The notes beneath the pieces are model-generated. The model was given only the letters and a program-made list of their open reading frames with translations, did not search any database and was not told the DNA's origin. From Leucoraja ocellata (taxonomy: Eukaryota), in NCBI GenBank assembly GCA_036785375.1, contig JAWMAR010000377.1, forward strand, positions 1,736,001-1,800,000: a stretch of DNA of 64,000 bases, given 5' to 3'. A program made the translations under genes and the position numbers. Positions 1-64,000 of this stretch are shown here, piece by piece. The number at the start of each line of letters is the position of its first letter. Position 1 is the stretch's first letter.

Positions 1-1635
1 GCCTAATATTTTCCAAACGTAGTGTCTCGGACATGTTTGCAATCCACATCTTCGCTGTAGGGACTGTTGTCTGTTTCCAAAATGTAAGTATTAGTTTTTT
101 TGCCGTTATTAGGCCATAGTTAAGGAAACGTCTTTGAAATAATGTTAGCTCAGAACAGGCTTCTGACGTACCTAGTGTGATCAATTCTATGTCGGGGTCC
201 AATTTTATTTTAAGTATTTTAGAAAAATATCAAAAATTCCCCTCCAGAAGTTGTGTAACTTTATACAGGAAGCAAAGGAATGGGTTATGGTTGCTTCTTG
301 GAGGAGACATTTATCACAAATAGGGGAGACATTTGCGAAGATCTTATTCAATTTAGACTTTGAGTAATAAAGTCTATGCAGTATTTTAAATTGTATTAGC
401 GAGTGCCTAACATTAAGAGAACAGTTATGTATATATAGAAGGCTTTCCTCCCAACTATGTTTTAAAATTGTTAGTCCCAGTTCATCTTCCCAAGCTCGCC
501 TAATTATTTCCGATGATGGAGTTTGTAAATTTAAAAGGGTATTATAAAGGTACGATATTAACTTATTTGAATCCGACTTTCTATTCATGCATTCATCTAG
601 TATGTCTGGAAACATATATTGAGTCTTGTGTGTGTGATTTCACATACTCGTATTTGAAGATATCTAAAGTATTATCTACCTTTCAAATGGTATTTTGACT
701 GTAATTCTTGAAATGAGAGGAGAGTCCCCATCTCATAAAGGTCTCCCAGCTTTTTAATTCCTAAGCTTTCCCATTGTATAAACGCCATTTCTAAAGTAGA
801 CCATTTAAACGAGGGATTATTGCCGATTGGTAAGAGGAGAGATAAATTTCTCAATTTAAGGGTTGATTTCACCTGTTTCCAGATTCGTAAGGTGCTATGG
901 ATTATCGTATTTTTCTTATATGCTGATTTCTCCAGATTTATTGGAGAGAGAAGATTCGCGACTATATTAAAAGGCAAACAATCTTCCCTCTCCATTATTA
1001 GCCAATTTAGCTGTTGGCATGTTTCGTCCATCCAATAGATTACATTTTTAATATTCAATATACAATACCGTTTATTCGTCATTTCGTTGCCCAGTAATAA
1101 TTAAAACAATTAGGGAAAGCCAGTCCGCAAATTTCTTTAGGTTTACATAAATGTCGTTTATGAATTCTGTGTCTTTTGTAATCCCAGATAACGTTTGTGA
1201 TCACAGAATCGAGTTGGTTTTTTTTAATTTAGGGTGAAAATTCGGTATTGATTGAAATAGGTACAGGATTTGTGGAAGGAAGATCATCTATATGGCACTT
1301 ATTCTACCTATAAGGGAGATCGGAAGTGTTTTCCAAAATTGAATAAGGGCATTTAATTTGGTGATTAATGGTGGAAAATTTGCTTGAAATAAAGAAGGGT
1401 ATTTTCCAGTCACGTAAACACCAAGATATTTAAATTTTTCCGTAGCAATTCTAAAGGGAAATTTTAGAAGGTGTGTTGGGTCTTGAGGTTTTATAGACAT
1501 AATTTCACTATTGTTCCAGTTTATTTTATACCCTGAAAAGGAACCAAATTCTTCTATAATATTTAGTATGTTTGGAATACTAAATTGGGAGTTGGTAATA
1601 TATAATAGTACGTCTGCATACAGCGATATCTTATT
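1..1635 (-). mobile_element. Decayed L1-clade LINE ORF2 fragment (RT C-terminus to Cys-rich C-terminus)
   Basis: Minus-strand frames give LYAD(V)LLYI...FGSFSGYKINW, FKYLGVYVT, LPISLIGRISAI and QFKILHRLYYS...CDKC...H...C, all typical of L1 ORF2. Broken by stops and frameshifts. Confidence 0.9.
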
Positions 1636-1679
1636 ATTAGAATATTTAGTATTATAGAATTCAGTAGGTTGACAGGAGG

Positions 1680-2312
1680 TGTACGGTTGAGTTGGGTGAG
1701 CGAGTTGAATAGAAATAAAATGAGTTGACAGCTCTATAAAACGTTGTTAAGGCTGCATTTGGAATATTGTGAGCAATTTTGGGCACCTTATCAGAGGAAG
1801 GATGTGCTGACTCTGGAGAGGATCCAGAGGAGGTTTACAAGAACAATCCAAGGAAAGAGTAGGTTAACCTATGATCAGCGTTTGTCAGCACTGGGCCTGT
1901 ACTCGATGGAGTTTAGATGAATGAGGGGAGACCTCATTGAAATATACAGAATAGTGATAGGCTTGGATAGAGTGGATGTGGAGAGGATGTTTGCACTAGT
2001 TGGAAAATTTAGGACTAGAGGTCATAGCCTCAGAATTAAAGGACGTTCTTTTACGAAGGATATGAGGAGAAATATATTTAGGCAGAGTGGTGAATCTGTG
2101 GAATTCTTTGCCACAAAAGGCTGTGGAGGCCATCAGTGGATATTTATAAGGTAGAGATAGATGGATTCTTGATTAGTACAGGTGTCAGAGATTATGGGAA
2201 GAAGGCAGGAGAATGGGGTTAGGAGAGATAGATCAGCCATGATTGAATGGTGGAGTAGACTTGATGGGCCGAATGGCCTAATTCTACTCCTGTTACATGA
2301 CCTTATGACCTT
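1680..2312 (+). mobile_element. CR1-clade (HER1-like) LINE 3' fragment
   Basis: Translates to LYKTL..LHLEYC.QFWAP, IQRRFTR, MRGDLIEIY and RTRGHSLRI. Ends in the 3' tail gatcagccatgattgaatgg...gggccgaatggcct with short terminal repeats. Confidence 0.9.
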
Positions 2313-4002
2313 ATACCATGAAGGCAATTCATAATGTGTAACTGTAATCAAAGGTGGATTCAATACAAGATTTGAATTTCAATTGGAATCCTTGAGGAAG
2401 GGGTTTCATCCATAGTTGCTCAGAGAAGAGATGTGGTTCTGAAAGGAAGATTTGATAGGACATCATCCAAGAATAGAAACAAATTGGTGTTTTCTAGCTT
2501 TATGCCGAAGACACACCTGGACAATTTTCCACTTAGCTGGGTGCATGCCAAAATTACAGCTGCACTGGAACAGCCCAGCTGGAAGTCTGGTTCATTCTAG
2601 AGCACAGGCCTTTATGACAGCTGAAATCTAGTTAGAGTGTAGAATTATTGCTACATCCTAATATAATGTGGGGTGAATTTAATTGTCTGATGTCTATTTC
2701 TCTTAGCGGAGATGACAAGAAGGAAGCATAGGTTAAGGAAGCTGGTAGAAGAATGAGTGGAGAGATGAGAATTTATTTTCCACCTAACATGTAATCTTGT
2801 TTTCTTTGCACGAGTACTGCTGGATGACCTGCTGAGGAATTCAAGCATTTTCTATTTTAGAATCAAATGATTTGCCATTAATGTTTAATTCACAGTCACT
2901 TTTCTTCCAAGCATGCCCTGGTTAAGAAATTGACCTTTTCACTGTTTTAGGTACTTACAGAACAGAAAGTGACCTTTCATCCCATGGACTGTGGAATAAT
3001 AAAAGAGGCCAAGGGGAAATAAATTAAATTGGATTGAAGTCAGAATTCAAAGTCAAAGATGACCAAAACCTCAGGATACTGTTTGCAGATGACATAAGGG
3101 CGTTATACAAAATGGTCAATCGATTACTGTTTCACCTTCCCAATGTAGAGGCAATCACATCGTTCACCATAAATACTGCATAATAAAATGAGAGTACAAA
3201 TATATTATTATTGTTTCACATTGGAATTATTGCCTTGTAAAAGAGAAAGGGGGAGGTGTCCTACCTCCTGCACTGCACTCGTTCTTTGCAGTTATGAGAG
3301 AGGAGAGTAAGTTTTACTGTTTTTTGACAGATGATCCTCATGCAGGGAGACATGGTAATAGTCTATCAAATAATTCATGCTCTGGCCCACAGATTTCCCC
3401 ACATGCATTATCACAGCTATAACCTAGAAAATCTTATAAACATGAAAAATATGATACTTCAACCACGATATGAAGCCAGAATCAATATAGTCTATTATGA
3501 AGCACGTTGATTGAAAATGTGATGTTTTTACTTCAGACTTCCAGAATTCTTACTTCCATCTGTAATTTCAGATAATTATTCTGCTTCCAGTATCACAGCT
3601 GACCTGTTGTCCCATTTTACCCTTTTTTCACCTTGCACTTCTTTTATCATTTTATGTCTACTGCCTTTCGCCTGATCACAGATTTCTCCTTTTGATTGCC
3701 GCTTCCCCTCTCCTTTCTCTGCATTTCAAGTCGTCATTATCTCAACTAGGAACAGTTCTGATAAAAGGACAATAACCTGAAATATTGACCCCATTCTTCT
3801 ACCCTCAGATGCTGCCTACCTTGCACCTGCTGATTACATCAGATAAATGTGCAAGGTGGTTCGTCAAAAGCAGCGTTAACATGTAGTACAGGAAGCTAAA
3901 GGAAAATAAATGTTATGTTTGCTTTTATCCAAGGGAATAAGAGCATAGAAGTCATACTGCGATTGTAAAAGGCTTCTATGAGACCATACCTGGAATACTC
4001 AT

Positions 4003-4147
4003 GTGTTGGAAGGAACTACAGATGCTGGTTTAAGCCGATGATAGGCACAAAAAGCTGGAGTAACTTTGGAAAAAGGAATGGATGATGTTTCGAGTCGAGA
4101 TCCTTCTTGTCTCAAGAAGGGTCTCGACCCGAAACGTCACTCATTCT
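4003..4147. mobile_element. Inverted pair of Penelope-derived short repeats with hammerhead-like core, inserted in an old CR1 fragment
   Basis: A minus copy (4003-4110) abuts a plus copy aagaagggtctcgacccgaaacgtcac (4114-4140). The same motif recurs many times in the window. Confidence 0.75.
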
Positions 4148-4361
4148 GGAATATTCTTTGCAGGTTTGGTCTCGCTACCTAAACGAGGTATACTTGTATT
4201 GCAGAATTTGAAGTCCAAATTAGCTTGAGTGATTTATGGGATAAGGGGTTGTCCAATGAGGAGGTTTATTCAAAAGTTGGTTGTAATGAAATTTACTTGA
4301 AAATAGAGATGCGTGAGGGCAGATTAATTTAAGCTGTTTAAAATTATGACATTTTATTATA

Positions 4362-6047
4362 CAGGTGCACAACCTTTTATCCGAAGTTCCAAATAACAAA
4401 AACCTCCGAATAGCGACATTTTTTCAGTCCTTGAAGAAAGGTCCTTGAAAACGTTCACCGAGGGCGGCCCGCAGAGGTGACAGCGGAACCTCCGGTCGGT
4501 CCTCGAAGAAAGGGGAACTAAATCCCCATTGATAAAAGAGAAGGTGAGGGTATATTGCGCGGGAGGGTTAATAATTGACAATTTGCTGCTGCCTGCCCGC
4601 TCAGTTAAAAAGTTCCCACGGTAGACTCATGATACACAGTGTATCGTGAGTCTTGCATGAGAACTTTTTAACTCAGCGTGCAGGCAGCAGCAAATTGTCG
4701 CTCCCTTAAGTTTCACCCCACCTACACCCCTCTGCTTCCAGGCCATGTGTGTGACCCCTTCCCTCCCCTCTCCAGCTCCCCGCCCATTGCACCGGCGCGG
4801 GGGGTTTGCACTGTCTTCACGTCGGAGCTAGTGCCAATCACCGGAGACGTCAGGACCAACGGGACACCGGCCCCCAGGCCCACTGCAAGCGCGGAGATCC
4901 CAGAGACCCACAGCCAGCAGCAGCCCAGCCCCGTTCCAATTCCAGAGGAACACGCTCCCCGTAGGGACAGAAGCTGATGGTGTGCAAAGTACGTCTTGGT
5001 CTTGGGGTTGCGGATGAGGGGGCGCAGCTCGGGCTGTGACGTCTCCGGCCACCCCCCTGTACAGGAGCTGAGACTGGGAACTGTGGGGTTGTTTGCAGTT
5101 GCAGAGGGAGGGGGCAAGGGCGGTACAGTTCCCAGTCTCAGCTCCATTCCAGGGGGGTGACCGGAGACGTCAGGACCAACGGGACACCGACTGCAAGCAC
5201 AGAGATCCCAGAGACTCACAGCCAGCAGCAACTCTAGCCCAGCCCCGCTCCAACTCCAGAGGAACCCGGGTTGCAGATGAGGGGGCGCAGCTCGGGCTCT
5301 GGGCGAAGTGCCACTTGTCGCTGTAGCGGCCCATCGGGGAGCGGGTTGCTGTTGGTCCTGACGTCTCCGGCCACCCCCCTGGACAGGAGCTGAGAGACGT
5401 CAGGACCACCAGAAGCCACTCCCCGATGCGCCGCTACAGCGACAAGTGGCAGTTCGCCCACAGCCCGAGCTGCGCCCCCTCATCGGGACACCGACTCCCA
5501 GGCCCACTGCATGCACGGAGATCCCAGAGACTCACAGCCAGCAGCAACTCTAGCCCAGCCCCGCTCCAACTCCAGAGGAACCCGGGTTGCGGATGAGGGG
5601 CGCAGCTCGGGCTGTGGGCGAACTGCCACTTGTCGCCGTAGCGGCCCATCGGGGAGCGGATTCCTCTGGAGTTGGAGGGACAGGGAGACACAGCGGCTTT
5701 TGAGAATGGTGGGCAATCACTTCCAAAGTTCTGCCCACACAGTCAGTACACCTCTCCTACACTTGTCTCCCGCACTAAGATTATCTCGCAGAGAATGATC
5801 CCAGCCTAACCCTCCCTATTCTCTCCTATTCTGCAAAAAAAAACTACATTGAAGACTCAAACTCGCGATCGAGTAACTACCGGGATCGAGGCGCAAACTC
5901 GCGACCTTGCGGATATGAGCCGAGCACTCTACCACTGAGCCAGCCGTTAAAATCTACGCTAAAAATCTTCCATTCCGAAAGCCGAAAAATTCTGAATTAC
6001 GAAAAGTGTCTGGTCCCAAGGCTTTCGGATAAAAGGTTGTGCACCTG
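4362..6047. mobile_element. Non-autonomous Tc1/mariner-superfamily (Tigger/pogo-like) DNA transposon
   Basis: Perfect 24-bp TIR caggtgcacaaccttttatccgaa with TA on both sides (4360-61, 6048-49). Interior has a palindrome, GC-rich repeats and no transposase. Confidence 0.9.
5880..5948 (-). pseudogene. tRNA-derived sequence (Met/CAT-like) inside the MITE
   Basis: Minus strand reads tggctcagtggtagagtgctcggctCATatccgcaaggtcgcgagttt: A-box, D-arm, CAT anticodon loop, variable loop and degenerate T-arm. No acceptor stem seen. Confidence 0.6.
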
Positions 6048-6179
6048 TATAAAAGGGACTAGCAATTTATTATTTGCTATTGGTGGAATATACTGTCAGA
6101 AGGTGCCATGGAAGATTCAATGGTAAATATGACAATAAAAATGAAAAGTATTGAAGTAACAAAACTTGCACAACTAATG

Positions 6180-6399
6180 GGGCTGTCCTCTGATTCGAAC
6201 TCGGGGAATTACGGTAATAGCCGCTCGTGTCTTCCCGAGCTTACCACATTTCCCGAATACTTGGCGTTAGCGTTACGAGCCGCCAAGAGACGTCCCGAGC
6301 TCTGACGTACCCGCTACGTACATTCTACGTGCTTCCACAAGTTTGATTTTTTTTTAACTTGGGAGTTCTTGGTTGAACGCGTACAGTGGGTCAGGCCCT
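6180..6399. mobile_element. Short Harbinger/PIF-like MITE
   Basis: Degenerate gggctgtcc.../...gtgggtcaggccc ends like the other GGCCTGTCCCAC elements. Related fragments lie at ~14615-14905 and ~25615-25795. Confidence 0.5.
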
Positions 6400-7756
6400 T
6401 TGAGGAAAGCTGAAGTAGAGCGAGACAAAGTGGATGTTTCTTACCAAAAGCCAAACAGGCATATTACGGTGTGCAGCTACCTTCTTAAATTTTGGATGAA
6501 CTCCTTAGTAATTACTAACTGACAAGAATGCGAGAAAATAGGAGTAGGCCGCCAAGCACTCAAGTCTGCCTTCCGTGCAATGGCTGATCTATGTTGGCCT
6601 CAACTCTTCTGTGCCAGTTCCTGTAACCCTCAGTTCATAGATCTTTCAAATATTTACCATTTTTATCCTTAAATATATCTCATGATTTGGCCTCCTCCAC
6701 CCTACGAGTCGTAGAGTTCCATCCAATTGAATGTCCTCTGAGAGAAGAATATTCTGTGCTCCTGTTTTAAATAGTGATCCCTTTATTTTGCAGATATGTC
6801 ACCTTGTTTGTAACCCTCTCATTCATGAAAAAATCTATTCTGTCAAGCCCTCTTAGAATCTTATATGTTTGAATGAGAAAGCATATCAGATGGCATAGTC
6901 AGCAAGGTAAGAGTGGTGAAAGATGTTCTGAAGGACAGAGACTGGCAAGTATAAATGCACAGGTAAAGTTCAATAATTTAACCATATCTGATTCACTGCT
7001 ATTTAGTGGATCCATCCACTTGCATCACAATATATATTGTTTGAGAACTTCATAATTTTTTATAGTGATGAAATTAGTTTGTAATATTTCACATTAAAAT
7101 ACAGTAAAATACAGTACTCAATTTGTAATTGGAGTCTTGGTCTCAGTAAACCTTACACAGAGATGGTAGAAACATTACTCATGTTTCAATTTTATAGGCA
7201 ATTTGAAAATCGATTCATAAAAATTAAAACTAATTTTATATTATATTATAAATTAAACTATTGTTTCTACAATATTTTGGAAGAAACAACTGCTGGGATA
7301 GCAAGGTAAAGCTTTGGTTGCTGATCTTGCTCATTATTTAATACTCGACTGAGTTTCTTTTATCTATTAAGTATTAACAAAATGCTATCTATATCTATAT
7401 ATTACTAAAACTCTCATCTTGTTTGTTTGTTCGCATGCATGCATGCATGCGCGCGTGTATGTGATATCCCAAAAAAAACGCCAAAATAGTACACGATAGC
7501 GCTACAATTTATGGCCCACCTTACTCACCATTGTCCTGGGACATAAATGAAACAAATTTTGTTCGGATTTATGTTATATTTTACAAGTTATTGATATTTT
7601 AAACTTTACAAAAACACTTTTCAAACCACTTTTCCACTTGCCCTGCCCGTCAGCCACGTTACAATGATGTCACAATGGGATCCTGAATCTAAAACGTTGT
7701 TTAGTTCAAATTATTTTTTATTTTATTCAAATTCTTCCATTTTCATTAACAGCTTA

Positions 7757-8577
7757 TGAGCCTGTCCCACTTAGGCGACTTTTTAGGCGACTATGCGGTC
7801 GCCACATGGTCGCCACATGTTCGCGGGTGGTTGCCGGGGAGTCGCCTTCATGGTTGTGAGTAGTTCCCGCATTCTCGGAACTAGTCGCGGCTTCATTCTG
7901 GTCGCCGCTAATTTTTCCACATGTTCATTTGCTCATTTTTCAACGTTGAAAAATTAGCGGCAACCAGAATGAAGCCGCGAGAGTAGTGAGAATTCTCATG
8001 CCATAGGTGCAGTGGTAGTGGGTCGCCAGGAGGTCGTAGGTTCTCGTATGTTGTTGCCGGTGCTGACCAGTGACTTTCATTGGCACATTGGGGAAAAAAA
8101 AACGTAAACAGCAGTTTTCAGAACAAAGGATAACCGACCAGTAATGTTAATGTCCGCTGAGCTTCACAGCCGTGTATCTCTGGCTTCTTAAACGTTGTCT
8201 CCACTCCCTCTCCCCACTCAGTCTCCCCCTTCTCCCCCTTCTCCCCCTTCTCCCCCGCCTCTTTTAAAGGACTTAAGTGACCCTTCCCGCACACTGTGCT
8301 TTCACCGTCTTAATTAAATGCCAACCTTCCTGTTCATCGTGGTGTGTGTCCGTATCACAATGGTTTTGCACCGTGTGAATTTCACTCCGACACCGCTCCC
8401 CCCGCTTGCCCTGTCCCCCACCTTCATAACTGGCTGGTGAAGGAAGCGATGTGTGTATGTGTGTGTGTGTGTGTTCCACTCTGACAGTCGCTGGTCCAGT
8501 CGCCGGTTTTTCAGCAACCTGCTACGACTTGACAGTCGTCGGCAGTCGCCTGAAAAATCGCCTGTGGGACAGGCCCA
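7757..8577. mobile_element. Harbinger/PIF-like MITE nested in the Helitron
   Basis: TIRs gcctgtcccac...aggcga / tcgcct..gtgggacaggc. Internal inverted repeat at ~7884-7980. Confidence 0.75.
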
Positions 8578-8639
8578 CAACATTGTGTTTTGGTTATTTT
8601 AAAGAAAAAAACATGATTTTCATTGTGGTGGGGTGCGAT

Positions 8640-9055
8640 AGGGGGAAGTAAGGAGTGGAGGAGCAGGGGATAGAGGGAGAGGAGGGGGGTAGGGAGGGGA
8701 GAGGGAGGGGGACGTGGGGGAGGTGAGGAGGGAGAGTGGTGGAGGAGGGGGGGGATAGAGGGAGAGGAAGGGCAGTGGGGGAGGTGAGGAGGGAGAGTGG
8801 GGGAGTAGGGTATGGGGAAGGTGAGGGGTGGGGGGAGCAGGGAGATAGAGGGGGTAGGGAGGGGAGAAGTGTTATTGAGTGAGGGAGGGAGTGACTGAGG
8901 GTATGGAAAGGAGAGGGAGGGAGAGGTGAGGGAGGAAGTGGAGAGAGGAGGCGAGGGGAAAGAAGAGGGAGAGTGAAGAGGAGGGGGAGGGAGTGCTGGG
9001 GATGAGGGGGAATGGAGGAGGAAGAGGGATGGCGAGGCACAGTTGGGGGAGGGTT
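8640..9055 (+). repeat. G/A-rich low-complexity tract
   Basis: About 400 bp of almost pure purine with many GGG-GGGGG runs. Confidence 0.9.
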
Positions 9056-11377
9056 GACGTGACTCGCGTCACAACGGGGATCTCTGACATCACAACAGGA
9101 ACCCCTCAGCCGGGCCTGCGCAGTTGGGGGCTATGGGTCAGTGGTGGAATATTGCCTTGGGGGACGAGCCCAATGGGCCCGCACCTGATCTAGTACACTT
9201 ATAAACTTTCGCAAAACCAAACTTGTGAATTATAATGATTTACAAATTCTATTGAGAAAATAACTAGTTTCGCTTTGTAAAGTTATTAGTAATTTTCATA
9301 TAACCTCTTATATTAAACTCACGTTATCCTTCAGGAACCTTTGATAGTTATCATTTCTCTCCAAACTGCTAAGAGTGTTCAACAGAATATTTTATTCAGA
9401 TGTATCTATAATTTTCCTCAGCAAATACTTTTTTTTCCCAAGAATACATATGGAAATTCTTACGATATAAAAAAATAATCAAGGGTTTTATATATAAACT
9501 TCCATCTGTTCAGCTTCACGAGCATTTTAAAAGGACAATAAGATTATTTGGGACCCTGGGAACTCAAAGCTCATCTATTGCTTATGCTGAAATTGAGCAG
9601 CAGAATAGACAGACTAACAGCATTTATCTTTGAATACTACATTTAAATTAACAAATCTATTAAAACATCCTTCCAGTTGTATATAAATAAATATTTCTCA
9701 TGAAAGAAGAAAGGCAGGTGTAGAAGGCTACAAACCCAAATTCCTCATTGATAGTACCCTTGATCAGCGTTGATTGAACTATATTATTTCAGGATCATAG
9801 TACAATTACCATGACAACGATATGAACTGGCAACTGCAGCTACCACCAGATTAATCTACAACTTCATAATAGATCAATCTTATTGCTAAATAAGAAGAAT
9901 TTCTTATAAATAGCTTCTGTATGCAACTTAAAATATTTAACAATTTTAATTTATCATTAATTTGTATTCTTCAGAAAATGCATTGGCATTGTGCATTATT
10001 TCCAGTGGGTATGTCTTATATCAAATGGTTTTAAATGCATTATACACATTCATTACAATATTCATAAAGGTAAAGATCTGGATTCATTCGTGCCCCAGTA
10101 GTAATTCATGCCCCAGCTCAGATAATATACGAGACCAACATTCGAATGTGAAAATGCAGCCAGAAATTGCCATGTTCTACAAAAATCTATTACACATCAC
10201 TTCAAGAGCAACAGAATGTTGTAATAAAGAAACTGTGCTATAGTCAAATCATAAAATGCAGTAGTGAATTATATCTGCACTTACCAGAACCAGCAGCTTC
10301 TTTCAGCACAACACCCTTTTCTCTACAGCCATCCATGCAAAATAATCAGCAGCTGCACACCGGGGCTTATCCCATCCCCCCCCCAAACCCTGCCCAGGCA
10401 CTTCATATGGTATCTTCCTAATTAGAAAGCTCCAATGCACAAGTCTTATCTTCCAGGTGTCACAGAACTGAACAGGGATGTAGGATACAGGATCTGCATA
10501 CAGGGGTAAAGTGAACAATGATCACTATATTCCAACAAGAAAAGATCTCAATAGATAACCCATATGGACCAGCAGTGCAGGCTGACCAACATCAAATGGT
10601 AAAAAGGTGTGAGTAAACTGCGGAATATATTCTATAACAACAGGATTTCATGATCTTCAGTATTTATGCGCCTACATCTTAGAATTAATATCCAATGTTT
10701 AACAAAATATATTTTTGAATAATCAAAAGAAATTAGTTGAAAATTAAAATATATCTTAAACAATAAGGCAATGCACCTTGCACTGAAACAACAATTTTCA
10801 TCATTTTAACACAGTAAAGTAAATTGTATGGTCTAGTACTCTGCAGAAATCTGTTCCCTTACTGTGATATCAACTGGGAAATTAAATTTAAAAATCAACC
10901 CAAAATATTGCAACTGAACCATTCTCAAAACTATTGTGCCATATTTGATTTGTTTTAATTGCCAGTATGTTTATTTGTAGTTATTAGTATTATTAATAAG
11001 TATGACAATAAATAAATACGAAAAATCACGATATATCAAAAGCAACCAAAATAATTTATTAAGCTTTCAAGGTCAAAGCATAACCAGGGAAAAAAGAAAA
11101 GGGTGACAACTAACACTATTTCACTTAACTGTGGAATAAAATGCTGGAGGCAACCCTACTCGACTTGATCAACCCTACTGCTTTATTTATTGAACCATCA
11201 TTTATGCCATAAGGAAATAAGGATTTTTTCAATCCAGGATTTCAATGATGCACATAAAATTAAAGCATAGCAATATTTGAATAACCTATTATTTGACATG
11301 TTCAATGCTCAGTTTGCTCTTCACAATAATCAATAGATCCTACTGCCTGATGAGTAATGCATGTATTAAGCTCCTAA

Positions 11378-12523
11378 AGCCCCTGACCCACTATGGTGAT
11401 TTTTTTCGGCGACACCCGGCTGTTTTCACATGGTCACGGGGTGACGCCTGTATGGTCGTGAGTAGTCTCCTAAAGTCGCCTAAAGAGTCGTAACGTTTTT
11501 CTGGTCACCGCGGGATTTTTAAATTTTCCAATTTTTTTTTCCGACTGTGGACTAAAGGGCCTGTCCCACGAGCATGCGCCTGCATGTGGCAAGCGCGACC
11601 AAACCGGAAGCGGGGGCCGCACGTGTGTCGCGCGGAGGTCAAGTGATCCCCGTACAGGGCCGATCCCACCAGCATGCGACTGCATGCAGCGAGCGTGACC
11701 AAACCAGAAGCGGGGGCCGCGCGGAGATCGCGTGAGTGACGTGAAGTTCGAGCGAAGTCTGCGGGAAGTTTGCGTTAGGCGTACGCCATTAAGATGCTGC
11801 GTACGGTGTCGAGACGGTGCTCATTACTCATCAAGCCGTTGCCGCACGGAATTTTTGAACACTGTCAGTTTTCCAGAGCCCCGCGCGATGTCGGGACCAG
11901 CTCCGCACAACTCCAAACGGCTCCGGCGATTGAAGTGGGACCGGCCTCGTGAGGCCGTACGGCTCAAGCGACCACGTTAGGTCGCGCTTGCCTCGTGCAG
12001 TCGCATGCTCGTGGGACAGGCCCTTTAACGTAACTTGTCTTCTGCTGTCGTAGGTGCTGTCATAGGTTGTCGCCATGATGACGCAGGTTGTCGCCGGGTG
12101 TTGTTGGTTGTCGCCGGGTGCTGACTTTGGTGAATTCTATTGGTGACTACCTACGTCAACCTATGTCAACCGGCGACAGGTACCGGCGACTGAATTGTCT
12201 TCAGATGTCTTCAGTTGTTGCCGACAGGGTCATTGCTTGTCATAGCTTGTCACAGGTGGACATAGGTTGTTTTTGGTTGTCGTAGGTTGTCACCTGTGTG
12301 GTTGTAGGTTGTCGTAGGTATGGTCATAGATGGACATCCAAATGGGTCGCCGGTTGTCGTTAATTTGCCGTAGCTTGACGTCGACTAGGTGATAGGTTGT
12401 CATAGCTTGTCGTAGACATTGTCGTTGGGGGGGGGGGTCCAGTCATCGCTTTTTCGGCGACCTGCTATGACTGTGACAGTTGCCAGCAGTCGCCGAAAAA
12501 ATCGCCCAAGTGAGACAGGCCCT
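11378..12523. mobile_element. Harbinger/PIF-like MITE with TAA TSD
   Basis: taa|agcccctgacccact...tgagacaggccct|taa, with subterminal ttttttcggcgac/gtcgccgaaaaaa and many (g)ttgtcg repeats. Confidence 0.8.
11556..12024. mobile_element. Second Harbinger/PIF-like MITE nested in the first
   Basis: TIR agggcctgtcccacgagcatgcg / cgcatgctcgtgggacaggccct, flanked by taa and tta. Confidence 0.85.
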
Positions 12524-12584
12524 TAACAAATTCATTAGTGAGGTGTGCATGGACTGGTTATTTGCAGGCAAGGGTAATTTTAGG

Positions 12585-12885
12585 GTTTAGTTTAGTTTAG
12601 TTTAATGAAACAGGCCCTTCAGCCCACTGAATCCCGAGTGCATCCTAAATATTGATCACCCATTCACTCTCGCTCTATATTATCCCACTTTTGTATCATC
12701 TTCTGGCCAATTAACATACAAACCCACACATCTTTGGGATGTGGGAGTAAATCAGAGCACCCATAGAAAGCCCATGCAGTCACAGGGAGAACGTGCAAAC
12801 TCCACACCGACAGCAACCAAGGTCAGGATCGAACATGAGTGTCTGGTGCTGTGAGGCAGCAGCTTACCCGCTCTTCCACTGTGCT
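12585..12885 (-). mobile_element. tRNA-derived HE1-like SINE
   Basis: Reverse complement shows A/B boxes (gttcgatcc), the central V-SINE-like domain and a CR1-type tail ending in (aaact)n. Confidence 0.8.
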
Positions 12886-14929
12886 GTAATTACATTTGAG
12901 GAAGAGGAAGTTGAAATTACTAAACTTGAAATTCAACAAAAATGGTGAGAATAGGAGCTGGGAGGAGCAAAGAGATGTAATGTATGAAAACACAAATCAC
13001 TAAAAGATTGTGCACATGCAGAAAAAGTGATCATATGGTTGAGTGTAATGTTTGCCTTTACTTCAGTGAGGATTTTATGCTTCAGTTCTACAGACTTTCC
13101 ATACACACCACTGAAATAATGTTTTGAGCATCGCACCTCAGAAAAGCTATAATGGCATTTGAGAGTGTATGTTAAAAATTGTTCGGTATTTTCTTTCCTT
13201 AAGTGCTGTAATAACCTTGCTACATTGCATTCTGAATCTTGTCACACTCCAGAAGCTTAAGTACAAAAATCTTGGCTTACATTCCAGGATAATATAGAAT
13301 GTGAGTTGCATGGTTGGGGGAATCATTTTTCAGATGATTTGCAAAAGACTATGACATTATTTTGAAATGGAGCAGTGGGTTAATTCCGGTGTCCTGGTTA
13401 TGAATATCATTATAAAAAAGACTGACATGTCACTATAACCTAATGTTTGTGGACGCTTATCATGCGTATTTTGTCTCTTGTGTTTCCAATATTACAACTT
13501 AAATGTATATACATTCCAATAAAATGTTTGGGATTCTGAAGGTTGTGAAATACACGACATAAAACCAAGACTTTTTTTGTTGTCACCAAAAGATGGGACC
13601 TTTTCGAAAAGCTGAAGTCTTGACCATACAAGAGGATTTTAAAAGTTAGATGCATTCAAAGACATGAAATTCATGTTAACCTGATATAATTATTTTTATT
13701 ATTATTTCAATTAGTTATGCTCAAGACTGGAGATTGGAGGGAAAAGGAAAAACACTTCTGATAAAAGTTATTTTTCTATATAGCTTGGATTACTTGATAA
13801 AAATAGTAGTGATGTTAAATTAGTAGCATGTTAAATTAAAGCCGAAAATGCTGGAATTACTCAGCACATCAGGCAACATCTGAGGGAAGAGAACCAGAGT
13901 TGATTTTACAAGTTAAATAACTTTTGTCAGAACTGAAAGCCACCCACAATGTTCTGATGAAGATTGTAGGTAAAGGTTTTGACCTGAAATGTTAATTCTG
14001 TTTATCCTCTCACAGATATTTAAAAAAACAAGGCAGGATCTCAGCCCTGCACTCGCTGCTATTGTGCAGCAAGGAGGCAGTGGCGGCGAAGAAACTGTTA
14101 AAGAAGACAGCTCCATCCTGCGGCTTTGAGTTAAAGATAGAATTCAGCGCGGCCGCATCTATTGATATTGACTTAGAAAGGGAAAATGCGCACCGACCAG
14201 TCTCTCTGCTTCATATACACGGGAATTCCCTCAGTATGGTCACTCTGCATTATGAAGTCCTCGACAGTGAACCCCATGGGCAATCACTACCAAAGTGCCT
14301 GCCCACAGTCAGTACACCTCTCAGACACTTGTCTCCCATAGTAAGTCACCCCAACCCCCCCTCCCCCAACTCCCCTCCCCTCCCCCCCCTCCCCCCCCAC
14401 CTTTCCCTCCCAACTCCAGTCCCGTCCCGACCCCCTGGGAAACTGAAAGGAGCGACAATCAACTGCCACGGATACAAATAATGTCATACACAAGAAAGGG
14501 CAGATGCTGGTTGACAAAAAGTGAACACACAGTGCTGGAGTAACACAAAGACGCAGCAGAATTTTGGAAACGTCATCCCGTCACCCATTCCTTCTCTCCA
14601 GAGATGCTGCCTGTCCGGTGAGTTAAAGAGTGCCCACGGTAGACTCACGAGTCACTACAGTAAACTCATGGGCTACTACGTTCTTACAACGAGTTTAAAT
14701 TTTTTACTTCAAGAGTAAATTTGACTCGTGGAAATCTTTCATCATGTTGAAAGATTTCCACGAGTTAACAAGTTTCCCGAGTACCTGCCGTTAGCGTTAT
14801 GAGTTCCGACGTTCCCACTACATTAATTCTACGTGATTACCATGAATTTGATTTGTTTTAAACTCGGGATCACTTGTGGGTGGACTCGCACCATGAGACA
14901 GGGATTTAAGGAGGGATTGATTGGAGATT

Positions 14930-15660
14930 AGTCAAGTGGATGAGAGATGGGGAAGATAGCTGAAGGTGATATGAGTAGAAAACAAAGGGTTGTAGATGGT
15001 GCAATCTGATAAGAAAGAAAGTTGAGAGTACAGAAGCAAAGGGCGGGATGGTGGGTGGGAGGAAACTGGGGAGGGGCACCTGGAGTAGGAAGGGGTGGGT
15101 GTTGAGCAGAGGACATTGCGGAGGAGACGGAAAAAAATAGAAGATGGTGAGGGAGGGAGGGTGTAGGAGTTGTAGGAGGGTGTGGAAATAAAGGAGTGCT
15201 TGAGAGAATCTGGGGAGCTCAGGAGAGAAATTGGAGGATTCAACATTCATGGCATTGGGTTGAAGGCTGCAGAGGCAGCTGCTGTTCTTCTCAGTTACAT
15301 GGGGTATTACTCTTACAGTGGAGAAGGCTGAGAGACAGATTGGTGTGGGAATAGGAAGGGGAATGGAAGTGGTTTGCAAACAGGGCTCCAGCGAAGCAGT
15401 CACCAAATCTATGCTTGGGTTTACCGATGTGGAGGAGCCCGTATCAAGAGCGTTGAATGTGATAGATGAGGTTGCAGCAGGTGCATGTTTCCCTCCAGGT
15501 GAGATTGCAGTTCACCTGCACCTCCTCTATTCTCATCGATTGCATTTGGTGCCCTTGATATGGTCTAATTTACATTGGTGAGATTAAGCAAAGACTAGAC
15601 ACTTTTCAAACACTTTGCAGACTCGTTCCAAACAGTTTCCAAGCACTCTGTCCACCTAGG
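14930..15660. mobile_element. Old Penelope-like element fragments in inverted arrangement
   Basis: GIY-YIG-like coding remnant on the minus strand (~15380-15485) directly abuts a plus-strand remnant FTCTSSILI.CI.C...IYIGE.KQRL (~15510-15600). Confidence 0.65.
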
Positions 15661-16214
15661 CTATCTGGAGCTAACCAGTTACAAAACGACCCCTGCTGCC
15701 CCACACTGCCCTCTGGTGAAACCCTGGAAAACATGAACAACTTCCCATTCTCCTCAGCAAAGGCAGACGTTGACAATAACATTTACCATTGATTTCAATT
15801 CACCAATGCACCCTTTGGTCAGTTGAGAAAAACTGTGTTTTCAGATTAAGTCATCCGACCAACTCAGTCTACCCGGCGACAGCAATTTCTGCCCTTCTAT
15901 TAGCTTCCGACAACTGCATTACCTACATTGGGCTTCTCAAAGCTCCGGCAAATTTCAACTGATGCTGCCTCCAATGAACCAATAAATTAGGTCCTCAGCC
16001 ATGAAGGCAATATTCTCATTATTGAGGCCTCAGCTACACTCAGTCTTCCACATTGAGCAATGCTGATCACATGCGGCATAATATCAAACTCCCTGTTCGG
16101 ATGGGTGACTGGGAGAGAATGAGTGAGTTAGTGTGTGCACACTCATGAGATTCTCAGGTTCTACACCGCATGAGGTAGTGGGTAAGATATTGTTGCAGAT
16201 ATTGAAAGATGAAA

Positions 16215-16830
16215 GACTACGTAAAGCAGGTCTCCCCACTACACACCTATGGACTTTTTATAGGGGGACAATCGAGAGCACATTGACCTACGGCATCACT
16301 TCCTGGTCCGGGAGCTGCAAGGCGTACGAACGGCACCAACTAGACAGGATTGTGAAGACCGCCAGCAGGATTATTGGTGCTCCACTCCCTTTCCTGCTGG
16401 ACATATACAGGAAGAGATGTATCAGCAGAGCCATCTCCATCATCAAAGACCCCTACCACCCATCGCATCACATATTCTCCATCTGCGAAGAGGTACAGGA
16501 GCATTAGCTGCAAAACCAGCAGGATGCTCCTCAGCTTCTTCCCACAGGCTATAAGACTGCTAAACGGACTTTGCCCCCTGCCAAAGTATCGCGCACCAAC
16601 CACCAACCTGGACACACTGCAGCAGAGCCACTGTTGTGCCGCTGCCGATCGGAACGGCTGTTGAATGTTTAGTAGAGTGTTAAATTTGTTCATGATATAT
16701 GTATTTTTATTTCTATTTATTTTTAATGCACACTGAATGGACACTGGTTGAGCAACGTTTTTTTGTTTCCTCTGGGTATGTGAATACTCAGGAAATGACA
16801 ATAAAGATATACAATACAATACAATATAAT
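16215..16830 (+). mobile_element. Rex1/Babar-type LINE 3' fragment
   Basis: Translates to FYRGTIESTLTYGITSW, IIKDPYHPSH and SFFPQAIRLLN. Tail has aataaa followed by (atac/aatac)n. Confidence 0.85.
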
Positions 16831-17077
16831 AATGCATTGACTGAGCTTTAGCATGCGTGTGAGGCCATTAAAACATTTGTATCACGGTATTTATCTTCTA
16901 GATGCTTCAATCCAGGTGTTCAATTCAAATGTAACCTCTTCCCACTGCTGCTCGACTACCTGTCTGAAGGACTTCCGTGCCCTGAGAGTACAAATGTTCT
17001 CTGCATCTCTCCCTAACTGATCAACCAAAGCTTTCAGTTGCATCGGAACATTTGAGTGTTCAATTTCATCCTTCGTG

Positions 17078-17645
17078 ACTGAATGAATGAATGAATGAAT
17101 AAGTGTATTGGCCAAGTATGTTCACATACAAGGAATTTGCCTTGGTGCTCCGCTCGCAAGTGACAAAATGACAAATGAGAATGACACGTAAAACGTTAAA
17201 CATTAATAATAAAACATTATTGATTAAGCATGAGAATTAAATAAAATACCAAAGCAAAAGGTGGCAACAGATTTGTGGTTATCGAGTAGAGCTACTACTC
17301 GTGGAATAAAAAACAGTTTTTTATCTGGCTGTGGCAGCTTTGACAGTCCCAAGTCACCTTCCAGAGGGAAGTGATTCAAAGAGTTTGTGGCCAGGGTGAG
17401 GGGGGTCAGAGATGATCGTGCCCGCTCACTTCCTGGCCCTTGCAGTGTACAGTTCATCAATGGAGGGAAGGTTGCAGCTAACAACCTTCTTGGCTGATCG
17501 GACGATTCGCTGCAGCCTCCGGGTGTCGTGCTTGGTGGCTGAGCCAAACCAGCCCATGATGGAGAAGGTGAGGACAGGTTCTACGAAGGTCGTATAGAAT
17601 TGGACCATCATTGCCTATGGCAGATTGTGCTTCTTCAGCTGCCGC
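17078..17645 (-). mobile_element. Rex1/Babar-type LINE 3' fragment
   Basis: Translates to FYTTFVEPVLTFSIMGWFG...LQRIVRSA and ends in a (ttca)n tail. A sister copy lies at ~54160-54530. Confidence 0.8.
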
Positions 17646-18301
17646 AGCAACCCTTAATGAAGTGCAGCTGTGGCTTAAAATCAGCTTTCCATGGGTTCAA
17701 CTGGTTCAAGCCATTCATAAAAATTGGGCACCATGGATATCCACTAAGATATTTAATACAATAATGCGGGGTGAATACCACAGAACGGATAATAAAGTGA
17801 GGACATACCTTTTGTTTGTTGTGACTGGATCAAATAGTTACAGGTTAATTGTGCATAAAGATCTCAGTGTACTGTTTGAATAAAGCCCACAGGAATTGTT
17901 CATTGTACACAAAATTTTAATATTAAAGAGGTTCACGTTTTGTATAAACACTCAGTTTAATATTTAAACGATGCAGCTCAACAATTAGTACAAAAGGATA
18001 AGGTTTGTGTGTTAACGTGTTGACTGTGAAGTGAAGACGAGCTCCGTCGCCCACTGCACACCCTCAGCTGTTCACCCAGGTTGGCTTTGATTGGTCGGCC
18101 CAGATCACGGCAGTTCACGGGAGAGCTCGAGCTCGAGCCCGACGTATGACGGTTCGAGACCAAAGTGGCCCGGCCCGCCACATGACCCCCCCCCCCCCCC
18201 GACCCCCAGAACCAGAGTATTGGACGTCGGTTAGACTGTCGAGTGCGGCGGCCTGATCTTGTTTACGTGTCTCTTGTGTTCGGGGTTGCAGCTGGTTGAG
18301 T

Positions 18302-19350
18302 TAGGTATGTTACAAAACTTACCTTCATGGTGCTGTAATTCTACCACCGACCTTGTGCGCGATTTTGGCACGTTTGAGGGGGGGGGGGGGGGGCGGGGTT
18401 AAAACGGGTTTTTTCCCCAACCTGGTCCTGAATTATATTTGGTAGAGTGCAACATTTTGCTAAAGAATCATTCCTACGGCCGTTCTGTGTGTTTTTAAAA
18501 AAAATTCACCCGACAAGTTAATCGCTGGAATGATTTTAAAAGCAGCTTCTGAAGCCGCCAATGCCGACAACGGGGACGGATTTTATGCAGGACCAGGTAA
18601 AAGAAAGTAGCTTATTTTTATGTATAAAATGTTGCTTAAGATGTATTTAATTCACATTTTAGGTTGCGAAACGGTGATTCCCCCCCCGAAGAACCAGCAG
18701 TGTATTTGCTGCAGATACGGGGGTATAAATTCACCGCATCTGAACGGTTTAAATGGTCCCATTCCAGTAAAACTCACTCGCAAGCTGATTTAAATGGCCA
18801 TTCATTTACAGGTATTAAACATTAAATCCCTTCCATTTGGCTTATAAACCCATGACAATGAGATTTTAACATTATGTTATATTCTGAATTATTGTGTGAA
18901 TGTTATTTGGACACTTAGGCTATTTAAAAATGTTAATCTATTCTTAAGAAATGGATAGATGTTTAGATCTAGTAATTGAATTTTGTAATTAGCTACTTTT
19001 AGGTAACTAACTAATTATATGCTTTAATTTCAAGTCATCTAAGTAAAATTGTTTCATATTTGTTTCAGAATGCTTCAATCTATAATAACTGAAAATTTCT
19101 TTCAGTTCTCTTAAATTGTAAGAAAGTTATCGGCCTTTAAATGTTCTCAATCACAGCTTTTGTGTTCAGTCAATGAAAATGCAATAGGGAACAAGATGCC
19201 AATTTCCGAGTATGAAAATGGTCATAACTTCTTTAATACTGAAGATATGAAAGTGAATTAGGTGTCAAATTAAACTTATTTGTATGCTTTATCTGATGGG
19301 ATAAATTAAAGACTTGATTTTTAAAATCTCAAAATTTTGTAACATTGCTA
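18302..19350. mobile_element. Non-autonomous DNA transposon (hAT-like) inserted in the Gypsy element
   Basis: TIR taggtatgttacaaaa / ttttgtaacattgcta, with flanking gttgagt(t) duplicated (7-8 bp). Confidence 0.75.
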
Positions 19351-19361
19351 GTTGAGTTGAG

Positions 19362-20870
19362 GGCAGGTTCTTGAGTCCAAAAGGCATGCGCAGGTACTCA
19401 AAGAGCCCGAAAGGGGTGATGAGGGCCGTCTTGCGGATGTCGTCTGGGTGGACCAGAATCTGATGGTAGCCGTGTACCAGGTCAATCTTGGAAAATACCT
19501 TGTCACCGTCCAGGTTTGCCGTGAAGTCCTGAATGTGAGGGGCAGGGTACCAGTCGGCTGTTTTGACCTTGTTGAGACGGTGGTAGTCCCCACAGGGTCT
19601 CCATTCCCCAGATGCTTTGGGGACCGTGAAGCGGGGATGCCCACGGGCTGTCTGAGCGGCGTACTATGCCCATTTCCTCTATCTTGTGAAACTCGCCTTT
19701 GGCCAGTTGGAGTTTGTCTAGGGGCAGCCTGCGTGCGCGTGCATGGAGTGGCGGTCTGGTGGTGGGGATATGGTGCTTCACCCCATGCTTGGGGCTGGCT
19801 GTTGTGAACTGGGGAGTTATGATGTCAGGGAAATCGGCCAATATCCTGGCACACTCATAGTCGGAAAAGGTCACCAAGCCGAGGTGGGGTGCAGTCAACT
19901 CAGCGTGGCACAAGCCGATCGACTTGAACGTTTCAGGGAGTGCGTCCAGAGGAAGTCGGCGGCTGGCAGCGGTTGTGAGACATCGGTGATGGTAAAGGCC
20001 CACTTGAAGAGACAGGAGTTTAAGTTTAGCGGGATTGTGCGGATCCCATATGTCTGATGTTCCTGTTATTGGCGGAAGTCAGGGGAGGCCCCTTCTTTCC
20101 GGATCGAGAGTCGGTGCTCGAGGGTGGCAATACACTGACCTCCGCTCCCGTGTCAACTAGAAAATGCCGCCCCGTAAGACGATCCCAGGTGTAGAGGAGA
20201 CAATGTTTTTGGCTGGCCACAACTGCTACTACCGACGGCCGGCCGAGGCATTTCCCAGGGTGGTCGTCATCAGCGGGCCTCGGAGCCCCGCCTTTGGTGG
20301 TAGTAGCACAACTTGTCCTTGCTGATGCCGTTGGTGGCTGACGTTACTGCCGCCCCCTCCTTGGAGGCTGGGACCACCCGTATAACCTGCCAAGGCACAA
20401 CCGCCACCCGATTGATGGTGGCTCCACCTTGCCTGCCACAGCATATCCGCTCGGGCTGCCAGCCATCGGGGGTTGGTGGAATCGTCATTCGCAAGGAGCA
20501 AGGGGATGTCCTCGGGCATCTGCTCAAGGAAGACCTATTCGAAAAGGAGGCAGGTCTTGTGTCCATCCATCAGGGCGAGCATTTTGTTCATGAGCACGGA
20601 CGGTTTACGGTCGTCTAGGTCATCCATGTGCAGGAGTTTTGTCGCCCTGTCGCGGTGGCTGAGACCAAATGTGTCCTTCAGGAGTGTCTTGATCGCTTCG
20701 TACTTATTGTCGGCTGGTGGCTGGCGGAGGTAATCGATGAGGCGCCCGGCGGTTTCCTGGTCCAGCGCACTGACCACGTAGTAGTGCTTGGTGACGTCGG
20801 AAGTTATCTGGCAGGTGTGGAATTGGGCTTCGACTTATTCAAACCACACTTAGGGCTGTGATGTCCAGAA
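19362..20870 (-). pseudogene. Gypsy gag-protease-RT pseudogene
   Basis: Gag FWTSQP.VWF..VEAQF...KYEAIK...RKPS and CYYH; protease FLVDTGAEVSVLP; RT IVRRSDSPWASPLH...KTALITPFGLFEYLRMPFGLKN. Frameshifted. Confidence 0.9.
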
Positions 20871-22544
20871 GATTCAAGATTCAAGATTCAATTTAATTGT
20901 CACTTGAACCAATTAAGGTACAGTGAAATTTGAGTTACCATACAGCCATACTAAATAAAAAGCAAAAATACACACAGCACATAAAATGAAGTTTAACATA
21001 CAAAACCACCACAGTGGAATCAACATTCCTCACTGTGATGGAAGGCAATAAAGTTCAGTCATCTTCCTCCTTTGTTCACCCGTGGTCAGGGTTGAACCCT
21101 CCGCACTTGCCATTGCAGATGGTCCGCTGTTCAAGCCCACTCGTTGGGATGATCGAAACTCCAGCGTCAGGATGGATCGGAACACTCTGCGGCATGGAGA
21201 TCCCGAGTCAGACGCTTCTCACTGGAGACCACTGCTTCATGGTGTTAAAGTCCACAGGCCCCACAGTCGGAGCTCTAACACTGGCGATCTTCGGCCAAAG
21301 ATCCCAGGCTTTGCGATGCTAAGTCCGCACCACACCCGTGGCTTGAAGCTCCGGGCCGGTACCCAGGAAAGGCCGTACCACTCCACGTTGTAGCCAGCGG
21401 AGTCAGATGAGAGCAGGAGAGATTAAGACAGTGTATAACCCATAGCACCTTAGTGTACAATTTCATAACATATACTAAATAACAGGGCTGACAGACCTTG
21501 GCTGGGAACCTGGGGCTCACCAAAATTGTTCCCATTGGGCCCTGTACCTCCTAAGGCCGGCCCTGCAGCTCAACGATTAGTACAAAAGGACAAGGTGTGT
21601 GTGTTAACGTGTTGACTGTGAAGTGAAGATGAGCTCCGTCGCCCGTTGCACACCATCTGTTGTTCACCCAGATCACTCCAGTTCACGCGAGTGCTCGAAC
21701 TCGACGAACGACGGTTCGAGACCAAAGTGGCTCGGCCCACCACAATATCAATTAGGCATAATTCCAGCATTCAATAAAATTGTATAAGGTCAAACCTAAC
21801 ATTATTCCACATTGCCAAGAATGGAGAATTATGATTGCTATTTACAGTTCAGAGTGCAGGATAGAATCTTCCCCTGTAAAGCAACAAATTAAAAAGGAAT
21901 GTCTATTGCATATCCCAAAATTATTTCTTTTTGACCATTTTAAAGTGTTTGTTTGTTGATGTCTTCATGGTAGTGAAGGGCATGCATCCAACATATTAAC
22001 ATCTTTTTTCTTTATAGATTCTGGCTGAACTGCAACAATTTCTATTTAACTCGTTCAATATACTCTAGAGGCTTCAGTAAATAACTTACTGAAAAGAGCA
22101 ATCTAAAGTAGAGGTTGAATTATCTCGGAAAAGCACAGAAGAAAACTGAAAACATTGCGATAGAATGGTTTCTTTTTATGAGCCAAGTTAAACTTTCAAA
22201 CCAAAAACATATTGTTCCAGGTTTCTCTGTCCCAATGACATCACTTTGGCTACTGTTGCTCTTGAAAGTGCACTTCAGATTTGACATTGAAAATGAATTC
22301 AGAATAAAAGGATTTAGACCTCAAGGAACTATTTTTTTATGATCCTTTTAGGTTTTTTTTTCTCTCACAAAGGGCGCTAGTGGTTGTATGGAATACCTGA
22401 TCTTTCATCTACTACAAAGTACTTTTTCTAAACTCATAAGGTTGAGACAGCATGATGTAGGGCTTCTAATCACCTCATTACTGTCTGAAAGACTCTTCCC
22501 ATACAAATTTCACACCATGTGAAGGGGGTGCATCATTGCAGAAG

Positions 22545-23452
22545 ACAAGTTTAGTTTATTGTTATGTGTACCAAGGTACAGGGAACAGCTTTTGTTGCGT
22601 GCTAGCCACAGCAGAAAGACAATACGTGATTACAATCAATTCATTTACGGTATATAGATACATGATAAGGGAATAACATTTAGTGCAAGGTAAAGCCAGC
22701 AAAGTCCAATCAAGGATTGTCCTCGGGTCATCAAAGAGGTAGATAGTAGTTCAGCACTGCTCGCTGGTTGTGGTAGGATGATTCAGTTGTCTGATAACAG
22801 CTGGGAAGAAACTGTCCCTAATTCTGGTGGTGTGCATTTTCACACCTATAACATTTGCCTGATGAGAGAGGGGAGAAGAGGGAGTGGCGAGGGTGTGACT
22901 CGTCGTTGATATTGCTGCTGGCTTTACCAAGGCAGCGTGAGATATAAATGGAGTCAATAGAAGTGAGGTTGATTTATGTGATGGCCTGGGCTGTGTCCAC
23001 AATTCGCTGCAATTTCTGGCGGCCCTGGATGGAGCTGTTCCCAAACCAAGCTGTGATGCATACTGATAAAATGCTTTCTATGGTGTATCTGAAGAAATCA
23101 TTGTGCGTTGTAGGGAACATGCCAAACTTCCTACCTTCGAAGGAAATAGAGGCATTGGTGTGTCATTTTGGTTGTTGCATTAATATCGGTGGTCCAGAGG
23201 AAGTTGTTGGTGATATTGACTCTGAGGAATTTGAAGTTTTCGACCATATCAATCTCAGTACCGTCCATGCAAACTGAGGTATGTGTATGGCTTTGTTTCC
23301 TGAAGTTGATCACTATCTCCTTTGTCTTGCTGGCGTTGAGAAAACGGTTGTCGTCTCGACACCAGGACATGAGGTTCTCATTCTCCTTCCTGTACTTCGT
23401 TTCATCATAATTTGATATCTGGCCCACAATGGTGGTGTCATCTGCGAATTTG
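22545..23452 (-). mobile_element. Rex1/Babar-type LINE RT fragment
   Basis: Translates to FKFADDTTIVGQI, LNASKTKEIVINFRK and SFFPAVIRQLN. Confidence 0.85.
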
Positions 23453-24110
23453 AAAAATGAATTTTCAATTCAACCAGATTCAATTCAGATAAACCAACGC
23501 TGGCACAGGTAAAGTGTATTGTCTCACAGGAAAATGTTGTATTTCACCTCCTTGCTACCATCATGGACAGAGACTGCTGAATATGAAAAGGTAGAGAGCC
23601 GAGTCGTCTCCATTCTTGGATGGAAGTAATTACAATTAACAACCATCTTCCAAAACTTTCCATTTACAATAGGAAAACATTTAGAAGGACTTTGAGGTTA
23701 AGAAATTGATTCCATATATTGCACCACATATAAAAACACCACACATTAACTACGAATTAGCACAGCAGTAAAACACACTTCACATAAAGACATGATATAC
23801 ACTACATGTTTAATAAATTGCTGGAAGAAAACATCCTGATAGTTCAGCTGAAAGCATTACTGGTAAACAATCAAGTCATAAGTCAAATTGATGGCAAGTT
23901 TTGGATGAACAAGTTAGTGGGGAGGGTTGTTAAATATTGGTGTAAGGAGTATTATAGCAAGATTTAAACATTTTAAATCTATACAATGATGCCAAACAAG
24001 TTTCCAAACCATAGGTTATCTCAGAAAGTGATCAACCTAGTTTTATTTGCTTACATCCTTGACTAGGTTGATTTACATAACTTCTAATCACTCGAAGCAC
24101 TGAAACAATA

Positions 24111-24205
24111 GTTTGAAGAAGGGTCTCGACCCGAAACGTCACCCATTCCTTTGCTCCTGAGATGCTGCCTGTCCCACTGAGTTACTCCAGCATTTTGTGT
24201 CTAAC
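24111..24205 (+). mobile_element. Penelope-derived short repeat with minimal hammerhead motif
   Basis: (t)TGAAGA-a-GGGTctcgACCC-GAAACGTC-accc followed by the family body agatgctgcc...gagttactccagc. An older copy lies at ~24330-24750. Confidence 0.75.
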
Positions 24206-25302
24206 AAAGGTTCAATTAATCGATGTTCACCGTCTACCGCATTCCTACCCTTGTTCCTTATGCATGACTTCAGTTAAATCTATATTTGACAACAGTACTT
24301 CAAAAACAATTATAGAACTATTTTGATACACCGGCTTACCCTTCTCTTTCCTGTGTACCCCCACCCTCCAGTGCACCCATTTCTCCCACTATCCCGTTCC
24401 TCTTACCCCTCCCATCTCTCACCTATATTCCTCCATTTAGCTTTACATTTCACTCCTTTCTTTCTCCTTATCTAGCACCTATGTGTCTCCTTTTCATCTC
24501 TAGCCTTTGCTCACCCATCTGCCAATCAAACCCCTCTCACCTGTGTAAACGTATCACTTGTCATGCTTTGTGTTACCCCTAATCTCTTTAAAAAGCTTTC
24601 TCCCCACAACTGCAGTCTACTCTAAAGAAGGGTTCTGATCCAAAATGTCGCCTATCATCCCCTCCACAGATATTGTCTGATACACTGAGCCACTCCAGCT
24701 CTTTATGTTTTACTCAAAATTCCAGCATCTGTAGTTCCTCGTGTCTCCAGTTTATATTTATCAGACATGCTATTCCATGTCTTCTTGTTTCATTACTGGA
24801 ACAATTCCTTATTAAAATTACATTGTGATCATGTAATGAGCCTTATACACGATTATGTGTGGGCAGCAAACAGTTAAATTGCAAGCTACATGTTAACTTA
24901 CTGCAGAAATCAGATTCAATAGCAAGTCCCATGCTCACTACCCACTTTTTATGCCCAAAGCACGCAGCATGGTAATTGGTCTATTATCTCCACCCATGGG
25001 ATTATCTACCTGCGGCTGTGGCTAGGCGTAAAGCATATCAGGAGCTTCTCTTAGTTCTTTCTGATCCTATACCCTGAATTATTTTTCCTACAATTTTATT
25101 TAAATCCAACTACTAGTTGGTCCCTCTTGTGGTTTGGACCACAATGAAAGGCTTTCAGCTAAAGCATGGTTAGCAGTTAACTGAATCAAGATATGCAGAA
25201 TCAATTCCATGTATAAGTTGGGGAAAGATTGATGTGTTTGCCAAATGCTTCATGTGTCGATTGGAATAATTTAGATTCACTATTTGTGAAAAGCTTGAAC
25301 AA

Positions 25303-25612
25303 CGGGCAGTCACGGTGATGCAGCGGTAGAGTTGCTGTCTTACAGTGAATGCAACGCCGGAGACCCGGGTTCGATCCCGATTACAGGTGCTGTCTGTACG
25401 AAATTTTTGTACGTTCTCCCTGTGACCTGCGTGGGTTTTCTCCGAGGTCTTCGGTTTCCTCCCACATTCCAAAGACGTACAGATATGTAGGTTAATTGGT
25501 TTGGTAAATGTAAAAAATGGCCCTAGTGGGTGTAGGATAGTGTTAATGTGCGGGGTCGCTGGTCGGCACAGACCCTGTGGGCCGAAGCGCCTGTTTCTGT
25601 GCTTAAACTAAA
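25303..25612 (+). mobile_element. tRNA-derived HE1-like SINE
   Basis: A-box-like gcagcggtagag, B-box ggttcgatccc, central domain and gggccgaa tail. Confidence 0.85.
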
Positions 25613-27973
25613 AAAAGCCAACCGTAGGTACTCGGGGCATCAGGTAAGTCGGGACGTTTTTTCAGCATGTTGAAAAATGGCCACGAGTAAAAAAATAGCC
25701 CCGAGTACCTACGGCTGGCATCTCCGTGTTTGAATTAAGGGGAAAACTCGGGAGAAATTGTGAGTAACTTGGGAAAGTGGGACAGTGGCTTAAAGCTTTT
25801 GACTGGAAGACAATATGATTAAAGAATAAAATTATTTTTAAAGTGGGCATACATTTAAGGGTTCAAAAGGGTATTGGAGCAGATATTTAATTCAAAGTCA
25901 AGTAGTAATTTGATATAAAAGAAAAAAACTACAAAACTGAAGATAAACTAAACCTGTGTTATTTGTGAAAATCAATAAGATAGCAAGCAGGGAGATAACA
26001 ATGGAGAAGAAGATAGGGAAGAGACAAATGGAATTCAAGCTGAAGAAGTATCAAATGGAAAGGAATCCATGATATGAATCTAAAAAGTATGGAAAGATAC
26101 AGGGATTCATGTCCAGGAATGCCTGAAGGGAGCACGGCAAATATCTTTTATTAGCCAAACACAGAACATAAATAATCAGAAAAAAAACTGAAGCTACTCG
26201 CAGATCTTTGCAAATGTTTCTTATAAACTGGTTACCAACAATCGAGAATATACTCATATAATTTATGTTGCACTACTTTTATAGTTATTTAGAAAAGATT
26301 ATCTTAATTTTCAGTAATATAAGTTTATTATTTAGGGGGCTTAACTAACTATGATATATGGTTGATTGTTCAATCTAAACACACACCTATATCATCTAAT
26401 TATTTCATGTGTGCTTGCTCATCTTTTTGCTAACCTTTTTTTGGCAAAAACTGGATTCAAATCTTATTTCTTTTTTCAGAGAAACATAGTAAATAGGTGC
26501 AGGAGTAGCCCATCCGGCCCATTGAGCCAGCACCGCCATTCAATATGATCATGGCTGATCATCCTAAATCAGTATCCCCATACCCCTTGATTCCGTTAGC
26601 TCTAACAGCTTTCTCCCCATACCCCTTGATTCCGTTAGCTCTAACAGTTTCCTCTTTTTTTCTTCATTTGTTCCTGAGGATTGAGGGCGACTTGCTTCCA
26701 CTCCAGTTCTGTGGATTCTTTGGTGGCTAATGGACCAAATGTGGAATCTGCAGACTGCTATTTGGGACAGGATGTGCTTCCTGGGGAGGCAGGTCCATGA
26801 GTTCATGTCATAGAAGCAGAATTAGGCAATGTGGCGGATCGTCTACTCTGCCATGATCATGGCTGATCTATTTTTCCTTTGCAAATCCATTCTCCTGCCT
26901 TCTCCTGTAACCTTTGACGCCCTTGCTAATCAAGAACCTGTCAATCTCCATCTTAAAAATACCCAATGACTTGGCCTTCACAGCCGTCTGTGGCAAGTTT
27001 CAAGGTGGTGTATTTGTTTTGCTGTTATTACTTAGCTTGTTGGAAAATGTGATGATTTTAGTTCCCAATGTTTCTCTATTTTGAACGGTCGCGGGCCAAT
27101 TTACATGTTTTCAAAAAAGTCTAAGGTAGCATTTTGAATCATTTCCAGGTAACTGTTTACCATGACAGCTCTCAGAAATAGAGGAGTTTGTTTTGAAGTC
27201 CGGAGTTCAACATGAATCCAACAGAATATAACTCTTTGTATTGGTGATGTTGTTCGGGAATAAGATGCTGATATTAATTTTCTTGTCCTGCTGATGGTTT
27301 GGAGCATTTTGCAAAAAGCTATCTCTTCAGTACTTTGATATGTCTGCCATAGGTAGTTCTAGACTCAGAAACATATTGGCAAGCAAGGATCACTGCTGCC
27401 CAATGGATCATGAGTATTGCCAGGATTTTGCCATAAATGCCATGTGTCTTTTCATGCCTTTTTTGATGATTACTGGAAGATAATGCCTTTTTCACGATTG
27501 AGTGCCTAAATCAGCCTTTTTTTGCCGTTTTAACGTAACTTACAAGAAAATTTGCACCACCGGGGTGAAACCCGGCTGTAAGTGGGTGTTAAGTAGTGAT
27601 TGGGGAAGAGTAGGTGGGGAAGGGTCCAGTCTTTTCAAACTGGAGTCAAGCTGTGAGTAGGTGTGAAGTGTTGGTTGGGGTTACCAGGGTTAAGTTTCTG
27701 TTTATCGAAACTGCAGTAGAACTCGTTCAGGTCGTTGACAACAACTTCAACTGTTGTGCAGAAAATTAGAGATGAAGTTGCATGCAACAAAATATGGATC
27801 TCAATAGACGAGATAACTGATGCTGTGGGGAGATATGTTGCCAATGTGGTCATTGGTGCACTGGAGGCAGGTCAACCATCAATGAAGTATTTCTTGACAT
27901 CGGAAGTATTGGAGAAGTCAAAGGGCTGAACTATTGCTCAGTTGTTTACATCTTCACTTGCTGTACTTTGTAC

Positions 27974-29248
27974 CAAAGATCCTATAGCAGAGCAAGATAG
28001 GCTACTCCTGCGCAATGCAATGGGCTGACGTGTAGTACGCTACGGAGGGGATCCTGGGCATTTTTCCCCGCCCATGTTAGTAACCGGAGCCTACCTGACC
28101 CGACCCGACTCGCAGGTAATCAATGTTGCGGGGGAACAGTTTGTGTGTGTGTGATATAGGGTTAGATTCATAATTCTGTCAGTTCATACTTCTGTTAATT
28201 CTTGTCTAGAATAAAATTTGACTCTGGTAATTGTCTTTTGTAATGTTTTTTAAATCATTTCTTTTTAAATGGCTCATAAGCTGTGTTTGAGTTGATTTTG
28301 TAGTAACCGGAACCTACCCGACCCGACCCGACCCGACTCGCAGGGTAATCAACGTTGCGGGGGAACAGTTTTTGTGCGTGATATAGGGTTAGATTCATAA
28401 TTCTGTTAGTTCATAATTCTGTTAATTCTTGTTAAAGAATAAAATGTTTATAAACACACATACATGAATGTGATATAAATGTATGTAATCATATAACACA
28501 CACAATTATATTTCTGATTTTTATATCCAATGATGAACTTTATTTCAGACTAGACAAGGGACATTACATAATAAACATTGTAAACCTCCCCGCAACTTCA
28601 CACACACTAGGCCCTATCCCATCCCTCAACTCTTCCCCCCCCCCCCCCCCCAGCACTCCCTCGCTTCCCCACCCCCCACTACAATGTCTCCCCCCATCCT
28701 ATGCTGTAGTCCCTTAACCCACCAGCCCCCCAACCCCACATCTCTCCCCATGCTCTCTGCACCCCGGCCCCTACCCCACCTCTCTCCCAAAGATCTTATA
28801 GCGGAGCTCCGCTATAAGATCTTTGCTCTCTCCCTCCCCCAGCCCGGCCCGGCCCTATCCAACCCTCCTGCGCCACCACTACCCCACTTGCATTACTCCC
28901 CTCCTCTCTCCCCGCTCGCTGCCCCAGGCCACGCACCTCCTCTCCCCGCTACACGGGCCGCGCACCTCCTCTCCCCGCTGCCCTGGGCCACGCACACCCT
29001 CTCCCCGCTGCCCCAGACCGCGCACCCTCTCTCCCCGCCCAAGTCAAAGACTTGTGAAGATACGGGAGTGGAGGCGGAAGTAAAGATCCGATCTTTGGCC
29101 GGAAGCAAGATGGCGAAGCAAGATGGCGGAACATGATGGCGGAGGCTGGTTGCTAAAATGGGTCCTATAATAATCCATGAATCTGCCCATGACCGTACTA
29201 CGTGTTTTGCGTAGGAGTAGGCCATCTTGCTCTGCTATAAGATCTTTG
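27974..29248. mobile_element. Non-autonomous hAT-type element, 1275 bp, 8-bp TSD
   Basis: TIR caaagatc(c/t)tatagcagagcaagat extending imperfectly to ~40 bp. Exact TSD ctttgtac at 27966-73 and 29249-56. Internal ~140-bp duplication and a ~28-bp minisatellite. Confidence 0.93.
28788..28825. mobile_element. 38-bp TIR-only palindromic insert with 8-bp TSD
   Basis: caaagatcttatagcggag|ctccgctataagatctttg is a perfect palindrome, with ctctctcc on both sides. Confidence 0.85.
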
Positions 29249-30225
29249 CTTTGTACTTAAACTTCCTGGCGATATAGGTGAAGACATACAAGGAAAATGT
29301 GAGTGGGAGATTTTAGCTAACAAAAATCTTGAAGAAATACAAAACATAGTTAAAGTTCTCAAAGGTAGTTGTAATGCACAAGATATCGACATGAATGTAG
29401 AGTTTGTAGCTTTTTTCAGGTATGCACCAGTGACCTCAGCTGGGGTAGAAAGTTTTTCACAACTGTAGCATATTCTGTCTGACAGATGGCAGAGTTTAAC
29501 ACCAGATAATTTGAGAAAATGGTTGTAATTATGTGGAACCAGGCAATTTGGTCATTTAATGTAGTATATAATTATCATTTTAAACCATATTTTGGTGGTG
29601 GAAATACATGCATTTTTATGCCTTTTTTGTCAATAAATGCCTTTTTCGTGCCTTTTTTTGTAATTTTATTATGCCTTTTTGCCTGCCTATTTCAGATATT
29701 TTTAGCGCCTAAACATCCTGGTTCTAATCATGAGCTTTGCACTGTTATTGATCTTCAAATGCTATTTTCTTCAAACTGCCAATGTTCTATGCCACAGGTC
29801 GATATAGAAAGTGGTCTGCATTTTCCATGGTTTTGTCTGAACCTTTGCTGTCACGAGACAATGTTGTACAGTGGGGGATGATTTGTAAAGGATTTGATTT
29901 GCCTTGTAAGTTTCTTGCGCAAGTTAAGTCTCTTATACTTCAATGATGAAATCATGATGACTTGACTGTAGCTTCTGAACGTGTGCATATTGTTTGTTTA
30001 CCACAGTTTGATGATTCATTTTGGGATACCTTGGTTCTGGAGTGGAGGTGATGGAGGTAAAATATTTTCCCATTTGTTTTGCCAGAAAGCTAAGAGATGA
30101 GGTGCAGCACTGCAGCAAGAAAGATTGAGGTATATATTGGGGTTTTGCTTGACACCACTCTGCATTACAGTTCATGGATTGTTTAGTCAAAATCATAGCT
30201 TGCATATTATCATATAGCATACATA

Positions 30226-31764
30226 AAGTGCCCTCCATAATGTTTGGGACAAAGACCCATCATTTATTTATTTGCCTCTGTACTCCACAATTTGAGATTT
30301 GTAATAGAAAAAAATCACATGTGGTTAAAGTGCACATTGTCATATTTTAATAAAGGCCATTTTTATACATTTTGGTTTCACCATGTCGAAATTACAGCAG
30401 TGTTTATACATAGTACGCCAATTTCAGGGCACCATGATGTTTGGGACAACTGGCTTCACAGGTGTTTGTAATTGCTCAGGTGCATAATAACTGCCTCCTT
30501 AATGCAGGTATAAGAGAGCTCTCAGCACCTAGCCTTTCCTTCAGTCTTTCCATCACCTTTGGAAACTTGCAGTTTATCAACATGAGGATCAAAGTCAAAA
30601 AAGCCATTATGAGACTGAGAAACAAGAATAAAACTGTTAAGAGACATCAGCCAAACCTTCGGTTTACCAAAATCAACTGTTTGCAACATCATTAGGAAGA
30701 AATACTGGTGAGCTTACTAATCGCAAAGGGACTGGCAGGCCAAGGAAGACCTCCACAGCTGATGACAGAATAATTCTCTCTATAATAAACAAAAATCCCC
30801 AAGCACCTGTCCAACAGATCAGAAACACTCTTCAGGAGTCAGGTGTGGATTTGTCAATGACCACTGTCCGCAGAAGTCTTCATGAACAGAAATACAGAGG
30901 CTACACTTTGCTTAAAAGAGCAACCACAGTTCTGGAAAAAGGTCTTGTGGACAGATGAGACGAAGATTAACATATCAGAGTGAAGGCAAGAGCAAAGTAT
31001 GGAAGAGAGAAGGAACTGCTCATGATTCAAAGCATACCACCTCATCTGTGAAACACGGTAGTGGGGGTTATGGCCTGGGCATGTATGGCTGCTGAAGGTA
31101 CTGGCTCACTTATCTTCATTGATGATACAACTGCTGATGGTAGTAGCATAATGAATTCTGAAGTGTATAGACACATCCGCTCAAATTCAAACAAATGCCT
31201 CAAAACTCATTGGCTGGCGGGTCATTCTACAGCAAGACAGTGATCCCAAATATACTACTAAAGCAACAAAGGAGTTTTTCAAAGCTAAAAAATTGTTAAT
31301 TCTTGAGTGGTTAAATCAATCACCCGATCTTTAATATGCTGAAGAGAAAACTGAAGTGGACTAGCCCCCAAAACAAGCATAAGCCAAAGATGGCTGCGAT
31401 ACAGGCCTGGCAGAGCATCACCAGAGAAGACACCCAGCAACTGGTGATGTCCATGAATCGCAGACTTCAAGCAGTCATTGCATGCAAAGGATATGCAACA
31501 AAATACTAAACATGACTACATTCCTTTGCATGACATTGCTGTGTCCGAAACATTATGGTGCCCTGAAATGTGGGGACTATGTATAAGCACTGCTATAATT
31601 TCTACATGTTGAAACCAAAATGTATAAAATGGCCTTTATTAAAATCTAACAATGTACACTTTAACCACATGTGATTTTTTTTTCTATTACAAATCTCAAA
31701 TTGTGGAGTACAGAGGCAAACAATGAATTAAAGGTCTTAGTCCCAAACATTGTGGAGGGCACTG
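30226..31764 (+). mobile_element. Near full-length Tc1 transposon with long IR/DR-type TIRs; transposase disrupted
   Basis: About 220-bp TIRs, (c)agtgccctccataatgtttgggaca with an inner repeat cagggcaccatgatgtttgggaca. Transposase remnants GRPRKTS, WKKVLWTDETKI, VKHG.G.VMAW and QQDSDPK. Confidence 0.92.
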
Positions 31765-32154
31765 TGGAAAGGATACAAATTTCCATGAGCAACCAAATGT
31801 GAGGTGAGCAGTCCTCATTAACAGAATCAGAGGTCAAACAAGCCCTTGTGTATTGGTTAATGCTGCCCACTGCATTTCTCTTGGTGTTCATGAAAAGTGC
31901 TCTCCTTATGCCACTTGTCTCAGGAGCGTCTGCCACTGGGAGGAGATGGTTTGGAAGGATCTTTATGATGATTTGCCCTGTGGTATGTAGCACAAAGACC
32001 CCTTTGCAGTGATTGCAATCAGGTTTGTCTCTTTTTATGAAGATGCCCATAACTGTGGTGTCTGAGGCAACCCAATACATCCTGTTCTTACCAGGCATGG
32101 ATGATGATGTTGTGAATTTGTGAAATTCAAGAATAACACCATCTAGCTTCCAGA

Positions 32155-32440
32155 GGGCGGTGCAGTGGCACAGCAGTAGAGTTGATGCCTTACAGCGCCA
32201 GAGACCTGGGTTCGATCCTGACTATGGATGCTGTCTGTACGGAGTTTGCATGTCCTCTCCCCGTGACCTCATGGGTTTTCTCTGGGTGCTCTGGCTTCCT
32301 CCCAATTCTAAAGATTTATGGGTTGTAGGTTAATTGGCTTCTGCAAATTGTCCCCAGTGTGAAGGATAGAAATAATGTATGGGTGATTTGCTGGTCGGCA
32401 TGGACTCGGTGCACCAAAGAGCCTGTTTCTACTCTAAAAC
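32155..32440 (+). mobile_element. tRNA-derived HE1-like SINE
   Basis: A/B boxes (gtggcacagcagtag, ggttcgatcc) and the same body as 25303-25612. Confidence 0.85.
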
Positions 32441-33859
32441 ACGAAACCTCTGTTAACATATGAACCTTTAAACTTTTTAGTTCTTCGGAGTGGGGGTGAA
32501 AATATGATAACTACTGGACAAGATATACCGTATGTATTTGAGGTAAATTTAACAACACCCACATTGACAGGCGAAGATAAATACTTTGAAAGATGGTGGA
32601 AGTTGTGTGGAAGAACAGAAATACCCAAATATACTGAGAGTGGTGACGGTAATAAATGCAGAACATGCTAAGGAGCTGAGATAATGGGACCTCGTATCTA
32701 ATTCAGATACAAACTGAAAATGAGAAGACACCAAAAGCCCTATGAATACTATTTTGAACTAACAGCATTGTTGTTACATTTTCTGGCAACAATTAACATA
32801 ACAAAATCATTCTCTAACACAAAATATTCAATTATAGGCAAACACAATATGTATGCCAACAATTGCTGTTTTTAAAAACGTATATAAAATGTATCAGAAT
32901 TTTTTTGTAATGGAACTTGAGACTAATCACAGCACTCCCTCATAATTTAATAACAAGAACCACCCATAAATCATACACAATTAAATACAATTCTCCATAA
33001 TTAGATAATGTGTGTATTATTTCAAATTACTTGTTATAGCATTACCTATAATACACTTAAAATAAATGCATTAATTATGTCTTTTGCTAAAACGTGGCCT
33101 TTGGCAATTTTTTTATTGAACAATATAACAGCTTATAGGAGAGGGCACAGCAAGAGTTATTGACGATGCTATTTAAACAATTGATGCAATTCATATACGA
33201 AATAAAAGGCTCAAATGTATTCCCTTAAGAGGCTCTGCAGATACGCACTACAAAACCAATTCTCACTGGTAATGTTAACCCATCAATTACTAGGTCAATT
33301 GGCTTCATAAAGTTTTTAAAACCAAATAATAAATTGACAACAAAAAGGAGTAAGCCACTTGAACCTATGCAGTTACTTCAATAGATCTGCACCCTAACCA
33401 TAACCAGACCCACTTAGCTAAAAAAAATTCAACCTCAAATTTTATACATATTAAACCACCACCACTCAAGTGAGGTTTTCCCAATTTATCTTCTGAACAG
33501 CAAGGCTTTGATTTTAAAGGTACATCCCTTTGACCTAAACTCTAATGCTAGCAAAATGTTTCTCTTATCTGTGATTGTAATACCTTTTCCTTAATTGAAT
33601 TGGAGGCAATGTTCATAACATAAATGAATTCAACCTGCAGTTTGATACTGAGAAACTGAAATCGGATGTATCGGTATTACTGTTGAGTGATGGTAACCAC
33701 AGAGACAATGAGGGAAGAGTTGGATATAACTGATTGGAAGAGGATCTCAGCAGGAATGATGGTGGAGCAGTAATAGCAGGAGTTCCTGGGAGTAATTTGG
33801 AAAACACAGGATCTTTTCACCTCAACGAGGGAGAAACATACTAAGAGGAGAACCAACCA

Positions 33860-34935
33860 ATCTCCTTCTACTAATACTCTCCTCCGCCTAGCAGAGCTGG
33901 TCCTTACCCACAACAACTTTTCCTTTGACTCCTCCCATTTCCTCCAAATCCAAGGCATAGCTATGGGCACGTGCAAGGGCCCCAGCTATGCCTGCTTCTT
34001 TATAGGGTACGTCGAACAACCCCTGTTCGAGGCTTACCGTGACCCTATCCCCGAACTCTACCTCCGCTACATTGACGACTGCATTGGTGCTACCTCCTGC
34101 ACCCATGCAGAACTCACTGACTTCATCCATTTAACCATTAATTCCCATCCGGCACTCAAATGCACCTGGACCATTTCCGACATCTCCCTACCATTTCTAG
34201 ATCGCACCATCTCCATCGCAGGCAACAGACTACTGACCGACATCTGCTACAAACTCACTGACTCCCATAGCCATCTGGACTACACTTCTTCACACCCTGC
34301 TTCCTGTAAGGACTCTATCCCATACTCCCAATTCCTCCATCTACGCTACATCTGCACCCAGGATGAGGTGTTCCAGACCAGGGCTTTCGGAGATGTCCTC
34401 ATTGTTTAGCGAACAGAGTTCCCCTCTTCTATTATAGATGAGGCTCTCACCAGGGTCTCCTCGATATCCCGCAACTCCGCTCTTACTCCCCACCCCTATT
34501 CGTATCAAGGACAGAGTCTCCCTTGTCCTCACCTTCCACCCCCATCAGCCATCGCATACAACATATAATCCTCCGACATTTTCGCCACCTCCAACGGGAT
34601 CCCACCACTGGCAGCATCTTCCCATCTCCTCCCCTTTCTGCTTTCCGCAGAGACCGTTCCCTCCGTAACTCCCTGGTCAATTCGTCCAAAACCACCTCCT
34701 CCCCGGTGCTTTCCCTTGCAACCGCAGGAAATGCTACACTTGTCACTTTACCTCCCCCCTTGACTTCATTCAAGGACCCAAGCAGTCTTTCCAGGTGAGG
34801 CAGAGGTTCACCTGCGCCTCCTCCAACCTCATCTACTGTATCCGCTGTTCCAGGTGTCAACTTCTCTACATCGGCGAAACCAAGCGCAGGCTCGGCGATC
34901 GCTTCGCCCAACACCTCCACTCAGTTCGCACTAAC
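33860..34935 (+). pseudogene. Penelope-like element RT plus GIY-YIG endonuclease fragment
   Basis: NNFSF..HFLQIQGIAMGT..GPSYA, YLRYIDD, LPFLD and YTSSHP...KDSIPYSQ, then FTCASSNLIYCIRCSRCQLLYIGETKRRLGDRFAQHL. Confidence 0.93.
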
Positions 34936-35968
34936 AAAGACAACTAAAAAGCAATAGGGAGAAAAGATTGTACTTATTTTAGTTTTGGTTTAGTTTCAAA
35001 TCACAGCCTGGAAACAGGCCCTTCGGCCCATTGGCCACAGAGTAAATGGAACACAACGTAGGTGTCATACACTTAGGTAGAAAGAATAAAAGCATTTTCT
35101 AAATGGGGAGAAGTTTCAGAAATTGGAGGTGCAATTTGCGGAATCTAACTTTTTAAAAATGAGCTGAATCAGAAAATTGAGGGTGAGAATAAGTTCCACC
35201 GGTTTGGCAAAAGTGTTAGTTGAGAGGAACTGGTTGAATCTCTGATCTAGGAAGATGCCTTCCTGATAAGGAATGGAACCGTAAAGGGACTGGTATCAAT
35301 GGTAAAGATGAGGTGGTCGAGGCCCAGGAAGTTGGAGAAAGTGTTGGAGAACATATAAATAGTCCCAGATGTAGGTGGGAAAGGATTGAACAAGGAGGGG
35401 ACAAGATAGAGTCATGGGATCAGAATATAAGTTCAGAGGGGCAAGAACAGGTGGAAACAAAGGCCTGCCAGAGTGGTCCTAGAACATTGAACATGGAGCC
35501 TAGAGCAGTACAGCACAGGAACAGGCCTTTGGCTCACAATGTCCACACCAAACATGACGTCAGGTTAATCTAATCTCCTCTGTCTGCATTTGATCTATAT
35601 CCTTCCATTCCCTGCATATCTATGTGCCCATCTAAAAGCCACAATCATATCAGCCCCATCACCACCCCTGGGAGCAGCTTCCAGGCACCCACCACTCTCT
35701 GTGTAAAAAACTTTCCCCACACATTTCCTTTAAATTTAGCTGTTCTCACCCTAGAGCTATGCCCTATATTTGACATTTCCACCCTAAGAAAAAGGTTCTG
35801 AGTGTCTACACTATCTATGCCTCTCGTACTATACTTCTATCAGGTCTCCTCTCAGCCTCTGAAGCTCCAGCAAAAACAATTACCTGTTTGTGAATCTTGG
35901 GTAGGAAACAGAAACACCGCAGTTGGAGAACTATCAGGTTGGGGGCTGTAGAAGGGAGATTGCTGTAA

Positions 35969-37155
35969 GTCTGAAGAAGGGTCTCGACCCAAAACGGCGC
36001 CCATTCCTTCTCTCCAGAGATGCTACCTCAACTGCTGAGTTACTCCAGCATTTTGTGTCAACCTTCGCTGTAAGCGACAAGGTCTGTGATGGTTTGGGAG
36101 ACGGAATCGTTTTGTTCCTCAGTGGGGTAATTATCAAAATGTCGGTATGGGAAGTGACCTTGCTGAGGTTAGATGCAAGCTCTTTGACACCTCCTCATAT
36201 CTATCCCTTGCTTACTATCACTAGTAGCAATATTTGTGAAACTGAATTCAAACCATAATTGTCACACTGATAGAAACACAGGCTTGCATTTTAAGCGCCT
36301 TAGGCATCAAACATTACAATACCTTACACAGACAATAAATTCCGTTATTAGGGAGACAAATGTGCCTGTCAACGTCTCATGAGATGTTTTCATTTTAAAT
36401 GTGTCTCAGTTGCCTTGGTATATAGCGCTATTATAGACTCACTTGTCAATGTCCTTAGTAAGGAATAGATTCATTTAATAAAGCAATTGTGTTGTTTTAA
36501 AGTTTCCCTGTAATCCGTTATAAATGATTTTACGAAGGATCCAGATCGTCCTGAATGACAGTGCATTGTCAACCCAAGAGCATTGTTGTGAAGATAGACA
36601 CAAAATGCTGGAGTAACTCCAGTGGACCAGGCAGCATCTCTGGAGAGACAGAATGGGTGATGTTTTGGGTCGAGACCCTTCCTCAGGCTGTTTCTGCCTG
36701 ATTCTGCCCCACTTAAATGGAGGAGCATCACCTCATATTTCGCTTGCGCAGCTTTCAACCCAGCGGTAAGAATATTGATTTCTCGGACTTCAAGTAACCT
36801 GTGCATCCCCTCTCTCCGTCCCTCCACCATTTCATTGTCAATAATTCGTTTTCACCTAGCCCACAGCAAACAATGGACCATTTCCTTGATCATGTCACTT
36901 TTTTTTGCACATCTTTCAACTCTTTGTTCTATATCTCGTCATCTATATCTGTCATTTCTCTTTCCCCTGAACCTCAGTCCGAAGAAGGGTCTCGACCTGA
37001 AACGTCCTCTATTCAGATACAAAAATGCTGGATTAACTCAGCGGAGCAGACAGCATCTCTGGATAGGAATGGGTGACGTTTTGGGTCAACATCCTCGATT
37101 CCTTCTCTCCAGAGATGCTGCCCGTCCGGCTGAGTTACTCCAGCACTCTGTGCCT
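35969..37155. mobile_element. Cluster of Penelope-derived repeats in alternating orientation with hammerhead-like cores
   Basis: Cores at 35969-36002 (+), ~36655-36690 (-), 36976-37008 (+) and ~37070-37095 (-, partial). PLE C-terminal remnant at ~36710-36800. Confidence 0.75.
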
Positions 37156-37329
37156 ATTTCCATTGAATTAATTTCCACATACCTCGACTCCATCCTTTCC
37201 TCTCCCCTCCCAACTAGTCCTCTCGACCTGTGTCCAAGTATATTTTACGCTTGCCTAAGCATTGTTGTGAGACGTGTGTGTTTTGATGTGGGTTAGTGAG
37301 CTGCCATTGAGCGCCAGCTGCTGGCGCAG

Positions 37330-38240
37330 TCCTACCCATTGCAGACACTGCGGGGCCGGGGAGGGAGGGTGATGGCGGAGGAGGCCGCCACACGACGTCC
37401 TCGCCGCACCCACACAGAACAAAGGGAACCGTCCGGGAAAAATCCCTTTCCCGTTTTGGTGTTACCCTCGAACTTTACCTCTATTCTTTGGGAAAAAAAA
37501 ACCCCAGCTATAAACGTACATTAACAAAGCGAAGAAGACCTGCCGCTCCAGCTCCAGCCTGCCCCGGATCGCCATGGCAACCAAAGATCCTAGAGGAGCT
37601 ATCTTTGATGGCAACCGCTGGGCAGCGCCTGGGTTTTATTTAACCTGCTGTTGTTTCGCCGCCCTTCTCCCCCCCCCCCCCCCCCACTAATGTTGCAGAC
37701 ATGTGGACTGACGCGGGCGCCGCGCTGTTGCAATGGTTTATATATTTTTTTCTATTTAAAAATAAATCTAGGAGTCTCCAGGTTGCGCATGCGCGATGTC
37801 CCCGTCTGGCCCGGGGTCCCCGGTGGTGGTCACGTGAGAGGCAGCTGTCACTCACACCCGGCCCCGGGCGACGCTTCTCGCTGCAGGTCTTTGCACTGGA
37901 GCCGCTCTGGGGGCTGTGGTTCGCGGGAGAGTATTTTCCACTGTCAGCGGGCTGATTCCATCATTTGCAGTCTGCATCCCACACAATGCACAAGTGGTGG
38001 TGGGGGGGGGGGGGGGGGGCATGATTGCTTGGCCGCGCGTCTGCCAGCATTAGCGTCCACTTCGCTGCCGAGACGGCGCAGGCGAGTCAAGTTTCCCACG
38101 GTCCCCCGAGATTCCTCCCCCTCTCTCTCCATCTGTCGTCGCTGCATCCCGCGGCGCGGTAACATTGATCTCCCTCACACAACCACGGATAAAGTCACGC
38201 CAGCCTTTCAGCCGAGTGCGTTTGCTATAGGATGACTATA
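37330..38240. promoter_or_regulatory. CpG-island promoter, possibly bidirectional
   Basis: Unique, CpG-rich sequence. RFX X-box GTTGCCATGGCGAT (-, 37568-37581), NRF1 TGCGCATGCGCG (37784-95) and E-box GTCACGTGA (37829-37). The gene is not identified. Confidence 0.75.
37582..37607. mobile_element. 26-bp TIR-only hAT remnant with 8-bp TSD
   Basis: atggcaac|caaagatcctagaggagctatctttg|atggcaac. The ends match the TIR of the 27974-29248 element. Confidence 0.8.
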
Positions 38241-41200
38241 TTTTAAAAAAATCTAAATCCCGGAGTACATTAAATAAAAACTCACAGCAGCATTTGTGAA
38301 GTTGAGGGCGAAAAAAGCAACGTTGGCTGTTGGCTGTGTTTCTCTCATGAGTATCAGCTTCAGAATTTGACTACTGTTAGACAGGAAGTTTACAAATTCA
38401 AAGTGAAGTTTGTTTTGAGGATGAAGAAGGCTTCGTTTCAGTCAAAATGAGATTTTTCTGCTATATACAGGTTATTCGGGATAGAAAACATTCCTTGTAG
38501 CAAGGCATTACTCAGAATGGCGAAGGATCAGCTCAACTAGTTCATTTTATCTTTGTGCAAGATGCACGAGGTGCTGGATCTCAGGGAATATCTGAATCTA
38601 AATGCCATATGGAGTAATCCATGTGCATGTGATTGGTGCAGAATTAGGCCATCCTGGCCCATTAAGTCTCATATTCTTTGGTCTCCACTGCCATTCAATT
38701 ATGGCATCTATCTTTCCCTCTCAACCTTTTTCTCCTGCCTTCTCCCCATAACCCGACACCTATACTAGTCAAAGTATAGATTTATTTGAGTTGTTTGAGT
38801 TCTAGTTTTCCATTCGCCTGCTCAACCTGTAATAAACTCGTTTAGATTAGTTACTTCGTCCAACACCGTATCCTCATCGATTGGGAAATTCGGGCAATCT
38901 TTTTTTCTGCAAAACAAAGCGAAACGTGATTGTTCATGCCACATCCATGTCATACAAATTAAATAAGATCAAGGATTTTTTAGCAAAATCTTAACACAGG
39001 ATCTTCTTGAAAGTTGTCAATCAAAGACAGACCTTATGAACAAAGGACATGACAAAATTCCACCACAGTTATTATTCTGGAAATGTTCCCACTATACCCC
39101 AGCCGTGGCACACTAAAACAAGAAACCGATTATTTACATCATTGAGGTATGCCTCAGCAGAAACCACATTTGACCTGCAATTCACAATATATCTATAAAA
39201 CCCATGTAAATCAAAATTGTTTGTTTTCAATTTTCTCAAAATTTTATAAGATAAAATAATACTTGAGACTCCTAATACAATGACAATTAAGTCTGAGCAA
39301 CAAGGATTAACAGTGTACATAAACCATGGATCCCCACACTCCCCAGTTCAGAGGGTCTTGTACCTGATACATTTCTTTCCACAGATGCTGCCTGACCTGC
39401 TGTGCAGAATTTTCTGTTTGTACTACACTGATAAAAGGGCACACAAAACCTGGTCCCGACCTGAATGGTCACATATCCATTTTCTCCAGATATGCTGCCT
39501 GACCCGCTGAATTACTCCAGCATTTTGTGTCTATCATTCCTTACTTTTGTATTGTTTTCCTTGCAATCATTATTTTTTAATGTACGGGAGCTTTTTACAA
39601 AACATGAACTAGGACAGCCAGATTATTTTGTAATTCAGAATTCTACAATCTCTTATTGTTGGCCAAAATGGACAGTTTTTATGTTTTTCCATGTTGCATT
39701 TCTTTTGCCAGATCTCGCCCACCTACTTAATCCAAGTTGTAGCTTTCTAATGTACTCTTCATATCAAACTTTCTTACCCATCTTTGCGCCATCAGCAAAT
39801 TTAGCAATCATACCTTTGGTGCTTTCATCATTTACATGAATTGAAACAAGTTGAATGGCCACTACCAATGCCTGAAAATAATTAGAAAATTATTTATGAT
39901 GTCAACGTTTTATTTCCTGTTTGCCAACAAATCTTCCTGACAATATATTAACTCCTATACTTATTTTCTGCAATAACCTTTGATGTGGCACTTTATTAAA
40001 TTCCAAACTCAATTGCATCAAAATGCACAGCAAATTGGGCATTGTCAGGGAATAGGTGACTGGCCCTGTGAGTGAGCTATGACTGCGCAACCACAAGGGT
40101 TCGTCTCACAGCCGAAGTTCCCAAAACCTCACCGTGATCTGTCTAGGTGCAAGGCCAAACAGTCCAGCCTAATGGATACTGGGTCAGTCATGCATTTGAC
40201 CACCAAGGTTAGGCTCTAAATTCTGAACTCCAGTTTGGGCAATTCTCACACTAGGAACCAAAACAGTCACAGCCCTTACAAAATTCATATTGTCAAGAAA
40301 TATTGCACAAATATTGCCATTCAAAGATAGTTAGAACTCCAATTTACATTGTTGAGGTTCACCATTGCATTTATTACAATATTTCAGTGTGGTATCCAAT
40401 TAAGTTGTGATGGGGAATAATTTATACCAAAAATAATGATATTAGAATTTAGGATGATTTTCATGCATTGGGAACACCTTAGGAGACATTCATTGACCAA
40501 AGGTTGAGTACCTCATCCAGGGACCCTCCATCCCTAATGAGGACAAAATGTCACCCTGCTTTACAGATTACGTAGATTTTGAAAAGGAGTTCACATTTTC
40601 AGGTGAGGCTACATTTGATCTCAAGTGGATCTCTAGTTTAGATGCGCCGCCTTGGTCGGTGAGGATGAGTTGTTTCTGTGCTGTATGACTCTATGACTCT
40701 ACCAAATGCAGCAAAGAGAACAGTGAATATACAGCACATGAAAGACTACAATTTATTTATGTAGACTTAGTCAAATTAATGGCAGTGTGCAGTAAATCCA
40801 GAGATATATTAACCTCACTGCTGACTAATCAAAGTCAAGCAGAACATCGCTTCCACATATTTGCAGTTAAAACAAGAAACACAAATTAACTGCTGCAAAT
40901 GCCAAGCAATACTAATTACTAATAAGACTCTCTTGGAAGCTATCTGCCATAGTTTTGCTTACATTGCAATAAAGCTTGCCTTTTGTGGTGAAAATTCTAT
41001 CCTGTTAAAAGGTGTTTCTGCTGGTTGCTTAAGAGTTGTTTCCGGGGACGACAGGAACCAAGTGTCTGGTATGTTGTGTTGAAGAGCACGCATGCATGTA
41101 TGTTGTTCTACTTCCTTCACCTCAGAGCAATGTAGGAAAACAAGTTAACCGTGTCTCGTTCTCACGCATCACAAATCAGACGCTCTGGATAATTGCTTAG

Positions 41201-41598
41201 AAGCTGCAGCATTACCTCAGGGAATCATGGCTACGGTCAGACAGACAGAGGAGGAGAATTTTGAAGGGAACCATAGTAGTTGGTTATTTTATTGAACTGG
41301 CAATTCAGAGGTGTCAAACTCCATTAGAGAAGCTGGGGGAATTTAAATTTAGTTAATTAAATAATCAGAAAAAAAAGATTAATATTGGTAATAGTGACTA
41401 CAAAACTGCTGGATTGGTTTAATGGTTTCGGAAAACACGACCTGCAGTCATTGTTCAATCCGGTCTATATGTGACTCGGGACTTGTAGTAATGTGGTTAA
41501 CTCTTTGCTGTCTGAGAAATGTTCAGCATGGAAAATAAATATTGGCCTTGCCATAATATTGACATCCTGTGCAATAACATTTTCAAAAATCGTAGTTG

Positions 41599-41941
41599 CT
41601 ATTACTAACTGCACAAAAGATTAGAAACTGTGCATTGCTATTACACTTATATCATGCGAAAGAACATTTTTTAGAAGTCTTAGTTGCAAGTACTGACATG
41701 TGAAATATATTAGAAAATGCACTTTCCGTTATACTTTAGTCATTCAGTCCATCAGATTCAAATTTCAGAAGCAGACAACAACACGCCACTGACCAAAGAT
41801 TCAGATTCAGATTCAGATTCAGATTCAGATTCAATTTTAATTGTCATTGTCAGTGTACAGTACAGAGACAACGAAATGCATTTAGCATCTCCCTGGAAGA
41901 GCGACATAGCAAACGATTTGAATAAATAATAATGTGTCCGG
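41599..41941 (+). repeat. Left copy of 343-bp direct duplication flanking the ERV
   Basis: ctattactaactgc...aatgtgtccgg is repeated at 46822-47164, with no differences seen by eye. Confidence 0.92.
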
Positions 41942-42461
41942 ACGTTTCTCTCTCACATCGGTTGTTTCGACAATAATCGACCAGGCACCAGGGTTGCTTT
42001 AAACGTACGTTTTATTGAGCAGGAATCTCCACACAGGTTACAACCTGGCAAAGAGTCAAGCTGCCTGCCCTTAATTGCAAGGCTCTTTATATGTTAATGC
42101 CACCGTTTAGCACCTCCCACATTCCCCCCCGATCAAAGGACCAACACGTTGGGAGAAACAGGAAACCAAGTATGTCCATATAAGGGGATGTTAGAGGAAC
42201 CACGCATAATCTCAGACCAGTACATTCCTTAGTCTTTCTGGCTAGGGGGGGGTTGTGTATTCCTCAATCTTGTCAGACTGGGCCTGTGATCCTTTATTCA
42301 TGATACACAGTAATTGCAAGACATTGTGATTTCCTTAATTGCAGCCGGTTCCAGCAAGTCTGGTCAGCAGCCATCTTATGTCCTTTGTTTCAGTCTACCT
42401 GGCCAACCATTTTGTCTTTCAGAACAATCTTATAACATTGATTCAGAATTTCTATTCATCA
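41942..42461 (-). repeat. ERV 3' LTR, lacking the last 9 nt of U5
   Basis: Matches 46302-46821. The terminal tgttgattc (plus-strand reading) is absent. Confidence 0.92.
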
Positions 42462-42479
42462 TTCCCCCCTTTTGCCATT

Positions 42480-43038
42480 CTTATGGCAACACTCATAGTC
42501 CATTTAAAAGTCCCATTCGCCGAAACTCGTAACCTTTTAGTTCCCTGGCCAAGGCTTCTTGGACCGTCCAACCTTTATCCCCAATTCTACTTCCTCACGC
42601 ACTTCATCGTTTTCGCTGTCGCTGGGGAATGGTAACAGTCTCTGCTGCTCACGCTGTAAGACCATCATTCGTACAGAACTTTTAGCTTCCTCGGGGGTGG
42701 TCCCCAAACCCAATAAGGCCACCATTAATCGGGCTTGACAGGGACCGGATTTTTGTCCTGGCACTTCACCAGTCGTTCAGTTCTGCCCCATACAGGGGAT
42801 GGGGTAAACAGGGAGGTAACTGATGTCATTTGTGGATAACAAACCACCTGCCCCTTCCCGAATAGCTCGTTGTGTCCCTGGATGAATAAATTGGAGTTTT
42901 CTCGTTCCCCTCTCTTTCCTCGTTTGTTCCGTCCGTATTCAGGCTTTGTCCATTTCCAGCCAAAACCGATTAACCTGGCAGTGGTCGCCACACATATTAA
43001 TGCCACAAAGACCCTGATCTCAGTGAATTATTTCGTAT
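42480..43038 (-). pseudogene. Truncated env-like remnant
   Basis: Lies between pol and the PPT and follows the strong acceptor ttttcactcccttgtcttcacag (AG at 43039-40). Hydrophobic stretch then RNKRGKR. Assignment rests on position only. Confidence 0.45.
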
Positions 43039-43090
43039 CTGTGAAGACAAGGGAGTGAAAAAGAAAAGAACGTGCAATTTCATGGCAAAA

Positions 43091-44428
43091 TTAATTCGTG
43101 CCCTGCTTTCCGTGGACTGGATCCCCCTCCCTGACCTCGACCTCCCCCCTTTGCTTGGTGTCACCAACCACTTTGCAATGGTGCAAATGCACCCATGCCG
43201 ATCGTCCTTCTACCTTTACTGCGGTGGGAGTGGTGAGGAGAACCTGGAAGGGGCCCAACCATCGAGGAGAAAGGGTGTCCTTACAAATCCAATTCTTAAT
43301 CAACACATAAGAACCCGGGGTGATCCGTCCATTAACGGGAAATTCTATGTCGCCCACATAAGCGGCCTTGACCTCCCCATGAATCTCACGCAGGGCCCTT
43401 GTAAGGGCAGGGACGTAGGGGACCATCTCCTCCGTCATGTGATGCAACGTCATTGTGGCCGGGATAATGTCTGTCCAGGGTTTGCACAGAGGTCGGCCAT
43501 AGATGATCTCTGCAGGAGACAACCTTGTCTTCCCTGCTGGAAGGACTCTGATCTGGAACAAAGCAACGGGCAACATTTTAACCCAGGTGGAGCCTGATTG
43601 GTCCACCAGCTTGGCAAGCTTGGTCTTCAGGGTCTGGTTCAAACGTTCCACCATTCCTGCAGCTTGTGGGCGATAAGCACAATGCAGCCGCTGGGTTACG
43701 CCCAGCTGTCTGTACAATTCTTTATTGATAGCGGCAATGAAGTGAGGGCCGTTATCCGAACTGATGGTGTTTGGAACCCCGAAACGAGGAACAACCTGCC
43801 GTAATAAAATAGACACCACCGTAGAGGCAGTGCAATCAGTGGTTGGAAAGGCTTCAATCCACCTAGAAAACACATCAACAATAACAAATACATGTTTATA
43901 ACACTGACACTTAGGCAAATCAATAAAATACATCTGCAAGGTTTCAAATTAGCAGTAGGTAATGGAGTACGACCCGTCTGGCAGACAACTCCTTTACCAG
44001 GGTTGTGTGTAGCACAGGTGAGGCACCGCGCACTAGTTTGGGCTGCCAAAACCTTGTCGAGGATGCCACCATGCCTGTAAGAGAGCGTCTACTAGCAAGG
44101 TGGCCCCACAGTGAGTGGCTAACTGTAGGCAATCAACGACCCAGGTCGCTAACTGGTCTGTCATACAGGTCTGTCCGGCCGGCGTGAGCCACAATCCAGA
44201 GTCAGCCTTCCGACAGCCCAGCTGCTCCCATTCCATTATAACATTAGCAGAGGCGTCCCCCTGTAAGAGCAATACATCATTTATGGTTGGCATAGGTTTC
44301 TCAGATTCAGACGAGCCCATATAAAGGCTTTTCACCTGCCACATCATACTACCCACCACTTTAAATCTACCGCGTGAAGCACACTTAGCCGCATCGTCAG
44401 CCAACCTGTTACCGAACAGGACTGGCAA
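43091..44428 (-). pseudogene. pol: ERV pol 3' part: RNase H end plus integrase, frameshifted
   Basis: GNRLADDAAK; HCG..WWHP..CLTC zinc finger; IVDVFSRWIEAFP, SDNGPHF, AYRPQAAGMVERLNQTLK; PRWLGPFQVLLTTPTAVKV (GPY/F). The expected first catalytic Asp reads Tyr (QMYFI). Confidence 0.93.
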
Positions 44429-44429
44429 C

Positions 44430-44974
44430 GGGGGCAGTCTGGTTCAACGGGGGTGCTCCACGGACTCCCCAAGGATAATCCTCTACCTCCTCCTCGTCAT
44501 CACCTCCCAAATCTATGCCAGCCACCGACTTACGTAAGTCTTTATCTACCTTGGCCATATTTTGTCTCTCTCTCTCTCCTGACGATCCTTACTTTCCTTA
44601 GCATGCCTGCATTCCTGTTTTAATACTGTCACTGACTTCTCCTGACCCCCCTCAGTCAGGGGTATTCCTGTTTCAAGGCATTGCTCTGCCAACTGGCCGT
44701 TAAAGACCGTGCCTTTTCTTTGTTACAATGATCGATCCACAACTGAATGGCCCTTTTACATTTTTTTTTTTTTTTTTTTTAATCCGTTCTCCATATTACA
44801 CTTTGGGCTCTTGATAACACACTCATAACCCCCTTCAGGCCATTCATCCTTCCCCAGTTTATGAAAGAGTCCTCCCGACATACGCCTAAAGGTCTCCTCC
44901 ATTTCTGGATGCAAGAAACATAGCTGATGTAATGGCCGGTCTGGGTGACAACTGGTGTCCATACCATTACCCAT
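44430..44974 (-). pseudogene. gag: ERV gag 5' fragment (matrix-like)
   Basis: MGNGMDTS (Met-Gly start)...WPEGG directly after the leader. Broken near a poly-A run and fused to the RNase H end by deletion. Confidence 0.65.
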
Positions 44975-45004
44975 TTTTAAACTTATTACTATTACACACA
45001 ATAT

Positions 45005-45965
45005 TTCAGGGTTAACCGCGAGTCCTTGGTTCCACCGTATCTCACTCGGTCACTTCAATTCCTGACCTTCGCGTGGAGGATTTCCTCTCTTAACAACCAG
45101 TCTAAGGCGGACTTTCTGTGAGATACGGAGGTACTTTGGTCTCGGCTAACACTCAACACTTGCTAACTCTTTCAGGGTTAACCTAGAGCCCTTGGTTCCT
45201 CCGTATCTCACTCGGCCACTTTAAAGTGGACTTTCTGTGAGATATGGGGGTACCTTGGTCTCAGTTAACGTCTCAACACTAGTTAACTTTATTACACAAT
45301 TATCACAACAAAATTTCAGGGTTAACCGTGAGTCCTTGGTTCCGTCGTATCTCACTCGGCCACTTTAAAGCGGACTTTCTGTGAGATACGGGGGTACCTT
45401 GGTCTCGGTTAACACTCACCACTTGCTAACTCTTTCAGGGTTAACCTAGAGCCCTTGGTTCCTCCGTATCTCACTCGGCCACTTTAAAGTGGACTTTCTG
45501 TGAGATATGGGGGTACCTTGGTCTCAGTTAACGTCTCAACACTAGTTAACTTTATTACACAATTATCACAACAAAATTTCAGGGTTAACCGTGAGTCCTT
45601 GGTTCCGTCGTATCTCACTCGGCCACTTTAAAGCGGACTTTCTGTGAGATACGGGGGTACCTTGGTCTCGGTTAACACTCACCACTTGCTAACTCTTTCA
45701 GGGTTAACCTAGAGCCCTTGGTTCCTCCGTATCTCACTCGGCCACTTTAAAGTGGACTTTCTGTGAGATATGGGGGTACCTTGGTCTCAGTTAACGTCTC
45801 AACACTAGTTAACTTTATTACACAATTATCACAACAAAATTTCAGGGTTAACCGTGAGTCCTTGGTTCCGTCGTATCTCACTCGGCCACTTTAAAGCGGA
45901 CTTTCTGTGAGATACGGGGGTACCTTGGTCTCGGTTAACACTCACCACTTGTTAACTCTTTCAAC
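45005..45965 (-). repeat. Tandem array of 7 hairpin units in the ERV leader (263-bp higher-order period)
   Basis: Units start at 45005, 45171, 45315, 45434, 45578, 45697 and 45841. Types of 144 and 119 bp alternate. Confidence 0.92.
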
Positions 45966-46271
45966 TAGTTAACTTCCTATACACAGTGCACTCCTCTTAT
46001 ATACCGTCTACGGTCCCCCTCTACGGGGTGTTTTATCCGCTCGATCAGACTAGGATAATCCTCGAGACGGCCCTATCCCCGTGCCCACAACCGGAATGTT
46101 CGGATGTCGTCCCACCAACTGACGCAAGTCAGCGAATTACCCTGCTACGCCGGGATACGAGGAAGGACCAAGAGGAGATTTAACTAAATCTACTCACTTG
46201 GCTGCGCACCCTTCACATCGATCCCGTCGCCCAGTGGATTCACTCGCCGGCTCGATCAGTCGCTGGTTGAC

Positions 46272-46289
46272 ATCCCACTTCTGGCACCA
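46272..46289 (-). promoter_or_regulatory. Primer binding site, tRNA-Leu-like
   Basis: TGGTGCCAGAAGTGGGAT lies 3 nt after the LTR end. It differs at one position from the TGGTGTCAGAAGTGGGAT Leu PBS as recalled from memory. Confidence 0.8.
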
Positions 46290-46292
46290 AAA

Positions 46293-46821
46293 TGTTGATT
46301 CACGTTTCTCTCTCACATCGGTTGTTTCGACAATAATCGACCAGGCACCAGGGTTGCTTTAAACGTACGTTTTATTGAGCAGGAATCTCCACACAGGTTA
46401 CAACCTGGCAAAGAGTCAAGCTGCCTGCCCTTAATTGCAAGGCTCTTTATATGTTAATGCCACCGTTTAGCACCTCCCACATTCCCCCCCGATCAAAGGA
46501 CCAACACGTTGGGAGAAACAGGAAACCAAGTATGTCCATATAAGGGGATGTTAGAGGAACCACGCATAATCTCAGACCAGTACATTCCTTAGTCTTTCTG
46601 GCTAGGGGGGGGTTGTGTATTCCTCAATCTTGTCAGACTGGGCCTGTGATCCTTTATTCATGATACACAGTAATTGCAAGACATTGTGATTTCCTTAATT
46701 GCAGCCGGTTCCAGCAAGTCTGGTCAGCAGCCATCTTATGTCCTTTGTTTCAGTCTACCTGGCCAACCATTTTGTCTTTCAGAACAATCTTATAACATTG
46801 ATTCAGAATTTCTATTCATCA
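46293..46821 (-). repeat. ERV 5' LTR
   Basis: Reads TGATGA...ATCAACA on the minus strand, with TATAAA at 46446-51 and AATAAA at 46371-76. Confidence 0.92.
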
Positions 46822-47164
46822 CTATTACTAACTGCACAAAAGATTAGAAACTGTGCATTGCTATTACACTTATATCATGCGAAAGAACATTTTTTAGAAG
46901 TCTTAGTTGCAAGTACTGACATGTGAAATATATTAGAAAATGCACTTTCCGTTATACTTTAGTCATTCAGTCCATCAGATTCAAATTTCAGAAGCAGACA
47001 ACAACACGCCACTGACCAAAGATTCAGATTCAGATTCAGATTCAGATTCAGATTCAATTTTAATTGTCATTGTCAGTGTACAGTACAGAGACAACGAAAT
47101 GCATTTAGCATCTCCCTGGAAGAGCGACATAGCAAACGATTTGAATAAATAATAATGTGTCCGG
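46822..47164 (+). repeat. Right copy of 343-bp duplication
   Basis: Same as 41599-41941 and continues into a poly-G run of the Rex1 3' UTR. Confidence 0.92.
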
Positions 47165-47632
47165 GGGGGGGGGGGGGGGGGGGTGGTGATTGGCAGTCAC
47201 CGAGGTACGTTGTTGAGTAGAGTGACAGCCGCCGGAAAGAAGCTATTCCTCGACCTGCTGGTTCGGCAACGGAGAGACCTGTAGCGCCTCCCGGATGGTA
47301 GGAGGGTAAACAGTCCATGGTTGGGGTGAGAGCAGTCCTTGGCGATGCTGAGCGCCCGCCACAGACAGCGCTTGCTTTGGACAGACTCAATGGAGAGGAG
47401 CGTGGAACCGGTGATGCGTTGGGCAATTTTCGCCACCCTCTGCAATGCCTTCCGGTCGGAGACAGAGCAGTTGCCATACCATACTGTGATGCAGTTGGTA
47501 AGGATGCTCTCGATGGTGCAGCGGTAGAAGTTCACCAGGATCTGAGGAGACAGATGGACCTTCTTCAGTCTCCTCAGGAAGAAGAGATGCTGATGAGCCT
47601 TCTTGATCAGAGTAGAGGTATTGTGGGTCCAA
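47020..47632 (-). mobile_element. Rex1/Babar-type LINE 3' fragment
   Basis: KKAHQHLFFLRRLKK, FYRCTIESILTNCITVWYG and LLPSGRRYRS...NSFFPAAVTLLN, with a (tgaatc)n tail. Confidence 0.9.
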
Positions 47633-61747: not shown

Positions 61748-62040
61748 ATGGCAGTACAATGGCGTAGTGATAGAGTTGCTGCCCTACAGCACCAGAGATC
61801 TGGGTTCGATCCTGACTACAGCTGCGGTCTGTGCAGAGTTTCCATGTTCTCTCTGCAACTGTGTGGGTCTTCTCCAGGTACTCCGGTTTCCTCCAACATT
61901 CCAAATACCAGCACGTTTCTAGGTTAATTGGATTCTGTAAAATTGCCCCTAGTATGTAGTGTATGGGTGATCATTGTTCAGCACAGACTCAGTGGGCTGA
62001 AGGGCCTGTTTCCACATTGTATCTCCAAATTAAACTAAAC
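61748..62040 (+). mobile_element. tRNA-derived HE1-like SINE
   Basis: A/B boxes and body as in the other copies. Confidence 0.85.
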
Positions 62041-62157
62041 ATCACCTGAGTGTTTGGGTGCATTCCGTTTCTCCCGAGCAATAGCTTCCTCTTGCATGAC
62101 ATTCTGCTCCTGATCAATGGCCAGGAAATCTGTATAGATAAGATCTAGGAAATTAAA

Positions 62158-62515
62158 TCAGTCTGAAGAAGAATCTCGACCCAAAACGTCACACATTCCT
62201 TCTCTCGAAAGATTTTGCCTGTCCCGCTGAATTACTCCAGCATTTTGTGTCTTTCTTCAGTTTAAACCAGCATCTGCAGTTCCTTCCTACACATTAAATC
62301 TCCCTGATGATGTGTCATGGAATATGTCAGTGATAGGTACACATTTGGTCTCTGAATACTCTGATAACTTAGATAACTTAGATGTGTGGGGAGGAACTGC
62401 AGATGCTGTTTTAAACTGAAGATAGACACAAAAAGCTTGAGTAACTCAGCGTGCCAGACTGCATCTCTGGGGAAAAGGAATAGGTGACGTTTCGGGTCGA
62501 GTCCCTTCTCCAGAT
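62158..62515. mobile_element. Two Penelope-derived short repeats, tail to tail
   Basis: Plus copy 62158-62293 and minus copy 62385-62513, each with a mutated hammerhead core. Confidence 0.75.
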
Positions 62516-62622
62516 AACAGGCCTGAAACTCAGACTTGGATATAAGGAATGGAATCTAGATAGCAGCTAATTAGAAAACAAATAAAAGAAGTAATGTTGT
62601 AAAAGATAAGTAACAGGTTAGT

Positions 62623-63041
62623 AGTAGGCCCCATTCGGTCATGACTGACCATCCTGGTCGGATGCAAGCCTGGGCGATGTCATATGGAGGACAGGCTATC
62701 GTCCATGCAGCACGTCCCCCCTCGCCATGTCGCTGATCGATCCAAAAGAACAGCAGGGCCGTTACAGTTTGGCACCAGCACCGTTGCAGGAGCTGCCAGA
62801 GCGAGGTTGTAGACAACGACGAACTGCCTTAGGGGCTCCGACTCTGGATTTTCTTGAGGTTTACTCCTGGAGCCTTTTACATGACTGGATATGGCCACAA
62901 GACAGTGGAGGTTTTAAATCAGAGTTTTCCCTCTCCTAGATGGGCTGCCTTCCCAGGCTGACGAGCCCATCTCCCCGAGACTTGTGGGGGCGAGAGCGTC
63001 TACCTTCCCGTGCAGGTCTATAGCACCTGCCCACTGCCCAC
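62623..63041 (-). mobile_element. Short non-coding RTE-derived retroposon with 11-bp TSD
   Basis: aacaggttagt at 62612-22 and 63042-52. RTE 5'UTR-like ggcagcccatctaggagagggaaaactctg and a (tac)n 3' tail. Confidence 0.65.
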
Positions 63042-64000
63042 AACAGGTTAGTGGTGTGTGCAAATTGGTGGTAAACATATTTTATGTGGGTAAGTGTGAG
63101 TTAATACGTTTACAGAAAAAGAAAGAAACGGAAGCATGGGATCATTGCCAAAATACAAAAGGACATGAATAAAGTGAGAGTCCTTGGAATTCAAATGCAT
63201 AATTTCATGAAAATTGTAACACAAGGAGGAAAGTTTGTGTGTAAAACACCATGAACATTTAGGGCTTACTATCAACAAAGAGAGGCTGAGTCAATTTTAT
63301 TAATTGTGCATTGGTCTAGAAAAGAGGCAATTTAAAATAATATGCTGAATTGCCTCTATCTTTGGTGTAAATATTTTTACTATTAGTACCTGAATCTAAA
63401 TTAGAATGTGCGCAATGTTTAAACTGATATTTTTTGGAATCCTATCACACTGTTATCTACATTTTGTTCTCTGTTAGATTATTTTTTACTATATGGTATA
63501 ATGGCAGTGCTGGCTCGAAGGGCCGAATGGCCTACTCCTGCACCTATTGTCTATGTATCTATGCAATCAGAATATTTTGTGACATTCACAAGTTATGATT
63601 TGAATTTTGCTAAGGGAAAATCATAAGTATATTACAGAACAGTGCCCTTGCGGCATGTACTGTAAGTCATTTCTATTTGCCTTTACAATTGGACTCTTTT
63701 CCTAATTATGTACCTTATCAGAAAATAATTTTTCTTGCTTAAGCTGCATACCTATCTCAATGAGTCGCATACATGTATAGGTTAAATAAAAAAAATAAAC
63801 ATGGTGAATATAGACATTTAGCAGGACAGGCAGCATCTGTGGAAAGTAAAATAGTTAATGTTTCAGTTTTGAGACCATTTGATCTGGGAAACAGTGCCTG
63901 AATCATTAGATAGCTAAAAAAAATATTTATTTCTCTTTACCACAAATGTTGCTTGAAGTGCTGAATGTTTCCAACATTTTCTATTTTTATTTCAGATTTT

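Follow-up and report, generated by a model that had tools for sequence, protein, structure and literature searches.

The 5' leader of a very young class I endogenous retrovirus (ERV) family in the skate Leucoraja ocellata carries a tandem array of long, self-complementary units between the primer-binding site (PBS) and gag. The array is real and family-wide, and two other class I families in the same assembly repeat different hairpins in the same interval. We propose, giving the idea an even chance of being right, that the array is a multimerised packaging/dimerisation element of the Psi region. The window analysed here comprises 64,000 nt of L. ocellata DNA (GCA_036785375.1, contig JAWMAR010000377.1, positions 1,736,001 to 1,800,000 of the forward strand); its features are collected in Table 1.

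The provirus and its family

The array belongs to a 4.9-kb class I provirus on the minus strand, whose PBS we take to be of the tRNA-Leu type. The 10-mer at its likely splice donor lies at +97, versus +105 to +107 in 11 of the 14 loci of a related family (family 3, see below). Downstream, the gag remnant is followed by a deletion of ~4.2 kb that reaches into pol. The 343-bp host duplication and the truncated 3' LTR resemble the outcome of an aberrant one-ended integration, for which a similar pattern has been described (PMC5041404); an assembly error or a later rearrangement are the alternatives. Most other family copies, unlike this provirus, have intact ends and 4-bp target duplications.

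Table 1. Features of the provirus in the window (window coordinates) and of hairpin repeats at related loci (locus coordinates)
Feature	Position	Strand	Remarks
5' LTR (TG...CA)	46293..46821	-	520 nt identical (100%) to 3' LTR; end normal
Primer-binding site	46272..46289	-	read directly; 92-95% match to site in related family
Likely major splice donor, GTGAGT	46192..46197	-	10-mer common to related family at similar offset
Hairpin unit 1, type A	45847..45939	-	
Hairpin unit 2, type B, perfect 14-nt apical palindrome	45703..45795	-	
Hairpin unit 3, type A	45584..45676	-	
Hairpin unit 4, type B	45440..45532	-	
Hairpin unit 5, type A	45321..45413	-	
Hairpin unit 6, type B	45177..45269	-	
Hairpin unit 7, long type, 140 nt, predicted branched apex	45011..45150	-	ends 37 nt before gag ATG
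gag 5' remnant	44416..44973	-	open for 64 codons up to its first in-frame stop
pol 3' remnant with integrase (rve, MLVIN_C matches)	43091..44425	-	
env splice acceptor (predicted)	43039..43040	-	polypyrimidine tract + AG
env remnant and polypurine tract	42462..43027	-	internal deletion of ~1.1 kb
3' LTR, last 9 nt missing	41942..42461	-	
Duplicated host segment, 343 bp	41599..41941; other copy 46822-47164	.	100% identical, flanks provirus on both sides
UUGAGA-loop hairpin repeats	L105:4039-4230, L110:3276-3632, L114:3302-3454		several hundred pattern matches in assembly
CAUU-NGG-AAUG hairpin array	L176-L190 leaders, e.g., L178:2570-2935		

The family is a class I (gamma/epsilon-like) ERV with an MLV-like reverse transcriptase (RT) and integrase. 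Among solved structures (PDB), those closest to the RT of a longer member are the MLV and XMRV enzymes, and the Gag protein of a longer member contains one zinc knuckle. In four copies (L061, L062, L066 and L067) the gag and pol frames are split by a single stop, giving gag-stop-pol in one frame, and most two-LTR copies are flanked by 4-bp target duplications. The nearest database proteins belong to two skates, Leucoraja erinacea (99%) and Amblyraja radiata (96%). In 27 of the 28 LTR pairs compared there are 0 to 5 mismatches, which makes this a very young family. Integrase was found in at least 136 copies at 94% identity or more and capsid in ~15, which indicates that most members are internally deleted and moved in trans.

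A word-seeded homologue search with Gag gave no match, and the open-access literature, as listed, contained no description of this family or of hairpin arrays in the leaders of cartilaginous-fish ERVs. The class I zebrafish element ZFERV reportedly has tandem repeats in its leader, as the skate family does; no account of hairpins in them appeared in the same listings.

Outside the provirus, the window contains an inverted repeat of 40 nt (95%) at 48536-48635, with a related copy at 49430-49491; it is probably a small non-autonomous element.

Sequence and predicted folding of the array

A sequence-only reading of this DNA had described seven related units of two alternating types between PBS and gag, at alternating spacings of 144 and 119 bp. 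Both points were borne out: six 93-nt cores alternate between types A and B with a 263-bp period at 98% identity, and one 140-nt unit follows. In viral order the donor (46197) precedes the array (45939-45011), which precedes the gag ATG (44973). The units are also self-complementary, as claimed, and in the viral sense fold far better than per-unit shuffles, with z scores of -6.2 (A), -4.8 (B) and -3.7 (long unit); of 200 shuffles each, 0, 0 and 1, respectively, folded as well. Fixed 120-nt windows elsewhere in the provirus reached z = -2.1 at best. Folding of the antisense strand is as good or better (A, -6.0; B, -6.8; long, -3.8). Folding does not pick the array's strand.

Details of the hairpin were revised in part. 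The lower stem, given previously as about 33 bp, does have 33 opposed positions, but these comprise 27 predicted pairs and six mismatches (four A.A and two others), with a 2-nt bulge in addition, and the longest stacked helix in the viral sense measures 8 to 10 bp. One part of this stem is a near-symmetric ACCAAGG x ACCAAGG element, and the internal loops are near two-fold symmetric. Repeated short palindromes and inverted motifs occur in the units; the apical 14-nt palindrome is perfect in type B, but imperfect in type A and absent from the long unit. That unit has 47 additional nt in its apex on an intact stem, which had been read as a sign that structure is what is conserved. Its stem sequence is kept too, with arms 84 to 91% identical to the other copies (except the B spacer side, 65%), and it is therefore no proof that structure rather than sequence is conserved.

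When the whole array was folded freely, units paired with each other rather than forming seven separate hairpins, at -358.6 kcal/mol versus -279.1 kcal/mol summed for the seven isolated hairpins without spacers. Seven separate hairpins would thus be, at best, the co-transcriptional form. Intermolecular duplexes of units were also predicted to be more stable, by 11.6 kcal/mol, a gain that any hairpin makes and that is hence not specific.

Three additional donor-like GTGAGT sites lie within the array (45945, 45682 and 45419). They occur as GTG|GTGAGT just before each A unit, so that the array also multiplies possible U1 sites.

Distribution of the array across the family

The array is not an expansion created by the assembly. 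Near-full-length array matches numbered ~41 among the 40 candidates scored of 199, a 14-mer from the unit matched 1,024 times versus 61 for its reversed control, and 30 RNA reads (run X24) crossed unit-to-unit joints. Four isolated 14-mer matches (L231-L234) were rejected as proviruses.

We surveyed 56 integrase-anchored loci, 55 of which reached the PBS, with a counting script that may miss units bearing indels. All 55 retained units, from 1 to 9 with a median of 5: one unit at 2 loci, two at 5, three at 7, four at 12, five at 15, six at 5, seven at 3, eight at 3, and nine at 3. The long unit came last in 49 of the 55. Loci anchored on the array itself had up to 10 units, and 16 to 17 were counted in a provirus with an internal duplication (L016/L017, C37). 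One-unit proviruses include L079 and L219, the latter having two identical LTRs flanked by a 4-bp target duplication. One 2.5-kb element (L076), consisting of two LTRs, the leader with its array and little else, is a minimal leader-only derivative; it is nested in another copy in opposite orientation.

Unit number is similar in capsid-bearing and deleted members (mean, 5.3 in seven copies of the former versus 4.6 in the other 48), with no excess in the deleted ones. The array was indeed kept while most of gag, pol and env was deleted, as the sequence-only reading had it, but this retention is not specific to the array: the entire leader is kept, with PBS and donor in 55 of 55 proviruses and the gag ATG in 53 of 55.

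Comparison among copies revealed no covariation in the units, with 0 of 27 pairs supported among the 16 unit types, out of 67, that recurred at more than one locus. Across 249 units, the single two-sided change was at position 23/69 (16 U-A versus 153 C-G and 80 C.A), and common variants break viral-sense pairs 16 and 25. The family is too young for covariation to show. Common variants and transitions at wobble pairs favored each strand about equally. No relatives of intermediate divergence were found in the assembly, where capsid matches drop from 89% to 48%, and the 89% capsid locus (L175) gave no leader match.

Hairpin repeats in related skate ERV families

Related families were found in the same assembly by searching with a shark RT and with capsid. 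Family 2 (L105-L111, L113 and L120; RT identity, 60 to 72%) and a separate locus, L114 (53%), carry ~3 to 5 short hairpins in the last 160 to 430 nt before gag, each with a symmetric UUGAGA x UUGAGA internal loop and predicted tandem G.A pairs. In these hairpins 7 of 10 pairs show changes in both partners, compared with 0 of 500 shuffles and 0 to 2 pairs in slid controls, and 97.5% of cells pair; the test leans favorable, as its 12 hairpins were hand-picked (from 15, of which 3 were left out after misplacement by the aligner) and the structure was read from the same sequences. The UUGAGA hairpin is a stronger candidate for a structured RNA than the array itself. It covaries and has no counterpart in Rfam, where five related-family loci gave no match.

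Family 3 comprises 14 loci (capsid identity, 43 to 48%) with the same PBS as the provirus. Its leaders contain 2 to 10 copies of a short CAUU-NGG-AAUG hairpin after the donor and before gag, and none were present in ~52 kb of flanks; the motif was chosen by eye from these loci themselves.

Neither motif occurs in the window provirus. The UUGAGA model (R1) gave a best E value of 1.6 in the array and no match in L061, L066 or L144, and of 32 sequence comparisons between hairpins of the sister families and the array, only 2 passed shuffles, both through one antisense 14-mer. In five older relatives that are closer by RT (L119, L128, L132, L134 and L139), the 500 nt before gag held no such hairpins. 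A rough scan of 20 loci of a distant Gag_p30 group found upstream tandem repeats in several, no comparable hairpin array and no R1 match.

Transcription and splicing

Reads were taken from three raw 2026 poly(A)/single-cell runs of organism A, perhaps not the species of the window, and covered 1 to 5% of each run. The family is transcribed in the viral sense and, by read mapping, polyadenylated at 46354-46357 (133 reads, run X22), ~15 nt behind AATAAA. Single-cell reads over the array were mainly viral sense, with few antisense. An A-run in the gag remnant (~44760-44781) draws internal priming in single-cell libraries, and the resulting viral-sense peak equals that of the true 3' end in height.

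In bulk poly(A) data, summed depth was 59 to 110 over two reference units, onto each of which several units collapse, versus 14 to 28 over unique leader; the array appears not to be clearly depleted. Reads crossed intact units, and no pile-ups of read beginnings or ends were seen inside units in the poly(A) reads. Template-switch-oligo ends at L081 1377 and 1464 and at window 46489-90 lie outside the units, where the sequence is G-rich, and were set aside as likely artifacts.

The donor proposed earlier gains support from its 10-mer, common to most family 3 loci, but its joint to the acceptor did not appear among 777, 789 and 792 reads aligned to a one-unit copy. Loose read ends at the equivalent of the acceptor in locus L081 (3318) were found in 15 reads of X24 and one contig of X1. 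By eye, the upstream sequence joined there does not come from the array leader; host exons splicing into proviruses are possibly its source.

A putative packaging/dimerisation element

The sequence-only reading left the choice between a retroviral pri-miRNA cluster and a multimerised packaging/export element. The latter agrees with the position of the array and with the related families, from which we infer its function. Three families have independently come to repeat a hairpin in the donor-to-gag interval, and a multivalent module for Gag binding and dimerisation is the proposal that fits this best.

In MoMuLV, Psi is reported to lie between the splice site and the gag ATG, with a core of three adjacent stem-loops; its nucleocapsid (NC) binds strongly to three stem-loops and weakly to one or two, and its pseudopalindromes form extended duplexes upon dimerisation (PMC7599994, PMC5874298). 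The skate family resembles this system (DIS-1/SL-A, DIS-2/SL-B, SL-C and SL-D) in belonging to class I, in its single-knuckle NC and in a structured interval between donor and gag ATG. The interval also has several palindrome-bearing stem-loops, for which an extended-duplex switch is predicted, as it would be for any hairpin. It differs in that one 93-nt hairpin is repeated 1 to 10 times over up to ~1 kb, with symmetric, A.A-rich loops. As the units contain neither of the MLV hallmarks, the GACG tetraloop and the UCUG NC site, we do not class the array as an MLV-type Psi; by analogy, it likely works like one.

The array would act on unspliced genomic RNA as a signal for dimerisation and for packaging by Gag. 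Each unit would fold locally during transcription; palindromic apices and complementary arms would then let units of two genomes swap into extended duplexes, while the purine-rich internal loops would serve the nucleocapsid domain of Gag. Additional units would raise avidity. RT switching templates from one 263-bp repeat to another would raise and lower their number, selection would hold it above one, and gag-deleted copies, including the provirus studied here, would depend on the signal for packaging in trans. Counting against this proposal are the lack of covariation within the family (0/27), the antisense fold that is as good or better, the outcome of the sequence comparisons with hairpins of the sister families (2 of 32 passing shuffles), the lack of such hairpins before gag in the five older relatives with closer RT, and unit numbers that are no higher in deleted copies than in capsid-bearing ones.

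A bolder extension, which we consider conceivable but doubtful, is that the three co-resident class I families multiply unrelated hairpins (the 93-nt A.A-mismatch stem, the symmetric UUGAGA tandem-G.A loop and the CAUU-NGG-AAUG hairpin) as private codes, each recognised by the family's own Gag and made stronger or weaker through the number of repeats. If true, the three motifs of these neighboring families would reveal how ERVs that share a host avoid mixing their genomes. Detailed knowledge of packaging signals is confined to a few mammalian and avian retroviruses, and a leader with 1 to 10 copies of one hairpin offers a natural dose series for what Gag recognises.

Alternative explanations

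The array could instead be a cis-acting element for export or splicing control of unspliced RNA, comparable to a constitutive transport element (CTE) and multimerised for strength, which we regard as unlikely. Its place in the predicted env intron, its near-symmetric internal loops and the donor-like GTGAGT ahead of each A unit suit such a role; loop symmetry is also a feature of the CTE, which is located 3'. Simple retroviruses are described as exporting unspliced RNA through cis elements such as the MPMV CTE and the RSV DR, the latter itself repeated and flanking src (PMC3856414), whereas the skate array lies in the 5' leader. It matches neither element in sequence nor any known export family in Rfam. 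The three unrelated loops of the three families are easier to reconcile with a partner specific to each virus than with a single conserved host protein.

We rate as equally unlikely that template switching multiplied a single ancestral leader hairpin and that the extra copies are nearly neutral. The wide range in unit number (1 to 10, and 16 to 17 in the duplicated locus), the existence of one-unit proviruses and the youth of the family are compatible with this, and stem-loops promote template switching: in SNV, a 110-bp direct repeat was reported to be deleted in 41% of cycles, and stem-loops raised deletion and switching (PMC3187697). At such rates, deletion should dominate among 263-bp repeats that are 98% identical, yet only 2 of 55 proviruses have one unit, and each of these may have arisen in its own founding reverse transcription. 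Although gains also occur, a median of five near-identical units despite rapid loss of direct repeats suggests selection for more than one. Neutral amplification also has to explain why two other families repeat hairpins in this interval as well.

The pri-miRNA half of the sequence-only reading, with small RNAs arising from the env intron, short Pol III transcripts or antisense RNA, holds up weakly, and we consider it less probable still. The overall length is right: 33 stem positions approximate the ~35 bp of a Drosha substrate, for which Microprocessor motif determinants have been described (PMC6298569). However, the stem is heavily interrupted, with no helix longer than 8 to 10 bp, and of four Microprocessor motifs the viral sense shows only the basal UG, in A and long units; apical UGUG, CNNC and mismatched GHG were not found. 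The units were read with the spacings at which these motifs normally lie, and many genuine miRNAs lack some of them. The antisense strand offers CNNC in its flanks at +4 to +6 in addition to its better folding, but antisense reads over the array are scarce. For Pol III, each A unit is followed by a T4 tract and the six short units contain an 8-nt A-box core, but T4 follows A units only and neither a full A-box nor a B-box was found on either strand in a search for canonical boxes. ARAGORN identified no tRNA, and the provirus had no Rfam match at E <= 5.

Retroviral precedents for miRNAs avoid or tolerate a cost that the array would incur. BLV and foamy viruses are described as relying on short Pol III transcripts, in foamy viruses dumbbells, which leaves their genomes uncut (PMC3993851), and ALV-J produces a Drosha-dependent miRNA (E/XSR) from Pol II RNA and tolerates the cleavage in its 3' region (PMC3911700). 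These systems share with the array several long imperfect hairpins in a retroviral genome and, after A units, the T4 tract. The skate array, in contrast, consists of near-identical repeats in the 5' leader, not in an LTR or the 3' region, where cropping would sever the genomic RNA downstream of the cap and ahead of gag. If small RNAs were made, this would be a miRNA cluster at a site where cleavage should cost the virus its genome. The poly(A) reads that span intact units, at the depths given above and with no processing ends, also argue against cropping, and the same-interval hairpins of families 2 and 3 are too short for Drosha.

Finally, the array might act as DNA, an enhancer or insulator inside the element made up of repeated inverted binding sites, of the kind known in gypsy-type elements, but this is the least probable reading: folding of both strands and the richness of the units in short palindromes and inverted motifs would accord with it, whereas families 2 and 3 repeat strand-specific hairpins, one of them with G-U pairs and covarying stems, and family 2 already carries enhancer-type repeats in U3.
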